From the NCBI RefSeq assembly GCF_000026545.1, contig NC_011601.1: DNA of 64,000 nt. One strand, given 5' to 3'. The stretch is from Escherichia coli O127:H6 str. E2348/69. Its GTDB lineage: Bacteria > Pseudomonadota > Gammaproteobacteria > Enterobacterales > Enterobacteriaceae. Under the pieces are notes generated by a model. It did not search any database, was not told where the DNA came from, and saw nothing but the letters and a program-made list of their open reading frames with translations. How positions within the stretch are numbered: position 1 is the stretch's first letter; every line of letters begins with the position of its first letter. Of this stretch, positions 1 through 64,000 are shown in pieces. Both the position numbers and the translations under genes were made by a program.

Positions 1-342
1 TCTGTTGGGCTATTGACCTTACGTTTCTGGCTACGTTATCAGAAGCATCCACAGGCATTTGCTCGCTGGACGCGCATCGTGCCGCCGGTTGTCGATACGC
101 TGTTATTGTTAAGCGGCATTGCGTTGATGGCTAAAGCGCACATCCTGCCATTTTCCGGGCAGGCACAGTGGCTGACTGAAAAGCTGTTTGGAGTTATCAT
201 TTATATCGTTTTGGGTTTTATTGCACTCGATTATCGTCGTATGCACAGTCAGCAGGCGCGCATTATTGCCTTCCCGCTGGCGTTGGTGGTTCTGTACATC
301 ATCATTAAACTCGCCACCACAAAAGTACCGTTACTGGGGTAA
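1..342 (+). CDS. sirB2: SirB2/YchQ-family inner membrane protein, 5' end truncated by window edge
   Basis: ORF is open to position 1 in frame; hydrophobic membrane protein; sits upstream of sirB1-kdsA as in E. coli. Confidence 0.6.
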   Translation, partial: SVGLLTLRFWLRYQKHPQAFARWTRIVPPVVDTLLLLSGIALMAKAHILPFSGQAQWLTEKLFGVIIYIVLGFIALDYRRMHSQQARIIAFPLALVVLYIIIKLATTKVPLLG

Positions 343-345
343 GTC

Positions 346-1155
346 ATGAGATCGTTAGCTGATTTCGAATTTAATAAAGCGCCATTGTGCGAAGGCATGA
401 TCCTGGCTTGCGAAGCAATCCGCCGCGATTTTCCCTCGCAAGATGTTTACGACGAACTGGAGCGTCTCGTTAGTCTGGCGAAGGAAGAAATTAGCCAGCT
501 TCTGCCATTAGAAGAGCAGCTAGAAAAATTAATCGCGCTGTTTTACGGCGAATGGGGGTTTAAAGCCTCACGCGGCGTTTATCGTCTTTCCGATGCATTA
601 TGGCTGGACCAGGTGTTAAAGAATCGACAGGGCAGTGCGGTATCATTAGGTGCGGTTTTATTATGGGTCGCGAATCGTCTCGATTTGCCGCTGCTGCCGG
701 TGATTTTCCCTACGCAGCTGATATTGCGCATTGAGTGTCCGGATGGCGAAATTTGGCTGATTAATCCTTTTAACGGTGAATCGTTAAGCGAACATATGCT
801 GGATGTGTGGTTAAAGGGAAATATCAGCCCGTCGGCGGAACTGTTTTATGAAGACCTTGATGAAGCTGATAACATTGAGGTAATCCGCAAATTGCTGGAT
901 ACACTCAAAGCTTCGTTGATGGAAGAAAATCAGATGGAGCTGGCGTTACGCACCAGCGAAGCTTTATTACAATTCAACCCGGAAGATCCCTATGAAATTC
1001 GCGATCGCGGGTTGATTTATGCGCAACTGGATTGCGAACACGTTGCGTTGAACGATTTAAGTTATTTCGTTGAACAGTGTCCGGAAGACCCGATCAGCGA
1101 AATGATCCGTGCGCAAATAAATAACATCGCGCATAAACATATTGTGCTGCATTAA
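346..1155 (+). CDS. sirB1: SirB1/YchA-family protein (transglutaminase-like/TPR)
   Basis: 269 aa ORF, conserved position immediately upstream of kdsA. Confidence 0.75.
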   Translation: MRSLADFEFNKAPLCEGMILACEAIRRDFPSQDVYDELERLVSLAKEEISQLLPLEEQLEKLIALFYGEWGFKASRGVYRLSDALWLDQVLKNRQGSAVSLGAVLLWVANRLDLPLLPVIFPTQLILRIECPDGEIWLINPFNGESLSEHMLDVWLKGNISPSAELFYEDLDEADNIEVIRKLLDTLKASLMEENQMELALRTSEALLQFNPEDPYEIRDRGLIYAQLDCEHVALNDLSYFVEQCPEDPISEMIRAQINNIAHKHIVLH

Positions 1156-1181
1156 TTAATCGACATTTTACTCAAGATTAA

Positions 1182-2045
<864 letters not shown>

Positions 2046-2065
2046 TCTTTTTTGCCTGAAAAATA

Positions 2066-2096
2066 AAGTCTTAGCGTTCTGCGTTAAGACTTTTTT
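2066..2096 (+). terminator. Rho-independent terminator of kdsA
   Basis: Inverted repeat AAGTCTTA...TAAGACTT followed by TTTTTT. Confidence 0.65.
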
Positions 2097-2193
2097 CATG
2101 GGTGCCGGATACAAAAAAGGCCGCAGGCTGTTACCCCTGCGGCCGGTTTCGGGCGCATATTGCCATCACGGCAGCCTGACGCCCGTTTTCACC

Positions 2194-2301
2194 TTACTTC
2201 CGGTTACGCCACCAGCCGACAATCGCTGCGGTAATAATTCCCGCAAGGATCGGTGCTGCCAGGTCGTGCCAGAAAGTCATGGCAAACTGCGCGAGCGTCA
2301 T
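2194..2301 (-). CDS. ldrA: Ldr-family type I toxin peptide (35 aa)
   Basis: Minus-strand translation gives MTLAQFAMTFWHDLAAPILAGIITAAIVGWWRNRK, matching the Ldr toxin family; a cognate Rdl antisense RNA is expected nearby but not mapped. Confidence 0.8.
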   Translation of the reverse strand: MTLAQFAMTFWHDLAAPILAGIITAAIVGWWRNRK

Positions 2302-2705
2302 ATAGCCGCCTTGTTGTAATGACAACATTTTGCGGCTATTCTTGAATTGTTCTGGTTCAAGATTAGCCCCCGTTCTGTTGTCAGGTTATACCTCTCAACG
2401 TGCGGGGGTTTTCTCTTTCCAGCAACCAATGCCACCAGGGATAAAGCCCCCGCAACATTGCGCCTCACCGGATAACGCCGGCTTGGTGTGGATACTACGT
2501 CGCAATTCATCTTCACTTCATCCCTGAAATGTTTGCAACAAAGGGTACATTCCGGCTTTTCAACAGCTGTTACAGTCGTTTCGTGCAGGTTGTGGTACAG
2601 GCTTGCAATTCTGATTAACAACCTGTCCAGCTAGTATGAAGAAATATAATAAGCAGGAATTTATATTATCTCCCCCGATTTCCGTCATCGGAGGAGATAT
2701 AACTG

Positions 2706-3806
2706 TCAGGCAAATATCGTCATCAAATAGGCGGCAAACAGTGCCAGATGCGCTGCGCCATTGAGCACGTTAGTTCGTCCGGTGGAGAAGGAGATATGGC
2801 ACAGTACTAAAGAGGCCACCATCACCACCATTTCTGGCGCACCAAGTGCAAACTGCAATTCGTTACCCGTCATAAAGGCAATTAGCGTGACGACAGGTAC
2901 GGTAAGCGAAATGGTTGCCAACACTGAACCAAAGAACAGATTCATCGCGCGCTGGACCTGGTTATTCAACACTGCTTTTAACGCACCTAAACCTTCCGGC
3001 GACAGAATCAACAGAGCCACCAGGAAGCCAGTAAAGGCGACAGGCGCATTCATGCTGTCGAGCAATGTCTCCAGCGGGCTGGCGTTCATTTTGGTGACTG
3101 CAATAACGGCAATCAGATGGACAATCAACCAGATGGCATGCCACAGGCTGCTATGGGCAGACGGTTTACCGTGGTGCGGGTCGTCATCATCACTGTCATC
3201 TTCGTGCTCGTAGACAAACAAACTTTGATGTGTTTTGGTCTGGATCAGCAAAAATACGCCATACATTGCCGCAGAAATTAATGCTACCAGTAACGCCTGA
3301 CCTGTTGAAAAATTCGCTGCAGGCAGAGCCATTGGAAATACCAGTACGATTATCGCCAGGGGGAACAGCGCAATTAAATACTGCTTGATACCAAACAGAT
3401 TCATATATTGGGTGGCAAACTTACGTCCGCCCAACAATAATGAAAAGCCAACCAGCCCACCTGTAACAATCATAATGATTGAATAGAGCGTATCACGCAT
3501 TAGCGTTGGCGCGGCGTCGCCGGTTGCCATTAAAGCTGAAATCAAACTGACTTCAAGAATAACCACTGAAAGGCTAAGAATAAGCGAACCGTAAGGTTCT
3601 CCCAGGCGATGGGCTAATACGTCCGCATGACGGACAACACTAAAGGCGCTACTTAAAATACCAATAAGCGCAAGAAGATTGATGGCAATGACCACTGGTA
3701 GTGTCTGGCTGCTTCCCCACAGGAACAGCACTACCAGCGCCAGAACCGGGAAAATAAGCGAAGTCTCCTTGTGGCGGGTTTTTACCGCCTCTTGAGCATT
3801 TGACAT
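2706..3806 (-). CDS. chaA: Ca2+/H+ (Na+/H+) antiporter
   Basis: 366 aa polytopic membrane protein with acidic loop, conserved context with chaBC. Confidence 0.95.
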   Translation of the reverse strand: MSNAQEAVKTRHKETSLIFPVLALVVLFLWGSSQTLPVVIAINLLALIGILSSAFSVVRHADVLAHRLGEPYGSLILSLSVVILEVSLISALMATGDAAPTLMRDTLYSIIMIVTGGLVGFSLLLGGRKFATQYMNLFGIKQYLIALFPLAIIVLVFPMALPAANFSTGQALLVALISAAMYGVFLLIQTKTHQSLFVYEHEDDSDDDDPHHGKPSAHSSLWHAIWLIVHLIAVIAVTKMNASPLETLLDSMNAPVAFTGFLVALLILSPEGLGALKAVLNNQVQRAMNLFFGSVLATISLTVPVVTLIAFMTGNELQFALGAPEMVVMVASLVLCHISFSTGRTNVLNGAAHLALFAAYLMTIFA

Positions 3807-4075
3807 TATGGTTATCCCTTTGCAGATGAATTTATCGAAAATGTAAAAAATAGGTAGGAAAAATAACAGAAAGTGTCTGGATATCGGTAATATTTTACGA
3901 ATTTTTACCCCGCTGTCGATTTTTTACTCATTTTGGCATAAAAATAAGTAATACGTTTAGACAATGTTTGTTTTAGCACTTCTTAAGAAGAGTCTGACAT
4001 GAAAATTCTTATGTTTTGGCAAGAGTAAATATTGTTGACCACACTTAATGTTCAACTTTGTAAAAGGAGTCAACG

Positions 4076-4306
4076 ATGTCGTATAAAACGAAAAGCGATC
4101 TGCCGGAAAGCGTAAAGCACGTGCTTCCGTCTCATGCCCAGGATATCTATAAAGAAGCGTTCAACAGCGCATGGGATCAATATAAAGATAAAGAAGATCG
4201 GCGTGATGACGCCAGTCGCGAAGAAACAGCGCATAAAGTGGCCTGGGCTGCGGTGAAGCATGAATATGCCAAAGGGGATGATGATAAATGGCATAAAAAA
4301 TCGTAA
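4076..4306 (+). CDS. chaB: Cation transport regulator ChaB
   Basis: 76 aa, MSYKTKSDLPESVKHVLPSHAQDIYKEAFNSAWDQYK. Confidence 0.9.
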   Translation: MSYKTKSDLPESVKHVLPSHAQDIYKEAFNSAWDQYKDKEDRRDDASREETAHKVAWAAVKHEYAKGDDDKWHKKS

Positions 4307-4463
4307 AACCGGTAGCTTAGTTAAAGCTATTCGTGCGGTGTTGCCTTGCAAGTGGTCCGTGGATTGCATCTTGTCCCGTTAGTGGTTTCAAAATGAGCAG
4401 TAAAAATGTCCGGAAGACACCAAAAAGTTGTCGCAGGGAAGTATGCAGTGGCGGAGGTGTAAG

Positions 4464-5159
4464 GTGATAACGCGTGATTTCTTGATGAATGCCGATTGTA
4501 AAACGGCATTTGGTGCCATTGAAGAATCACTCTTATGGTCAGCAGAACAACGGGCGGCTTCGCTGGCGGCGACGCTGGCTTGCCGACCTGATGAGGGACC
4601 GGTGTGGATCTTCGGTTATGGATCGTTGATGTGGAATCCGGCACTGGAGTTTACCGAGTCGTGCACCGGTACACTGGTTGGATGGCATCGCGCGTTTTGC
4701 CTGCGTCTGACCGCCGGGCGCGGGACTGCGCACCAGCCGGGACGAATGCTTGCACTGAAAGAGGGCGGACGCACCACAGGCGTCGCCTATCGACTGCCAG
4801 AAGAGACGCTGGAGCAGGAACTAACCCTGCTGTGGAAGCGTGAGATGATTACCGGCTGTTATCTGCCAACCTGGTGTCAGCTTGATCTTGATGATGGACG
4901 CACAGTAAACGCCATTGTGTTTATTATGGACCCGCGACATCCAGAATATGAATCTGACACTCGCGCTCAGGTCATAGCGCCGTTGATTGCGGCGGCGAGC
5001 GGTCCGCTGGGAACCAACGCACAATACCTGTTTTCACTGGAACAGGAGCTTATCAAACTGGGAATGCAGGACGATGGGCTGAATGATTTGCTGGTATCGG
5101 TAAAAAAACTGCTGGCGGAGAATTATCCGGATGGTGTGTTACGGCCGGGATTCGCCTGA
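4464..5159 (+). CDS. chaC: Glutathione-specific gamma-glutamylcyclotransferase ChaC
   Basis: ChaC family (GYGSLMWNP motif); start placed at in-frame GTG 4464 (ORF opens at 4428), start uncertain. Confidence 0.85.
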   Translation: MITRDFLMNADCKTAFGAIEESLLWSAEQRAASLAATLACRPDEGPVWIFGYGSLMWNPALEFTESCTGTLVGWHRAFCLRLTAGRGTAHQPGRMLALKEGGRTTGVAYRLPEETLEQELTLLWKREMITGCYLPTWCQLDLDDGRTVNAIVFIMDPRHPEYESDTRAQVIAPLIAAASGPLGTNAQYLFSLEQELIKLGMQDDGLNDLLVSVKKLLAENYPDGVLRPGFA

Positions 5160-5176
5160 GTAAACTTCCCTCATAG

Positions 5177-5194
5177 TGGGGCGTCAGACGCCCC
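5177..5194. terminator. Bidirectional hairpin between convergent chaC and ychN
   Basis: GGGGCGTC-aga-GACGCCCC perfect inverted repeat. Confidence 0.55.
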
Positions 5195-5202
5195 CTCAAA
5201 CA

Positions 5203-5556
5203 TTAAAATGTGAGCACTTTATCGGCTGACAGCGTCCATTGCGCCAGTTCCACAAGAGTACCGATTTCCACCCCATCAATCAGAGGAAGTGTACTAATCC
5301 CGCGCCCGTCAGTACAGGTTTTGCACAATTTCACCGGTACATTCTGAGCGGTAAGGATCTCCAGCATTTGCTGAATGTTGTAGCCTTCCCCTGGTTTTTG
5401 CCCGCGCAACCCGGCTGTGACCGCATCAGACATCAGGAACAGACGCAGATCCAGATTGCTCTCCTGCTCTCGTAACGCAATGGCCAGCCGCAAGCTGTTA
5501 AACAAGGATTCGCTCCCGTAAGGTGCGCCATTGGCAACGATCACGATTTTTTGCAT
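5203..5556 (-). CDS. ychN: DsrE/DsrF-like family protein YchN
   Basis: 117 aa, MQKIVIVANGAPYGSES... Confidence 0.9.
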   Translation of the reverse strand: MQKIVIVANGAPYGSESLFNSLRLAIALREQESNLDLRLFLMSDAVTAGLRGQKPGEGYNIQQMLEILTAQNVPVKLCKTCTDGRGISTLPLIDGVEIGTLVELAQWTLSADKVLTF

Positions 5557-5573
5557 TATTTACTCCTGTATTC

Positions 5574-5677
<104 letters not shown>

Positions 5678-5678
5678 T

Positions 5679-5731
<53 letters not shown>

Positions 5732-5740
5732 ACCGACGTT

Positions 5741-7135
5741 TTGAGCCGTTTCGTTCCTCGCATTATTCCGCTTTATTTACTCTTGCTGGCGGCAGGCGGT
5801 ACAGCTAACGCACAATCTACCTTCGAGCAAAAAGCGGCGAATCCCTTTGATAATAACAATGATGGTCTGCCAGATTTAGGCATGGCACCCGAAAATCATG
5901 ATGGGGAAAAACACTTTGCTGAAATTGTGAAAGATTTCGGCGAAACCAGTATGAATGATAACGGGCTGGATACTGGCGAGCAGGCAAAAGCTTTCGCATT
6001 GGGAAAAGTCCGCGACGCGCTTAGTCAACAGGTTAATCAGCACGTAGAGTCCTGGCTATCACCGTGGGGAAATGCCAGTGTTGACGTCAAAGTGGATAAC
6101 GAAGGACATTTCACCGGCAGTCGTGGAAGCTGGTTTGTGCCGTTACAAGATAATGATCGTTATCTCACCTGGAGCCAGCTTGGTCTTACTCAGCAGGATG
6201 ATGGGCTGGTGAGCAATGTGGGCGTTGGGCAACGCTGGGCGCGCGGCAGCTGGCTGGTGGGTTATAACACTTTTTATGACAACTTGCTGGACGAAAATCT
6301 TCAGCGAGCGGGCTTCGGTGCCGAAGCGTGGGGCGAATATTTGCGACTATCGGCAAACTTTTATCAGCCGTTTGCTGCATGGCATGAACAGACAGCCACG
6401 CAGGAACAACGGATGGCGCGCGGGTACGACCTGACAGCCCGAATGCGCATGCCGTTCTATCAACACCTCAATACCAGTGTCAGCGTAGAACAGTATTTTG
6501 GTGATCGTGTTGATTTGTTTAACTCTGGTACGGGTTATCACAATCCCGTCGCGTTGAGTCTGGGATTAAATTATACCCCAGTGCCATTAGTCACTGTGAC
6601 GGCCCAGCATAAACAGGGTGAAAGTGGCGAGAATCAAAATAACCTCGGACTGAATCTTAACTACCGCTTTGGTGTACCGCTCAAAAAACAACTTTCTGCG
6701 GGCGAGGTTGCCGAAAGTCAGTCGTTACGTGGTAGTCGCTATGACAATCCGCAGCGAAATAATCTGCCGACTCTTGAGTACCGACAGCGAAAAACCTTAA
6801 CGGTGTTTCTGGCGACACCGCCGTGGGATCTAAAACCTGGCGAAACAGTGCCGCTGAAATTACAAATCCGCAGTCGTTACGGTATTCGGCAACTGATTTG
6901 GCAGGGCGATACGCAGATATTAAGTTTGACGCCGGGCGCACAAGCCAACAGCGTGGAGGGCTGGACGCTGATCATGCCTGACTGGCAGAACGGGGAAGGG
7001 GCGAGCAATCACTGGCGATTGTCGGTGGTGGTGGAAGATAACCAGGGGCAGCGTGTCTCCTCCAATGAGATCACGCTAACGCTTGTCGAACCGTTCGATG
7101 CATTGTCAAACGACGAACTGCGCTGGGAACCGTAA
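5741..7135 (+). CDS. ychO: Invasin/intimin-like inverse autotransporter family protein YchO
   Basis: 464 aa with signal-peptide-like N-terminus, conserved position upstream of narL; start uncertain. Confidence 0.8.
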   Translation: MSRFVPRIIPLYLLLLAAGGTANAQSTFEQKAANPFDNNNDGLPDLGMAPENHDGEKHFAEIVKDFGETSMNDNGLDTGEQAKAFALGKVRDALSQQVNQHVESWLSPWGNASVDVKVDNEGHFTGSRGSWFVPLQDNDRYLTWSQLGLTQQDDGLVSNVGVGQRWARGSWLVGYNTFYDNLLDENLQRAGFGAEAWGEYLRLSANFYQPFAAWHEQTATQEQRMARGYDLTARMRMPFYQHLNTSVSVEQYFGDRVDLFNSGTGYHNPVALSLGLNYTPVPLVTVTAQHKQGESGENQNNLGLNLNYRFGVPLKKQLSAGEVAESQSLRGSRYDNPQRNNLPTLEYRQRKTLTVFLATPPWDLKPGETVPLKLQIRSRYGIRQLIWQGDTQILSLTPGAQANSVEGWTLIMPDWQNGEGASNHWRLSVVVEDNQGQRVSSNEITLTLVEPFDALSNDELRWEP

Positions 7136-7786
7136 TCAGAAAATGCGCTCCTGATGCACCCATACCGCTGCTTCCACGCGAGACTTGAGCTTCATTTTCT
7201 TCAGCATGTGCTTGACGTGCACTTTTACTGTGCTTTCGGTGATATCCAGGCGGCGGGCAATCATCTTGTTCGGCAAACCCTGGGCAATCAGCTTGAGTAT
7301 ATCGCGCTCGCGTGGGGTTAACTGGTTAACATCGCGTTCAGTAGTGGCACGGCTAGCGCGCAAGCTGGCGGCCAGAACTGGCGTTAATGCTTCGCTTAAT
7401 ACCATTTCGCCAGCAGCTGCCTGATGTAACGCTTTCAGCAGATCTTCCGGTTCCATATCTTTTAACAGATAGCCATCCGCGCCGCGTTTCAGTGCGGTGA
7501 CCACATCTTCTTCATGGTTAGAGACGCTGAATACCACAATGCGACCGGAGAGGGACTTTTCGCGCAGTTTATCCAGCGTTTCCAGACCATTCATGCCGGG
7601 CATATTGAGATCTAACAGGATCAGATCGGGATCAAGAGATTCCGCCAGTTCAATACCCTGTTCGCCATTACTCGCTTCGCCAACCACGGTGATATCTGGT
7701 GCCATACTGATAAGCTGTTTTACGCCAGTTCGCAGCATCGGGTGATCGTCGATCAGCAGGATAGTAGCCGGTTCCTGATTACTCAT
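7136..7786 (-). CDS. narL: Nitrate/nitrite response regulator NarL
   Basis: 216 aa from [25 protein letters not shown]; REC plus LuxR-type HTH. Confidence 0.95.
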
Positions 7787-9575
7787 GGGTATCTCCTTGG
7801 ACGTCTGTGAAAGTTTTTTCGGGAATAAAGGTGACAACCACTTCGGTGCCACCTGATTCACGACGGCGGACGCGGCAATCGCCTCGTAAACTTTGCGCAC
7901 GGTCGCGCATTATTATCATGCCGTAGTGATTGCTGCGGATGGCATTTTCAGGCACGCCGCAGCCGTTATCCTGGACGGTCAGTTTGACCTGATTATCGTT
8001 TTGCGCCACCGTCACCACGACCTCACTCGCTTGCGAATGTTTGAGGGCGTTACTTAATGCCTCACGGGCAATTTGCAACAAGTGGATTGCCTGATGCGAA
8101 GGCACCAGACGAGGCGGCAATTGATAATCCAGCTTCACCGGGAAGCCAAATTTGGCGCTGTACTCTTCGCAACTCGCCTCCAGCGCCGGACGTAATCCAG
8201 GCTCGGTGAGCTGCAAGCGGAATGTGGTGAGCAATTCACGCAACTGCGCCCAGGATGCATTCAGTTCGTTACGGATCTGACTTAACAGTTCGCGGCTGCT
8301 TTCTGGCAGCGCATCGCCCTGCATCTGTAAACAACTCACCTGCATCTTCATGCAAGAGAGAGATTGGGCAATAGAATCATGCAGTTCGCGCGCAATGGTG
8401 GCACGCTCTTCCATCACGATCAACTGTTGCTGACGTTCCTGATGCCGATCCAGCGCCAGCGTGGCGGTGAGTTGTTCAACCAGGGTATCCACCAGTTGTT
8501 GTTGATCATGGCTAAGATGACGCCCCTGCGGCAGGGTCGCCAGCAAAATACCGTACTGCGTATGAGAGTCAGCCAGCCGCCACTTCAGGGTTGTACCGCG
8601 ATCGCCAACGGGTAATACGCCGCGCGGGCAGAGCTGGCAGCCTTTATCATCACAAGTCATATCTGACTGGCAGGTAAACTCCTGATGATTCTCTTCATCA
8701 TCAGTGTCATACACCCGCAGTTCGATATCACGTAGCAGGGTTAAATTCTGTAATCCGTTGAGTACAGGTGACAGGCGTTCACACAGCGGGGCGCGGGAAT
8801 GCAAACGGCGGTTAGCCTGCCATAAAAAAGAGAGGATCTGATTTTTATGCTCCAGCCCGGCGGTTTTCTCCTGAACCCGCTGCTCAAGTACAGCATAACT
8901 TTCCGCCAGTTCTGCAGACATATTGTTCAACGCAGTTCCAAGCATCGCCATTTCGTTGCGCCCGCTGGTGTTTGCGCGTTGGGTAAAATCGCGATGGCTG
9001 ACGGCACTCGCCATTGCCAGCAGTTGCCGCCACGGTTGTAGCAATCTCGCCCGCAACCAGATAATAGTGAATACCAGTAAAAGTGCCATAAATACTGCCA
9101 TTACCCGATGGACCAGCACCACTGTCTCAATGCGCATTTCCGTGGTGCGATCAAAACCAGATACCAGCTGATCAAGCCCGGCAACAAACTGGCTGACATC
9201 CGCTGACACCGTTTCGCGGTTTTGTGCACGCATCAGTGCAGGGATTAATTCATTACGCCAGTAATCTTGTAAACCCTGTAATTGCGCCAGTTGCCCGTCT
9301 CGTTCTGCTGCTCGAGTCAACTCGGCGCTAAATGCCGTTTGTTCCATCTCTTTAATTAAGGGCTTGTCTTTCTCGCTTAATGGCACTGCTGCCAACAGAC
9401 GGTAACTTTGCATGCGCAGCGATCCCGCTTTGTTGATCGCATGGGCGCTACCCTGAACGCCTTGCACCAGCCAGCCAGAAACCGCCATCCCTGCCAGTCC
9501 AATAGCAGTAGAAAGCAACACAATAAGCGCAACCTGATTAACCAGGGTAAGCGGAGAGAGACAACGTTTAAGCAT
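7779..9575 (-). CDS. narX: Nitrate/nitrite sensor histidine kinase NarX
   Basis: 598 aa, overlaps narL start by 8 nt; HAMP/histidine kinase organisation. Confidence 0.95.
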
Positions 9576-9840
9576 GTAAACCTCTTCCTTCAGGCTTTAA
9601 ATGAGCAATAACCTTAATGAATGTGACGATACATTCTGGAATGGCAGTATTCTCGGCTATTGGCTGAAGTATACCCATACCCGGAAAGAGTTACTCCTTA
9701 TTTGCCGTGTGGTTAGTCGCTTTACATCGGTAAGGGTAGGGATTTTACAGCACCGTGAAAAATCTCATAATTTTTATGAAATCACTGTACTCACTATGGA
9801 TAATGATAAATATCAATGATAGATAAAGTTATCTTATCGT

Positions 9841-9854
9841 TTGATTTACATCAA
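9841..9854. promoter_or_regulatory. FNR-box-like site in narK promoter
   Basis: TTGAT-ttac-ATCAA perfect match to FNR consensus TTGAT-N4-ATCAA upstream of narK. Confidence 0.6.
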
Positions 9855-9913
9855 ATTGCCTTTAGCTACAGACACTAAGGTGGCAGACATCGAAACGAGT
9901 ATCAGAGGTGTCT

Positions 9914-11305
9914 ATGAGTCACTCATCCGCCCCCGAAAGGGCTACTGGAGCTGTCATTACAGATTGGCGACCGGAAGATCCTGCGTTCTGGCAACAACGC
10001 GGTCAACGTATTGCCAGCCGCAACCTGTGGATTTCCGTTCCCTGTCTGCTGCTGGCGTTTTGCGTATGGATGTTGTTCAGCGCTGTTGCGGTGAACTTAC
10101 CGAAAGTCGGTTTTAATTTTACGACCGATCAGCTATTTATGTTGACTGCGCTGCCTTCGGTTTCTGGCGCGTTATTACGTGTTCCATACTCCTTTATGGT
10201 TCCTATCTTCGGTGGTCGTCGCTGGACGGCGTTCAGCACCGGTATTCTGATTATTCCATGCGTCTGGCTGGGTTTTGCCGTGCAGGATACCTCCACGCCT
10301 TATAGCGTCTTCATCATCATTTCTCTGCTGTGCGGCTTTGCTGGCGCGAATTTCGCATCCAGTATGGCAAACATCAGCTTCTTCTTTCCGAAACAGAAGC
10401 AGGGTGGCGCGCTGGGTCTGAATGGTGGTCTGGGCAACATGGGCGTCAGCGTCATGCAGTTGGTTGCTCCGCTGGTGGTATCACTGTCGATTTTCGCAGT
10501 ATTTGGTAGCCAGGGCGTCAAACAGCCGGATGGGACTGAGCTGTATCTGGCGAATGCGTCCTGGATATGGGTGCCGTTCCTTGCCATCTTCACCATTGCG
10601 GCGTGGTTTGGCATGAACGATCTTGCTACCTCAAAAGCCTCCATCAAGGAGCAGTTGCCAGTACTCAAACGGGGTCATCTGTGGATTATGAGCCTGCTGT
10701 ATCTGGCAACCTTCGGCTCCTTCATCGGCTTCTCCGCGGGCTTTGCGATGCTGTCAAAAACGCAGTTCCCGGATGTTCAGATTCTGCAATACGCTTTCTT
10801 CGGGCCGTTTATTGGTGCGCTGGCGCGTTCTGCAGGTGGTGCATTATCTGACCGTCTGGGCGGAACTCGTGTCACGCTGGTGAACTTTATCCTGATGGCG
10901 ATTTTCAGCGGCCTGCTGTTCCTGACCTTACCGACTGACGGACAGGGCGGAAGCTTCATGGCGTTCTTCGCAGTCTTCCTGGCGCTGTTCCTGACCGCTG
11001 GGCTGGGTAGTGGTTCCACTTTCCAGATGATTTCCGTGATCTTCCGTAAACTGACAATGGATCGCGTGAAAGCAGAAGGGGGTTCTGACGAACGTGCGAT
11101 GCGTGAAGCGGCAACCGACACGGCGGCGGCGCTGGGTTTCATCTCTGCGATTGGCGCGATTGGTGGCTTCTTTATCCCGAAAGCGTTTGGTAGCTCGCTG
11201 GCATTAACGGGTTCGCCAGTCGGCGCAATGAAAGTATTTTTGATTTTCTATATCGCCTGCGTGGTGATTACCTGGGCGGTATATGGTCGGCATTCTAAAA
11301 AATAA
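9914..11305 (+). CDS. narK: Nitrate/nitrite transporter NarK (MFS)
   Basis: ATG at 9914 gives MSHSSAPERATGAVITDW; 463 aa MFS protein. Confidence 0.95.
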   Translation: MSHSSAPERATGAVITDWRPEDPAFWQQRGQRIASRNLWISVPCLLLAFCVWMLFSAVAVNLPKVGFNFTTDQLFMLTALPSVSGALLRVPYSFMVPIFGGRRWTAFSTGILIIPCVWLGFAVQDTSTPYSVFIIISLLCGFAGANFASSMANISFFFPKQKQGGALGLNGGLGNMGVSVMQLVAPLVVSLSIFAVFGSQGVKQPDGTELYLANASWIWVPFLAIFTIAAWFGMNDLATSKASIKEQLPVLKRGHLWIMSLLYLATFGSFIGFSAGFAMLSKTQFPDVQILQYAFFGPFIGALARSAGGALSDRLGGTRVTLVNFILMAIFSGLLFLTLPTDGQGGSFMAFFAVFLALFLTAGLGSGSTFQMISVIFRKLTMDRVKAEGGSDERAMREAATDTAAALGFISAIGAIGGFFIPKAFGSSLALTGSPVGAMKVFLIFYIACVVITWAVYGRHSKK

Positions 11306-11429
11306 ATCGTAATATTTGATTATCCTTTGCGCGGCATGATGTCGCGCTTTTTTTATGCGTCATTTAGTTACAACATACTAATGTTGTATGGCTTATTTCG
11401 CTGGATTTCATTAAGAGTCATTAATATGT

Positions 11430-11459
11430 TACCCATGGGGAATACTCCTTAATACCCAT
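11430..11459. promoter_or_regulatory. NarL heptamer cluster about 200 bp upstream of narG start site
   Basis: Three TACYYMT heptamers (TACCCAT, TACTCCT, TACCCAT) at 11430-36, 11443-49, 11453-59. Confidence 0.6.
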
Positions 11460-11592
11460 CTGCATAAAAATCTTAATGGTTTAAATAACTACAGGTGTAA
11501 AACGTCTTAATTTACAGTCTGTTATGCTGTAACTGTTAATTATCCTAAAGGGGTATTCCAGGAATTTACTTTATTTTTCATCCCCATCACTC

Positions 11593-11606
11593 TTGATCGT
11601 TATCAA
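11593..11606. promoter_or_regulatory. FNR box of narG promoter
   Basis: TTGAT-cgtt-ATCAA perfect FNR consensus about 90 bp upstream of narG ATG. Confidence 0.8.
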
Positions 11607-11697
11607 TTCCCACGCTGTTTCAGAGCGTTACCTTGCCCTTAAACATTAGCAATGTCGATTTATCAGAGGGCCGACAGGCTCCCACAGGAGAAAACCG

Positions 11698-14600
11698 ATG
11701 AGTAAATTCCTGGACCGGTTTCGCTACTTCAAACAGAAGGGTGAAACCTTTGCCGATGGGCATGGCCAGCTTCTCAATACCAACCGTGACTGGGAGGATG
11801 GATATCGCCAGCGTTGGCAGCATGACAAAATCGTCCGCTCTACCCACGGGGTAAACTGCACCGGCTCCTGCAGCTGGAAAATCTACGTCAAAAACGGTCT
11901 GGTCACCTGGGAAACCCAGCAGACTGACTATCCGCGTACTCGCCCGGACCTGCCAAACCATGAACCTCGCGGCTGCCCGCGCGGTGCCAGCTACTCCTGG
12001 TATCTATACAGCGCTAACCGCCTGAAATACCCGATGATGCGCAAACGCCTGATGAAAATGTGGCGTGAAGCGAAGGCGCTGCATAGCGATCCGGTTGAGG
12101 CATGGGCTTCTATCATTGAAGACGCCGATAAAGCGAAAAGCTTTAAGCAGGCGCGTGGACGCGGTGGTTTTGTTCGTTCTTCCTGGCAGGAAGTGAACGA
12201 ACTGATCGCCGCATCTAACGTTTACACCATCAAAAATTACGGCCCGGACCGTGTCGCTGGCTTCTCGCCAATTCCGGCAATGTCGATGGTTTCTTACGCA
12301 TCGGGTGCGCGCTATCTCTCGCTGATTGGCGGTACTTGCTTAAGCTTCTACGACTGGTACTGCGACCTGCCTCCTGCGTCTCCGCAAACCTGGGGTGAGC
12401 AAACTGACGTACCGGAATCTGCTGACTGGTACAACTCCAGCTACATCATCGCCTGGGGTTCAAACGTGCCGCAGACGCGTACCCCGGATGCTCACTTCTT
12501 TACTGAAGTGCGTTACAAAGGCACCAAAACTGTTGCCGTCACACCAGACTACGCTGAAATCGCCAAACTGTGCGATCTGTGGCTGGCACCGAAACAGGGC
12601 ACCGATGCGGCAATGGCGCTGGCGATGGGCCACGTAATGCTGCGTGAATTCCACCTCGACAACCCAAGCCAGTATTTCACCGACTATGTGCGTCGCTACA
12701 CCGACATGCCGATGCTGGTGATGCTGGAAGAGCGCGACGGTTACTACGCCGCAGGTCGTATGCTGCGCGCTGCCGATCTGGTGGATGCGCTGGGCCAGGA
12801 AAACAATCCGGAATGGAAAACTGTCGCCTTTAATACCAATGGTGAAATGGTTGCGCCGAACGGTTCTATTGGCTTCCGCTGGGGCGAGAAGGGCAAATGG
12901 AATCTTGAGCAGCGCGACGGCAAAACTGGCGAAGAAACCGAGCTGCAACTGAGCCTGCTGGGTAGCCAGGATGAGATCGCTGAGGTGGGCTTCCCGTACT
13001 TTGGTGGCGATGGCACGGAACACTTCAACAAAGTGGAACTGGAAAACGTGCTGCTGCATAAGCTGCCGGTGAAACGCCTGCAACTGGCTGATGGCAGCAC
13101 CGCCCTGGTGACCACCGTTTATGATCTGACGCTGGCAAACTACGGTCTGGAACGTGGCCTGAACGACGTTAACTGTGCAACCAGCTATGACGATGTGAAA
13201 GCTTACACCCCTGCCTGGGCAGAGCAGATTACCGGCGTTTCTCGCAGCCAGATTATTCGCATCGCCCGTGAATTTGCCGATAACGCTGATAAAACGCACG
13301 GTCGTTCGATGATTATCGTCGGCGCTGGGCTGAACCACTGGTATCACCTGGACATGAACTATCGTGGTCTGATCAACATGCTGATTTTCTGCGGCTGTGT
13401 CGGTCAGAGCGGCGGTGGCTGGGCGCACTATGTAGGTCAGGAAAAACTGCGTCCGCAAACCGGCTGGCAGCCGCTGGCGTTTGCCCTCGACTGGCAGCGT
13501 CCGGCGCGTCACATGAACAGTACCTCTTATTTCTATAACCACTCCAGCCAGTGGCGTTATGAAACCGTGACTGCGGAAGAACTGCTGTCGCCGATGGCGG
13601 ATAAATCTCGCTATACCGGACACTTGATCGACTTTAACGTCCGTGCAGAACGCATGGGCTGGCTGCCGTCTGCGCCGCAGTTAGGCACTAACCCGCTGAC
13701 TATCGCTCGCGAAGCAGAAAAAGCCGGGATGAATCCGGTGGACTATACGGTGAAATCCCTGAAAGAGGGTTCTATCCGTTTCGCTGCGGAACAGCCGGAA
13801 AACGGTAAAAACCACCCGCGTAATCTGTTCATCTGGCGTTCTAACCTGCTCGGTTCTTCCGGTAAAGGTCATGAGTTTATGCTCAAGTACCTGCTGGGGA
13901 CGGAGCACGGTATCCAGGGCAAAGACCTGGGGCAGCAGGGCGGCGTGAAGCCGGAAGAAGTGGACTGGCAGGACAACGGTCTGGAAGGCAAGCTGGATCT
14001 GGTGGTGACGCTGGACTTCCGTCTGTCGAGCACCTGTCTCTATTCCGACATCATTTTGCCGACGGCGACCTGGTACGAAAAAGACGACATGAATACTTCG
14101 GATATGCATCCGTTTATTCACCCGTTGTCTGCGGCGGTCGATCCGGCCTGGGAAGCGAAAAGCGACTGGGAAATCTACAAAGCCATCGCCAGGAAATTCT
14201 CCGAAGTGTGCGTTGGTCATCTGGGTAAAGAAACTGACATCGTCACGCTGCCTATCCAGCACGACTCTGCCGCTGAACTGGCGCAACCGCTGGATGTGAA
14301 AGACTGGAAAAAAGGCGAATGCGACCTGATCCCAGGTAAAACCGCACCGCACATTATGGTCGTAGAGCGCGATTATCCGGCAACTTACGAACGCTTTACC
14401 TCTATCGGCCCGCTGATGGAGAAAATCGGTAACGGCGGTAAAGGTATTGCTTGGAACACCCAGAGCGAGATGGATTTGCTGCGTAAGCTCAACTACACCA
14501 AAGCGGAAGGTCCGGCAAAAGGCCAGCCGATGCTCAATACCGCAATTGATGCGGCAGAGATGATCCTGACGCTGGCACCGGAAACCAACGGTCAGGTAGC

Positions 14601-15441
14601 TGTAAAAGCCTGGGCTGCTCTGAGCGAGTTTACCGGCCGTGACCATACGCATCTGGCGCTGAATAAAGAAGACGAGAAGATTCGCTTCCGCGATATTCAG
14701 GCACAGCCGCGCAAAATCATCTCCAGCCCGACGTGGTCTGGCCTTGAAGATGAACACGTTTCTTACAACGCCGGTTACACCAACGTTCACGAGCTGATCC
14801 CGTGGCGTACGCTCTCTGGCCGTCAGCAGCTGTATCAGGATCACCAATGGATGCGTGATTTCGGTGAAAGCCTGCTGGTTTATCGTCCGCCGATCGACAC
14901 CCGTTCGGTGAAAGAAGTGATGGGCCAGAAATCCAATGGCAACCCGGAAAAAGCGCTCAACTTCCTGACGCCACACCAGAAGTGGGGTATCCACTCCACC
15001 TACAGCGACAACCTGCTGATGCTGACTTTAGGTCGCGGGGGGCCGGTGGTCTGGCTGGGTGAAGCCGATGCCAAAGAGCTGGGTATCGCCGATAACGACT
15101 GGATTGAAGTCTTCAACAGCAACGGTGCACTGACTGCCCGTGCGGTTGTCAGCCAGCGTGTTCCGGCAGGGATGACCATGATGTACCACGCGCAGGAACG
15201 TATCGTTAACCTGCCTGGTTCGGAAATTACCCAACAGCGTGGTGGTATCCATAACTCGGTCACCCGTATCACGCCGAAACCGACGCATATGATCGGCGGC
15301 TATGCCCATCTGGCATATGGCTTTAACTACTACGGCACCGTAGGTTCTAACCGCGATGAGTTTGTTGTAGTGCGTAAGATGAAGAACATTGACTGGTTAG
15401 ATGGCGAAGGCAATGACCAGGTACAGGAGAGCGTAAAATGA
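11698..15441 (+). CDS. narG: Respiratory nitrate reductase 1 alpha subunit
   Basis: 1247 aa molybdopterin oxidoreductase, first gene of narGHJI. Confidence 0.97.
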   Translation: MSKFLDRFRYFKQKGETFADGHGQLLNTNRDWEDGYRQRWQHDKIVRSTHGVNCTGSCSWKIYVKNGLVTWETQQTDYPRTRPDLPNHEPRGCPRGASYSWYLYSANRLKYPMMRKRLMKMWREAKALHSDPVEAWASIIEDADKAKSFKQARGRGGFVRSSWQEVNELIAASNVYTIKNYGPDRVAGFSPIPAMSMVSYASGARYLSLIGGTCLSFYDWYCDLPPASPQTWGEQTDVPESADWYNSSYIIAWGSNVPQTRTPDAHFFTEVRYKGTKTVAVTPDYAEIAKLCDLWLAPKQGTDAAMALAMGHVMLREFHLDNPSQYFTDYVRRYTDMPMLVMLEERDGYYAAGRMLRAADLVDALGQENNPEWKTVAFNTNGEMVAPNGSIGFRWGEKGKWNLEQRDGKTGEETELQLSLLGSQDEIAEVGFPYFGGDGTEHFNKVELENVLLHKLPVKRLQLADGSTALVTTVYDLTLANYGLERGLNDVNCATSYDDVKAYTPAWAEQITGVSRSQIIRIAREFADNADKTHGRSMIIVGAGLNHWYHLDMNYRGLINMLIFCGCVGQSGGGWAHYVGQEKLRPQTGWQPLAFALDWQRPARHMNSTSYFYNHSSQWRYETVTAEELLSPMADKSRYTGHLIDFNVRAERMGWLPSAPQLGTNPLTIAREAEKAGMNPVDYTVKSLKEGSIRFAAEQPENGKNHPRNLFIWRSNLLGSSGKGHEFMLKYLLGTEHGIQGKDLGQQGGVKPEEVDWQDNGLEGKLDLVVTLDFRLSSTCLYSDIILPTATWYEKDDMNTSDMHPFIHPLSAAVDPAWEAKSDWEIYKAIARKFSEVCVGHLGKETDIVTLPIQHDSAAELAQPLDVKDWKKGECDLIPGKTAPHIMVVERDYPATYERFTSIGPLMEKIGNGGKGIAWNTQSEMDLLRKLNYTKAEGPAKGQPMLNTAIDAAEMILTLAPETNGQVAVKAWAALSEFTGRDHTHLALNKEDEKIRFRDIQAQPRKIISSPTWSGLEDEHVSYNAGYTNVHELIPWRTLSGRQQLYQDHQWMRDFGESLLVYRPPIDTRSVKEVMGQKSNGNPEKALNFLTPHQKWGIHSTYSDNLLMLTLGRGGPVVWLGEADAKELGIADNDWIEVFNSNGALTARAVVSQRVPAGMTMMYHAQERIVNLPGSEITQQRGGIHNSVTRITPKPTHMIGGYAHLAYGFNYYGTVGSNRDEFVVVRKMKNIDWLDGEGNDQVQESVK

Positions 15442-16976
15442 AAATTCGTTCACAAGTCGGCATGGTGCTGAATCTCGATAAGTGCATCGGCTGCCACACC
15501 TGTTCAGTGACCTGTAAAAACGTCTGGACCAGCCGTGAAGGCGTGGAATACGCGTGGTTCAACAACGTGGAAACCAAGCCGGGCCAGGGCTTCCCGACTG
15601 ACTGGGAAAACCAGGAAAAATACAAAGGCGGCTGGATCCGTAAAATCAACGGCAAACTGCAGCCGCGCATGGGTAACCGTGCCATGCTGCTGGGTAAAAT
15701 CTTCGCTAACCCGCATCTGCCGGGGATCGACGATTATTACGAGCCGTTCGATTTTGATTATCAGAACCTGCATACCGCGCCGGAAGGCAGCAAATCACAG
15801 CCGATTGCCCGTCCGCGTTCACTGATTACCGGCGAACGGATGGCGAAAATCGAAAAAGGGCCGAACTGGGAAGATGACCTGGGCGGTGAGTTTGACAAGC
15901 TGGCGAAAGACAAGAACTTCGACAACATCCAGAAGGCGATGTATAGCCAGTTCGAAAACACCTTCATGATGTATTTGCCGCGCCTGTGCGAACACTGTCT
16001 GAACCCGGCATGTGTGGCGACCTGCCCGAGCGGTGCGATTTACAAGCGTGAAGAAGATGGCATCGTCCTGATCGACCAGGATAAATGCCGTGGCTGGCGT
16101 ATGTGCATCACCGGATGCCCGTACAAAAAAATCTACTTCAACTGGAAGAGCGGTAAGTCTGAGAAGTGCATCTTCTGCTATCCGCGTATTGAAGCCGGCC
16201 AGCCGACAATATGTTCAGAAACCTGTGTCGGTCGTATCCGTTATCTTGGCGTGCTGCTGTACGATGCCGACGCGATTGAACGTGCGGCAAGTACCGAGAA
16301 CGAGAAAGATCTCTACCAGCGTCAGCTGGATGTGTTCCTCGATCCGAACGATCCGAAAGTCATCGAGCAGGCGATTAAAGACGGTATTCCGCTGAGCGTT
16401 ATTGAGGCTGCGCAGCAGTCGCCAGTTTATAAAATGGCGATGGAATGGAAACTGGCGCTGCCGCTGCATCCGGAATATCGCACACTGCCGATGGTCTGGT
16501 ACGTGCCGCCTCTGTCGCCGATTCAGTCTGCGGCAGACGCGGGTGAACTGGGCAGCAACGGCATTCTGCCAGACGTCGAAAGCCTGCGTATTCCGGTACA
16601 GTATCTGGCGAATCTGCTGACCGCCGGTGATACCAAACCGGTACTGCGCGCGCTGAAACGTATGCTGGCGATGCGTCATTACAAACGTGCTGAAACCGTT
16701 GACGGTAAAGTCGATACCCGTGCGCTGGAAGAGGTCGGTCTGACCGAAGCCCAGGCACAGGAGATGTATCGTTATCTGGCTATTGCCAACTACGAAGATC
16801 GCTTTGTGGTGCCGAGCAGTCATCGTGAACTGGCGCGGGAAGCCTTCCCGGAGAAAAATGGCTGCGGCTTTACCTTTGGTGATGGCTGCCACGGTTCAGA
16901 TACCAAATTCAATCTGTTCAACAGCCGCCGTATCGATGCCATCGACGTAACCAGCAAAACGGAGCCGCACCCATGA
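15438..16976 (+). CDS. narH: Respiratory nitrate reductase 1 beta subunit (Fe-S)
   Basis: 512 aa with multiple Cys clusters (CIGCHTCSVTC etc.), overlaps narG stop. Confidence 0.97.
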   Translation: MKIRSQVGMVLNLDKCIGCHTCSVTCKNVWTSREGVEYAWFNNVETKPGQGFPTDWENQEKYKGGWIRKINGKLQPRMGNRAMLLGKIFANPHLPGIDDYYEPFDFDYQNLHTAPEGSKSQPIARPRSLITGERMAKIEKGPNWEDDLGGEFDKLAKDKNFDNIQKAMYSQFENTFMMYLPRLCEHCLNPACVATCPSGAIYKREEDGIVLIDQDKCRGWRMCITGCPYKKIYFNWKSGKSEKCIFCYPRIEAGQPTICSETCVGRIRYLGVLLYDADAIERAASTENEKDLYQRQLDVFLDPNDPKVIEQAIKDGIPLSVIEAAQQSPVYKMAMEWKLALPLHPEYRTLPMVWYVPPLSPIQSAADAGELGSNGILPDVESLRIPVQYLANLLTAGDTKPVLRALKRMLAMRHYKRAETVDGKVDTRALEEVGLTEAQAQEMYRYLAIANYEDRFVVPSSHRELAREAFPEKNGCGFTFGDGCHGSDTKFNLFNSRRIDAIDVTSKTEPHP

Positions 16977-17683
16977 TCGAACTCGTGATTGTATCGCGTC
17001 TCCTTGAATATCCGGATGCTGCCTTATGGCAGCATCAACAAGAGATGTTTGAGGCGATTGCCGCGTCGAAAAATCTGCCAAAAGAGGATGCCCATGCGCT
17101 GGGCATTTTCCTGCGCGATTTAACGACGATGGATCCGCTCGATGCCCAGGCGCAGTACAGCGAACTGTTCGACCGTGGCCGCGCCACGTCACTGTTGCTA
17201 TTTGAACATGTTCACGGTGAATCCCGTGACCGCGGCCAGGCGATGGTGGATCTGCTGGCGCAGTACGAGCAGCACGGCTTGCAGTTAAACAGCCGCGAAT
17301 TGCCCGACCATCTGCCGCTGTATCTGGAGTATCTGGCGCAGCTGCCGCAAAGCGAAGCCGTGGAGGGTTTGAAAGATATTGCGCCGATTCTGGCATTGCT
17401 GAGCGCGCGTCTGCAACAGCGTGAAAGCCGTTATGCCGTGCTGTTTGATCTGCTGCTGAAACTGGCGAATACCGCAATCGACAGCGACAAAGTGGCGGAA
17501 AAAATTGCCGATGAAGCGCGCGACGATACGCCGCAGGCGCTGGATGCAGTCTGGGAAGAAGAGCAGGTTAAATTCTTTGCTGAAAAAGGCTGCGGTGATT
17601 CAGCAATCACTGCTCATCAGCGTCGCTTTGCCGGTGCCGTCGCGCCGCAATATCTGAATATCACCACCGGAGGACAGCACTAA
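16973..17683 (+). CDS. narJ: Nitrate reductase assembly chaperone NarJ
   Basis: 236 aa, operon position. Confidence 0.95.
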
Positions 17684-18360
17684 TGCAATTCCTGAATATG
17701 TTCTTCTTTGATATCTACCCGTACATAGCCGGGGCGGTCTTCCTGATTGGTAGCTGGCTGCGTTATGACTACGGGCAGTACACATGGCGTGCGGCGTCCA
17801 GCCAGATGCTGGATCGCAAAGGGATGAACCTCGCGTCGAACCTGTTCCATATCGGTATTCTGGGGATTTTTGTCGGTCACTTCTTCGGTATGCTGACGCC
17901 GCACTGGATGTATGAAGCTTGGCTGCCGATTGAAGTGAAACAGAAAATGGCGATGTTTGCTGGTGGTGCCAGCGGCGTACTGTGTCTGATTGGCGGCGTG
18001 CTGTTGTTGAAACGTCGTCTGTTCAGCCCACGCGTGCGTGCAACGACTACCGGAGCGGATATCCTGATCCTGTCGCTACTCGTTATCCAGTGCGCGCTGG
18101 GCCTGCTGACCATTCCGTTCTCTGCTCAGCATATGGACGGTAGCGAGATGATGAAACTGGTTGGCTGGGCGCAGTCGGTAGTGACCTTCCACGGTGGCGC
18201 TTCTCAACATCTTGATGGCGTGGCGTTTATCTTCCGTCTGCACCTGGTGTTGGGGATGACGTTATTCCTGCTGTTCCCTTTCTCGCGTCTGGTACACATC
18301 TGGAGCGTCCCGGTGGAGTATCTGACGCGTAAGTATCAGCTGGTGCGCGCTCGTCACTAA
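17683..18360 (+). CDS. narI: Respiratory nitrate reductase 1 gamma subunit (cytochrome b)
   Basis: 225 aa membrane haem protein, operon position. Confidence 0.95.
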
Positions 18361-18471
18361 TTATCTAAACCAAACATCGGCGGTTACACACTGCCGATTT
18401 TTCGGATTGTAGGGAAACGTACTTCATCTATATGATTGGTCCACCTATGGAGCAGTGAAGGAGCACTGACC

Positions 18472-19479
18472 GTGGCTCGACCTAATCAACCGACGATCTC
18501 CGCGGCGTTAAAAATAATCGCCACGGGGATCGCCTTACCCCCTGATCAAATCACTTCTCAACAACTGGATGTTCAGTTAAGTAAGCCAGTTGGCTATGTT
18601 GAGCGACGTTCCGGTATTTGCTGGCGCTATTTTGCCCGCAATGACGCCAGCCAGGCCGAACTGGCGGCAGAGGCTTTACATAATGCGTTAGTAGCGGCAG
18701 CCTTAAATCCTTCTGATATTAATCTGCTAATTTGTGCATCGGCCATTGCCGTACAGGCATTACCCTGTAGCGCAATTCATATTCTTAAAGCCGCAGGCAT
18801 GCCCGCAGGCGTTGCCGGGTTTGATATCAACAGTAGCTGTGTGAGCTTTATTTCCGCTCTTGAAGTCGCTGCCGGATTATTAAACTGTGGAGCATATCGG
18901 CGCATTGCCATCGTTTCGGCAGATATTGCTTCACGCGGTATCGACTGGGATCATGAAGAGTCTTCATTAATTTTTGGTGATGGCGCGGCGTGCGCGATTG
19001 TTGAGCGGGGCGATGGGCGCAGCGGGATTATCGCTAGCCTGATCGAAATGTATCCCGAAGGCAGCGAACTGTGTGAAATACGCGCCGGCGGTACGCGGCG
19101 TAATCCTCGTTCTGGTGTGAGTGACAGCGACTTTCTTTTTCATATGCAGGGGAAACCGCTGTTTCGTTTTGCTTCTTCGCTTATTGAAGATTATTTTTCT
19201 CGGTTGCTGCAAAAAAGCAGTCTGCAACTGGATGATATCGGCACGGTCGTTCCACATCAGGCCAGTCATCTTTCCCTTGAACATATGCGTAAACGGCTGC
19301 GAGTGCCGGAATCTGCGCTCATCGATGTGTATCGTTTTTACGGCAATCAGGTCGCGGCCTCTATCCCCACGGCGCTGCATGAAGCGGTGATTAGCGGTCG
19401 TTTCACAGCGGATAAACCTGTAATGTTGATTGGCACGGCAGCGGGACTAACGCTGGCTGGCATGGTGCTTTTACCGTGA
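18472..19479 (+). CDS. FabH-like beta-ketoacyl-ACP synthase III family condensing enzyme
   Basis: Cys-His-Asn triad motifs in context (INSSCVSF, VVPHQAS, YGNQVAASIP); start placed at GTG 18472 after AAGGAG (ORF opens at 18436). Confidence 0.75.
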   Translation: MARPNQPTISAALKIIATGIALPPDQITSQQLDVQLSKPVGYVERRSGICWRYFARNDASQAELAAEALHNALVAAALNPSDINLLICASAIAVQALPCSAIHILKAAGMPAGVAGFDINSSCVSFISALEVAAGLLNCGAYRRIAIVSADIASRGIDWDHEESSLIFGDGAACAIVERGDGRSGIIASLIEMYPEGSELCEIRAGGTRRNPRSGVSDSDFLFHMQGKPLFRFASSLIEDYFSRLLQKSSLQLDDIGTVVPHQASHLSLEHMRKRLRVPESALIDVYRFYGNQVAASIPTALHEAVISGRFTADKPVMLIGTAAGLTLAGMVLLP

Positions 19480-20492
19480 AGATCCTCGTAACAGGGGCGA
19501 CCAGCGGCCTTGGGCGAAATGCCGTGCAATATTTGTTGCAATCGGGTGAGTCGGTTGTGGCAACAGGGCGAAATTGTGAGGTTGGCAGAAGCCTGACAAA
19601 CGCAGGCGCACAGTTTGTGGCTCTCGATTTAACCGAGGCAACCGAGGATGACTGCGCCCGCCTGATGGACGGCTGCGATGCCGTCTGGCACTGTGCGGCA
19701 AAGTCCTCGCCCTGGGGCGACAAAACGGCGTTCTGGCTTGCCAATGTCAAAGTGACCCACACTCTGGCACAGGCGGCAGGCAGGCTGAATATTCCCCGGT
19801 TTATCCATATCTCCACGCCTGCGGTTTACTTTGATTTTCAACATCACAATGACCTGCCAGAAACGTATCTTGCGCGAGCATTCTCCAGCCATTATGCCAG
19901 CAGTAAATATGCCGCTGAGCAGGTTATTGCTGGCGCTGTTTCTCGATATTCTGCCACGAGATTTATTCTTTTGCGTCCCCGTGGTTTGTTTGGCCCCCAT
20001 GACCAGGTAATTGTTCCTCGTCTGATGCAGCAATTGCAACAGGGCGGTGGTTGCTTACGTTTGCCGCGCGGGGGCGACGCGTTATTGGATCTCACGTTCG
20101 TGCAAAACGTGGTGTATGCCATGCGGCTGGCAACGAACGTTGAAGGCTTACGCTCGGGCAGTATTTACAACATCAGCAATCACCAGCCGCAGCAGCTATC
20201 GGTGATGCTTGACGCCTTGCTGCACCAGCAACTGGGCTTGAGTTACCGCATTGCTGCTGTTCCCTGGTCGCTGCTTTCTCTGGTCGCGCGTGGCCTGGAA
20301 CTGTACGGGAAGTGCGTTAATCAGGAACCTGTTATCACACGATACAGCGCCGGAACACTCTGTTTCGATATGACGCTGAGTGCGCAAAAGGCCATTACAG
20401 AGCTGGGATATCGCCCGCGCTTTTCGATGGAACAAGGTATTGCAATCACGGGACAATGGCTGAGGGAACATGGCAAAAATAACCGCATTTGA
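19476..20492 (+). CDS. NAD(P)-dependent epimerase/dehydratase (extended SDR) family protein
   Basis: N-terminal Rossmann motif ILVTGATSGLG and YASSK catalytic motif; GTG start overlaps upstream stop. Confidence 0.75.
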   Translation: MKILVTGATSGLGRNAVQYLLQSGESVVATGRNCEVGRSLTNAGAQFVALDLTEATEDDCARLMDGCDAVWHCAAKSSPWGDKTAFWLANVKVTHTLAQAAGRLNIPRFIHISTPAVYFDFQHHNDLPETYLARAFSSHYASSKYAAEQVIAGAVSRYSATRFILLRPRGLFGPHDQVIVPRLMQQLQQGGGCLRLPRGGDALLDLTFVQNVVYAMRLATNVEGLRSGSIYNISNHQPQQLSVMLDALLHQQLGLSYRIAAVPWSLLSLVARGLELYGKCVNQEPVITRYSAGTLCFDMTLSAQKAITELGYRPRFSMEQGIAITGQWLREHGKNNRI

Positions 20493-21276
20493 AACGGGCT
20501 GGTGTACCCATATTAGCTGTATTGCGCTGAAAGGGGCAGGGCTGAAAGTGTGCAAATTCCCCGCCCGCGCCTGGCTGCTGGAGGTGGGCGACAAACGGTG
20601 GCTGTGGGACACAGGCTATTCATCGTGGTTCGAACACTACACGCAATCTGGTGTGTTTCGTCTTTATCGTCAGGTCACGCCGGTTTATTTCGATCCGCAA
20701 CAGGCGCTGGTGCGGCAACTTTCTGCCACCGGCCTCGCAGCGAAAGATGTTGATGCGATTATTCTGTCGCATTTTCACGCTGATCATATTGCTGGTCTGC
20801 GTGATTTTCCTGATGTTTCCTGCATCTGTTCTGGTGAAGGCTGGCGGCAAGTAAGAACTCTGCGTGGTGTCACTGCGCTGCGCCAGGCCTTTGTGCCAGG
20901 GCTAATCCCGGAGAATTTTGACTCCTCACCGCGCTTTATTGAAAGTTTCGCATCGGTGAATTTGCCCGCGCAACTGGCACCGTTTGAGTGCGGCTATTTG
21001 CTGCCAGAAAGCAATGGCGAAATTATTCTCGTGCCGCTTCCCGGACATGCTGCCGGACATATTGGCGCGTTTGTGTTAACCGACAACGGCTGGACTTTAC
21101 TGGCTGGCGATGCGGCATGGGCGCCAGCTAACTACCGGGAGCTGCGAGGGCCTTCACCACTGGCGCATCTGGTTATGTCCGACAGCCACGCCTACTACCA
21201 CACGCTTGGGCAACTCCATCAGCTTTGGCAAAACGGTGTAGTGGAGATTCGTTTGTGCCATGAGGGGGATTTATGA
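20470..21276 (+). CDS. MBL-fold metallo-hydrolase
   Basis: HxHxDH motif (ILSHFHADHIAGL). Confidence 0.75.
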   Translation: MAKITAFETGWCTHISCIALKGAGLKVCKFPARAWLLEVGDKRWLWDTGYSSWFEHYTQSGVFRLYRQVTPVYFDPQQALVRQLSATGLAAKDVDAIILSHFHADHIAGLRDFPDVSCICSGEGWRQVRTLRGVTALRQAFVPGLIPENFDSSPRFIESFASVNLPAQLAPFECGYLLPESNGEIILVPLPGHAAGHIGAFVLTDNGWTLLAGDAAWAPANYRELRGPSPLAHLVMSDSHAYYHTLGQLHQLWQNGVVEIRLCHEGDL

Positions 21277-22559
21277 TCCCGTTGGCTTTACTCTGGCGCT
21301 ACTTTCGTACCCGCAAGCTGCATTTCACCGATCGCGAGGCACTGGAAAACTGGCAGGCAAAAAGGCTGCATCAGTTCCGGCAAAATGTCTTATCTCATAG
21401 CCCGTGGTTTCAGCGTTATCTGACGTTGCCCTTTAATCAGTGGCCAATGATGGATAAAGCGTTAATGATGACGCACTTCGATGAGATGAATACCGCAGGT
21501 TTAAAGCGCGACGAACTTCTCGATTGTGCAATGCGCAGTGAGCAGAGTCGTGATTTCAAACCCTGCGTTGGCAGGTTCAGTGTTGGGCTTTCATCAGGTA
21601 CATCGGGTCGTCGTGGGCTTTTTGTTGTTAGCCCGCACGAGCAACAGATGTGGGCCGCCGGTGTGCTGGCAAAAGTGTTGCCCGACGGTTTATTTGCCAA
21701 AGAGCGGGTGGCGCTGTTTCTGCGCGCGGACAACAACCTGTATCAAAGCGTGAATAATCGCTGGTTAAGTCTCGATTTTTACGATCTGCTAGCGCCATTT
21801 CAGGCGCAACTCAAACTTCTCCAACAGCGAGCGCCCACGATTATTGTCGCGCCAGCTCAGGTATTACGCGCACTGGCGCTGGAGGTGATGGCCGGCGAAT
21901 TGACGCTAAAGGTCAAAAAAGTGATTTCGGTGGCGGAAGTTCTGGAGCCGCAGGATCGGGAATTACTGCGCAACGTGTTCCACAATGTGGGGGAAATTTA
22001 TCAGGCGACAGAAGGCTTTCTCGCTTCCACCTGCCGGTGTGGAACGTTACATCTCAACGAAGAGTTTGTTCACATTGAACCGCAATGGCTGGATGAGCAC
22101 CGTTTCGTGCCGATCGTCACAGACTTTACCCGCACCACACAGCCGATAGTGCGTTATCGACTGGATGATGTGCTGGTGGCAAGCGAACAACCATGCTCCT
22201 GTGGCAGTGCAACAATGGCGATTGCGCGTATCGAAGGGCGGCAGGATGACCAACTGCAACTACCAACAAGATCCGGCGATATTCAGACCGTTTTTGCCGA
22301 TGCCTGTAGTCGTGTGCTGGCAATGACACTGCCGCTAACAGTCGATTATCGCCTGCTACAAACCGGGTCAGCACAATTGACGTTAATCGCCGATTGCGAG
22401 CTGTGGATGCTGGAGCATTGCCGGGAGGCGTTGAATGCCTTGTTTATACGCCAGGATATCGCTGTCGGGCAATTAATTTGGTCGCTGGAACCGCAAACTG
22501 TGCCAGTCTCTTTTACAGCCAAGCGGCGGCGCATTGTGCGTCAGTGGGGGCGGGAATGA
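21273..22559 (+). CDS. Adenylate-forming enzyme, F390-synthetase/PaaK-like acyl-CoA ligase family
   Basis: SSGTSGRRG phosphate-binding loop typical of PaaK-type adenylating enzymes; overlaps upstream stop. Confidence 0.65.
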   Translation: MIPLALLWRYFRTRKLHFTDREALENWQAKRLHQFRQNVLSHSPWFQRYLTLPFNQWPMMDKALMMTHFDEMNTAGLKRDELLDCAMRSEQSRDFKPCVGRFSVGLSSGTSGRRGLFVVSPHEQQMWAAGVLAKVLPDGLFAKERVALFLRADNNLYQSVNNRWLSLDFYDLLAPFQAQLKLLQQRAPTIIVAPAQVLRALALEVMAGELTLKVKKVISVAEVLEPQDRELLRNVFHNVGEIYQATEGFLASTCRCGTLHLNEEFVHIEPQWLDEHRFVPIVTDFTRTTQPIVRYRLDDVLVASEQPCSCGSATMAIARIEGRQDDQLQLPTRSGDIQTVFADACSRVLAMTLPLTVDYRLLQTGSAQLTLIADCELWMLEHCREALNALFIRQDIAVGQLIWSLEPQTVPVSFTAKRRRIVRQWGRE

Positions 22560-23158
22560 GCAATTCACTGCTACGCCTGAAACAGATGCTGCTGGGCTGG
22601 GGAACTGTTGGGGTTATCTACAACTTTAGCGACTACCTGCAAGGTGAGGGATATCAATTAACACCGTCAATAATTGATAATTGGATTTCGTTTTCCCCCT
22701 CCGCTGTGTGGCTGTATCTCTCGTTTTTTTTCATTGTGCCGTTAGGTTATTTATCCACGCCACTTTGCCACCTGCGCTGGCTGGCCCGTTCAATGCAAAT
22801 TTCCGCACTGGTGGCAGGCGTATTTTATCTTCTCTGGCCCACAACCATGCATTATCCCTCGTTTGATCAGATGGGGATATCCGCGGGCGCACTCAACAGG
22901 CTGATCGCCATTGACTCAAGCCAGAACTGTTTCCCCTCCTTACACGCCGCGCTAACGCTGTTGGCGGTATGGGCGATTGCCAAAAAGGGGAACCGTTGGC
23001 TGACGCTAATGAGCGTGGTCTGGGCGATAGCAATCGCCTTTTCGATTCTGCAATTACGCAGACATTTATTTATCGATTTAGTAGGCGGCGCGTTGCTGGC
23101 GTCGATTTGCGGTTGGATATGCGCAACATGCGAGAAAAGGAAGACACAATATGAGTGA
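22556..23158 (+). CDS. PAP2-family membrane phosphatase-like protein
   Basis: ATG 22556 overlaps upstream stop (ATGA); PSLH and R..H..D motifs in hydrophobic context (ORF opens at 22394). Confidence 0.6.
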   Translation: MSNSLLRLKQMLLGWGTVGVIYNFSDYLQGEGYQLTPSIIDNWISFSPSAVWLYLSFFFIVPLGYLSTPLCHLRWLARSMQISALVAGVFYLLWPTTMHYPSFDQMGISAGALNRLIAIDSSQNCFPSLHAALTLLAVWAIAKKGNRWLTLMSVVWAIAIAFSILQLRRHLFIDLVGGALLASICGWICATCEKRKTQYE

Positions 23159-24275
23159 TTTATTATTCCCCATCATATCGATGGTACTGTTGGTGTTAGC
23201 CGAAGCAGGCGTGTTGCAATTCACCGGGCGGCAAAAAGTGGACTGGCTGGACGTTATTTTTAATATCAACTCCGGTCATATGATGCTGTGGTTATTTCGC
23301 TGCCTGGAAGTGCTCTGCTATGGACTGGTGATCAATCACTTCAGCCTTGGACTGTTTGATAATGCACCGGTGATCCTGCTGTGGTTGTTTACTATCCTGG
23401 CGTGGGATTTCGGCTTTTACTGGCTACATCGCTGGCATCACGAAATGCGCCCGCTGTGGGCGGTACATGTGGTGCATCATCAGGGGGAACACTACAACCT
23501 GTCATTAGGCGTGCGGAATTCGTGGTACTCCTCGTTAACCTCAATCCCGTTTTTTATGCTGCTGGCGATGCTTGGTGTGCCGTTGCAGATCTTTTTGGCG
23601 GTTTCTATTATTCACTATAGTTGGCAATTTTTTAACCATAACGCACTAACGCCGAAACTGGGCTGGCTGGAAAAAGTGCTGATCACGCCTTCGCATCATC
23701 GCGTCCATCATCTGAATCAAAAGCAATATGCCGATACCAATTACGGTGGCACCTTTTTGTTGTGGGATAAACTTTTCGGTTCGTATAGTGCCGGGCCGGA
23801 ATACGACGTAGGCTACGGCGTAAAAAATAGTCGCTTGTCCTGTAACCCGATGCGCGAGAGTAATCTGCCATTTTTACGCTTAATGGGCTTTCGCTCATTT
23901 GGCAAAGCGATTGAAGGTCGCTACCAGAGTTCTCCATGGGCGGTAGGGGCAGGGGTGATCCTGCTGTTTATGCTGGTGCTTGGCTACATTCAACAATATG
24001 GCTATGGCATTGAGTTTATTACCAGCGAGCAAGCCGTATTATTTGTTCTGCTGGCGGCAGGCTCCGTTGCGCTGGGGGGCATGAGCGACGGGCAGCATTG
24101 GGGTATGATTTTGTGGTGCTCTGTGACGTTGTCACTGCTCTATTTTATTGTCTATATGTGTTCATGGAGTACTCTGCTCTGGAAGGGATTAGTGGGTATT
24201 CTGCTGGCCCATTGCCTGTTATTTGTAATCGGCGTAGGACGTAAATCGCTAAGGAAACAGTATGAACCTGTTTAA
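23151..24275 (+). CDS. Fatty acid hydroxylase/sterol desaturase superfamily membrane protein
   Basis: Histidine boxes HRWHH, HVVHH, HHRVHH in polytopic membrane protein. Confidence 0.7.
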   Translation: MSDLLFPIISMVLLVLAEAGVLQFTGRQKVDWLDVIFNINSGHMMLWLFRCLEVLCYGLVINHFSLGLFDNAPVILLWLFTILAWDFGFYWLHRWHHEMRPLWAVHVVHHQGEHYNLSLGVRNSWYSSLTSIPFFMLLAMLGVPLQIFLAVSIIHYSWQFFNHNALTPKLGWLEKVLITPSHHRVHHLNQKQYADTNYGGTFLLWDKLFGSYSAGPEYDVGYGVKNSRLSCNPMRESNLPFLRLMGFRSFGKAIEGRYQSSPWAVGAGVILLFMLVLGYIQQYGYGIEFITSEQAVLFVLLAAGSVALGGMSDGQHWGMILWCSVTLSLLYFIVYMCSWSTLLWKGLVGILLAHCLLFVIGVGRKSLRKQYEPV

Positions 24276-25353
24276 TCCCGACAGGTTAATCACTTTTCCT
24301 GCCGATGATCCGCAACTGGTGAAGCAGCTGCAAAGCGGTACGAAAGTTTATCTGGCGAAATCAGGCGATCATCGGTATGCCGACGGCTGGGCATTCGCCA
24401 AAATGGCGGCGTTGATTATTGCTTGTTTCTCCTGTTACTTACTGGCGTTGTTTCAACGTCAATGGGGACTGTATCTGTTGTGGTATCTCGCGATGATGTT
24501 TTGCGCCATGTTGTTAGCGGTCAATGTGGTGCATGACGCTTCGCATGATGCGTTTTTGCGTGGTAAAAAGACCAATGCCCGACTTAACCGGTGGGTTGCT
24601 TTTCCTATGGGGCTAGATCCGGACTGCTGGCGGGTGCGCCACGTTCGCTTTCATCACGGCTTTACCAATATTGAATTTTACGATCCGGACACCGCAGAAA
24701 ATGGCATTCTTCGCCAGACGCCGTGGCAACGGTGGCGACCTTTTATGCGCCAGCAACATCGCTATTGGCCACTGGTCGCCGCGCTCACCTTTCCCTGGTA
24801 TATCTGGGTAGTGGACTGGCTCGATCGCGCAGGGTTTACGCCGGTCACGCGACATCTGGCCCTGCGAGGCTTTGCTGGCTGGGGATATTTCTTAGCCGGG
24901 AAACTGGCGCATTGTGCGCTGTGTCTGATACTTCCCTGGCTTTTGTCTGATTTTAGTTTTATGACCATCCTGCTGACTTATCTGCTCAGCCAGCTGCTGG
25001 CGTCATTGATTTTTGTGACGTTGATTATTGGAACGCACTGGGCGAAGGGACATACGCAGTTACCACCAGAAGAGGGCAAAATGCCCGTGGGCAGACTGGC
25101 GCATACCTTTGTTACCACCTTTGACTGGACGCCGCAACCTGCATGGCTTGGCTACTGGCTGGGCGGGATTAATCTGCACCTTACCCATCATCTGTTTCCT
25201 CACTGGCATCATCGCCATTATCCGGCGCTAAGCCGCATTATTGCACAAATTGCCAGCCAGCAAGGTCTGGATTATCAGTTGTTGACGTTAGCGGATTTGT
25301 TGAGGCTACAGCAGCAGTTTTTACGGCAAATGGGGGAGAAGCCGAAGGCTTGA
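24262..25353 (+). CDS. Membrane fatty-acid desaturase family protein
   Basis: Histidine boxes HDASHD, HVRFHH, HHLFPHWHH. Confidence 0.7.
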   Translation: MNLFNPDRLITFPADDPQLVKQLQSGTKVYLAKSGDHRYADGWAFAKMAALIIACFSCYLLALFQRQWGLYLLWYLAMMFCAMLLAVNVVHDASHDAFLRGKKTNARLNRWVAFPMGLDPDCWRVRHVRFHHGFTNIEFYDPDTAENGILRQTPWQRWRPFMRQQHRYWPLVAALTFPWYIWVVDWLDRAGFTPVTRHLALRGFAGWGYFLAGKLAHCALCLILPWLLSDFSFMTILLTYLLSQLLASLIFVTLIIGTHWAKGHTQLPPEEGKMPVGRLAHTFVTTFDWTPQPAWLGYWLGGINLHLTHHLFPHWHHRHYPALSRIIAQIASQQGLDYQLLTLADLLRLQQQFLRQMGEKPKA

Positions 25354-25369
25354 TAATGGAATCAAGTGA

Positions 25370-25454
<85 letters not shown>

Positions 25455-25613
25455 ACGGGGTAATGCTTTTTACTGGCCTGCTCCCTTATCGGGAAGCGGG
25501 GCGCATCATATCAAATGACGCGCCGCTGTAAAGTGTTACGTTGAGAAAAATGAACTGGTTGCGTAATTTTCATCCGTAACGGATTAAAGGTAACCAGTTA
25601 TTTTTGCTGGCGA

Positions 25614-26456
25614 TTAAAGAATAATCGTCCGATTACCGTAAACAAAGACGCGCTGCGCCAGTACTTTGTATAGCGCACGACTTAAGACGTTTTTCTCGAC
25701 GTCACGACCTGCGCGCATCATATCTTCAGCTGTGTAGGTATGATCGACATGAATAACGTCCTGCATGATGATTGGGCCTTCGTCCAGATTGTCATTCACA
25801 TAGTGAGCGGTTGCGCCAATAATCTTCACGCCACGCTCATAGGCCTGGTGATAAGGACGTGCGCCGATAAACGCTGGCAGGAATGAATGGTGAATATTGA
25901 TGATCTTATTCGGGAAGCGTGCCACAAATTCCGGCGTTAATACCCGCATATACTTCGCCAGCACCACATAGTCAGGTTGATAAGCATCAATGGCATCCGC
26001 CATCTTTTGATCGTGCTCGTTGCGGCTTAACCCTTCATGGCTTACCAGCTCAAACGGAATATCAAAACGCTCAACCAGAGAACGTAAAGTATCGTGGTTA
26101 CCAATAACTGCCGCGATTTCGACATCCAGGCCGCCGTAATTGGCTTTCATCAACAAATCGCCAAGGCAATGCGCTTCTTTAGTGACCAGAATCACTATCC
26201 GGCGACGACCGGCAGGATTCAGCTCACGCACGGAGCCTTCTGGCAATGCGCTATCGAGATCCGCCAGCAGGGTGGAATCATTAAAAATCCCTTCCAGTTC
26301 CGTGCGCATAAAAAAGCGCCCGGTACGATGATCTACAAATTCATTGTTCTGCACGATATTTAACTCGTGCTTGTAGCAAATATTGGTAATACGTGCGATC
26401 AGACCTTTTTGGTCCGGACAAATAGTACGCAGAACTTTACGTTGGAGTGAATGCAT
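25614..26456 (-). CDS. purU: Formyltetrahydrofolate deformylase
   Basis: 280 aa, N-terminal ACT domain plus formyltransferase domain. Confidence 0.95.
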   Translation of the reverse strand: MHSLQRKVLRTICPDQKGLIARITNICYKHELNIVQNNEFVDHRTGRFFMRTELEGIFNDSTLLADLDSALPEGSVRELNPAGRRRIVILVTKEAHCLGDLLMKANYGGLDVEIAAVIGNHDTLRSLVERFDIPFELVSHEGLSRNEHDQKMADAIDAYQPDYVVLAKYMRVLTPEFVARFPNKIINIHHSFLPAFIGARPYHQAYERGVKIIGATAHYVNDNLDEGPIIMQDVIHVDHTYTAEDMMRAGRDVEKNVLSRALYKVLAQRVFVYGNRTIIL

Positions 26457-26505
26457 TGCTGGAAAAACCTTGTTGAGAGTGTTTGCTAAACCGTACCGTC
26501 AACCA

Positions 26506-26964
26506 TTATTGGCCGCAGCACTTTTTAAATTTTTTACCTGAACCACAAGGGCAGGGATCGTTGCGGCCAAACTGCGGACGTGTACCGTCAATATAGTACC
26601 ATTGACCGTTTTCTTTCAAAAATCGCGAACGTTCAATTATTGCACCTGTTTTGCCACCCTCGGTAAATCGAGCAACAAAACTGACAAATCCGATATTGCC
26701 GCCGTCCTGCCAGCAATGTTCAAATACGGTCAAGCCCAACCATTCAGTATGCGCAAATCCGGCAATCAATTCGGCACGTAACGCCGCTGCTCCACAAGAT
26801 GGATGCCAGGTCTTTATTAAATAATCTGCGTCTTGCATCACAAAAGCGCAGTAACGCGAACGCATGAGATGTTCTGGATCAGGTGCAACCTTTTCACCAG
26901 ACACATAAGGGTGGCAACATAGGCTATACTCGACAGCACTACCACAGGGACAAAGCTGAGACAC
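26506..26964 (-). CDS. ychJ: UPF0225/SEC-C motif protein YchJ
   Basis: SQLCPCGS and C-terminal [13 protein letters not shown] motifs; start placed at GTG 26964. Confidence 0.85.
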
Positions 26965-27076
26965 AAATAATCTCCCTGGAAACAATAACGGCGTATTAAC
27001 CGCCTGAGTAGCACTATGTTAACCGAGCAGTAGCGATGTGGCTACGATTGCATTCCAGGGGAATCTTGCGGGAATA

Positions 27077-27982
27077 ATGAGAAAGATAAAAATAGGGCTG
27101 GCGCTGGGATCTGGCGCGGCAAGAGGTTGGTCGCATATTGGCGTAATTAATGCGCTAAAAAAAGTGGGTATTGAAATTGATATCGTTGCAGGATGTTCAA
27201 TTGGTTCGCTGGTGGGCGCTGCCTATGCATGCGATCGATTATCTGCGCTGGAAGATTGGGTGACCTCTTTCAGTTATTGGGATGTTTTACGCCTGATGGA
27301 TCTCTCCTGGCAGCGCGGTGGGTTACTGCGCGGCGAGCGTGTCTTCAATCAATATCGCGAAATAATGCCGGAAACAGAGATCGAAAATTGTTCCCGTCGC
27401 TTCGCGGCTGTTGCCACCAATTTAAGTACTGGGCGTGAATTATGGTTTACTGAAGGCGATCTCCATCTTGCTATTCGTGCATCATGCAGTATTCCAGGAC
27501 TAATGGCACCCGTTGCGCATAACGGCTACTGGCTGGTTGATGGCGCTGTAGTTAACCCAATTCCTATTTCCCTCACGCGTGCATTGGGGGCTGATATTGT
27601 GATAGCGGTCGACCTGCAGCACGATGCTCATTTGATGCAACAAGATTTGCTCTCCTTTAATGTCAGTGAAGAAAATAGCGAGAATGGTGATTCTCTGCCG
27701 TGGCATGCGCGTCTGAAAGAAAGGTTGGGCAGCATAACGACACGTCGGGCGGTGACAGCGCCAACGGCAACAGAGATTATGACCACTTCTATCCAGGTGC
27801 TGGAGAACCGCCTTAAAAGGAACCGCATGGCAGGTGATCCGCCCGATATTCTGATTCAACCTGTTTGCCCGCAAATATCTACGCTTGATTTCCATCGCGC
27901 GCACGCTGCCATTGCGGCCGGGCAGCTGGCAGTGGAAAAGAAAATGGACGAACTTTTGCCGTTGGTACGCACCAACATTTGA
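27077..27982 (+). CDS. rssA: Patatin-like phospholipase RssA
   Basis: GxSxG lipase motif (GCSIGS), MRKIKIGLALGSGAARGW N-terminus. Confidence 0.9.
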   Translation: MRKIKIGLALGSGAARGWSHIGVINALKKVGIEIDIVAGCSIGSLVGAAYACDRLSALEDWVTSFSYWDVLRLMDLSWQRGGLLRGERVFNQYREIMPETEIENCSRRFAAVATNLSTGRELWFTEGDLHLAIRASCSIPGLMAPVAHNGYWLVDGAVVNPIPISLTRALGADIVIAVDLQHDAHLMQQDLLSFNVSEENSENGDSLPWHARLKERLGSITTRRAVTAPTATEIMTTSIQVLENRLKRNRMAGDPPDILIQPVCPQISTLDFHRAHAAIAAGQLAVEKKMDELLPLVRTNI

Positions 27983-28073
27983 CCAGAATTTTTATCTACA
28001 CTTAAGTTAATTCTGACAGGCGTAGGTGGCAATAGCGTGCCACTATTGAGTAAAGCCAGTCAGGGGAGAGAAC

Positions 28074-29087
28074 ATGACGCAGCCATTGGTCGGAAAACAG
28101 ATTCTCATTGTTGAAGATGAGCAGGTATTTCGCTCGCTTCTGGATTCGTGGTTTTCCTCATTGGGAGCGACAACGGTACTGGCGGCTGATGGGGTGGATG
28201 CCCTTGAGTTGCTGGGAGGTTTCACTCCAGACCTGATGATATGTGATATCGCGATGCCACGAATGAACGGGCTTAAACTGCTGGAACATATACGCAACAG
28301 AGGTGACCAGACACCAGTTCTGGTGATATCTGCCACTGAAAATATGGCAGATATTGCCAAAGCGTTACGTCTGGGCGTTGAAGATGTTTTGCTGAAACCG
28401 GTTAAAGATCTGAATCGCTTGCGCGAGATGGTTTTTGCCTGTCTCTATCCCAGCATGTTTAATTCCCGCGTTGAGGAAGAGGAAAGGCTTTTTCGCGACT
28501 GGGATGCAATGGTTGATAACCCTGCTGCAGCGGCGAAATTATTACAGGAACTACAACCGCCAGTTCAGCAGGTGATTTCCCAATGTCGGGTTAATTATCG
28601 TCAATTAGTTGCCGCGGACAAACCCGGCCTGGTGCTTGATATTGCCGCACTTTCGGAAAACGATCTGGCATTTTATTGCCTTGATGTCACCCGAGCTGGA
28701 CATAATGGCGTACTTGCTGCCTTGTTATTACGCGCATTGTTTAACGGATTATTACAGGAACAGCTTGCACACCAAAATCAACGGTTGCCAGAGTTGGGCG
28801 CGTTATTGAAGCAGGTAAACCATTTACTCCGTCAGGCCAATCTGCCGGGGCAGTTTCCGCTATTAGTTGGCTATTATCATCGCGAACTGAAAAATCTCAT
28901 TCTGGTTTCTGCGGGTCTGAATGCGACGTTAAATACCGGCGAACATCAGGTGCAAATCAGTAATGGTGTTCCGTTAGGCACTTTAGGTAACGCTTATTTG
29001 AATCAATTGAGCCAGCGATGCGATGCCTGGCAATGCCAAATATGGGGAACCGGTGGTCGGCTGCGCTTGATGTTGTCTGCAGAATGA
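28074..29087 (+). CDS. rssB: RpoS proteolysis adaptor response regulator RssB
   Basis: 337 aa, N-terminal REC domain (ILIVEDE...D), conserved context. Confidence 0.95.
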   Translation: MTQPLVGKQILIVEDEQVFRSLLDSWFSSLGATTVLAADGVDALELLGGFTPDLMICDIAMPRMNGLKLLEHIRNRGDQTPVLVISATENMADIAKALRLGVEDVLLKPVKDLNRLREMVFACLYPSMFNSRVEEEERLFRDWDAMVDNPAAAAKLLQELQPPVQQVISQCRVNYRQLVAADKPGLVLDIAALSENDLAFYCLDVTRAGHNGVLAALLLRALFNGLLQEQLAHQNQRLPELGALLKQVNHLLRQANLPGQFPLLVGYYHRELKNLILVSAGLNATLNTGEHQVQISNGVPLGTLGNAYLNQLSQRCDAWQCQIWGTGGRLRLMLSAE

Positions 29088-29288
29088 GCAAACGATAACA
29101 CGGGCTAAATTTGCATTACCTGCTAATGTCAGCTGGTGGTACTATCGTCGCCATTCGTATAAGTAATTGTCTTAATTATGCTAACTCGCCTCCTTTTCAG
29201 AACTTAGCCCCTTCGGGGTGCTGATATACTGGGATGCGATACAGAAATATGAACACGTTCAAAACACGAACAGTCCAGGAGAATTTAA

Positions 29289-30197
29289 ATGGCTGCCATT
29301 AATACGAAAGTCAAAAAAGCCGTTATCCCCGTAGCGGGATTAGGAACCAGGATGTTGCCGGCGACGAAAGCCATCCCGAAAGAGATGCTGCCACTTGTCG
29401 ATAAGCCATTAATTCAATACGTCGTGAATGAATGTATTGCGGCTGGCATTACTGAAATTGTGCTGGTTACTCACTCATCTAAAAACTCTATTGAAAACCA
29501 CTTTGATACCAGTTTTGAACTGGAAGCAATGCTGGAAAAACGTGTAAAACGTCAACTGCTTGATGAAGTGCAGTCTATTTGTCCGCCGCACGTGACTATT
29601 ATGCAAGTTCGTCAGGGGCTGGCGAAAGGCCTGGGACACGCGGTATTGTGTGCTCACCCGGTAGTGGGTGATGAACCTGTGGCTGTTATTTTGCCTGACG
29701 TTATTCTGGATGAATATGAATCCGATTTATCACAGGATAACCTGGCAGAGATGATCCGCCGCTTTGATGAAACGGGTCATAGCCAGATCATGGTTGAACC
29801 GGTTGCTGATGTGACCGCATATGGCGTTGTGGATTGCAAAGGCGTTGAATTAGCGCCGGGTGAAAGCGTACCGATGGTTGGCGTGGTTGAAAAACCAAAA
29901 GCGGATGTTGCGCCGTCTAATCTCGCTATTGTGGGTCGTTACGTACTTAGCGCGGATATTTGGCCGTTGCTGGCAAAAACCCCTCCTGGAGCTGGTGATG
30001 AAATTCAGCTCACTGACGCAATTGATATGCTGATCGAAAAAGAAACGGTTGAAGCCTATCATATGAAAGGGAAGAGCCATGACTGCGGTAATAAATTAGG
30101 TTACATGCAGGCCTTCGTTGAATACGGTATTCGTCATAACACCCTTGGCACGGAATTTAAAGCCTGGCTTGAAGAAGAGATGGGCATTAAGAAGTAA
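29289..30197 (+). CDS. galU: UTP-glucose-1-phosphate uridylyltransferase
   Basis: 302 aa, [26 protein letters not shown] motif. Confidence 0.95.
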
Positions 30198-30291
30198 CAT
30201 CCGTATCGGTGTTTTCCACGAAACGGTGTTGAGCAATCGACGCCGTTTTTTTATAGCTTATTCTTATTATATTGTCTTAAACCGGACAATA

Positions 30292-30318
30292 AAAAATCCC
30301 GCCGATGGCGGGATTTTT
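30292..30318. terminator. Bidirectional terminator between galU and hns
   Basis: AAATCCCGCC-gatg-GCGGGATTT hairpin flanked by A/T runs. Confidence 0.7.
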
Positions 30319-30340
30319 AGCATGTGCAATCTACAAAAGA

Positions 30341-30754
30341 TTATTGCTTGATCAGGAAATCGTCGAGGGATTTACCTTGCTCATCCATTGCTTTTTTGAT
30401 TACAGCTGGAGTACGGCCCTGGCCAGTCCAGGTTTTAGTTTCGCCGTTTTCGTCAACGTAGCTATATTTTGCCGGACGCTGAGCACGCTTAGCTTTGGTG
30501 CCAGATTTAACGGCAGCAAGGCTATTCAGCAGTTCGTTCGGGTCAATACCGTCAGCGATCAGCATTTCGCGATATTGCTGCAGTTTACGAGTGCGCTCTT
30601 CAACTTCAGCAGCAGCCGCGCTTTCTTCTTCGCGACGTTCGTTAACAACAACTTCTAATTTTTCCAGCATTTCTTCCAGCGTTTCAAGTGTACATTCTCT
30701 TGCCTGCGCACGAAGAGTACGGATGTTGTTCAGAATTTTAAGTGCTTCGCTCAT
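30341..30754 (-). CDS. hns: Nucleoid-associated protein H-NS
   Basis: 137 aa, [36 protein letters not shown]. Confidence 0.97.
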
Positions 30755-31357
30755 TGTAGTAATCTCAAACTTATATTGGGGTGGTTTGTTGAGGTAATAA
30801 TAGAGCCTTAAATTCAGTTGTGCAATAGCCAGGAATGTAAGGAATTCAAAATTGTTCTTTATTTTGTGCCGCCAATAATTATCTTTTCATAAAATTAGCC
30901 AGAAAAGACGCGGCATATAGCCCTATTTGCACCGATGATTTCGCAGCACGTGAGGTTAAAACTTCCTGATTCATGTCACATTTTATGGGGAGATAATCGT
31001 AGGCTGACGACCTTTCAGTCTTCTGTATTAGTCGTGTTTACGAGAATTCCCTATTAAGCGAATGATGAAAAGTAGAACAGTCGCAATAAGAGCAGGGACT
31101 TAGTATTGCACTATCTCCTGGAGGTCAACAGAGGGCTATTACATGCGCAACAGGTTAAAGATTGTGAATAGTTACCGGCAGTCATTTACCCGCTTATAAC
31201 AAGCGAGGCAGTTGTAATGATAGCTCAGAAGGATTATGCAAGGCTTCGTAAGGGAGAACGCATATACCACTTCTGTGCATACTATTGAGCTGAAAAACTG
31301 ACGAATTATGATAAACTCCAGCCAACTTTATTTCATATCATTGAGGGCCTGTGGTTG

Positions 31358-31975
31358 ATGGCACAGCTATATTTCTACTATTCCGCAATGAATGCGGGTA
31401 AGTCTACAGCATTGTTGCAATCTTCATACAATTACCAGGAACGCGGCATGCGCACTGTCGTATATACGGCAGAAATTGATGATCGCTTTGGTGCCGGGAA
31501 AGTCAGTTCGCGTATAGGCTTGTCATCGCCTGCAAAATTATTTAACCAAAATTCATCATTATTTGATGAGATTCGTGCGGAACATGAACAGCAGGCAATT
31601 CATTGCGTACTGGTTGATGAATGCCAGTTTTTAACCAGACAACAAGTATATGAATTATCGGAGGTTGTCGATCAACTCGATATACCCGTACTTTGTTATG
31701 GTTTACGTACCGATTTTCGAGGTGAATTATTTATTGGCAGTCAATACTTACTGGCATGGTCCGACAAACTGGTTGAATTAAAAACCATCTGTTTTTGTGG
31801 CCGTAAAGCAAGCATGGTGCTGCGTCTTGATCAAGCAGGCAGACCTTATAACGAAGGTGAGCAGGTGGTTATTGGTGGTAATGAACGCTACGTTTCTGTA
31901 TGCCGTAAACACTATAAAGAGGCGTTAGAAGTCGGCTCATTAACGGCTATTCAGGAAAGGCATCGCCACGATTAA
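31358..31975 (+). CDS. tdk: Thymidine kinase
   Basis: [21 protein letters not shown]-loop N-terminus and C-terminal zinc ribbon. Confidence 0.95.
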
Positions 31976-31986
31976 TAAGAATTTCT

Positions 31987-33287
31987 TTACTGACAGGTTG
32001 AGCAGGGCGCTTTTATCCTGTCAGTTCGTTTTACGCACTTCTTCCGGGCTATACACCCTTCTCGGCAGTTTTTTAACGCCGCTATACGCCTCACAGAGCG
32101 CTGTAACCTGTAAAGTACAATATCGCTGTGTGTAGGCGTTATACATCGTCGCAAATATGATGAAGGACAATGCTGCCGGTTTATGGAAAAGTTCTTTTGG
32201 GAAAACAAAAAACGGCCCCAGAAGGGGTAATGCCAGTCAGTTAAGCAACTGACTGGCTCTTTTTCGGGGCTGTGGGGTATTTCCAGGGCCTCTCCTTTAC
32301 CACTCTCGGGAAGGCCCTTTCCCTTCTTGTCGGTAATTTCACTAGTTGTCCCATACTTGCAAGATCGCGCATCAGCTCCGGTATACGTCCCGGTGAAGCG
32401 CATGGCGTCCGTCATCGATGTCAGCAGATGGCAGACTTTTCCTTTGCGCGTCACGGTCAGCAGGCGGGCTGTCACCTCATTTCCCAGTCCCGGCCACTTT
32501 TTTCGTGCCTGCGGGCTGGTTTTCAGCTTCACCAGATGATCGCCTTTACCCAGTTTTCTGATCTCTTCATATTGCGCTCCCTTTCTGAGAGGGAACATCC
32601 AGTGGCGGTGTTCTCCCGCCAGGCTCCAGGTATTTAACAGTCCTGGTGAGTAATAACCTTTATTCATTAACGTCAGGGTGTTATCGCCGGTTTGTTCTAT
32701 AAGTTGCTCAGCAAGCTCATTTCCGCTGTTCTTCATCGTGCCGAAGGCTGCAGTCGTCAGCAGATGGCTGGTCAGTTCCATCTGGCAGACCATTTTGACC
32801 TGCGGGTAGAGCGCCGGGTTCCCGGCATGTGTCTGGCGGGGGAAGGCTGCATCGTTCTCTGGTGTATCCGGTGTGCGCCAGAACACACCATCGATGGCCA
32901 GCAGGGTCAGGCCGCACCAGTGCGGATGCGGCGTGGCGTTATGCCAGAGCTGCGCTGTTTTCGTGAACACGCGGCGGACAGCCTCAATTCCCAGACGCTA
33001 GCGGGTCTGAATAACGGCACTGGGGCAACGAAGGGGCGATTGCCCGGCAGCATGATGTCCAGGCGATTCACAATCTGGTGAAGAGGTTCTTTACGCTCAA
33101 GCGCCATGCCAACAATACACCAGACCATCATTTCGAGGGGAAGACGGCGCTTGCGTAGCGTTACAGTACCTGATTCGGCAAGGCAACGAGAGATGAGTTC
33201 GGGGTCGAGGTAATCCCCCAGAGAAGTCAGTGGGTTACGCAGAGAATCGTAACGGGATACCAAACCAAGGGCCTGTCCAATGAGCAT
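31987..33287 (-). pseudogene. insZ: IS4-family transposase, disrupted (two ORF fragments; the distal fragment reads through the left inverted repeat into flanking DNA)
   Basis: ORFs 32907-33287 (N-terminal part) and 31987-32970 (DDE-domain part) are in different frames; resembles the insZ pseudogene between tdk and adhE. Confidence 0.6.
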
Positions 33288-33388
33288 AAAAAAATCCGGA
33301 AACGAGTGAGCGTTTCCGGATTCTTACACAGCCACTGGAGCGGTCAACTGATCCTTAACTGACTGGCATTACCCCAGAAGGGGCCGTT
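32211..33388. mobile_element. Degenerate IS4-family insertion sequence remnant with imperfect terminal inverted repeats
   Basis: 35-bp ends AACGGCCCCAGAAGGGGTAATGCCAGTCAGTTAAG (32211-32245) and its near reverse complement (33354-33388), 31/35 match; internal transposase is split. Confidence 0.7.
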
Positions 33389-33412
33389 TATGTTGCCAGA
33401 CAGCGCTACTGA

Positions 33413-36088
33413 TTAAGCGGATTTTTTCGCTTTTTTCTCAGCTTTAGCCGGAGCAGCTTCTTTCTTCGCTGCAGTTTCGCCTTCTACATAATCACGACCG
33501 TAGTAGGTATCCAGCAGAATCTGTTTCAGCTCGGAGATCAGCGGGTAACGCGGGTTAGCGCCGGTGCACTGGTCATCGAATGCATCTTCAGACAGTTTAT
33601 CCACGTTCGCCAGGAAGTCTGCTTCCTGAACGCCAGCTTCACGGATAGATTTCGGAATACCCAGTTCAGCTTTCAGCGTTTCCAGCCATGCCAGCAGTTT
33701 CTCGATCTTAGCTGCAGTACGGTCGCCCGGTGCGCTCAGACCCAGGTGGTCAGCAATTTCAGCATAACGACGGCGAGCCTGCGGACGGTCATACTGGCTG
33801 AATGCAGTCTGCTTGGTCGGGTTGTCATTCGCGTTGTAGCGAATAACGTTACAAATCAGCAGGGCGTTTGCCAGACCGTGCGGAATATGGAACTGGGAAC
33901 CCAGTTTGTGCGCCATTGAGTGACATACACCCAGGAAGGCGTTCGCAAACGCGATACCCGCGATAGTCGCTGCACTGTGAACACGTTCACGCGCTACCGG
34001 ATTTTTAGACCCTTCGTGGTAGGACACTGGCAGATATTCTTTCAGTAGTTTCAGTGCCTGCAGAGCCTGACCATCAGAGAACTCAGATGCCAGTACAGAA
34101 ACATAAGCTTCCATGGCGTGAGTTACTGCGTCCAGACCACCGAAAGCACACAGGGACTTCGGCATGTCCATAACAAGGTTGGCGTCGACAATCGCCATAT
34201 CCGGGGTCAGTGCATAGTCTGCCAGCGGATATTTCTGACCAGTAGTGTCGTCAGTTACAACCGCAAACGGAGTGACTTCAGAACCTGTACCGGAAGTGGT
34301 GGTGACAGCGATCATTTTCGCTTTCACACCCATTTTCGGGAACTTGTAGATACGTTTACGGATATCCATAAAGCGCAGCGCCAGTTCTTCGAAGTGAGTT
34401 TCCGGATGTTCGTACATAACCCACATGATCTTCGCAGCGTCCATCGGGGAACCACCACCCAGCGCGATAATCACGTCTGGTTTGAAGGAGTTTGCCAGTT
34501 CTGCACCTTTACGAACGATGCTCAGGGTCGGGTCAGCTTCTACTTCGAAGAAGACTTCAGTTTCAACGCCTGCTGCTTTCAATACGGAAGTGATCTGATC
34601 AGCATAACCATTGTTGAACAGGAAGCGGTCAGTCACGATGAGCGCACGTTTGTGGCCATCAGTAATCACTTCATCCAGCGCGATTGGCAGGGAGCCACGG
34701 CGGAAGTAGATAGATTTCGGAAGTTTGTGCCACAACATGTTTTCAGCTCGCTTAGCAACGGTTTTCTTGTTGATCAGGTGTTTCGGACCAACGTTTTCAG
34801 AGATGGAGTTACCACCCCAGGAACCACAACCCAGAGTCAGGGAAGGTGCGAGTTTGAAGTTATACAGGTCACCGATACCACCCTGAGAAGCCGGGGTGTT
34901 AATCAGGATACGAGCCGTTTTCATTTTCTGACCGAAGTAAGAAACGCGAGCCGGTTGGTTATCCTGGTCAGTGTACAGGCAAGAGGTATGACCGATACCG
35001 CCCATAGCAACCAGTTTCTCTGCTTTTTCTACCGCGTCTTCGAAATCTTTAGCACGGTACATTGCCAGAGTCGGGGACAGTTTTTCATGTGCGAACGGTT
35101 CGCTTTCATCAACAACGGTCACTTCGCCGATCAGAATCTTGGTGTTTTCTGGTACAGAGAAGCCTGCCAGTTCAGCAATTTTATAGGCTGGCTGACCAAC
35201 GATAGCCGCGTTCAGCGCACCGTTTTTCAGGATAACGTCCTGAACAGCTTTCAGCTCTTTACCCTGCAACAGATAGCCGCCGTGGGTTGCGAAACGTTCA
35301 CGTACTGCGTCATAAACAGAGTCAACAACAACAACAGACTGTTCAGAAGCACAGATTACACCGTTGTCGAAGGTTTTGGACATCAGTACAGATGCAACTG
35401 CACGTTTGATATCAGCAGTTTCATCGATAACAACCGGAGTGTTGCCCGCGCCTACGCCGATAGCTGGTTTACCGGAGCTGTATGCGGCTTTAACCATGCC
35501 CGGACCACCAGTCGCGAGGATCAGGTTGATGTCTGGGTGGTGCATCAGTGCGTTAGACAGTTCAACAGAAGGTTGATCGATCCAGCCGATCAGATCTTTC
35601 GGAGCACCGGCAGCGATAGCAGCCTGTAGAACGATATCAGCCGCTTTGTTGGTTGCATCTTTTGCACGCGGGTGCGGGGAGAAGATAATGGCGTTACGGG
35701 TCTTCAGGCTGATCAGCGATTTGAAGATAGCAGTTGAAGTCGGGTTAGTGGTCGGAACGATACCGCAAATAATACCGATGGGTTCAGCGATAGTGATGGT
35801 ACCAAAAGTGTCGTCTTCAGACAGAACACCACAGGTTTTTTCATCTTTATAGGCGTTGTAGATATATTCAGAAGCAAAGTGGTTTTTGATCACTTTATCT
35901 TCGACGATACCCATGCCGGATTCGGCAACGGCCATTTTCGCGAGTGGGATTCGAGCATCTGCAGCAGCCAGAGCGGCGGCGCGGAAGATTTTGTCTACTT
36001 GCTCTTGAGTGAAACTGGCATATTCACGCTGGGCTTTTTTTACACGCTCTACGAGTGCGTTAAGTTCAGCGACATTAGTAACAGCCAT
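33413..36088 (-). CDS. adhE: Bifunctional acetaldehyde-CoA/alcohol dehydrogenase
   Basis: 891 aa, [35 protein letters not shown]. Confidence 0.97.
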
Positions 36089-36564
36089 AATGCTCTCCTG
36101 ATAATGTTAAACTTTTTTAGTAAATCATCTGCTCGAATACGAGAGTATAGTCAGTGCGGTGATGATTTGCTTAACCGATGGAAATCAAAAGCTTACTCGC
36201 GCTCACACTCACTGTGATTTACTAAAAGAGTTTAAACATTAGAGTTATTATCTCTAATGCGTCACTTCCAGGTGGCGTAAGCAAGATTACTCACTTCTGG
36301 GTACTGATTACGTGATCCAAATCAAATTTTTGCAAAGCTGACACCTTTCAGCATCGCTTTTCGCCATTATAGCTAACAGTTAATAAATTGTAGTATGATT
36401 TGTTGGATACATTATCATGTTTTGCACAACCAGATAACAATAACGAATGATAGCAATTTTAAGTAGTTAGGAGGTGAAAAATGCTGTCAAAAGGCGTATT
36501 GTCAGCGCGTCTTTTCAACCTTATTTATGGCTAACATTATCCGGCTTTTGCTTCGGAGCTAACC

Positions 36565-37212
36565 GTGATTCAGACCCTTTTTGATTTTCCCGTTTACTTC
36601 AAATTTTTCATCGGGTTATTTGCGCTGGTCAACCCGGTAGGGATTATTCCCGTCTTTATCAGCATGACCAGTTATCAGACAGCGGCAGCGCGAAACAAAA
36701 CTAACCTTACAGCCAACCTGTCTGTGGCCATTATCTTGTGGATCTCGCTTTTTCTCGGCGACACGATTCTACAACTTTTTGGTATATCAATTGATTCATT
36801 CCGTATCGCCGGTGGCATCCTGGTGGTGACAATAGCGATGTCGATGATCAGCGGCAAGCTTGGTGAGGATAAACAGAACAAGCAAGAAAAATCAGAAACC
36901 GCGGTACGTGAAAGCATTGGTGTGGTGCCATTGGCGTTGCCGTTGATGGCGGGGCCAGGGGCGATCAGTTCTACCATCGTCTGGGGTACGCGTTATCACA
37001 GCATTAGCTATCTGTTTGGTTTCTTTGTGGCTATTGCATTGTTCGCTTTATGTTGCTGGGGATTGTTCCGCATGGCACCGTGGCTGGTACGAGTTTTACG
37101 CCAGACCGGCATCAACGTGATTACGCGTATTATGGGGCTATTGCTGATGGCGTTGGGGATTGAATTTATCGTTACTGGTATTAAGGGGATTTTCCCCGGC
37201 CTGCTTAATTAA
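36565..37212 (+). CDS. ychE: MarC-family inner membrane protein YchE
   Basis: 215 aa polytopic membrane protein, conserved position. Confidence 0.85.
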   Translation: MIQTLFDFPVYFKFFIGLFALVNPVGIIPVFISMTSYQTAAARNKTNLTANLSVAIILWISLFLGDTILQLFGISIDSFRIAGGILVVTIAMSMISGKLGEDKQNKQEKSETAVRESIGVVPLALPLMAGPGAISSTIVWGTRYHSISYLFGFFVAIALFALCCWGLFRMAPWLVRVLRQTGINVITRIMGLLLMALGIEFIVTGIKGIFPGLLN

Positions 37213-37949
37213 TTCCTTTCAAATGAAACGGAGCTGCCATGCTCCGTTTACTTCGTCATTATTTTTACTTTGTTCCTGCGCAGTTATCAAAAGCAAAAGG
37301 AATAGGTAAAAATATTCTTCTCAAATTACAGTTAGTTATAGGGATTTCCTTAACTGCTTCTCCTCACCATCATGTTATTTTCGCCACATCATAATCCTGG
37401 GCTTGCTGAAGAATAATTGAAATGATATTAGTAATTCCACTGCCTTTGGTAGAGGAAAGTGCTAAATAATAATCAATTGTTAAATTATTGTGCATTTCAC
37501 TACTGGAACTGTAATCAGAAAAGAGAGACATGCTTAACCAACCTCTATTTGATTGAATTGAAAGATGTTTGTTAAGGCATGGATGCAAGCTATAGATTCT
37601 GATACGGTCAATAAAAGAGAATTGCTTAACAATTTTGCAAAATGTATTGGCGAGTAAGAACCGCATTTGGTACTTTCCGGGCAACCGCCAGGCGATTCTT
37701 TATTGGTAATGAGAATAATTAACAATTAAAGATCGTCGCGAAAGAATAATGTGTCTCGACAGGGGAGACACAGTACGAATCGACATAAGGTGATCGTCTG
37801 AATCACCAGAATAAATAAAGTCGGTGATAGTAATACGTAACGATAAAGTAACCTGACAGCAGAAAGTCTCCTAGCCTGTGCAGGGTCCCAATCCGGGATT
37901 ACACATGCTGGTTAATACCAGTAATTATAATGAGGGAGTCCAAAAAACA

Positions 37950-39581
37950 ATGACCAACATCACCAAGAGAAGTTTAGTAGCAGCTGGCGTTTTGGCTGCG
38001 CTTATGGCAGGGAATGTCGCGCTGGCAGCTGATGTACCCGCAGGTGTCACACTGGCGGAAAAACAAACGCTGGTACGTAACAATGGTTCAGAAGTTCAGT
38101 CATTAGATCCGCACAAAATTGAAGGTGTTCCGGAGTCTAATATCAGCCGAGACCTGTTTGAAGGCTTACTGGTCAGCGATCTTGACGGTCATCCGGCACC
38201 TGGCGTCGCTGAATCATGGGATAATAAAGACGCGAAAGTCTGGACCTTCCATTTGCGTAAAGATGCGAAATGGTCTGATGGCACGCCAGTTACAGCACAA
38301 GACTTTGTGTATAGCTGGCAACGTTCTGTTGATCCAAACACTGCTTCTCCGTATGCCAGTTATCTGCAATATGGGCATATCGCCGGTATTGATGAAATTC
38401 TTGAAGGGAAAAAACCGATTACCGATCTCGGCGTGAAAGCTATTGATGATCACACATTAGAAGTCACCTTAAGTGAACCTGTTCCGTACTTCTATAAATT
38501 ACTTGTTCACCCATCAACTTCACCGGTGCCAAAAGCCGCTATCGAGAAATTCGGCGAAAAATGGACCCAGCCTGGTAATATCGTCACCAACGGTGCCTAT
38601 ACCTTAAAAGATTGGGTCGTAAACGAACGAATCGTTCTTGAACGCAGCCCGACCTACTGGAACAACGCGAAAACCGTTATTAACCAGGTAACCTATTTGC
38701 CTATTGCTTCTGAAGTTACCGATGTCAACCGCTACCGTAGTGGTGAAATCGACATGACTTATAACAACATGCCGATCGAATTGTTCCAGAAGCTGAAAAA
38801 AGAGATCCCGGACGAAGTTCACGTTGATCCATACCTGTGCACTTACTATTACGAAATTAACAACCAGAAACCGCCATTTAATGACGTGCGTGTGCGTACC
38901 GCACTGAAATTGGGTATGGACCGCGATATCATTGTTAATAAAGTGAAAGCGCAGGGCGACATGCCCGCCTATGGTTACACTCCACCATATACTGATGGCG
39001 CAAAATTGACTCAGCCGGAATGGTTTGGCTGGAGCCAGGAAAAACGTAACGAAGAAGCGAAAAAACTGCTGGCTGAAGCGGGTTATACCGCAGACAAACC
39101 GTTGACCATCAACCTGTTGTATAACACCTCCGATCTGCATAAAAAGCTGGCGATTGCTGCCTCTTCATTGTGGAAGAAAAACATTGGTGTAAACGTCAAA
39201 CTGGTTAACCAGGAGTGGAAAACGTTCCTCGACACCCGTCACCAGGGCACTTTTGATGTGGCCCGTGCAGGCTGGTGTGCAGACTACAACGAACCAACTT
39301 CCTTCCTGAACACCATGCTGTCGAACAGCTCAATGAATACCGCGCATTATAAGAGCCCGGCCTTTGACAGCATTATGGCGGAAACGCTGAAAGTGACTGA
39401 CGAGGCGCAGCGTACAGCTCTGTACACTAAAGCAGAACAACAGCTGGATAAGGATTCGGCCATTGTTCCTGTTTATTACTACGTGAATGCGCGTTTGGTG
39501 AAACCGTGGGTTGGTGGCTATACCGGCAAAGATCCGCTGGATAATACCTACACCCGGAATATGTACATTGTGAAGCACTAA
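37950..39581 (+). CDS. oppA: Oligopeptide ABC transporter periplasmic binding protein
   Basis: ATG 37950 after GAGGGAG; MTNITKRSLVAAGVLAALMAGNVALA signal peptide. Confidence 0.95.
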   Translation: MTNITKRSLVAAGVLAALMAGNVALAADVPAGVTLAEKQTLVRNNGSEVQSLDPHKIEGVPESNISRDLFEGLLVSDLDGHPAPGVAESWDNKDAKVWTFHLRKDAKWSDGTPVTAQDFVYSWQRSVDPNTASPYASYLQYGHIAGIDEILEGKKPITDLGVKAIDDHTLEVTLSEPVPYFYKLLVHPSTSPVPKAAIEKFGEKWTQPGNIVTNGAYTLKDWVVNERIVLERSPTYWNNAKTVINQVTYLPIASEVTDVNRYRSGEIDMTYNNMPIELFQKLKKEIPDEVHVDPYLCTYYYEINNQKPPFNDVRVRTALKLGMDRDIIVNKVKAQGDMPAYGYTPPYTDGAKLTQPEWFGWSQEKRNEEAKKLLAEAGYTADKPLTINLLYNTSDLHKKLAIAASSLWKKNIGVNVKLVNQEWKTFLDTRHQGTFDVARAGWCADYNEPTSFLNTMLSNSSMNTAHYKSPAFDSIMAETLKVTDEAQRTALYTKAEQQLDKDSAIVPVYYYVNARLVKPWVGGYTGKDPLDNTYTRNMYIVKH

Positions 39582-39666
39582 TGGCAATACGTGGGGCAGG
39601 AGTGTCCTGCTCCACGGTGTCTGATTTTTATCGCATTACAGAAGGCACAGGCCAGAAGGTAGGGCA

Positions 39667-40587
39667 ATGTTAAAATTTATTCTACGTCGCTGTCTGGAAG
39701 CGATTCCGACGCTATTTATTCTTATTACTATTTCGTTCTTTATGATGCGCCTCGCTCCGGGCAGTCCTTTTACCGGCGAACGTACTTTACCACCGGAAGT
39801 GATGGCCAATATCGAAGCGAAATATCATCTTAATGATCCGATCATGACTCAGTATTTCAGCTACCTGAAACAACTGGCGCATGGCGATTTCGGTCCATCG
39901 TTTAAATATAAAGATTATTCGGTCAATGACCTGGTTGCATCCAGTTTTCCCGTTTCTGCCAAACTGGGAGCCGCAGCATTTTTTCTTGCGGTAATACTGG
40001 GTGTTAGTGCTGGCGTTATTGCCGCATTAAAGCAAAACACCAAATGGGACTATACCGTGATGGGGCTGGCAATGACCGGGGTTGTTATCCCCAGTTTTGT
40101 GGTTGCGCCATTATTAGTCATGATATTTGCGATCATTTTGCATTGGCTGCCGGGCGGTGGCTGGAATGGTGGAGCGCTTAAATTCATGATATTGCCAATG
40201 GTGGCGTTATCACTCGCCTATATCGCCAGTATTGCGCGTATTACCCGTGGCTCTATGATTGAGGTTTTACACTCCAACTTTATTCGTACTGCCCGGGCGA
40301 AAGGGTTACCTATGCGGCGGATCATTTTACGCCACGCATTAAAACCTGCTCTGTTACCCGTGCTCTCCTATATGGGGCCCGCATTTGTCGGCATTATTAC
40401 CGGTTCGATGGTCATCGAAACCATTTATGGTTTACCGGGGATTGGGCAATTGTTCGTTAATGGCGCATTGAACCGTGACTATTCCTTAGTGTTAAGTCTG
40501 ACCATTCTGGTTGGCGCGTTAACCATTTTGTTTAATGCCATTGTCGATGTGCTATATGCGGTTATCGACCCGAAAATCCGTTACTGA
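39667..40587 (+). CDS. oppB: Oligopeptide ABC transporter permease
   Basis: 306 aa membrane permease, operon position. Confidence 0.95.
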   Translation: MLKFILRRCLEAIPTLFILITISFFMMRLAPGSPFTGERTLPPEVMANIEAKYHLNDPIMTQYFSYLKQLAHGDFGPSFKYKDYSVNDLVASSFPVSAKLGAAAFFLAVILGVSAGVIAALKQNTKWDYTVMGLAMTGVVIPSFVVAPLLVMIFAIILHWLPGGGWNGGALKFMILPMVALSLAYIASIARITRGSMIEVLHSNFIRTARAKGLPMRRIILRHALKPALLPVLSYMGPAFVGIITGSMVIETIYGLPGIGQLFVNGALNRDYSLVLSLTILVGALTILFNAIVDVLYAVIDPKIRY

Positions 40588-40601
40588 TACTGGAGCTCGC
40601 G

Positions 40602-41510
40602 ATGATGTTAAGTAAGAAAAACAGCGAGACGCTGGAAAATTTCAGTGAAAAGCTGGAGGTCGAAGGGCGCAGCTTGTGGCAGGACGCACGTCGACGTTTT
40701 ATGCATAACCGTGCGGCGGTTGCCAGTCTGATAGTGCTGGTGCTGATCGCGTTATTTGTAATCCTGGCACCGATGCTTTCGCAGTTTGCCTATGATGATA
40801 CTGACTGGGCGATGATGTCCAGCGCCCCGGATATGGAGTCCGGTCACTACTTTGGTACTGACTCATCCGGTCGCGACCTGCTTGTGCGCGTTGCGATTGG
40901 CGGGCGTATCTCACTCATGGTCGGTGTTGCTGCGGCACTGGTGGCAGTGGTCGTGGGGACACTTTATGGTTCGCTTTCCGGTTATCTGGGCGGTAAAGTG
41001 GATTCGGTAATGATGCGTCTGCTGGAAATCCTCAACTCCTTCCCATTCATGTTCTTCGTCATTTTGCTGGTGACCTTTTTCGGTCAAAACATCCTGCTGA
41101 TTTTCGTGGCGATTGGCATGGTTTCCTGGCTGGATATGGCTCGTATTGTGCGTGGGCAAACCCTGAGTCTGAAGCGCAAAGAGTTTATTGAGGCGGCACA
41201 AGTTGGCGGTGTATCGACGCCGGGCATTGTTATTCGCCACATTGTGCCGAACGTACTCGGTGTGGTGGTGGTCTATGCGTCGCTTCTGGTGCCCAGCATG
41301 ATCCTCTTTGAATCTTTCCTTAGCTTCCTGGGATTAGGTACGCAAGAGCCGTTAAGCAGCTGGGGTGCATTGCTGAGTGATGGCGCGAACTCGATGGAAG
41401 TCTCTCCATGGTTACTGTTGTTCCCTGCGGGATTCCTCGTGGTAACGCTGTTTTGTTTCAACTTTATCGGCGATGGCTTGCGTGATGCCCTCGACCCGAA
41501 AGATCGTTAA
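40602..41510 (+). CDS. oppC: Oligopeptide ABC transporter permease
   Basis: 302 aa membrane permease, operon position. Confidence 0.95.
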   Translation: MMLSKKNSETLENFSEKLEVEGRSLWQDARRRFMHNRAAVASLIVLVLIALFVILAPMLSQFAYDDTDWAMMSSAPDMESGHYFGTDSSGRDLLVRVAIGGRISLMVGVAAALVAVVVGTLYGSLSGYLGGKVDSVMMRLLEILNSFPFMFFVILLVTFFGQNILLIFVAIGMVSWLDMARIVRGQTLSLKRKEFIEAAQVGGVSTPGIVIRHIVPNVLGVVVVYASLLVPSMILFESFLSFLGLGTQEPLSSWGALLSDGANSMEVSPWLLLFPAGFLVVTLFCFNFIGDGLRDALDPKDR

Positions 41511-41521
41511 GGAGTGCAGCC

Positions 41522-42535
41522 ATGAGCGTAATTGAAACTGCAACTGTGCCGCTCGCACAACAACAGGCTGACGCACTGCTGAACGTGAAAGATTTGCGTG
41601 TCACCTTTAGTACCCCGGATGGCGACGTCACGGCGGTCAATGATTTGAATTTTTCGCTACGTGCCGGAGAAACGCTGGGCATCGTAGGTGAGTCTGGTTC
41701 GGGCAAATCGCAAACCGCATTTGCGTTGATGGGCCTGTTGGCTGCCAACGGACGTATTGGCGGATCGGCAACCTTCAATGGGCGTGAAATCCTCAATTTG
41801 CCAGAGCGTGAACTCAATAAACTGCGAGCTGAACAAATCTCAATGATTTTTCAGGACCCAATGACTTCGTTGAATCCCTATATGCGCGTCGGTGAGCAGT
41901 TGATGGAAGTGCTGATGCTGCATAAGAACATGAGCAAAGCTGAGGCGTTTGAAGAATCGGTGCGGATGCTCGATGCGGTAAAAATGCCGGAAGCGCGTAA
42001 ACGCATGAAAATGTACCCGCACGAATTTTCTGGCGGCATGCGTCAGCGAGTCATGATTGCGATGGCATTGCTATGTCGACCTAAGCTGCTGATTGCGGAT
42101 GAACCCACTACTGCGCTGGACGTCACCGTACAGGCGCAGATCATGACGCTATTGAATGAACTGAAGCGGGAATTTAATACCGCCATCATTATGATTACCC
42201 ACGATCTTGGCGTGGTGGCGGGGATCTGCGACAAAGTGCTGGTAATGTACGCCGGGCGCACGATGGAATATGGCAACGCGCGCGATGTCTTTTATCAACC
42301 CGTACATCCTTATTCTATCGGTTTGCTCAACGCGGTGCCGCGTCTCGATGCGGAAGGTGAAACAATGTTGACTATTCCGGGTAATCCGCCAAACCTGCTG
42401 CGATTACCGAAAGGTTGCCCGTTCCAGCCACGTTGTCCGCATGCGATGGACATTTGTAGTAGCGCACCGCCGCTGGAAGAGTTTACGCCTGGCCGTCTGC
42501 GTGCTTGCTTTAAACCGGTGGAGGAACTGTTATGA
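41522..42535 (+). CDS. oppD: Oligopeptide ABC transporter ATP-binding protein
   Basis: Walker A GESGSGKS, ABC signature LSGGMRQR. Confidence 0.95.
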   Translation: MSVIETATVPLAQQQADALLNVKDLRVTFSTPDGDVTAVNDLNFSLRAGETLGIVGESGSGKSQTAFALMGLLAANGRIGGSATFNGREILNLPERELNKLRAEQISMIFQDPMTSLNPYMRVGEQLMEVLMLHKNMSKAEAFEESVRMLDAVKMPEARKRMKMYPHEFSGGMRQRVMIAMALLCRPKLLIADEPTTALDVTVQAQIMTLLNELKREFNTAIIMITHDLGVVAGICDKVLVMYAGRTMEYGNARDVFYQPVHPYSIGLLNAVPRLDAEGETMLTIPGNPPNLLRLPKGCPFQPRCPHAMDICSSAPPLEEFTPGRLRACFKPVEELL

Positions 42536-43536
42536 ATGCTGTAACCGAAGGAAGAAAAGTCCTCCTCGAAATCGCCGATCTGAAAGTGCACTTTGAAATC
42601 AAAGATGGCAAACAGTGGTTCTGGCAACCGCCGAAAACGCTCAAAGCCGTCGATGGTGTAACTCTTCGCCTGTATGAAGGGGAAACATTAGGTGTGGTAG
42701 GGGAATCGGGATGCGGTAAGTCCACCTTTGCTCGCGCCATCATTGGCCTGGTTAAAGCGACCGACGGTCATGTTGCCTGGTTAGGTAAAGAGTTGCTGGG
42801 CATGAAGCCCGATGAATGGCGTGCCGTACGCAGTGATATTCAGATGATTTTCCAGGATCCGTTGGCATCGCTGAACCCGCGTATGACCATCGGCGAGATC
42901 ATCGCTGAACCACTGCGTACTTATCATCCGAAAATGTCACGCCAGGAAGTTCGCGAGCGCGTGAAGGCGATGATGCTGAAAGTCGGTTTGTTGCCTAATC
43001 TGATTAACCGCTATCCGCATGAGTTCTCCGGTGGGCAGTGCCAGCGTATCGGGATTGCTCGTGCTCTTATTCTTGAACCGAAGCTGATTATCTGTGATGA
43101 GCCGGTGTCGGCGCTGGACGTGTCAATTCAGGCGCAGGTGGTCAACCTGCTCCAGCAGCTGCAACGCGAGATGGGATTGTCATTAATTTTTATCGCTCAC
43201 GACCTGGCCGTGGTAAAACACATTTCCGATCGTGTGCTGGTGATGTATCTCGGCCATGCGGTAGAACTGGGGACCTATGATGAGGTCTACCACAATCCGC
43301 TACATCCTTACACCAGGGCATTGATGTCGGCAGTCCCCATACCTGATCCGGATCTGGAGAAGAACAAAACCATCCAGTTACTGGAAGGGGAATTACCATC
43401 GCCGATCAACCCGCCTTCCGGTTGTGTTTTCCGTACCCGTTGTCCGATTGCCGGTCCTGAGTGCGCCAAAACACGTCCTGTGCTGGAAGGGAGTTTCAGA
43501 CACGCCGTTTCTTGCCTGAAAGTCGATCCGCTTTAA
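42532..43536 (+). CDS. oppF: Oligopeptide ABC transporter ATP-binding protein
   Basis: Walker A GESGCGKS, signature FSGGQCQR. Confidence 0.95.
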   Translation: MNAVTEGRKVLLEIADLKVHFEIKDGKQWFWQPPKTLKAVDGVTLRLYEGETLGVVGESGCGKSTFARAIIGLVKATDGHVAWLGKELLGMKPDEWRAVRSDIQMIFQDPLASLNPRMTIGEIIAEPLRTYHPKMSRQEVRERVKAMMLKVGLLPNLINRYPHEFSGGQCQRIGIARALILEPKLIICDEPVSALDVSIQAQVVNLLQQLQREMGLSLIFIAHDLAVVKHISDRVLVMYLGHAVELGTYDEVYHNPLHPYTRALMSAVPIPDPDLEKNKTIQLLEGELPSPINPPSGCVFRTRCPIAGPECAKTRPVLEGSFRHAVSCLKVDPL

Positions 43537-43544
43537 AAGCAATA

Positions 43545-43570
43545 AGGGCTGACAGTTGTCAGCCCTTATT
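43545..43570. terminator. Bidirectional terminator between oppF and yciU
   Basis: AAGGGCTGACA-gt-TGTCAGCCCTT inverted repeat. Confidence 0.7.
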
Positions 43571-43588
43571 CACGCCAAAAGCGATTAT

Positions 43589-45413
<1,825 letters not shown>

Positions 45414-45555
45414 AGATTAGAAATCCTTTTGAAAGCGCATTGTTATGAGTTTACGCATATGGATTCATCTGGCAAATAAAAACGCGGGAAAAGCACTGGT
45501 CAGCGTCAGGGGCGGGGGTATAATGACCATTCTGTTGTTGCATAGAGTAGTTAAC

Positions 45556-45729
45556 ATGAAGCGGAGTAGAACGGAAGTGGGGCGCTGGCGCATGCAGCGT
45601 CAGGCTAGCCGACGTAAATCGCGTTGGCTTGAGGGGCAGTCGCGCCGAAATATGCGTATCCACAGCATCAGGAAGTGCATTCTAAACAAACAGCGTAACT
45701 CGTTATTGTTTGCGATCTACAATATCTAA
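45556..45729 (+). CDS. yciY: Small basic protein YciY
   Basis: 57 aa MKRSRTEVGRWRMQRQASRRKSRW...; recalled as yciY, moderate certainty. Confidence 0.55.
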   Translation: MKRSRTEVGRWRMQRQASRRKSRWLEGQSRRNMRIHSIRKCILNKQRNSLLFAIYNI

Positions 45730-45783
45730 ATGTACTGGGCACCATTGCGGTGCCCAATAAGTTTACTCTTCCGTCTTTAAACT

Positions 45784-47055
45784 CTATTTTTGCGCCGATT
45801 CTTTACTGTCAGCTTTCGTTTCTTGTTCATCGTTATCGCTGAAAATGCCATGACCGGAGTTCAACAACATTGAAACGAGCATATCATTATTAATCTCTTC
45901 ACCATTTAAAACTCGCGCCAGAATTTCGCTGCCAAACAGTTGTGGTGAGAGGATGATATCCGGATGTACCATCTTAATCTTATTCAGGTTTTTGCTATCA
46001 CTGACGGCGAGAACTGTTTTGACATCACTGCTCATATCTTTTGCCGAGAGTACAACAAACGCGTTATCTGCATCGTTATCACTCAGCGCCAGAATGGCCC
46101 GGCAACGATCGATTCCCGCTTTCTTTAACACTGAACTGTCATTACTGTCACCGGGGATAACATCGGCGTTATCGCCTAAGCGTTGCTCAAGTTGCTTGAT
46201 ATCATCTTCAGGCAAGTTGCTGATAACCGTTACGTTTTGTCCGCGTTGATTCAGTTGCAGAATCGTATTGATGGCGAGAATCGAATGTCCGCAAACAATA
46301 AAATGATCTTTACGATGCATTGTATGATTGTTTCCTTTTACAAGTTTGTTGAATCCCCCGCGGATAAGCGGACCAAAAATTGAGGTCATAGATGTGGCAA
46401 AAACGGTAATGCCGGAAATAATGACCGAAATAGTGAACAATCGTGCTGATTCAGAAACAGGGACAATATCGCCATAGCCGACGGTTGACATGGTTTCTAT
46501 CGAAAAATAGAACGCGGTCATCAAACTTTCTATTCGCGGATTAAAACCTTCGCTTAAATAAAGCGCACCGTAAGTGGAGTAAAACAGTAACGTCGTGAAA
46601 CTAATAAATGCGAAAATTGTCCCGGCTGCTGCGCTACTGTGGGAGAAGTCTTTGCGCAGTATCAGCAAAAACACCAGCGTAAAAATGCAAAATCCAATAC
46701 TAAATTTCAGCCAGGGATAAAAATGCAGAGTGTAAATTAGCGCTATCAACAACAAAATGATACTGATTGCCCATGCGAGCTTTGCCCGGAACAGTAAGCC
46801 AATGGAGTTCAGGACAAGAAATACGCCGAGCATAAATAGTGGGGCGTTTGCCAGCAAGGAGAGATCCAGCTCTGAAAATGCTTTGATATGGAAAATATCA
46901 AGCAAATTGACCGACATACCATAGATTGTTTTAAAAATAAGCAATCCATTTAAAAAGACGGCCAGCGCGAGAATGTCGTGCCGTAGGGTCACCCATAACT
47001 TTGTTGCTGTTTGTTTGAATGTAGTCCAGTGACTCACTGATACCTCTGTAACCAC
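45784..47055 (-). CDS. kch: Voltage-gated potassium channel Kch
   Basis: TVGYGD selectivity filter and RCK/TrkA-N domain; exact start uncertain. Confidence 0.92.
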   Translation of the reverse strand: MVTEVSVSHWTTFKQTATKLWVTLRHDILALAVFLNGLLIFKTIYGMSVNLLDIFHIKAFSELDLSLLANAPLFMLGVFLVLNSIGLLFRAKLAWAISIILLLIALIYTLHFYPWLKFSIGFCIFTLVFLLILRKDFSHSSAAAGTIFAFISFTTLLFYSTYGALYLSEGFNPRIESLMTAFYFSIETMSTVGYGDIVPVSESARLFTISVIISGITVFATSMTSIFGPLIRGGFNKLVKGNNHTMHRKDHFIVCGHSILAINTILQLNQRGQNVTVISNLPEDDIKQLEQRLGDNADVIPGDSNDSSVLKKAGIDRCRAILALSDNDADNAFVVLSAKDMSSDVKTVLAVSDSKNLNKIKMVHPDIILSPQLFGSEILARVLNGEEINNDMLVSMLLNSGHGIFSDNDEQETKADSKESAQK

Positions 47056-47336
47056 AATTTTGTTTAATTATCTCAACGTGCACATTTTCTGAACATACAT
47101 GCAGCGCGTGAATGTGTTAAACAATAGTAGATGACTTTATCCGCAGTAATCAAAGGTTTTGAGTGAGCAACTCTGCGTCAGGAAAGGGCATTTTCCTGAA
47201 TATGTTCACATCATATAAAGAAATACAGATAAAGTTATTATCTGCTTGTGGTGGTGAATGCACTGACCGACCTATAAGGAAAGGCCAAACAAGAACACGG
47301 TTGCAAAAACCGTGCCCTTAAATATTGAATTTCTAT

Positions 47337-47633
47337 TCAGAACACTTTCTTAAATGGTTTCACTGAAACGTGTTCATAGACTCCTGCCGCTACGTACGGG
47401 TCAGCATCGGCCCAGGCCTGAGCTGCTTCCAGCGACTCAAATTCAGCAATAACGGTTGAGCCAGTAAATCCTGCAGCCCCTGGATCGTTACTGTCTACCG
47501 CTGGCATTGGACCGGCGGTCAACAAACGACCTTCATCATGCAGTAACTGTAAACGTGCTAAATGTGCCGGACGAACGGAAAGGCGTTTTTCGAGGCTATC
47601 AGCTTTGTCTTGAGCGTAAATAACATACAACAC
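47337..47633 (-). CDS. yciI: YciI-like (Dabb-fold) protein
   Basis: GTG start at 47633 preceded by AAGGAG gives [25 protein letters not shown], 98 aa. Confidence 0.85.
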
Positions 47634-47856
47634 AGGCACAACTCCTTGTTCGGGAAAGTTGTAAAGTACGTTATTTGAAAGGGCGAAGATCTGCAACGGA
47701 AAGATGATGTCTTTGTTAAGACCATGCATAAAGTAAGGTCAATTACGCCAAAAATGACATTTTCACTGATCCTGATCGTCTTGCCTTATTGAATATGATT
47801 GCTATTTGCATTTAAAATCGGAGCCTGGTTTTTCTACTGAAATGATTATGACTTCA

Positions 47857-48579
47857 ATGACCCTTGATTTACCTCGCCGCTTCCCCTGGCCGACGTTACT
47901 TTCGGTCTGCATTCATGGTGCTGTTGTGGCGGGTCTGCTCTATACCTCGGTACATCAGGTTATTGAACTACCTGCGCCCGCGCAGCCCATTTCTGTCACG
48001 ATGGTTGCGCCAGCGGATCTCGAACCGCCACAAGCCGTTCAACCCCCACCGGAGCCGGTGGTAGAGCCAGAACCGGAACCTGAGCCGATCCCTGAACCGC
48101 CAAAAGAAGCTCCGGTGGTCATTGAAAAGCCGAAGCCGAAGCCGAAACCTAAGCCAAAACCGAAGCCGGTGAAAAAGGTGGAGCAGCCAAAACGCGATGT
48201 CAAACCCGTAGAGTCGCGACCGGCATCACCGTTTGAAAATACGGCACCGGCACGCCCGTCATCAAGTACGGCAACGGCTGCAACCAGCAAGCCGGTTACC
48301 AGTGTGGCTTCAGGACCACGCGCATTAAGCCGTAATCAGCCGCAGTATCCGGCACGAGCACAGGCATTGCGCATTGAAGGGCAGGTTAAAGTTAAATTTG
48401 ATGTCACGCCAGATGGTCGCGTGGATAACGTACAAATCCTCTCAGCCAAGCCTGCGAACATGTTTGAGCGTGAAGTGAAAAATGCGATGCGCAGATGGCG
48501 TTATGAGCCGGGTAAGCCAGGCAGTGGGATTGTGGTGAATATCCTGTTTAAAATTAACGGCACTACCGAAATTCAGTAA
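47857..48579 (+). CDS. tonB: TonB energy transducer
   Basis: [27 protein letters not shown]-terminus and (EP)n/(KP)n proline-rich spacer. Confidence 0.95.
48043..48171 (+). repeat. Coding short tandem repeats inside tonB (Glu-Pro and Lys-Pro runs)
   Basis: Runs of gaaccg and aagccg hexamers seen directly. Confidence 0.8.
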
Positions 48580-48590
48580 GCATAAAGTCA

Positions 48591-48614
48591 AAAGCCTCCG
48601 ACCGGAGGCTTTTG
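48591..48614. terminator. Bidirectional terminator between tonB and yciA
   Basis: AAAGCCTCCG-acc-GGAGGCTTTT hairpin. Confidence 0.75.
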
Positions 48615-48618
48615 ATTA

Positions 48619-49017
48619 TTACTCAACGGGTAAGGCGCGAGGTTTTCCTTCGGGATCAACCGCGACATACTTAAATAATGCTTCTGTTGCTTTATAGCGT
48701 TGCCCGATTGGTTCAGACGCCACTTTTTTCACCCACACTTCAATATTAATGCTGACTGATGTCGTCCCTTTCTGGACACAGCGTGCATAGCAGCACACCA
48801 CATCGCCGACCGCAACCGGCCGTAAGAAAGTCATTCCTTCAACCCGCACGGTCACTACACGACCGTGGGCAATTTCTTTCGCCAGAATAGCGCCGCCAAT
48901 ATCCATTTGTGACATTAACCAACCACCAAAGATGTCACCATTAGCGTTGGTATCGGCGGGCATGGCTAAAGTACGTAAAACAAGATCGCCCTGAGGGACG
49001 TTATGTGTTGTAGACAT
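48619..49017 (-). CDS. yciA: Acyl-CoA thioesterase YciA (hotdog fold)
   Basis: 132 aa, MSTTHNVPQGDLVLRTLAMPADTNANGDIFGG. Confidence 0.92.
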   Translation of the reverse strand: MSTTHNVPQGDLVLRTLAMPADTNANGDIFGGWLMSQMDIGGAILAKEIAHGRVVTVRVEGMTFLRPVAVGDVVCCYARCVQKGTTSVSINIEVWVKKVASEPIGQRYKATEALFKYVAVDPEGKPRALPVE

Positions 49018-49121
49018 GGTAAAACCGACTTAAAAGGAAAATCACAGGCGCGATGCTACTATGATTTTCCTGAGGAGAACAGAGGAGATACAGCGCCAGC
49101 CCCGAAGGACTGGCAGTCTGG

Positions 49122-49661
49122 TTAGGATTTATCTTCCTGCGGCATGTGGCGGTAGATATAGATACCGCTTAACAATGTGAAGATTAAGGTAAGGGCGGTC
49201 AGGCCAAAGACTTTAAAGTTGACCCAAATATTTTGCGGCAGCCAGAATGCGATGTAGATGTTTGCCAGACCGCAAAGGATAAAGAAAACAGCCCAGGCCA
49301 GATTCAGCTTCGACCATACCGATTGCGGCAGGGTGAGTTCTTTACCCAGCATCCGCTGAATTAGCGGCTTTTTCATCACCCATTGGCTGACTAACAGGGC
49401 ACCCGCAAACAGGGCATAAATGACAGTAACCTTCCATTTAATAAACTCATCATTGTGGAAGAACAGCGTCAAGCCACCGAAGACGACCACCAGAACAAAA
49501 GTGATCAGGGCCATCTTCTCGACCTTACGAAAGCGAACCCAGCTATATATAAGCACAATCGCCGTGGCGACGATGAGCGCCGCAGTAGCCGCATAGATGT
49601 CATAAATCTTGTAAAACGCGAAAAAGACAACCAGCGGTAAAAAATCAAGAAACTGCTTCAT
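49122..49661 (-). CDS. yciB: Intracellular septation/inner membrane protein YciB
   Basis: 179 aa membrane protein, conserved context. Confidence 0.9.
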
Positions 49662-49690
49662 TTTACGATTCCGTAATCAAATGCTTAAGG

Positions 49691-50434
49691 TTATTGGCGA
49701 ATCAACATATACAGGCGGAACAGATAGATGAGCAATACGGCTGAAATCAGGTTGCTCAAGGTGTTCGCCAGTACGGCACCAATTGCCGGGGTTAATGCGG
49801 CAAAAGAAGAGGCAAAAAGCAGCAACAGTGTTTTTGCCAGCAACCAGCTCAGTACTGCGGGTGCCACCAGACGTATATTCGCCCATGTCAGCCGCATACT
49901 GCTACGCATCGAGGCAAAAACGCCCATTTTGTCCTGTACCAGCATCACCGGTGCCAGAGCCAGTAAAATGGCCATGATAATTCCCGGAACGACCACCAGC
50001 ATGATGCCAATCTGTACTAAAAGGGTAGTCAGAAAAATCAGAATAAATAACTTTGGCAATATCGGCGCACTGGCACCAATAGCTCGCAGTGCACTGACTC
50101 TCTGACCCGCAGACACCAGCTGGATAATTAATATTACGCCCCCGGCGAGAATGGCGTTACCGATTAATCCTGAAAAAGTGGACGCCGCTGAAGCCTGCAG
50201 CAAAATTTGTTGCTGTTCCGGTGACATATTCTGAACCAGGTCGAACAACCCACTACTGCCGCTAACGGGTACGCCGTCATTGAGCTGCGCAAGCTGTGCA
50301 TCACTGGGTGAGAAAACATGCCCTAACACCACTGTGATAAACGCACATAGCAACGATACCAACAGAATGGTCACAAATTGATTACGGAAGAAATTTCCGG
50401 TGTCACGGTATACGGACTGCGCCGTGATAGACAT
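49691..50434 (-). CDS. yciC: UPF0259 membrane protein YciC
   Basis: 247 aa membrane protein, conserved context. Confidence 0.9.
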
Positions 50435-50790
50435 GCACTCTCCTTGAGTTTTATGCAGGTGTTAATTAGCGGGCAATTGTACCCTGGTTAAGCCTCGGGT
50501 GGCAGCATCAGGTCTTGTATGGAAAAGCATATCTTTGTAAAGCGGAGGTAATTGCTGGCCTTCAGGCGTGGGCAAATCGCGGCAAGTGGCGAACGAGTTA
50601 ATATTTGCGTAGCGAAAATATTTAAAAATTGATTTAAATCACATTAACCAGGATTTTCAATGCAACTTCTAAATTAATCCAGATCAATAAAGGGTGAATT
50701 ATCATATGTAATGTGATCTATGTAGGATCATTTGTTACTCCAATGTAGGTATATTCGTCACGTTTTTATAACCATAACGACGGAGCGGAT

Positions 50791-51429
50791 ATGAAAAAGT
50801 TAACAGTGGCGGCTTTGGCAGTAACAACTCTTCTCTCTGGCAGTGCCTTTGCGCATGAAGCAGGCGAATTTTTTATGCGTGCAGGTTCTGCAACCGTACG
50901 TCCAACAGAAGGTGCTGGTGGTACGTTAGGAAGTCTGGGTGGATTCAGCGTGACCAATAACACGCAACTGGGCCTGACGTTTACTTATATGGCGACCGAT
51001 AACATTGGTGTGGAATTGCTGGCAGCGACGCCGTTCCGCCATAAAGTTGGCACAGCCACTACCGGGGATATTGCGACTGTCCACCATTTACCGCCAACAC
51101 TGATGGCACAATGGTATTTTGGCGATTCAGGCAGTAAATTCCGTCCTTACATTGGTGCGGGTATTAACTACACCACCTTTTTTAATAATGACTTCAATGA
51201 CACCGGTGAAGGTCTTGGTTTATCTGACCTTAGTCTGAAGGATTCATGGGGCGTGGCGGGGCAAGTAGGTCTGGATTATCTCATCAACCGTGACTGGTTG
51301 CTGAATATGTCGGTCTGGTACATGGATATCGATACCACGGCTAAGTACAAATCTGGTGTTACTACCGTAAAAGACTCGGTACGACTGGATCCGTGGGTGT
51401 TTATGTTCTCCGCAGGATATCGTTTTTAA
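50791..51429 (+). CDS. ompW: Outer membrane protein W
   Basis: 212 aa, MKKLTVAALAVTTLLSGSAFA signal peptide, beta-barrel ending in GYRF. Confidence 0.95.
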   Translation: MKKLTVAALAVTTLLSGSAFAHEAGEFFMRAGSATVRPTEGAGGTLGSLGGFSVTNNTQLGLTFTYMATDNIGVELLAATPFRHKVGTATTGDIATVHHLPPTLMAQWYFGDSGSKFRPYIGAGINYTTFFNNDFNDTGEGLGLSDLSLKDSWGVAGQVGLDYLINRDWLLNMSVWYMDIDTTAKYKSGVTTVKDSVRLDPWVFMFSAGYRF

Positions 51430-51434
51430 TTTTC

Positions 51435-51468
51435 TCTGCAAAACCTCTGCAAAACCCCTCTGCAAAAC
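51435..51468. repeat. Three tandem direct repeats TCTGCAAAAC between ompW stop and integrase 3' end
   Basis: Copies at 51435-44, 51446-55, 51459-68; possible integrase arm-type sites (inference). Confidence 0.5.
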
Positions 51469-51474
51469 TGGTCA

Positions 51475-52605
51475 TCAAATGACCAGTTTTTTCCATTCCT
51501 TACCGCGTGCGTCGTTGTAAATATCGGTCATTTTTTGATTCGAATGGCCTAGCAAAATTTTGGTATCAACCCCCTGCTCTCTGAACAATCGCTCTGATAA
51601 AGATCTCTGCTCATGGAAAGAGGGAGGGGTGCCATTAGCACGCCAGTTGTAATCCACAGAATCCCGGGCTTTTTTAAATGCAACGGTTAATGTTGCTGGC
51701 TTAACCATCCCGCCGCGCTTAGCTGTCCCTTTCGCGTGATGGTGGTGCAATAGCCACGGACTAAGAACGCAATCGCGGCAGGATGACACCACATCATCCA
51801 GGGTGAGATTTAATTTATCGCAACGCAGAGCCAGAGGGATGGCAATCCGGGTTCCTGTTTTTTGCTGTTCGACATGAAGATAACCATCCCGGATATCCGA
51901 AAATTGCATTTTGCAAATATCTGAAAGGCGCTGGCCTGTCATCAGTGCCAGCAGCATACCTCGCTGTAAAAAGTAACCATCCTTTTCCGCTGCGTTATAA
52001 ATCATCATCCACTCATCAAAAGTCAGTCGCTGTCTTGATATCCGCACCTGCGGTTTTTTTGCCGATTCTGCAGGGTTAAAGCCTGGCGGGACATCGCCCG
52101 TTTGCTGAGCTTCCCGGAAAACATCGATCAGTACTTTCCTGAAAATTTGTCCCATTCTGTTATGTCCTCTGGCCTTGTACTCTTCCAGTACTGATACCAC
52201 ATCTTTTACGGTTATGGCATCTAACGGTCTGGTGCCAAAACGTTCATCAAATACCCTGAGAGGGGCCGCTTTCTGTTTCAGCGTGTTGAGTTTGATCTCG
52301 CCGTTTTTATATCTTTCCTGTTGAATTTTTCTGTAATTATTCAGAAAAATGGTAACGGTTGATGAACCGCCGGTATCACTAATAATTTTCTCCTGCAGAC
52401 TGAGCATTTGTTCCATTTGCTGCCGGGCAAGACGGCTGTTCGCTTCTGCTGCAATAGTTTCTGCCAGTTTCTGGTCAATACTGCCGAGACCGTGATTTTT
52501 GCCTGTTATGGGATGCCTGTAACGCCAGTAAACTTTGTTATTTCTTTTGTCAAAATACGGAGATAATCCCGGAACATCGGTTTTATATTTTCGCGGGCGC
52601 GCCAT
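51475..52605 (-). CDS. int: Prophage tyrosine integrase
   Basis: 376 aa; HxxR (FHEQRSL) and catalytic Tyr (MTDIYND) near C-terminus; 3' end overlaps hairpin CTGGTCAT-caa-ATGACCAG. Confidence 0.9.
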   Translation of the reverse strand: MARPRKYKTDVPGLSPYFDKRNNKVYWRYRHPITGKNHGLGSIDQKLAETIAAEANSRLARQQMEQMLSLQEKIISDTGGSSTVTIFLNNYRKIQQERYKNGEIKLNTLKQKAAPLRVFDERFGTRPLDAITVKDVVSVLEEYKARGHNRMGQIFRKVLIDVFREAQQTGDVPPGFNPAESAKKPQVRISRQRLTFDEWMMIYNAAEKDGYFLQRGMLLALMTGQRLSDICKMQFSDIRDGYLHVEQQKTGTRIAIPLALRCDKLNLTLDDVVSSCRDCVLSPWLLHHHHAKGTAKRGGMVKPATLTVAFKKARDSVDYNWRANGTPPSFHEQRSLSERLFREQGVDTKILLGHSNQKMTDIYNDARGKEWKKLVI

Positions 52606-52831
52606 CTTCCAGTATCCTCTTCAAAGCAGGGTGATCTGTGGCGATCACCTCCGGCTTGTTTACCATTCCGACAAAGCGAGCTTGCGGATCCACTCGCCAG
52701 CGTCTTCCAACTTTTTTGGGGAGAGGAAATATCATTCCGGCTTTAGCGTATTTACTTAACGTACTCGGAGTTGGGACCGGTTCACTGAATTCCTCTTTTG
52801 CCCACTCAGTGAGCAGAATAAGTCTTGCCAT
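52583..52831 (-). CDS. xis: Excisionase/AlpA-like DNA-binding protein
   Basis: 82 aa, overlaps int start, GRRWRVDP motif. Confidence 0.7.
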   Translation of the reverse strand: MARLILLTEWAKEEFSEPVPTPSTLSKYAKAGMIFPLPKKVGRRWRVDPQARFVGMVNKPEVIATDHPALKRILEDGAPAKI

Positions 52832-52895
52832 GAGCGTCGTTCGCTAATCATGGTCGCCGCCACTATAGCTGGTGGGCAACGACCGGGGTTGAACA

Positions 52896-55367
52896 TTAAA
52901 AATCAGCCTGATTCGGGATCAGTTTTTGCCAGATAACTGAAACGTATTTTGCCTGGTAACGGGCGTCATCAAGTGCATTATGGCGCTCACCTTCGAATGG
53001 AATAGCCGTTCTGGCATCGAAGTCTATGGCTTTCCCCAGCTCAACGATTGTGCGTACATCGCGATCGTTGTAGTAACGCCACGGGCAGGGGATCCCCTGC
53101 CGTTCGTATGAACGGCGCAAAATCGTGTTGTCGAAGTTGGCTCCATTTCCCCAGACCTGAACAAAAAATTCACCGGAGTTTTCGTCGATAAATTCCCGCA
53201 ATTGTAACAGTGCATCATCTAACGGGATTTCATCGGTCATAATGGCAGATTGCGCTTCGCGTGATTGCTTAAGCCACCATTTAATGGTGTCCCGATCAAT
53301 GACCCCGCCAGCAGTTTCCAGATCGATAGTCTTACTAAATTCCGGTCCCATATCTCCGGTTTGCGGATCGAAAAATATTGCACCTATTGAGATGATCGGG
53401 GCATCAGGATTTTTTCCCATGGTTTCAAGGTCGATCATTAGATGGTCACACGTCCTGCTGGTGGATGTGATTTCTTGATGACCGTTCACCTTAATTGAGT
53501 GATCTGCCGTCTCGCCAGTTTCATTATCGCTATCGTGATGCTGATTGCCGTCAGTGTTCTCCTTGTGTGGATGTTCAGCGCCTTCCATTTCCTCCGGATC
53601 ATCTTCCTGAACTTCAACCTGATACTCTTCATCGAATGTTTCCTGGTATGTTGCGTCGCCCATCACCGCGCCACAATCAGGGCAGTTGCCGCCGCCGGTC
53701 TGACCGCAGGCGGTGCAGACTTTTTCCACTTCCTGTTGCGCCACTGGTTCAGGCTGTTTCGTTTCTGGCTCGTTTTGTAACGCATTTGGGCTGTTTTGTT
53801 CCGCTTTCTGGCCGTTCTGTTCCGTTTCTTGCTGGTTCTGATTCACTGAATCGCGGGTTTCAATCCCCTTCACCCATTTCGGATCATTCTGGTCGCTAAT
53901 CCCTGCAACAAATTCTCCGCGAGAGGCAGCAAGCAACTTATCGGCGTCAGGCTGGCTGATATTGGCTGCCTGCATAATTTTGTTTACTTCGTCAGCGGTA
54001 ACTTTTACCGGCTCTGGTTGTGCGGTCGTGTCAGATGCACCAGTATTTTGTTGTGAACCTGAGTATGTACTGTTTTTGCGGGCGAAATATTCTTCTTTCG
54101 TGATTTCAGTAGCCCCGGCAGCCAGCGCCTTATCCAGACCAGAAAGTTTGTTTGCGCGACCGTATTTTTCGCCATCCTTGTCGGTGAAGAGGAAGTAGAA
54201 CGGCCCTTCACGCTCTACAGATGGTTCGACTTCCACTTTGCATTCGGTTTTTTCGTTGTCCGGAATTGCCGTTTCCACTGCATCAGTTTCTGGTACTGGC
54301 GACGAGAGAGTATCAGTTGCGCTCTGATTTCTTCCTTCATCTTCAAACACGCCCTTTGTAGTCAGGTATTCAGTAATGTATTTGTTCAGTGCCACAGGGT
54401 CTTTGTGAATGTCGATCGGACGTTCACGGACAAGGCCAAAAATAGTCTGGCGGTCGTAGCGAAGGGCATCAGGCTGTTTGCGCATTGATGCCGAGATACG
54501 CTTCCAGTCTTCGCGGTCGTTGTCGATAACTTCATTTTTTGCCCAGCGATGGATGCTGCCGTCAATGTTTCCGGCATCCACATCACCAGGCCAGAGAGCG
54601 TAGGCCAGTTCGTCATCCAGTGTTTTCCATGTCTGCTTGTATTCGCGATGAATGGCAGCAATGACCGGGCTGATTTTTCCTGTTGAATTTTCAGTGTTCT
54701 GTTGATTGGTTCTGGCGCGGGCGAGATCAACAACAGACGTGTATTTTCCGGTTTCCTTGCGTTCACCTTCGCGACGTTTTTTCCAGATGCGCATCTCTGC
54801 CTGAATTTCGGGCCATTTGGCACCAGGCTTACATTTATGCTTAACCCACCCGATGGCATGCAGCTTAAGCTCCGGATACATGGCGTTAACTTCTGGCATT
54901 TTCATCAACGCTTCAACGATATGTCCGTCGAATGTTGCCATGTCTTCCTGCAACAATTCCTGTGCGCTAATAACCATATCAACGGTGATGTTTTCACATG
55001 TGTCGAACTTAACCATGACAGCGTTCGGTACTTCAGGGGCCAGCTTGTCAAAAGTGACGTTCATCGGATCTGATTCAGTCTCAACCGGGACAAAGGAAGC
55101 AGACTCCTCATCCCAGCGGTTTTCCTGCATATATTCAGCATCCCAGGAATCGAGGGCAGGGCGGGGTATGCCGGGTTTATCCTCACAGACAATAAATTTA
55201 TAAGCGCAGTCCTGAGCTGCAGGGAATTGCTCCAGAAATTGCCAATGAAATTTTGCGCGTGCGCGACGCTCATCACCAGCTTCAATGGCAGTGGCCACCG
55301 CAACAGCGCTATCTTCTTTTATGGCCTGTTCATCAGGAATAGCAGCGCAAATAAAGACTTTACTCAT
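52896..55367 (-). CDS. Prophage exonuclease with C-terminal DnaQ-like DEDDh 3'-5' exonuclease domain
   Basis: 823 aa; C-terminal motifs MIDLETMG (Exo I), NGANFDNTIL (Exo II), HNALDDARYQA (Exo III); CTACGQTGGGNCPDCG zinc-ribbon-like; acidic low-complexity linker. Confidence 0.8.
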   Translation of the reverse strand: MSKVFICAAIPDEQAIKEDSAVAVATAIEAGDERRARAKFHWQFLEQFPAAQDCAYKFIVCEDKPGIPRPALDSWDAEYMQENRWDEESASFVPVETESDPMNVTFDKLAPEVPNAVMVKFDTCENITVDMVISAQELLQEDMATFDGHIVEALMKMPEVNAMYPELKLHAIGWVKHKCKPGAKWPEIQAEMRIWKKRREGERKETGKYTSVVDLARARTNQQNTENSTGKISPVIAAIHREYKQTWKTLDDELAYALWPGDVDAGNIDGSIHRWAKNEVIDNDREDWKRISASMRKQPDALRYDRQTIFGLVRERPIDIHKDPVALNKYITEYLTTKGVFEDEGRNQSATDTLSSPVPETDAVETAIPDNEKTECKVEVEPSVEREGPFYFLFTDKDGEKYGRANKLSGLDKALAAGATEITKEEYFARKNSTYSGSQQNTGASDTTAQPEPVKVTADEVNKIMQAANISQPDADKLLAASRGEFVAGISDQNDPKWVKGIETRDSVNQNQQETEQNGQKAEQNSPNALQNEPETKQPEPVAQQEVEKVCTACGQTGGGNCPDCGAVMGDATYQETFDEEYQVEVQEDDPEEMEGAEHPHKENTDGNQHHDSDNETGETADHSIKVNGHQEITSTSRTCDHLMIDLETMGKNPDAPIISIGAIFFDPQTGDMGPEFSKTIDLETAGGVIDRDTIKWWLKQSREAQSAIMTDEIPLDDALLQLREFIDENSGEFFVQVWGNGANFDNTILRRSYERQGIPCPWRYYNDRDVRTIVELGKAIDFDARTAIPFEGERHNALDDARYQAKYVSVIWQKLIPNQADF

Positions 55368-55459
55368 TTTGTTTTACCTCATTACAGATTTAAGGGTGAA
55401 CAAATCCCTGCCATTGCTGGCATATAAGAATGAAACCGGATGTTTATTACGGAACTGTT

Positions 55460-55651
55460 TTAAAGACCTGCCGGGATTTCGTTATTATCCTGGTGAATAA
55501 CTTTATCGACCGGGTAACAGTTACCGGGAATTTTCTGTTCGGTTGCTGCAGTCACACACTCCTGCATTGTCCTGTGAACACTGACTGCAATATCAACTGG
55601 CTCTCCGGAAACAAGAAAAACTGTCAGAACAAGTGCAAATGCTGTATTCAT
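55460..55651 (-). CDS. ydfD: YdfD-like small membrane (lysis) protein
   Basis: 63 aa from MNTAFALVLTVFLVSGEPVDIAVSVHRTMQEC; recalled as Qin-prophage ydfD; alternative start 55660. Confidence 0.6.
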   Translation of the reverse strand: MNTAFALVLTVFLVSGEPVDIAVSVHRTMQECVTAATEQKIPGNCYPVDKVIHQDNNEIPAGL

Positions 55652-55836
55652 TGCCAGCATCCTTTTTGTATCGGACGTAAACGGGCCAGCATTGAAAGAA
55701 TGCATATTTTATTTAATAGCTCCCGTTCGTGTTTTCTCTTGTTAATGGCATCTTCAGTAAATACAGGGTTACTGATAGTGACACCAATTTCAAAACAACC
55801 TTCAGACGTATTAACGTTTGGTAATAACGTTTCCAT
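55648..55836 (-). CDS. dicB: Cell division inhibitor DicB (MinC activator)
   Basis: 62 aa METLLPNVNTSEGCFEIGVTISNPVFTEDAINKRKHERELLNKICILSMLARL, near-identical to DicB as recalled. Confidence 0.9.
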   Translation of the reverse strand: METLLPNVNTSEGCFEIGVTISNPVFTEDAINKRKHERELLNKICILSMLARLRPIQKGCWQ

Positions 55837-56010
55837 TATCGCGTCCTCAACAATGAATTTTGTGATGTGGTGCCTGGTGCCTCCAGGTGACGTTAACCAG
55901 TTAACAATTAACGCCGGATACAGAGAATCCACCCATAACACTGTTTTTGGTTTTAACTGTTCCGCGTGCGCTCAGCCGCATTCACCGCATCACAAAATTC
56001 ACTTTAAAAA

Positions 56011-56063
56011 CGGCGGCAGAGCAGTCACGGAGTAAAACTGATACCGCCAAACGTCACCAGAAA
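56011..56063 (-). ncRNA. dicF: DicF small RNA (ftsZ translation inhibitor)
   Basis: Minus strand reads TTTCTGGTGACGTTTGGCGGTATCAGTTTTACTCCGTGACTGCTCTGCCGCCG then a T-run, matching recalled DicF. Confidence 0.85.
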
Positions 56064-56394
56064 ATTGATAACAGAGGGCGTTGCAGCGGGGTTGTCGCTT
56101 AAGCGTATGGTCAACCTGACAACCCGGTGTCCTCAACGGGGAAGGAATAACCCCGCCATACTTACCGCCGCGCCATTTCGCGGAGTGCCACAACCGGAAG
56201 CGCACGGTCGAACTAAATTTAACGACACCGTACAGAGAGACCAATTTTGCCGTGCGCTTTCGCGTTATGCCCTGACTTTTCAGGGACATATCCTTTCAGT
56301 AAACTGTCAGTGCCGGATGTTCACCCGTGTCCGGCGCACGCACTCCACCTGACCCGTGGAGAACTCCTTAATTACCAACCCTCAGGAGGGTGAA

Positions 56395-56673
56395 ATGGAT
56401 AAAAAGCAAATTGAGGCCCTGCAATCTATTATTGAAAAACAAGATGAAGCTATCAGGATTCTTTCATATCGCACTGATATGATACTAAATATGCTTTCTG
56501 CATTAACGGCTGCGCTTGGTGGTACAAAAACAAACGTATACCGCGAAGTTGTTATTCAACAGATAGATAAATTTGAAAAAACCATACCAGGTATTAATGC
56601 TCATCTTGCAGAACAAGAGAAAGACCATGCTCTTATGGCAATTTCTTCAGTAGCTCTCCCGAAAGTTGAGTAG
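56395..56673 (+). CDS. Hypothetical coiled-coil-like protein, opposite strand within leftward early region
   Basis: ATG 56395 preceded by AGGAGG; 92 aa; 3' end overlaps convergent gene 56633-57046 by about 41 nt. Confidence 0.5.
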   Translation: MDKKQIEALQSIIEKQDEAIRILSYRTDMILNMLSALTAALGGTKTNVYREVVIQQIDKFEKTIPGINAHLAEQEKDHALMAISSVALPKVE

Positions 56674-57046
56674 TTTTAATTGTTGTTTTGAAATAATCAC
56701 TGCTTTCACATTTGAGTGATTTCATGGCAATCCAAATGCGGGCCTCTGTGCCTGCATTTGGTTCCAGTTGCTGTAGACGTTTTGCGTCTTCCAAAAGTAA
56801 GGCGATAATGTGTTTCAGCTTCTCATCATTTGCTTGATTCTTGTTTTCAGGCGAATTCTGTCCGCCGAATAGGCGCTTCTCTTCATACAGACCTATAAAG
56901 GCACGACGCACGTTACCGGATATAGTATCGATGGTTTCTTTTTCTACGGTACTCAGGTCAAGAGTCGCCAGTTGAGAGCGAACCACATTCGATGCCATTT
57001 CCTGGAATGGTACTGGTAAATCTTTAAATTCCATCGTCAACCTCAT
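56633..57046 (-). CDS. Hypothetical prophage early-left protein (137 aa)
   Basis: ATG overlaps stop of upstream gene (TGATG); no motif recognised. Confidence 0.55.
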   Translation of the reverse strand: MRLTMEFKDLPVPFQEMASNVVRSQLATLDLSTVEKETIDTISGNVRRAFIGLYEEKRLFGGQNSPENKNQANDEKLKHIIALLLEDAKRLQQLEPNAGTEARIWIAMKSLKCESSDYFKTTIKTTQLSGELLKKLP

Positions 57047-57279
57047 CAGTCAGTGTTTCTGGTTAACCAGCGACGCGCGCCAGCTTCAGTTTTAAACGTT
57101 TTGCTTCTGGTATACGTCATCGCGGTAAACGTGCCGTCCTGGTTGGGGAACACGCCACATACCAGAGATTCGTTGTTGCCAAGATTGAGCATATCCATGT
57201 TGACCTCATTTCCCCTTAACGCCGGGGTAGCGGAACAAAAACCTGCTGCATAGTTATTAAAGTTGAACCCTGCCGTCAT
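57046..57279 (-). CDS. Hypothetical prophage protein, first gene of leftward early transcript (77 aa)
   Basis: Position equals N/first pL gene; C-terminal basic patch RSKTFKTEAGARRWLTRN. Confidence 0.5.
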   Translation of the reverse strand: MTAGFNFNNYAAGFCSATPALRGNEVNMDMLNLGNNESLVCGVFPNQDGTFTAMTYTRSKTFKTEAGARRWLTRNTD

Positions 57280-57381
57280 GTTCTTACGCCTCGGGCTGGC
57301 TACTTAACCCCTGACCACTGCCTGGTAACTCGAAGTATTGCCCTGCATTCTGTGGGGCGGGGTGGGTTGGTATGAAAAGAA

Positions 57382-57424
57382 GGATACCCATAGGTATTTA
57401 AAAAGTAAATACCTATGGGTAAAT
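57382..57424. promoter_or_regulatory. Pair of TACC-N4-GGTA dyads (candidate OL-type operator and/or repressor-gene terminator)
   Basis: TACCCATAGGTA (57385-96) and its reverse complement TACCTATGGGTA (57410-21), separated by AAAAAGT. Confidence 0.5.
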
Positions 57425-57463
57425 TTTTGCGGTGTCTTAACTGGTGACTAGTTGTTTGGTGAG

Positions 57464-57883
57464 CTATGATGCGTTTTGTGCTTTCTTTTTACGGATTTCT
57501 TCGTAGATCATATTGTAATACTGTTTTTTCTCTTCAAGAGTTTTTAATAATTTATCCGCTTCACTTTCTGGCAGTTCGTCTAAGAGATCTAAAAAAATAC
57601 GTTGTCGTGGCGTTAGAACCCTTGTTTCATAACTGGAGGCTGTGTTCGTTGATGATGAAACGATACCATCCATCCATCCCCGGGGTAACCCAAAGGACTC
57701 TTCGATAATCTCCACCATATCATCAGCGATCCGTTTTTTTCCCTTTTTCCCCTCTGGGTACAACATTCTTGATACATAAGAAGGCTCGCGCCCGATCTTT
57801 CTGGCCACGTTAACCGCTTTACCATCGCATTTCTCATCACGAATTTTGATGAGTTGCTGTCGTCTAAATTCATATTTGTCCAT
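57464..57883 (-). CDS. Putative prophage repressor (short HTH protein in cI position)
   Basis: 139 aa, HTH-like segment AVNVARKIGREPSYVSRM, divergent from Cro-like gene. Confidence 0.55.
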   Translation of the reverse strand: MDKYEFRRQQLIKIRDEKCDGKAVNVARKIGREPSYVSRMLYPEGKKGKKRIADDMVEIIEESFGLPRGWMDGIVSSSTNTASSYETRVLTPRQRIFLDLLDELPESEADKLLKTLEEKKQYYNMIYEEIRKKKAQNAS

Positions 57884-57902
57884 AGGTAAATAATAGATGC
57901 GA

Positions 57903-57955
57903 TTACCGCAAGGTAAACAACCTGTGGGTATTGGTTTTTGTTTACCTGCGGGTAT
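57903..57955. promoter_or_regulatory. Divergent promoter/operator region with two TACC-N4-GGTA dyads
   Basis: TTACCGCAAGGTAA (57903-16) and TTACCTGCGGGTAT (57942-55) between repressor and Cro-like gene. Confidence 0.55.
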
Positions 57956-57983
57956 TCTTTGCTGTGTTTACTAAGGAGTAGCT

Positions 57984-58265
57984 ATGGAAGAATTAAGAAT
58001 ATTTCTCAATTCTCTTTCGTCAGATGAACAGCGTATGTTTGCATGCGAGTGTGGTACCAGCATCGGTTATCTAAGAAAGGCATTGAGTAAAGGTCAAGTG
58101 TTAGGGGCATCGTTATGTGTCCTTATTGAGCGAGCCAGTAATGGTGAAGTTACACGTCAGCAACTAAGGCCTTTTGATTGGATGAATATTTGGCCCGAGC
58201 TGGAAGATACCAAAACGTTAACACAACCACTTTCTAGGAGCTTGATTCATGAAAATCAAGCATGA
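57984..58265 (+). CDS. Cro/YdaS-like HTH regulator
   Basis: 93 aa; motif ...GEVTRQQLRPFDW resembles YdaS-family Cro-like proteins. Confidence 0.6.
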   Translation: MEELRIFLNSLSSDEQRMFACECGTSIGYLRKALSKGQVLGASLCVLIERASNGEVTRQQLRPFDWMNIWPELEDTKTLTQPLSRSLIHENQA

Positions 58266-58674
58266 ACACATCCGCATGGCGATGAATGTCTGGGCGCATC
58301 CGGACGGCGAAAAAGTGCCGGCTGCGAAAATTACCAAAGCGTATTTCGAGCTGGGAATGACGTTCCCGGAACTGTATGACGACAGCCATCCGGAAGCCCT
58401 GGCCCGTAATACCCAGAAAATTTTCCGTTGGCTGGATAAAGACACCCCTGATGCTGTTGAAAAAATGCAGGCTCTGTTACCGGCGATCGAAAAGGCGATG
58501 CCGCCTTTGCTGGTGGCCCGTATGCGCAGCCACAGTTCTGAATATTACCGTGAGATCGTCGAACGGAGGGATCGGCTGGTGAAGGATGTCGATGATTTTG
58601 TTGCGTCAGCGGTTGTTTTGTATGACCAGATGAATCGCGGCGGCCCGGCAGGGAATGCTGTGGTGATGCACTAA
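58249..58674 (+). CDS. YdaT-like (CII-position) prophage regulator
   Basis: 141 aa beginning MKIKHEHI as in YdaT family; overlaps Cro-like gene 3' end. Confidence 0.6.
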   Translation: MKIKHEHIRMAMNVWAHPDGEKVPAAKITKAYFELGMTFPELYDDSHPEALARNTQKIFRWLDKDTPDAVEKMQALLPAIEKAMPPLLVARMRSHSSEYYREIVERRDRLVKDVDDFVASAVVLYDQMNRGGPAGNAVVMH

Positions 58675-58681
58675 AAGCACG

Positions 58682-59659
58682 GTGTTCGGGGGTTTTATGA
58701 GCAGCAAGCTTCATGGTCTTGTCTGGGAAGGGTGCGCCTTCACCGGCATGATCTTATCCAGGGGGGCGGTTATGGCCCGTCTTGCAGACTACAGCAATGA
58801 CGAGGGCGTGTCATGGCCTGCCATTGAAACTATCCGGCGTCAGATCGGTGCAAGAAGTGAATCCACAGTGAAATCGGCTATTGCAGAACTGGCGAAAGAG
58901 GGCTGGCTGACGAAGGAAGAGCGTAAGGTCGGTGGGCGTAATGTAAGCAATATCTATCGGCTTAATGTGGAAAAACTCGAAGCAGCTGCGGCGGCGGCGC
59001 GTGAGTCATATAAACCGAAAAGAAAAATTAGCCCGGCAAAAAATGACCCGTTAACAGTTGACCCGTCAAATATTGACCCCTCAACGGTTGACCCGTCAAA
59101 TTTTGATGGATCAACTGTTGATAAAAAACTGCCGATTAGGGGGGCGATGATTGACCCCGATCCGTCAGTATTAAAACCTGATCCGTCAGATAAAAGATCT
59201 TCTTGTCCGGACGCTTCGCAACCGGACCCGCAGACGGCTGAACAGGATTTTTTAACCCGACACCCTGACGCGGTTGTGTTCAGTGCGAAAAAACGCCAGT
59301 GGGGAAGTCAGGAAGATTTGGTGTGCGCACAGTGGATCTGGGGACGAATCGTGAGTCTTTACGAGCAGGCGGCCAGCTATGATGGCGAGATCACTAGACC
59401 GAAAGAACCCAACTGGACAGCATGGGCCAATGACGTTCGCACAATGCGGATGCTGGATGGCAGAACTCACAGACAAATTTGTGAAATGTTTGGGCGTCTC
59501 CAGCGGGATTCGTTCTGGGTAAAAAACATCATGAGTCCGGCAAAACTCCGGGAAAAATGGGATGAACTGGTTATCCGCCTGGGGCGTTCGCCTGCGCAGC
59601 GTTGCGTGAATCACATTTCTGAACCGGACACTGAAATTCCGCCGGGCTTCAGGGGGTAA
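58682..59659 (+). CDS. Phage replication initiation protein (O-like, N-terminal HTH)
   Basis: Position after cro/cII; N-terminal winged-helix-like region; Pro/Asp-rich repeats VDPSNIDPSTVDPSNFD; start 58682 (GTG) or 58697 (ATG). Confidence 0.6.
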   Translation: MFGGFMSSKLHGLVWEGCAFTGMILSRGAVMARLADYSNDEGVSWPAIETIRRQIGARSESTVKSAIAELAKEGWLTKEERKVGGRNVSNIYRLNVEKLEAAAAAARESYKPKRKISPAKNDPLTVDPSNIDPSTVDPSNFDGSTVDKKLPIRGAMIDPDPSVLKPDPSDKRSSCPDASQPDPQTAEQDFLTRHPDAVVFSAKKRQWGSQEDLVCAQWIWGRIVSLYEQAASYDGEITRPKEPNWTAWANDVRTMRMLDGRTHRQICEMFGRLQRDSFWVKNIMSPAKLREKWDELVIRLGRSPAQRCVNHISEPDTEIPPGFRG

Positions 59660-59699
59660 GTGTTAATTTCTGGTCATGAGGTAATTTTCAGGAGGGCTT

Positions 59700-60122
59700 G
59701 TGGCAAAAGTTTTTACACAAGAAGAGCGGGAAAAAATTAAAGGGCAGGTTGTTGAACTCGTACGCCAGAGTGGGCGCGAGACGTTACGACAACTGGAAAC
59801 TAAAACTGGGGCAACAAGATATCTGATGAGCGTTCTGGCCAGAGAGCTGGTTGCCAGTGGCGATGTATACAACTCTGGTTACGGGTTATTCCCGTCTGAA
59901 CAGGCGCGTAAGGACTGGCAAAATGCCCGTAAAAAGCTCTCAAGGGCAAAGCTGAAGAAACCATCTGCGGTTGATCCGGACCTTATCTGGTCATTACCTG
60001 ACGGAGAAATACGTCGCTACGACAGGCGTCAGAACATAATCTGTCGCGAGTGCCGGAAGAGCGAAGCTATGCAGCGCGTACTGGCGTTTTATCAGGGGAA
60101 TTTTGAGGAGGTGGTGCGGTGA
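59700..60122 (+). CDS. Hypothetical protein in the P/helicase-loader position
   Basis: 140 aa, GTG start, basic, CRECRK motif; no ATPase motif seen. Confidence 0.45.
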   Translation: MAKVFTQEEREKIKGQVVELVRQSGRETLRQLETKTGATRYLMSVLARELVASGDVYNSGYGLFPSEQARKDWQNARKKLSRAKLKKPSAVDPDLIWSLPDGEIRRYDRRQNIICRECRKSEAMQRVLAFYQGNFEEVVR

Positions 60123-60365
60123 GTGAATCAAAATGCCAGGTTAATGGCAACAAGATAGAACCATGTGCAGCACTGGCAAAGTCCCTTGAGCGTGATGCTG
60201 AATACACGATGCGAAAAGGTCTGCTGATATACAAAATCTGAAATGAGAGTTTAACTCGCGGTCCTGATTTTGTGATGTTGCGTTCCGGTGAATTTTCTAA
60301 ATTACCAGTTCGGGTTTCATTTTGTCCGTTCTGTGGTGAAAGTCTGAAAACGTGGGAGAACAGAA

Positions 60366-60677
60366 ATGAATGAAATTAAAGAAATACCAGTAGTACGTGA
60401 TGAATATGGCTGCTGGACGCATCCTGAATATGAAAAATTCTGTGACGGTCGGGAATATATTTCAACGGAAGAGTTTAACGCCTGGATGGAGGAAAATAAT
60501 CTTCAATACGTCCTCTGCTTCAGAGATGAAGGATGTGCTGACCTTGATGCGTGTGATGCTGATATTTCTGCATGGGAACCGGAACGACCAGAGGGCAATG
60601 GATGGTTTATTGGTTCAATACATGACACCGAAGATGGCCCGGTTTGTGTATGGCTGAGAAATAAGGTCGAAGCATAA
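60366..60677 (+). CDS. Hypothetical acidic Cys-containing prophage protein (nin-region type)
   Basis: 103 aa, strong ORF with good start context. Confidence 0.5.
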   Translation: MNEIKEIPVVRDEYGCWTHPEYEKFCDGREYISTEEFNAWMEENNLQYVLCFRDEGCADLDACDADISAWEPERPEGNGWFIGSIHDTEDGPVCVWLRNKVEA

Positions 60678-60809
60678 AGGCTATAAACCGACTAACAACT
60701 AAATACTGAAGATTTAAATCAGAAACGATTTTTATTAAATCCTTAACCGGAGGGATTCCTGCACCCTCAAATCATCAGGAGGCCGCCCGAAAGGGCGGTG
60801 GAGATAATA

Positions 60810-61331
60810 ATGGGAATAACTAAAGAACGATTGTTGGAAATAGCAAACCTTAGTGATTGGGCATTAAGTGATGAGAGAATTGTTTCTCCTCATGCTTATG
60901 AGTCAGTTACAAGTATAGAAATAACAACAATGGCTAGAATGCTGCTTGGTTATTTCAAAATAGAAAATAAAAAACAGATGGATAGTAATGTTGATATATG
61001 TGAGATTTTAGACGATTGGGGGGCTTGGGTTGTGGCTGGTAATAGTTCTATTGATTGGCAGGAAATAGCTGATAAATATAAAAATGTTGTTCCTCATGGT
61101 AAAAAATCACGTCGTCAGTGCAGCAATGATGAAGGGCGAATTATTGACATTAGTATCCTTAGGTTAGAAAGATATAAGCAACAAGAATATGAGTTAATTG
61201 TTGCTCATTTCGTGATTGGTTTATCTCTTCGTGCTATTGCAAAGCAACAAGGATGTTCAGATGGAACAATTCGTAAAAGATTGCAAAAAGCCTTAGGTTT
61301 TTTGACTGGATATATAGCAATTACCAGTTAA
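60810..61331 (+). CDS. Q: Late-gene antitermination protein Q (933W/H-19B-type Q family)
   Basis: Matches recalled 933W-type Q: WGAW, SRRQCSNDEG, and C-terminal HTH GLSLRAIAKQQGCSDGTIRKRLQKALGFL. Confidence 0.75.
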   Translation: MGITKERLLEIANLSDWALSDERIVSPHAYESVTSIEITTMARMLLGYFKIENKKQMDSNVDICEILDDWGAWVVAGNSSIDWQEIADKYKNVVPHGKKSRRQCSNDEGRIIDISILRLERYKQQEYELIVAHFVIGLSLRAIAKQQGCSDGTIRKRLQKALGFLTGYIAITS

Positions 61332-61969
61332 GAGTCAGCGGTTTTTTTACCAGTGTAATGGTATAAGGATACTCCCATGTGTCTTACATGATATGGAAGC
61401 GCTGTTGCTGGATGCTTTGTGATACTCTTAAAGCGGAGGGGAGAGCCTTCCGCTTCAATTTCTGCGTCCGAAACGGTCGTAGAGAAAAATTCTTTCCATT
61501 CATTGAATTTTACTGCTGATTTGTCAGACTTTATATAAATTAGAATTCCTCCATGATCGTCACGTGACGTACCCGTGCCGTAACGTTCGGTTAGCTGAAT
61601 CCAGCCATTATGAATAGATTTGGGGCCTCTCCATAATTTTGCTTCACCGATCCATTCGAATTTTCCGAATTGATGTTTAACTAATAAATCAACGTGACCG
61701 CCATGTTGAGTATCATGTTCAACATCATAAAACCTACCTTTCAGGAAATTTTTGATCGACGCTGTTAGCTCGTCCTCTCCCCACTTAGCATCTTGATAGA
61801 AGTGTTTGTCATTTTCTAAATTCTGAATAGCGTCGTCTAAATCTTCATAGAGTTGCTTTACAAAAATATTTTTGTCTGCAGCTAATTTTCTTTGAACCAT
61901 TCCCCTAAATTCAGGATCCATTCTAATTAATGATTGAAGGTCTGCAGTACAGATGTTTACATCACTCAT
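61328..61969 (-). CDS. Cassette gene C: predicted PD-(D/E)xK-like nuclease (213 aa)
   Basis: ATG 61969 overlaps stop of gene B; motif GEDE...HVDLLV...EWIGEAK (E, D, ExK spacing typical of restriction-endonuclease fold); AT-rich. Confidence 0.6.
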   Translation of the reverse strand: MSDVNICTADLQSLIRMDPEFRGMVQRKLAADKNIFVKQLYEDLDDAIQNLENDKHFYQDAKWGEDELTASIKNFLKGRFYDVEHDTQHGGHVDLLVKHQFGKFEWIGEAKLWRGPKSIHNGWIQLTERYGTGTSRDDHGGILIYIKSDKSAVKFNEWKEFFSTTVSDAEIEAEGSPLRFKSITKHPATALPYHVRHMGVSLYHYTGKKTADS

Positions 61970-62390
61970 GCAGACTCTCCAAAAGACTCGAAGGAGTAAA
62001 GTATGGATAAAGATACTGGCTAAAATTATCAACCAATTCGCCAGTTTCTGGATGGTAAAAACTTCCTGTGTCTAAAGCATAGGAAATAAGATCATCTTCA
62101 ACTGGTATTGGTTCTTCCGTTAAATTATCAATGTATTGAAAATGCATATCCAATAGATGTGCTTTATAGCTAGATAAATAATCAGTTGCTTTTATTAGCA
62201 GGATATAGCCATCTTTCGTATCAGTTAGATAGGTTAAACCATTGATAAGGGTTTTGTATGTAAAGTGATTGATATTTTTAGCATCTTTACTAACCAGAAA
62301 AAGAAAAAGATCACGACACACACTGCGAACAGGATCATTAAAATCCTGCTCTATTTGCGTGATAATGTCGTGATATATACTCTTTTTCAT
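61962..62390 (-). CDS. Cassette gene B: hypothetical protein (142 aa)
   Basis: ATG overlaps stop of gene A (ATGA); no recognised motif; AT-rich. Confidence 0.6.
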   Translation of the reverse strand: MKKSIYHDIITQIEQDFNDPVRSVCRDLFLFLVSKDAKNINHFTYKTLINGLTYLTDTKDGYILLIKATDYLSSYKAHLLDMHFQYIDNLTEEPIPVEDDLISYALDTGSFYHPETGELVDNFSQYLYPYFTPSSLLESLHE

Positions 62391-63478
62391 TTATGGCCTG
62401 ATGATCTCGCTCTTCTTTTCTCTTCACAGGACTTAACAGAATCCAATATTTTTTCAACAATAAATATAATCGAATCAATGTTGTTACAGTTCTTCGCAAT
62501 TGCTTCATGCAACCTAATTCTAGGATTATCAAGCATTGTCCTTTTTCCTGGTAATATTAACTCTACTGATAAAATATGTGAAGAACTTTGTGGTAAATCC
62601 CAAATTTTTCCCAACTTAAACTTTGTCAATATTGGGCTTGCGGACTCTCCACTATGATGGTAAACATCTTGACGCAAACACTTTTGACTTGGTTTGAGTT
62701 TTAAAGAACTTGTATTGCCATCTGAGGTGATAAAAGATACATGAGAAATTCTGCCATCTACTTTTTCGTAAAGATCTTGTATTGAACCAAATAATTCAAG
62801 AGGATTGTTTAAAATAACGCCAGCTTCTTTTTTTATAAATTTAGCCACAAGGTATTGTTGAGGCTGTGATTCACTTCTTGGAAGGATAGATAAATCAATC
62901 GTAAGAATTAATATTTTTTCTGCAGGCATTAGCATGATGGTATTAAAGCATTGCGTGACTTGGCGTGTTTTGCATTTTATTTCTCCACCATTAGCACGTA
63001 ATTCCATACCCGCATCGCTAAGATGTGTTGGGTCAAGCTCTATCACTTCAGTGTAATACGCTTTGGATAAAAAAACAGCAGTGTCAATTTGTTTATCACG
63101 AATGATATCTTGACGTAGTTCAGCAAAATGCAGCTCAGTATCAGCAACTAACAGCTCCTCTCTGGATAAAGGAATTGGGTATTTTTCTGAGAAGGGGCTA
63201 TTGTCCTTTTTCTGATTTGTGAAAATTGTTTGTAATTTTGCTACGTCTTCATCGGTGATTCTATAAATAGAAAGTAATCGATTCCCGCTAAAAATTAAAC
63301 CTTTCCAGAAATCGTCGATTCTGTCTTTTAGGTCGGGATTATGCTGAACTACACTATTTACACGTTCAATAAAAAGGGGTAATCCTTGGGCCGTTACACC
63401 CAGTGATGAACCAAGAAGCTTACGGGTGTTGCGCCAGCCAAAGCGTGAATTGATGTTTTTTACTGTTTGCTCAAGCAT
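62387..63478 (-). CDS. Cassette gene A: hypothetical protein (363 aa)
   Basis: ATG 63478 preceded by AAGGAAG; no Walker A or other motif recognised; AT-rich. Confidence 0.6.
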   Translation of the reverse strand: MLEQTVKNINSRFGWRNTRKLLGSSLGVTAQGLPLFIERVNSVVQHNPDLKDRIDDFWKGLIFSGNRLLSIYRITDEDVAKLQTIFTNQKKDNSPFSEKYPIPLSREELLVADTELHFAELRQDIIRDKQIDTAVFLSKAYYTEVIELDPTHLSDAGMELRANGGEIKCKTRQVTQCFNTIMLMPAEKILILTIDLSILPRSESQPQQYLVAKFIKKEAGVILNNPLELFGSIQDLYEKVDGRISHVSFITSDGNTSSLKLKPSQKCLRQDVYHHSGESASPILTKFKLGKIWDLPQSSSHILSVELILPGKRTMLDNPRIRLHEAIAKNCNNIDSIIFIVEKILDSVKSCEEKRRARSSGHK

Positions 63479-63824
63479 TAACACTTCCTTAATTTTCCCT
63501 TAACAATTTAGGGTGCTAAACTTTTTTGCGCAGTTTACATAAAAAAATAGTGCGTACGCAAAAACTATCTAACATGATGAGCTTTAACCGGGAAATTTGT
63601 ATATGTTGTGAGCATAAAGTTGGCTGAGAAATCTAAAACGGGTAGAATGACTGCGGGTGCTTGAGGCTATCTGTCTCAGGCATGAACACCAAAAGGCAGA
63701 TAGAGAAAAGCCCCAGTTAACATTACGCGTCCGGCAAGACGCTTAACATTAATCTGAGGCCATATCTATGCTCTACACACGTAGGTTAGCCTCTTACGTG
63801 CCGAAAGGCAAGGAGAAGCAGGCT

Positions 63825-63980
63825 ATGAAGCAGCAAAAGGCGATGTTAATCGCCCTGATCGTCATCTGTTTAACCGTCATAATGACGGCACTGGTAACGA
63901 GGAAAGACCTCTGCGAGGTACGAATCCGAACCGGCCAGACGGAGGTCGCTGTCTTCACAGCTTACGAACCTGAGGAGTAA
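63825..63980 (+). CDS. hokD: Hok/Gef-family type I toxin (HokD/RelF-like)
   Basis: 51 aa MKQQKAMLIALIVICLTVIMTALVTRKDLCEVRIRTGQTEVAVFTAYEPEE; in-frame upstream extension from 63768 (mok-like). Confidence 0.9.
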   Translation: MKQQKAMLIALIVICLTVIMTALVTRKDLCEVRIRTGQTEVAVFTAYEPEE

Positions 63981-64000
63981 GAGACCAGGCGGGGGAGAAT

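Follow-up and report, generated by a model that had tools for sequence, protein, structure and literature searches.

The 346 bp between a reverse-oriented three-gene cassette and hok in a lambdoid prophage of Escherichia coli E2348/69 are probably a recombination mosaic, in which a hok/sok control region adjoins a truncated late promoter (PR') of Q1, an antiterminator gene on the far side of the cassette, and in which this remnant overlaps a divergent promoter for the cassette. The homologies, the fixed geometry of the promoter element, the agreement between the class of Q protein and the variant of a short palindrome, and the truncation itself were all computed, and from them we predict that Q binds the palindrome, where transcription starts, and that the cassette promoter is active.

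The inverted repeat and the hok/sok control region

The window is the whole stretch of 64,000 nucleotides that was analysed, and its positions 63300-64000 are identical to 2722718-2723418 of NZ_CP059840.2, within a lambdoid prophage of E2348/69 (EPEC O127:H6). In the RefSeq gene order, an "antiterminator Q family protein" (60810-61331, plus strand) is followed by three hypothetical genes (61328-63478, minus strand) and by hokD (63825-63980); past the end of the window come DUF968, rusA, a second Q gene, tRNAs and the lysis genes. The first cassette gene starts at 63478 on the minus strand, and the preliminary description placed the hok frame roughly 290 bp away, which holds as the distance to the mok start at 63768, but the hok ATG at 63825 is 346 bp off. 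The features on the cassette side are:

61328 to 63478, minus strand: three-gene cassette (363 aa, 142 aa and about 213 aa), lying in reverse orientation between Q1 and the promoter remnant
63479 to 63522, minus strand: 5' untranslated region of the first cassette gene, with a Shine-Dalgarno sequence AAGGAAG (63490 to 63484) 5 nt before the ATG (63478 to 63476)
63523 to 63564, no strand: inverted repeat with arms TTTTTGCG and CGCAAAAA, found by repeat search

The cassette proteins belong to PHROGs 12777, 11490 and 9664, all of function unknown; Pfam gave nothing above the curated cut-offs for them, and PADLOC gave only a weak match to PDC-S54 (E = 0.0016). The cassette occurs in 13 of 5426 E. 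coli genomes, in copies that are all more than 99% identical, one of them interrupted by IS1. Since so few and such similar copies were found, diverged relatives of the 363-aa protein were sought, and these (49-75% amino-acid identity) came from Salmonella, Kosakonia, Erwinia, Pantoea and other E. coli strains. The gene order in the relatives is constant, with the 3' end of the cassette adjoining a convergent PF06530 Q gene and its 5' end pointing toward holin and lysis genes. In two Yersinia loci the surroundings of the cassette are non-lambdoid, and neither the Q gene nor the palindrome element described below is there.

The sequence of the region and its inverted repeat are as the preliminary description gave them, and the repeat search recovered two perfectly complementary 8-bp arms, TTTTTGCG at 63523-63530 and CGCAAAAA at 63557-63564, separated by a gap of 26 nt. 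Inside the right arm lies a perfect 10-bp palindrome, TGCGTACGCA, at 63551-63560. In 2000 dinucleotide-preserving shuffles of 63479-63824, perfect 8-bp inverted repeats with a gap of 3-40 nt arose at a mean of 0.25 per shuffle, with at least one in 18% of shuffles (P about 0.18), and 10-bp palindromes at a mean of 0.40, with at least one in 32%; the whole 64-kb window holds 104 inverted repeats of the same kind (8 bp, gap 3-40 nt) and 46 10-bp palindromes. The 8-bp inverted repeat is within chance expectation and is mostly a chance feature. RNA folding of the repeat gave no significant hairpin on either strand (z = -0.2 and -0.5), values on which the reading as an RNA hairpin or terminator was rejected. 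A likeness by eye to PurR or TyrR half-sites was dropped on account of the wrong spacing and the lack of conservation in the left arm.

That lack of conservation extends to every cassette relative compared, none of which carries the left arm. In the alignment with the closest relative (75% amino-acid identity) its place is taken by TTTCTG---AG, against TTTTTGCGCAG in the window, and in a 99.3%-identical E. coli copy (strain STEC367) it reads CTTCTTTGCG, with a T-to-C change, while the palindrome there is unchanged. As far as these alignments go, the conserved part of the inverted repeat is only the 10-bp palindrome within its right arm.

The right-hand part of the region contains the following:

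63620 to 63648, plus strand: hok promoter, with -35 TTGGCT (63620-63625), 17 nt, -10 TAGAAT (63643-63648) and a predicted start at about 63655
63655 to 63830, plus strand: hok mRNA 5' leader, from its 5' end GGGUGCUUGAGG to the hok AUG (Rfam)
63705 to 63775, minus strand: Sok antisense RNA gene, to which the 933W sokW feature maps
63768 to 63980, plus strand: mok frame, overlapping hok and in frame with it (list of open reading frames)
63783 to 63811, minus strand: predicted Sok promoter, with -35 TTGCCT (63811 to 63806), 17 nt and -10 TAACCT (63788 to 63783), read from the sequence
63825 to 63980, plus strand: hok, 51 aa, RefSeq name hokD (Pfam)

By comparison with its relatives, 63620-63825 is an ordinary hok/sok control region, a standard member of the known family. 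The Hok-type peptide matches Pfam HOK_GEF PF01848 (1.8e-23, 82 bits against a cut-off of 22), and the overlapping mok arrangement is also annotated in 933W and Rac-SA53. The hok leader and antisense Sok RNA that had been expected here are both recognisable. The covariance-model search that had been proposed gave a full-model match to Rfam RF01794 (117.1 bits against a gathering score of 59, E = 3.4e-27), which we take as the hok leader because the model fits the strand of hok and stops at its AUG. On the opposite strand, where sokW of 933W maps, the fold of 63776 to 63700 (-31.8 kcal/mol, z = -4.65) starts as a single-stranded 5' tail and goes on to a long hairpin and then a U-run; the predicted Sok promoter lies where the annotated 5' end of sokW in 933W would place it, and the promoter presumably resembles that of Sok in plasmid R1. 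The region thus has a Hok-type peptide, a mok overlap, an RF01794 leader, and a predicted Sok with a promoter, a 5' tail and a terminator hairpin.

The hok promoter scores 9 of 12 in a consensus scan, and its -10 ends 6 nt before the leader 5' end GGGUGC. Its -35 and -10 fall in the same columns in 933W (TTTGCG), mEp460 (TTGGCG) and Rac-SA53 (TTGGCA), with a different spacer, and it is because this spacer has diverged that megablast homology to 4937 of the 5426 E. coli genomes begins only at about 63642; the hok leader is about 95% identical to the hokD/hokW loci of those genomes. The hok/sok system of R1 and hokW/mokW/sokW of 933W (hokD family) share with the window the PF01848 peptide, the mok overlap, the RF01794 leader and a Sok with a promoter, and 933W has about 94% DNA identity to it over 63642-64000. 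Within the window there is no substantial difference from either, the 3' fold-back-inhibition element lying beyond 64000, and only the DNA upstream of the hok -35 is specific to the E2348/69 lineage when set against 933W and the others.

The probable late-promoter module and its truncated copy

The palindrome belongs to a module of about 75 bp that was found in 46 non-identical sequences from Enterobacterales prophages. Read in the late direction, the module consists of an A-tract, the palindrome, exactly 16 nt that include the predicted -10, TGWTAAGAGTGGT, a terminator and then the lysis genes, and it is these downstream terminators and lysis genes that fix its orientation as the late direction. 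Throughout the 46 sequences the palindrome is conserved as GCG-N2-3-CGC at the fixed 16 nt from TGWTAAGAGTGGT. In the cassette relatives it reads GCGTACGC or GCGG(T/A)CCGC and is followed by 16 nt, TG(T/A)TAAGAGTGGT, about 25 conserved bases, one or two intrinsic terminators and a holin gene.

When the contigs of one genome per species were scanned for CGCAA-N14-TGWTAAGAGTGGT, 39 loci matched; two (L065 and L073) were judged chance and 37 genuine, the latter from Yersinia, Serratia, Rahnella, Pantoea, Citrobacter, Kosakonia, Xenorhabdus and other Enterobacterales. An HMM of Q proteins placed a Q gene in 35 of the scan loci. Five loci are free of cargo, with the palindrome 8-18 nt past the Q stop codon, and at one of them the module leads through its terminator into holin-like and lysozyme genes; at about 30 loci, 470-2860 bp of reverse-oriented open reading frames of very varied size intervene between Q and the palindrome. 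In phages mEp390, cdtI and SfII the element stands between unrelated reverse-oriented genes and a holin gene, and in K-12 DLP12 between nmpC (reverse) and essD, as TACGTACGTA, 16 nt and TGTTAAGAGTGG, followed by a terminator. Going by this distribution, the palindrome element goes with Q and not with the cassette. The preliminary description had put the survival of the whole inverted repeat in related cassette prophages at issue: the palindrome is present in the lambdoid relatives, but the left arm is absent, and the Yersinia copies lack the palindrome as well.

Two further searches came to nothing. The pattern CCGCAAAA-N8-14-TAAGAGTGG had 15 matches in IMG/VR, all of them chance occurrences inside unrelated sequence, and a promoter in the cassette direction with CTCTTAACA as its -35 has no -10 at the right distance. 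A limited search of the searchable literature turned up no description of the module or its element, nor of the cargo hotspot.

In E2348/69 the module is cut short:

63541 to 63576, plus strand: truncated PR'-type module, with the A-tract, the palindrome, AAAAA and a -10 region with a 1-nt deletion (TATC-T / TAACAT)
63577 to 63619, no strand: junction segment between the promoter remnant and the hok promoter

Local alignment of the window with the Salmonella relatives L004 and L005 scores 61 against a null of 24 +/- 4 and covers about 63522-63581. The homology of the window to the module stops inside TGWTAAGAG, where the window has TGATGAGCT; in the place of the pause element it has TGAGCTTTAA against the invariant TAAGAGTGGT of the relatives, there is no TAAGAGTGG near the module and no terminator-like site at 63580-63655, and hok follows, not a holin gene. 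Compared with its relatives, the late promoter of the window is cut just before its start site, with the pause element and terminator missing, and is fused to the hok-nin-Q2 segment. What a Q-dependent late promoter would have is thus half present, since a Q1 of the right family lies upstream with only reverse cargo between, and half absent, since the pause element and the terminator with lysis genes are gone. Because the module is truncated and joined to hok DNA, Q1 would be left without a loading site in the region.

The fusion point is private to this lineage. A 74-nt stretch (63572-63645) was found only in 12 cassette-bearing E. coli genomes, and the junction at 63577-63619 has no significant similarity to the DNA upstream of hok in 933W, mEp460 or Rac-SA53. 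Readings of the junction as a diverged late region with two deletions, or as a diverged hok upstream region, found no support, the alignments not being significant and the segment occurring only in those 12 genomes.

Q classes, palindrome variants and the candidate cassette promoter

60975 to 61331, plus strand: Q1, a Q21-family antiterminator gene, 118 aa from the ATG at 60975, where the family aligns (RefSeq start 60810, 173 aa)
63551 to 63560, no strand: candidate Q-binding element (QBE) of Q1, the palindrome TGCGTACGCA with core GCGTACGC, at -26 to -19, the position of the phage 21 QBE
63532 to 63561, minus strand: candidate cassette promoter, with -35 TTGCGT (63561 to 63556, in the palindrome), 18 nt, -10 TAAACT (63537 to 63532) and a predicted start at about 63525

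By its protein matches Q1 is a member of the Q21 family. It matches Pfam PF06530 (9e-32), Sigma70_r4_2 (1.6e-5) and PHROG 79, "anti-termination protein Q-like" (2e-34), aligns with the solved Q21 structures 6p18/6jnx at E = 6e-4, and is 58% identical to the Q protein of Salmonella L004; each of the 13 E. coli copies has an unbroken Q1 frame that is annotated as such. PF06530 has been assigned to the Q21/Q933W family, which has a sigma-region-4-like fold (Yin et al. bioRxiv 10.1101/651190). It is by a helix-turn-helix of this sigma-region-4-like type that Q21-family proteins bind DNA.

When the Q proteins are sorted by their helix-turn-helix, six classes go with six palindrome variants, and the variant agrees with the class in 36 of 36 loci:

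Class SLRxIAK..CSDGxxRK: palindrome GCGTACGC, 17 loci, the window included
Class SKRxIAK..DEKxIRIE: palindrome GCGGNCCGC, with TCGGTCCGC at one locus, 12 loci
Class LSEGMIRIK: palindrome GCGTTACGC, 2 loci
Class VSEGLIRQQ: palindrome GCGCTACGC, 2 loci
Class TNEREVRHR: palindrome GCGACCCGC, 2 loci
Class CSDGYIGKR (QuuD): palindrome ACGTACGT, 1 locus

The agreement could come in part from linkage and shared ancestry. The layout of the module, for its part, can be laid over that of phage 21 (record OL657228), where the -35 TTGACA lies 7 nt past the Q stop codon, the QBE at -27 to -12, the -10 is AACACT, the start is A, a sigma-dependent pause element TAAGCTG occupies +2 to +8, and a terminator follows. 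With the W of TGW as the start in the 46 non-identical module sequences, TAAGAGT falls at +2 to +8, a TATTGT-like hexamer at -12 to -7, and the A-tract and palindrome at -27 to -13. Because the phage 21 layout fits and the Q class matches the palindrome variant, we read the palindrome as the QBE of a PR'-type promoter, that is, as a putative Q-binding element.

The phage 21 PR' and Q-utilisation site (Shi et al. PMC6606751; bioRxiv 10.1101/651190) resembles the module in its PF06530 Q, in a promoter a few bases past the Q stop codon, in a DNA element at about -27 to -12 that is Q-specific in phage 21 and putatively so in the module, in a TAAG-type, -10-like pause element at +2 to +8, and in a close terminator and lysis genes. 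It differs in that its QBE is a direct repeat (TGAGCA twice), whereas the module element is a two-fold palindrome GCG-N2-3-CGC; in its -35 TTGACA, the module having no recognisable and no consensus -35; in the length of its Q protein, 162 aa against 115-147 aa at the module loci; and in that the module loci usually carry reverse-oriented cargo between Q and the promoter. The -10 of the module is also ambiguous, since it could be either the TATTGT-like hexamer at -12 to -7 or the invariant TAnnnT 5 bases downstream, and with TAnnnT as the -10 the start site would be shifted and the role of TAAGAGT changed.

Read in the other direction, toward the cargo, the palindrome gives TTGCG(T/G). In 20 of 47 loci, compared with 8.8% in the background, TTGCG(T/G) is followed 16-18 nt on by a hexamer that has A2 and T6 and fits the consensus in at least 4 of its 6 positions, and this enrichment of TTGCG[T/G]-16..18-TAnnnT makes it very probable that, as first proposed, the region holds the cassette promoter. 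At subtype-B loci the equivalent cargo promoter is often poor. In the window the candidate has 7 of 12 consensus matches and a predicted leader of 47 nt, and other minus-strand candidates score 7-8 of 12, for example TAGATA-16-TATTTT and TTAGCA-16-GAAAAT; TTGCGT-18-TAAACT is, however, identical in the Salmonella relatives L004 and L005, and most probably it is the sequence that drives the cassette. Given the score of just 7 of 12 and the other weak candidates, this assignment is a comparative one. Promoter prediction, which the preliminary description had called for, gave 9 of 12 for hok and a candidate at 7 of 12 among other weak ones for the cassette. Nor did the view of a control region divergent between cassette and hok stand, the partner of the cassette promoter being the late-promoter remnant, with the hok promoter a separate one 60-100 bp further right. 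The predicted start sites of the cassette promoter and the late promoter are about 53 bp apart, and the two would therefore compete.

For intact relatives we suggest that Q, once on the palindrome, would be loaded onto the RNA polymerase that pauses at +2 to +8, and that the Q-loaded polymerase would read through the terminator into the lysis genes. In E2348/69 the cut module would no longer be a Q-loading site, and the prophage would rely on the second Q gene further downstream. The cassette would be transcribed from the minus-strand promoter whose -35 TTGCGT is in the palindrome, so that Q1 on the palindrome would sit on this -35 and compete with the cassette promoter.

Other accounts of the same sequence put the weight elsewhere. 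The remnant may be inert in E2348/69, with Q1 no longer acting there and the cassette driven by another of the weak promoters (TAGATA-16-TATTTT or TTAGCA-16-GAAAAT), as the truncation, the 1-nt deletion in the -10, the several minus-strand candidates at 7-8 of 12 and the second Q gene upstream of the prophage lysis genes would all allow; we consider this rather unlikely, because the Q1 frame has stayed intact in all 13 E. coli copies, the palindrome fits the Q1 class perfectly, and among the candidates only TTGCGT-18-TAAACT is common to the Salmonella relatives. Alternatively, the palindrome could be only the -35 (TTGCGT/TTGCGG) of a reverse-cargo promoter, unbound by Q, its match to the Q class coming from linkage and common descent. 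The known Q21 QBE is a direct repeat and not a palindrome, and the motif TTGCG[T/G]-16-18 nt-TAnnnT is enriched at the loci, both of which speak for such a promoter element. A -35 would require just one half of the palindrome, however, and the two-fold symmetry with its symmetric changes (GCGTACGC, GCGGTCCGC, ACGTACGT) is kept at the five loci that have neither cargo nor such a promoter; the spacing to TGWTAAGAG on the other side is invariant, and Q and element remain matched across many different cargos, so that we hold a -35 without Q binding to be unlikely.

The operator of the preliminary description would make one unit of both arms (63523-63530 and 63557-63564), bound by a dimeric or looping regulator encoded elsewhere that controls the cassette promoter. 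Its arms are perfectly complementary and flank the predicted -35 and the start of the candidate promoter, but a repeat of this sort is expected by chance, a gap of 26 nt would be uncommon in a dimer site, and no relative has the left arm, not even the closest one; in the near-identical STEC367 copy, whose palindrome is intact, the left arm is altered. An operator of the cassette would keep both half-sites together with the promoter, and neither the left arm in the relatives nor the element in Yersinia was kept. We therefore regard the two-arm operator as very improbable; what survives of the proposal is that the palindrome resembles a site for a regulator encoded outside the cassette. Lastly, cargo always sits in the short gap of a few bases that separates the Q stop codon from the element, and the palindrome might for that reason mark the cargo hotspot as a target of recombination or insertion, like a site-specific recombination core. 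The cargo contains no recombinase, however, the site has no counterpart at the opposite edge of the cargo, its swapping is accounted for by homologous exchange across the Q gene and the module, both of which are conserved, and the match to the Q helix-turn-helix class would be left unexplained, all of which makes a recombination target extremely unlikely.

The cargo hotspot and the probable prophage mosaic

The reverse-oriented cargo found in the DNA between Q and the module is often a defence system. Cargo proteins at other loci match the defence families PD-Lambda-5_A (1.5e-164), PDC-S20 (1.4e-175), TIR-TM (1.6e-57) and PDC-S33 (5.5e-13). Because several cargos at the same insertion point match known or candidate anti-phage systems, the three-gene cassette is a plausible defence candidate as well.

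DLP12 (quuD, nmpC reverse, essD-rrrD-rzpD) has the same module and architecture, with the porin gene nmpC as a reverse-oriented moron that separates Q from the module; it differs in having another palindrome variant and another Q class, and its module is intact where that of the window is truncated. A passage of PMC7918800, after earlier work, reports that the DLP12 lysis operon depends on a Q-type antiterminator. Like the hotspots of P2 and P4 (Rousset et al. PMC9122126) and the prophage defence systems of Vassallo et al. (PMC9519451), the arrangement has a fixed phage-backbone site with interchangeable cargo; compared with the P2/P4 hotspots, the site here lies between the Q stop codon and PR' of lambdoid prophages, and the cargo is always antisense to late transcription, with a predicted promoter that overlaps the putative Q site.

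A wider proposal, which we put forward tentatively and consider possible but doubtful, is that a large QuuD-like subgroup of Q21 proteins (115-147 aa) recognises a two-fold palindrome and not a direct repeat, that this palindrome doubles as the -35 of a divergent promoter for reverse-oriented defence cargo placed exactly between the Q stop codon and PR', so that Q would switch late genes on and cargo off at lytic onset, and that in E2348/69 the loss of the pause element and terminator has left Q1 and its site as a dedicated regulator of the cassette.

The inverted-repeat operator as first described is an ordinary feature, and the hok/sok part of the region was already known. The comparison adds a short conserved late-promoter module that is common to many Enterobacterales prophages, K-12 DLP12, SfII, cdtI and mEp390 among them, and whose palindrome varies with the DNA-reading helix of the adjacent Q, which gives predicted Q-binding sites for a large, little-studied branch of the Q21 family. 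It also pinpoints the insertion point for reverse-oriented cargo, and it suggests a mosaic structure for the EPEC prophage, in which one Q gene is orphaned and half of a late promoter is left.

Antiterminator genes of the prophage

The Q21-family antiterminator gene that lies beside the three-gene cassette, here called Q1, is not the only antiterminator gene in this prophage, as a second and unrelated one is found past the window end.

Window 60810-61331, (+): Q1 as annotated, with the RefSeq start at 60810 and a product of 173 aa
L001 (E2348/69) 11546-12235, past the window end: second Q gene, 229 aa, same prophage, unrelated to Q1

Since all relatives of Q1 are shorter (115-147 aa) and the alignment begins only at the ATG at 60975, which gives a 118-aa form, the first 55 codons of the RefSeq gene may fall outside the real protein. 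The second Q gene is positioned upstream of tRNAs and the genes for lysis. With two antiterminator genes, this prophage is thus a mosaic in which Q1 appears to be orphaned.

The three-gene cassette and its copies elsewhere

Window 61328-63478, (-): three-gene cassette, proteins of 363, 142 and about 213 aa, with related loci L004-L017

By eye, the third protein carries a D...E-A-K motif (HVDLLV...EWIGEAK) that recalls PD-(D/E)xK nucleases. Searches of the cassette proteins against Pfam returned nothing over the curated cut-off, the sole PADLOC match was a weak one to PDC-S54 (E = 0.0016), and the only PHROG matches were to 12777, 11490 and 9664, none of which has a known function. The cassette is a candidate for an uncharacterised defence system, because the same slot, between the Q stop codon and the late-promoter module, holds homologues of PD-Lambda-5, PDC-S20, PDC-S33 and TIR-TM in other prophages.

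Of the 13 copies known from E. coli, the one in ETEC1746 (L002, locus 4708-5900) has been damaged by an IS1A element, which broke the first cassette gene and took out the intergenic region and hok. Yersinia (L014 and L015, locus 3800-4000) has the cassette in a setting other than a lambdoid prophage; there it adjoins a 2753-aa MuF/LPD-domain protein and has a different upstream region, one that contains a consensus TATAAT and lacks the palindrome.

The hok leader and the proposed late-promoter module

Across window 63655-63830 it is the hok-sense strand that matches RF01794, the Rfam family called 'sok', and the match stops at the AUG of hok. The strand given for this hit belongs to the hok leader rather than to the Sok RNA.

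In the DLP12 prophage of E. coli K-12 (L080, locus 6180-6290), the late-promoter module is intact upstream of essD, and its palindrome variant, TACGTACGTA, corresponds to the distinct helix-turn-helix of the antiterminator QuuD. Because K-12 has its own intact module, with a palindrome variant matching QuuD, it is a handy system in which to test the module.

Follow-up and report, generated by a model that had tools for sequence, protein, structure and literature searches.

Escherichia coli O127:H6 strain E2348/69 carries a hok-family reading frame beside a three-gene cassette of unassigned function, near the right end of the 64,000-nucleotide stretch analysed here (the window). Is this frame part of a complete type I toxin-antitoxin module, and is it connected with the cassette, as an earlier note made from the sequence alone had proposed? 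We conclude that the locus is very probably a sequence-intact, self-contained hok/mok/sok module of the hokD/hokW type, residing in a lambdoid prophage. All sequence elements of hok/mok/sok are present and conserved, well beyond what chance would produce, whereas its expression, processing, toxicity and biological role are inferred here from studied relatives. On present evidence, adjacency to the cassette is incidental.

The element as such is already well known and RefSeq annotates hokD in the E2348/69 genome; it annotates hokD alone, leaving mok and sok unmarked. Literature search combining E2348/69 and hok found nothing. The significance of the locus beyond correct annotation is small, since this is a textbook type I toxin-antitoxin module.

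Genomic setting

The final 501 bases of the window match three E. coli O127:H6 E2348/69 assemblies with 100% identity, and so does the 2.3-kb cassette. Sequence past the window end was taken from the E2348/69 chromosome record and is given as window-equivalent positions (coordinates in this record, our locus L001, equal window positions minus 51499). The hok locus is situated in a lambdoid prophage adjoining ompW, within the early-right (replication-to-Q) region. Read along the hok strand, the prophage starts with integrase and excisionase, followed by exonuclease, dicB and DicF and then by repressor-region and replication-type genes. Next come a small Q-family gene, the three cassette genes on the opposite strand, and hok. 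Downstream of hok are a small hypothetical gene, then DUF968, RusA and Q, and finally lysis and terminase genes.

Two other RNA genes were detected in the window. DicF small RNA (56011-56062, minus strand; Rfam RF00039, 72.5 bits) adjoins dicB in the same prophage as hok. The rdlD antisense RNA (2349-2414, plus strand; Rfam RF01813, 87 bits) marks another type I toxin-antitoxin locus, ldr/rdl, which is unrelated to hok and lies in the chromosomal portion of the window.

Table 1. Features of the hok/mok/sok locus and the neighbouring cassette; positions refer to the window unless marked as window-equivalent
Feature	Position	Strand	Description
Three-gene cassette	61328-63478	-	363, 142 and 197 aa; function unassigned by family searches
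hok/mok promoter	63620-63648	+	-35 TTGGCT (63620-63625), 17-nt spacer, -10 TAGAAT (63643-63648); sigma-70 promoter scan
hok mRNA, part within the window	63655-64000	+	predicted to run on to about window-equivalent 64074
hok mRNA leader	63655-63830	+	tac, ucb, Sok-target hairpin and hok ribosome-binding site; Rfam RF01794
tac	63655-63666	+	GGGTGCTTGAGG; pattern search
ucb	63708-63714	+	AAGCCCC; pattern search
Sok RNA, predicted 77 nt	63700-63776	-	about 63776 to 63700; ends from alignment to annotated K-12 sokC (b4413)
mok Shine-Dalgarno	63756-63759	+	GAGG; located by pattern search
Sok-target / mok-start hairpin	63756-63793	+	closing stem GAGGC (63756-63760) / GCCTC (63789-63793); part of Rfam consensus structure
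mok (modulator of killing) ORF	63768-63980	+	70 aa, MLYTRRLASYVPKGKEKQAMKQQKAMLIALIVICLTVIMTALVTRKDLCEVRIRTGQTEVAVFTAYEPEE; hok overlaps in frame; from ORF list
sok promoter	63783-63811	-	-35 TTGCCT (63811 to 63806), 17-nt spacer, -10 TAACCT (63788 to 63783)
hok Shine-Dalgarno	63810-63815	+	AAGGAG; located by pattern search
hok (hokD allele)	63825-63980	+	51-aa membrane toxin, the last 51 aa of the mok frame
fbi	window-equivalent 64029-64041 (L001 12530-12542)	+	CCTCAACGCACCC; beyond the window, E2348/69 record
rho-independent terminator	window-equivalent 64049-64074 (to L001 12575)	+	hairpin ACCCGC-TTCG-GCGGGT and T-run; beyond the window

Hok and Mok proteins

The 51-aa peptide had been described in the earlier note as a Hok/Gef protein nearly identical to HokD/RelF, and this assignment is borne out. 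It matches the Pfam family PF01848 (HOK_GEF) over profile positions 1-42 of 42 (E 4.3e-23; 81.1 bits with a cut-off of 22), the Hok/Mok reading frame matches PHROG 251, "MokW-like host killing" (E 1e-32), and RefSeq calls exactly this coding sequence hokD (WP_012578894.1). Identity is highest to K-12 HokD (50/51, the sole difference being V20M), followed by HokW of prophage Sp5 (46/51), HokC (40/51) and R1-type Hok (23/51).

The in-frame upstream extension, likewise pointed out before, is the mok frame. Its ATG at 63768 and the preceding GAGG Shine-Dalgarno sequence align with those of mokC, mokW and IncFII/R1-type mok. The 70-residue product shares 63 residues with Sp5 MokW and 49 with K-12 MokC.

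The codon for Tyr47 of Hok lies within a UACG motif (63963-63966, GCUUACGAA) that is kept in all related modules examined. UACG is the motif reported for TadA A-to-I editing, which changes Tyr to Cys in hokB and, as stated in a 2026 preprint (10.1101/2025.08.07.668861), acts similarly in hokC, hokD and hokE.

The antisense gene sok

Is the toxin accompanied by an antisense RNA? This RNA had been expected on the minus strand at about 63700-63830, and the predicted Sok and its promoter both fall within that interval (Table 1). Lack of an antisense promoter, which would speak against a working pair, was checked for. A promoter is present and its sequence is that of Sp5 sokW, where mutation of the -10 box (primer YO-421) led to loss of antitoxin activity; a fragment with the sokW promoter and Sok body restored this activity, and Northern blots revealed sokW RNA (PMC8621323). 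The E2348/69 promoter also aligns hexamer for hexamer with the IncFII/R1-type TTGCGC-17-TATCCT. A generic sigma-70 scan with a threshold of 9 of 12 consensus positions reported no minus-strand promoter. Since the sok promoter scores 8/12, under this threshold, and is identical to the mutationally validated sokW promoter, we do not take the miss as a sign of its absence.

The predicted Sok starts 7 nt downstream of the -10 box. It would begin with a single-stranded 5' tail whose sequence complements the mok start and Shine-Dalgarno sequence, followed by a long terminator hairpin (plus-strand positions 63710-63761) and a U-rich 3' end, and its computed fold has -35.5 kcal/mol (z = -5.7). As judged from these elements, a putative Sok gene, equipped with a promoter and a terminator of its own, overlaps the mok translation-initiation region. 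The YUNR U-turn motif is absent from the target loop of the E2348/69 allele and of some others, whereas hokC, hokW and R1-type loops contain CUGA.

The hok mRNA

From the end of the -10 box of the hok promoter it is 7 nt to position 63655, where the Rfam match places the start of the mRNA. In a set of 68 distinct related modules, the -10 sequence TAGAAT occurs in 62 and a -35 of the form TTkGCr in most.

The structured leader that had been noticed before is real. It matches Rfam RF01794 over the entire model (positions 1-157 of 157; 117.1 bits with a gathering score of 59; E 8.5e-28), and the 421-nt hok transcript has a minimum free energy (MFE) fold of −169.6 kcal/mol (z = -7.1 relative to shuffles). 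Disruption of the leader had been named as a mark of an inactive locus; the leader is complete. The E2348/69 copy contains no IS element, frameshift or truncation, unlike K-12 hokD, K-12 hokC and the copy in strain STEC308.

In the MFE fold, fbi CCTCAACGCACCC pairs with tac GGGTGCTTGAGG, the first 12 nt of the mRNA, through 12 bp and one bulge. In at least 99% of the 68 related modules, these positions form canonical pairs. The pairing is also kept with other sequences, GGCGC/GCGCC in the R1-type locus and GGGUGC/GCACCC in E2348/69. Within the hokD family, tac-fbi pairs hardly vary and the covariation signal is uninformative.

When the 3' end is trimmed, the MFE fold of the mRNA displays a 5' metastable hairpin and not the tac-ucb "active" stem. 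For the leader alone, the metastable fold has -60.3 kcal/mol and the constrained tac-ucb fold -55.4 kcal/mol, that is 4.9 worse. Since the active stem does not appear in these folds, the refolding step of the mechanism given below rests on the Rfam consensus and literature.

A covariance-model search for Sok RNA, suggested in the earlier note, did match RF01794, but this match is the plus-strand hok leader and not the antisense RNA. Although the family is named "sok" antitoxin, it models the sense strand, starting at the hok mRNA 5' end (GGGUGCUUGAGG) and ending at the hok AUG. A minus-strand match of the same model at 63553-63714 was considered as Sok and rejected as noise (15 bits, E 0.93), the real match being on the plus strand. 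Annotation pipelines that take the strand of an RF01794 match literally would put the antitoxin on the wrong strand.

Distribution and boundaries of the module

We wondered how widespread the module is and where it ends. Of 5426 complete E. coli genomes, 4005 (about three quarters) contain the 434-nt segment from the -10 box to the terminator at a coverage of at least 80%, mostly with 95-99% identity. The median number of hok-related places per genome in this set is 2. The module is also present in 63 phage records, including mEp460, Rac and Stx phages. These figures stand beside a published survey, in which Hok occurs in almost 80% of available Enterobacteriaceae genomes and is four-fold enriched in prophages (10.1101/2025.08.07.668861).

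Neighbourhoods were compared among 80 prophage loci whose Hok is at least 98% identical to that of E2348/69. Homology to the E2348/69 locus typically begins at the hok -10 or -35 box and stops at the terminator. The edges of the module (about 63619 and window-equivalent 64074) are sharp, with variation of about 3% inside and 36-38% just outside. For clustering, the E2348/69 locus was included, giving 80 usable upstream sequences (79 prophage loci and E2348/69) and 75 usable downstream sequences. On the upstream side of hok, the adjoining 1 kb sorts into 40 unrelated clusters, whereas the 1 kb downstream forms 12, one of which contains 49 of the 75 sequences. Reading of the predicted proteins revealed unrelated genes in the variable upstream slot, whose K-12 equivalent holds relBE. 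Thus hok forms the conserved right-hand border of a hypervariable slot for accessory genes in lambdoid prophages.

A variable core in the Sok target

Variation within the module is not uniform. Across the 68 distinct related modules (from loci L009-L088, with Hok at least 98% identical), variation per site is about 3% in both the leader and the 3' UTR and 2% between the sok promoter and the hok ATG, and the mok ATG is invariant. In contrast, variation reaches 25% per site at positions 63761-63782, a 22-nt core comprising the Sok 5' tail and the centre of the target hairpin. The core occurs as 14 haplotypes in the 68 modules, all of which fold to a hairpin (-11.5 to -15.9 kcal/mol) closed by invariant GAGGC/GCCUC. 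Because Sok is encoded in cis, every change in the core alters antitoxin and target together.

The core may therefore act as a specificity barcode under diversifying selection that insulates co-resident hok/sok copies from each other. This is a weaker proposal than functional coupling of hok to the cassette, considered below, and a more plausible one. Where hokD-type copies reside in the same genome, their target cores differ in 4 of 4 genome pairs as compared with 87% of random pairs, a comparison that has no statistical power.

Proposed mechanism and role

The following scheme combines the anatomy of the E2348/69 locus with the established R1 hok/sok and Sp5 hokW-sokW systems. A weak constitutive promoter would give rise to a transcript of about 420 nt. 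With its 5' tac locked by the 3' fbi, the full-length mRNA would be stable, untranslated and not bound by Sok. Slow 3' trimming would take off fbi, upon which the leader would refold and uncover the Sok-target hairpin along with the mok ribosome-binding site. The hok frame would be translated through coupling to mok, which it overlaps and whose translation it would require. Abundant, short-lived Sok is expected to pair across the mok Shine-Dalgarno sequence and start codon, blocking translation and marking the duplex for RNase III. Once the Sok supply ends, possibly because the prophage is induced, transcription is shut off or the element is lost, Hok would be made from the stable mRNA pool, insert into the inner membrane and collapse or depolarise it.

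For the biological role, hokW-sokW offers the nearest guide. HokW is toxic and sokW neutralises it; prophage induction leads to the loss of sokW and to the appearance of HokW about an hour before endolysin, and deletion of hokW-sokW delays growth arrest and halves phage release (PMC8621323). By this analogy, the E2348/69 module would most likely help cells to lyse and release phage once the prophage is induced, an effect that has been measured for hokW-sokW. Alternatively, it might serve in prophage retention or abortive infection.

The neighbouring cassette and the question of activity

Since hok and the cassette are adjacent and divergent, they could be functionally coupled through their common 176-bp divergent promoter region, with hok serving for instance as suicide effector, the membrane-killing output of a new prophage-borne defence system. 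The junction is indeed kept in 12 of the 13 cassette-bearing genomes, and R1 hok/sok is reported to lower plating of T4. We nevertheless regard such coupling as highly improbable. Of 5426 E. coli genomes, 4005 contain the hok module and 13 the cassette, the cassette is common to only two viral loci among the 80 sequences with their 40 upstream contexts, and the hok promoter, -35 box included, is conserved in the 68 distinct modules regardless of the neighbour. Control of hok is, moreover, post-transcriptional. Among the cassette-bearing genomes listed, the adjacent hok copy is only about 93% identical in five; in STEC308, the one of these five that was examined, IS421 stands in place of the hok fbi and terminator while the cassette is intact, the -10 box is weakened (TCGAAT) and the sok promoter spacer has a 1-nt deletion. 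The cassette is itself no more than a candidate defence system: Pfam search with the three proteins returned no family match and PADLOC search a single weak partial one (197-aa protein, E 0.0014), with none for the other two. In the published survey, hok genes are not enriched near defence systems (12% observed, 9.4% at randomised positions; 10.1101/2025.08.07.668861). Consistent co-occurrence and dependence, as expected from a defence partnership, were thus not found. Because hok is widespread and bounded by its own conserved promoter and terminator, its upstream neighbours are variable and five of its cassette-side copies are diverged, the one in STEC308 also being disrupted, the co-regulation that had been put forward is not supported. 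The cassette should be judged on its own merits, hok merely marking the edge of the slot.

Another possibility is that the locus is structurally complete yet functionally silent, a conserved passenger of the prophage backbone that does not kill under natural conditions. Sequence integrity does not guarantee activity, since the apparently complete chromosomal hokA, hokB and hokC show no post-segregational or rifampicin-induced killing, as cited in 10.1101/2025.08.07.668861, and several chromosomal hok loci have been concluded to be silent. Repeated IS insertion into hok 3' UTRs (K-12 hokC, STEC308) indicates that loss of function is tolerated, and the lack of YUNR in the E2348/69 target loop may point in the same direction. 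Against this, every regulatory element is intact in the E2348/69 copy and the near-identical hokW-sokW is active in a prophage. Per-site variation of 2-3% in the leader, sok promoter and 3' UTR of the 68 modules, as compared with 36-38% in the flanks, suggests constraint on non-coding sequence, a pattern that whole-module mosaic exchange could mimic. On balance a silent passenger seems unlikely, though less so than coupling to the cassette, and we favour an intact, self-contained module.

Several further observations concern the cassette. A small Q-family antiterminator gene is located upstream of it in all 13 genomes. Its proteins match PHROGs 12777, 11490 and 9664, all of them families of unknown function. 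In one further cassette genome, IS1 is found where cassette homology stops, with no hok annotated beyond. The region between cassette and hok contains an inverted repeat with arms of 8 bp, TTTTTGCG at 63523-63530 and CGCAAAAA at 63557-63564, as well as a perfect palindrome of 10 bp, TGCGTACGCA (63551-63560). These sequences (63523-63564) could represent an operator for the cassette promoter.

The IS insertions in hok genes share a target. IS421 in STEC308 (L007, about 5680-5870) and IS186 in K-12 hokC (L003, 432-452), both IS186-family elements, are inserted at an identical position in the hok 3' UTR, directly following GGCGGGG. From this point onward the two sequences are identical, and fbi and terminator are removed in both. 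IS186-family elements seem to have disabled hok loci repeatedly in this manner.

Comparison with known systems

The closest tested relative is hokW-sokW (with mokW) from the Stx2 prophage Sp5 (VT2-Sakai) of E. coli O157:H7 Sakai (Takada et al. 2021, PMC8621323). The two modules, both in lambdoid prophages, are 93.4% identical over 410 nt of DNA. Their leaders have the same architecture, including a Sok hairpin that is 18 nt longer than in hokC and R1, and their sok promoters (TTGCCT-17-TAACCT) and tac-fbi pairs are identical. Differences concern residue 20 of Hok (M in E2348/69, V in HokW), its C-terminus (TAYEPEE and VDYESEK, respectively) and 7 positions of the 22-nt Sok-tail/target core, so that Sok specificity may differ. 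The sequences part right after fbi, giving hokW-sokW a different terminator, and the upstream neighbours differ as well.

The archetype of the mechanism is hok/sok (parB) of plasmid R1 and its IncFII relatives, which acts in a plasmid setting by post-segregational killing. Here mok, hok, position and spacing of the sok promoter, tac-fbi pairing and terminator all align with E2348/69. On the other hand, Hok is identical at only 23 of 51 residues, tac and fbi differ in sequence yet are complementary, and the first leader hairpin is longer in R1.

The hokC/mokC/sokC locus (gef) of K-12 has the same order of elements and an identical tac, GGGTGCTTGAGGC, together with 40/51 identity in Hok. K-12 sokC aligns with the predicted E2348/69 Sok in the 5' end, the terminator and the UUUUCUCUAU tail; it has 59 nt as compared with the predicted 77 nt because the Sok hairpin of E2348/69 is longer by 18 nt. 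In contrast to the E2348/69 module, hokC is chromosomal and not prophage-borne, and its 3' end is interrupted by IS186.

Comparison with K-12 hokD (relF), which the earlier note had recommended, was fruitful in part. This locus, in the Qin cryptic prophage, agrees with E2348/69 in Hok (50/51), 3' UTR, fbi and terminator. Near-identical protein, common 3' UTR and location in a lambdoid prophage together place the E2348/69 gene in the hokD orthologue group. K-12 hokD is truncated, however: on the upstream side, homology reaches no further than 14 nt from the hok ATG, to the junction with the 3' end of relE. Missing its regulatory elements, namely hok promoter, tac, ucb, mok start, Sok target and sok gene, it is a poor comparator for the rest of the locus. 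E2348/69 has all of these elements, and its copy, with the full regulatory apparatus, represents the native hokD locus better than the K-12 reference does.
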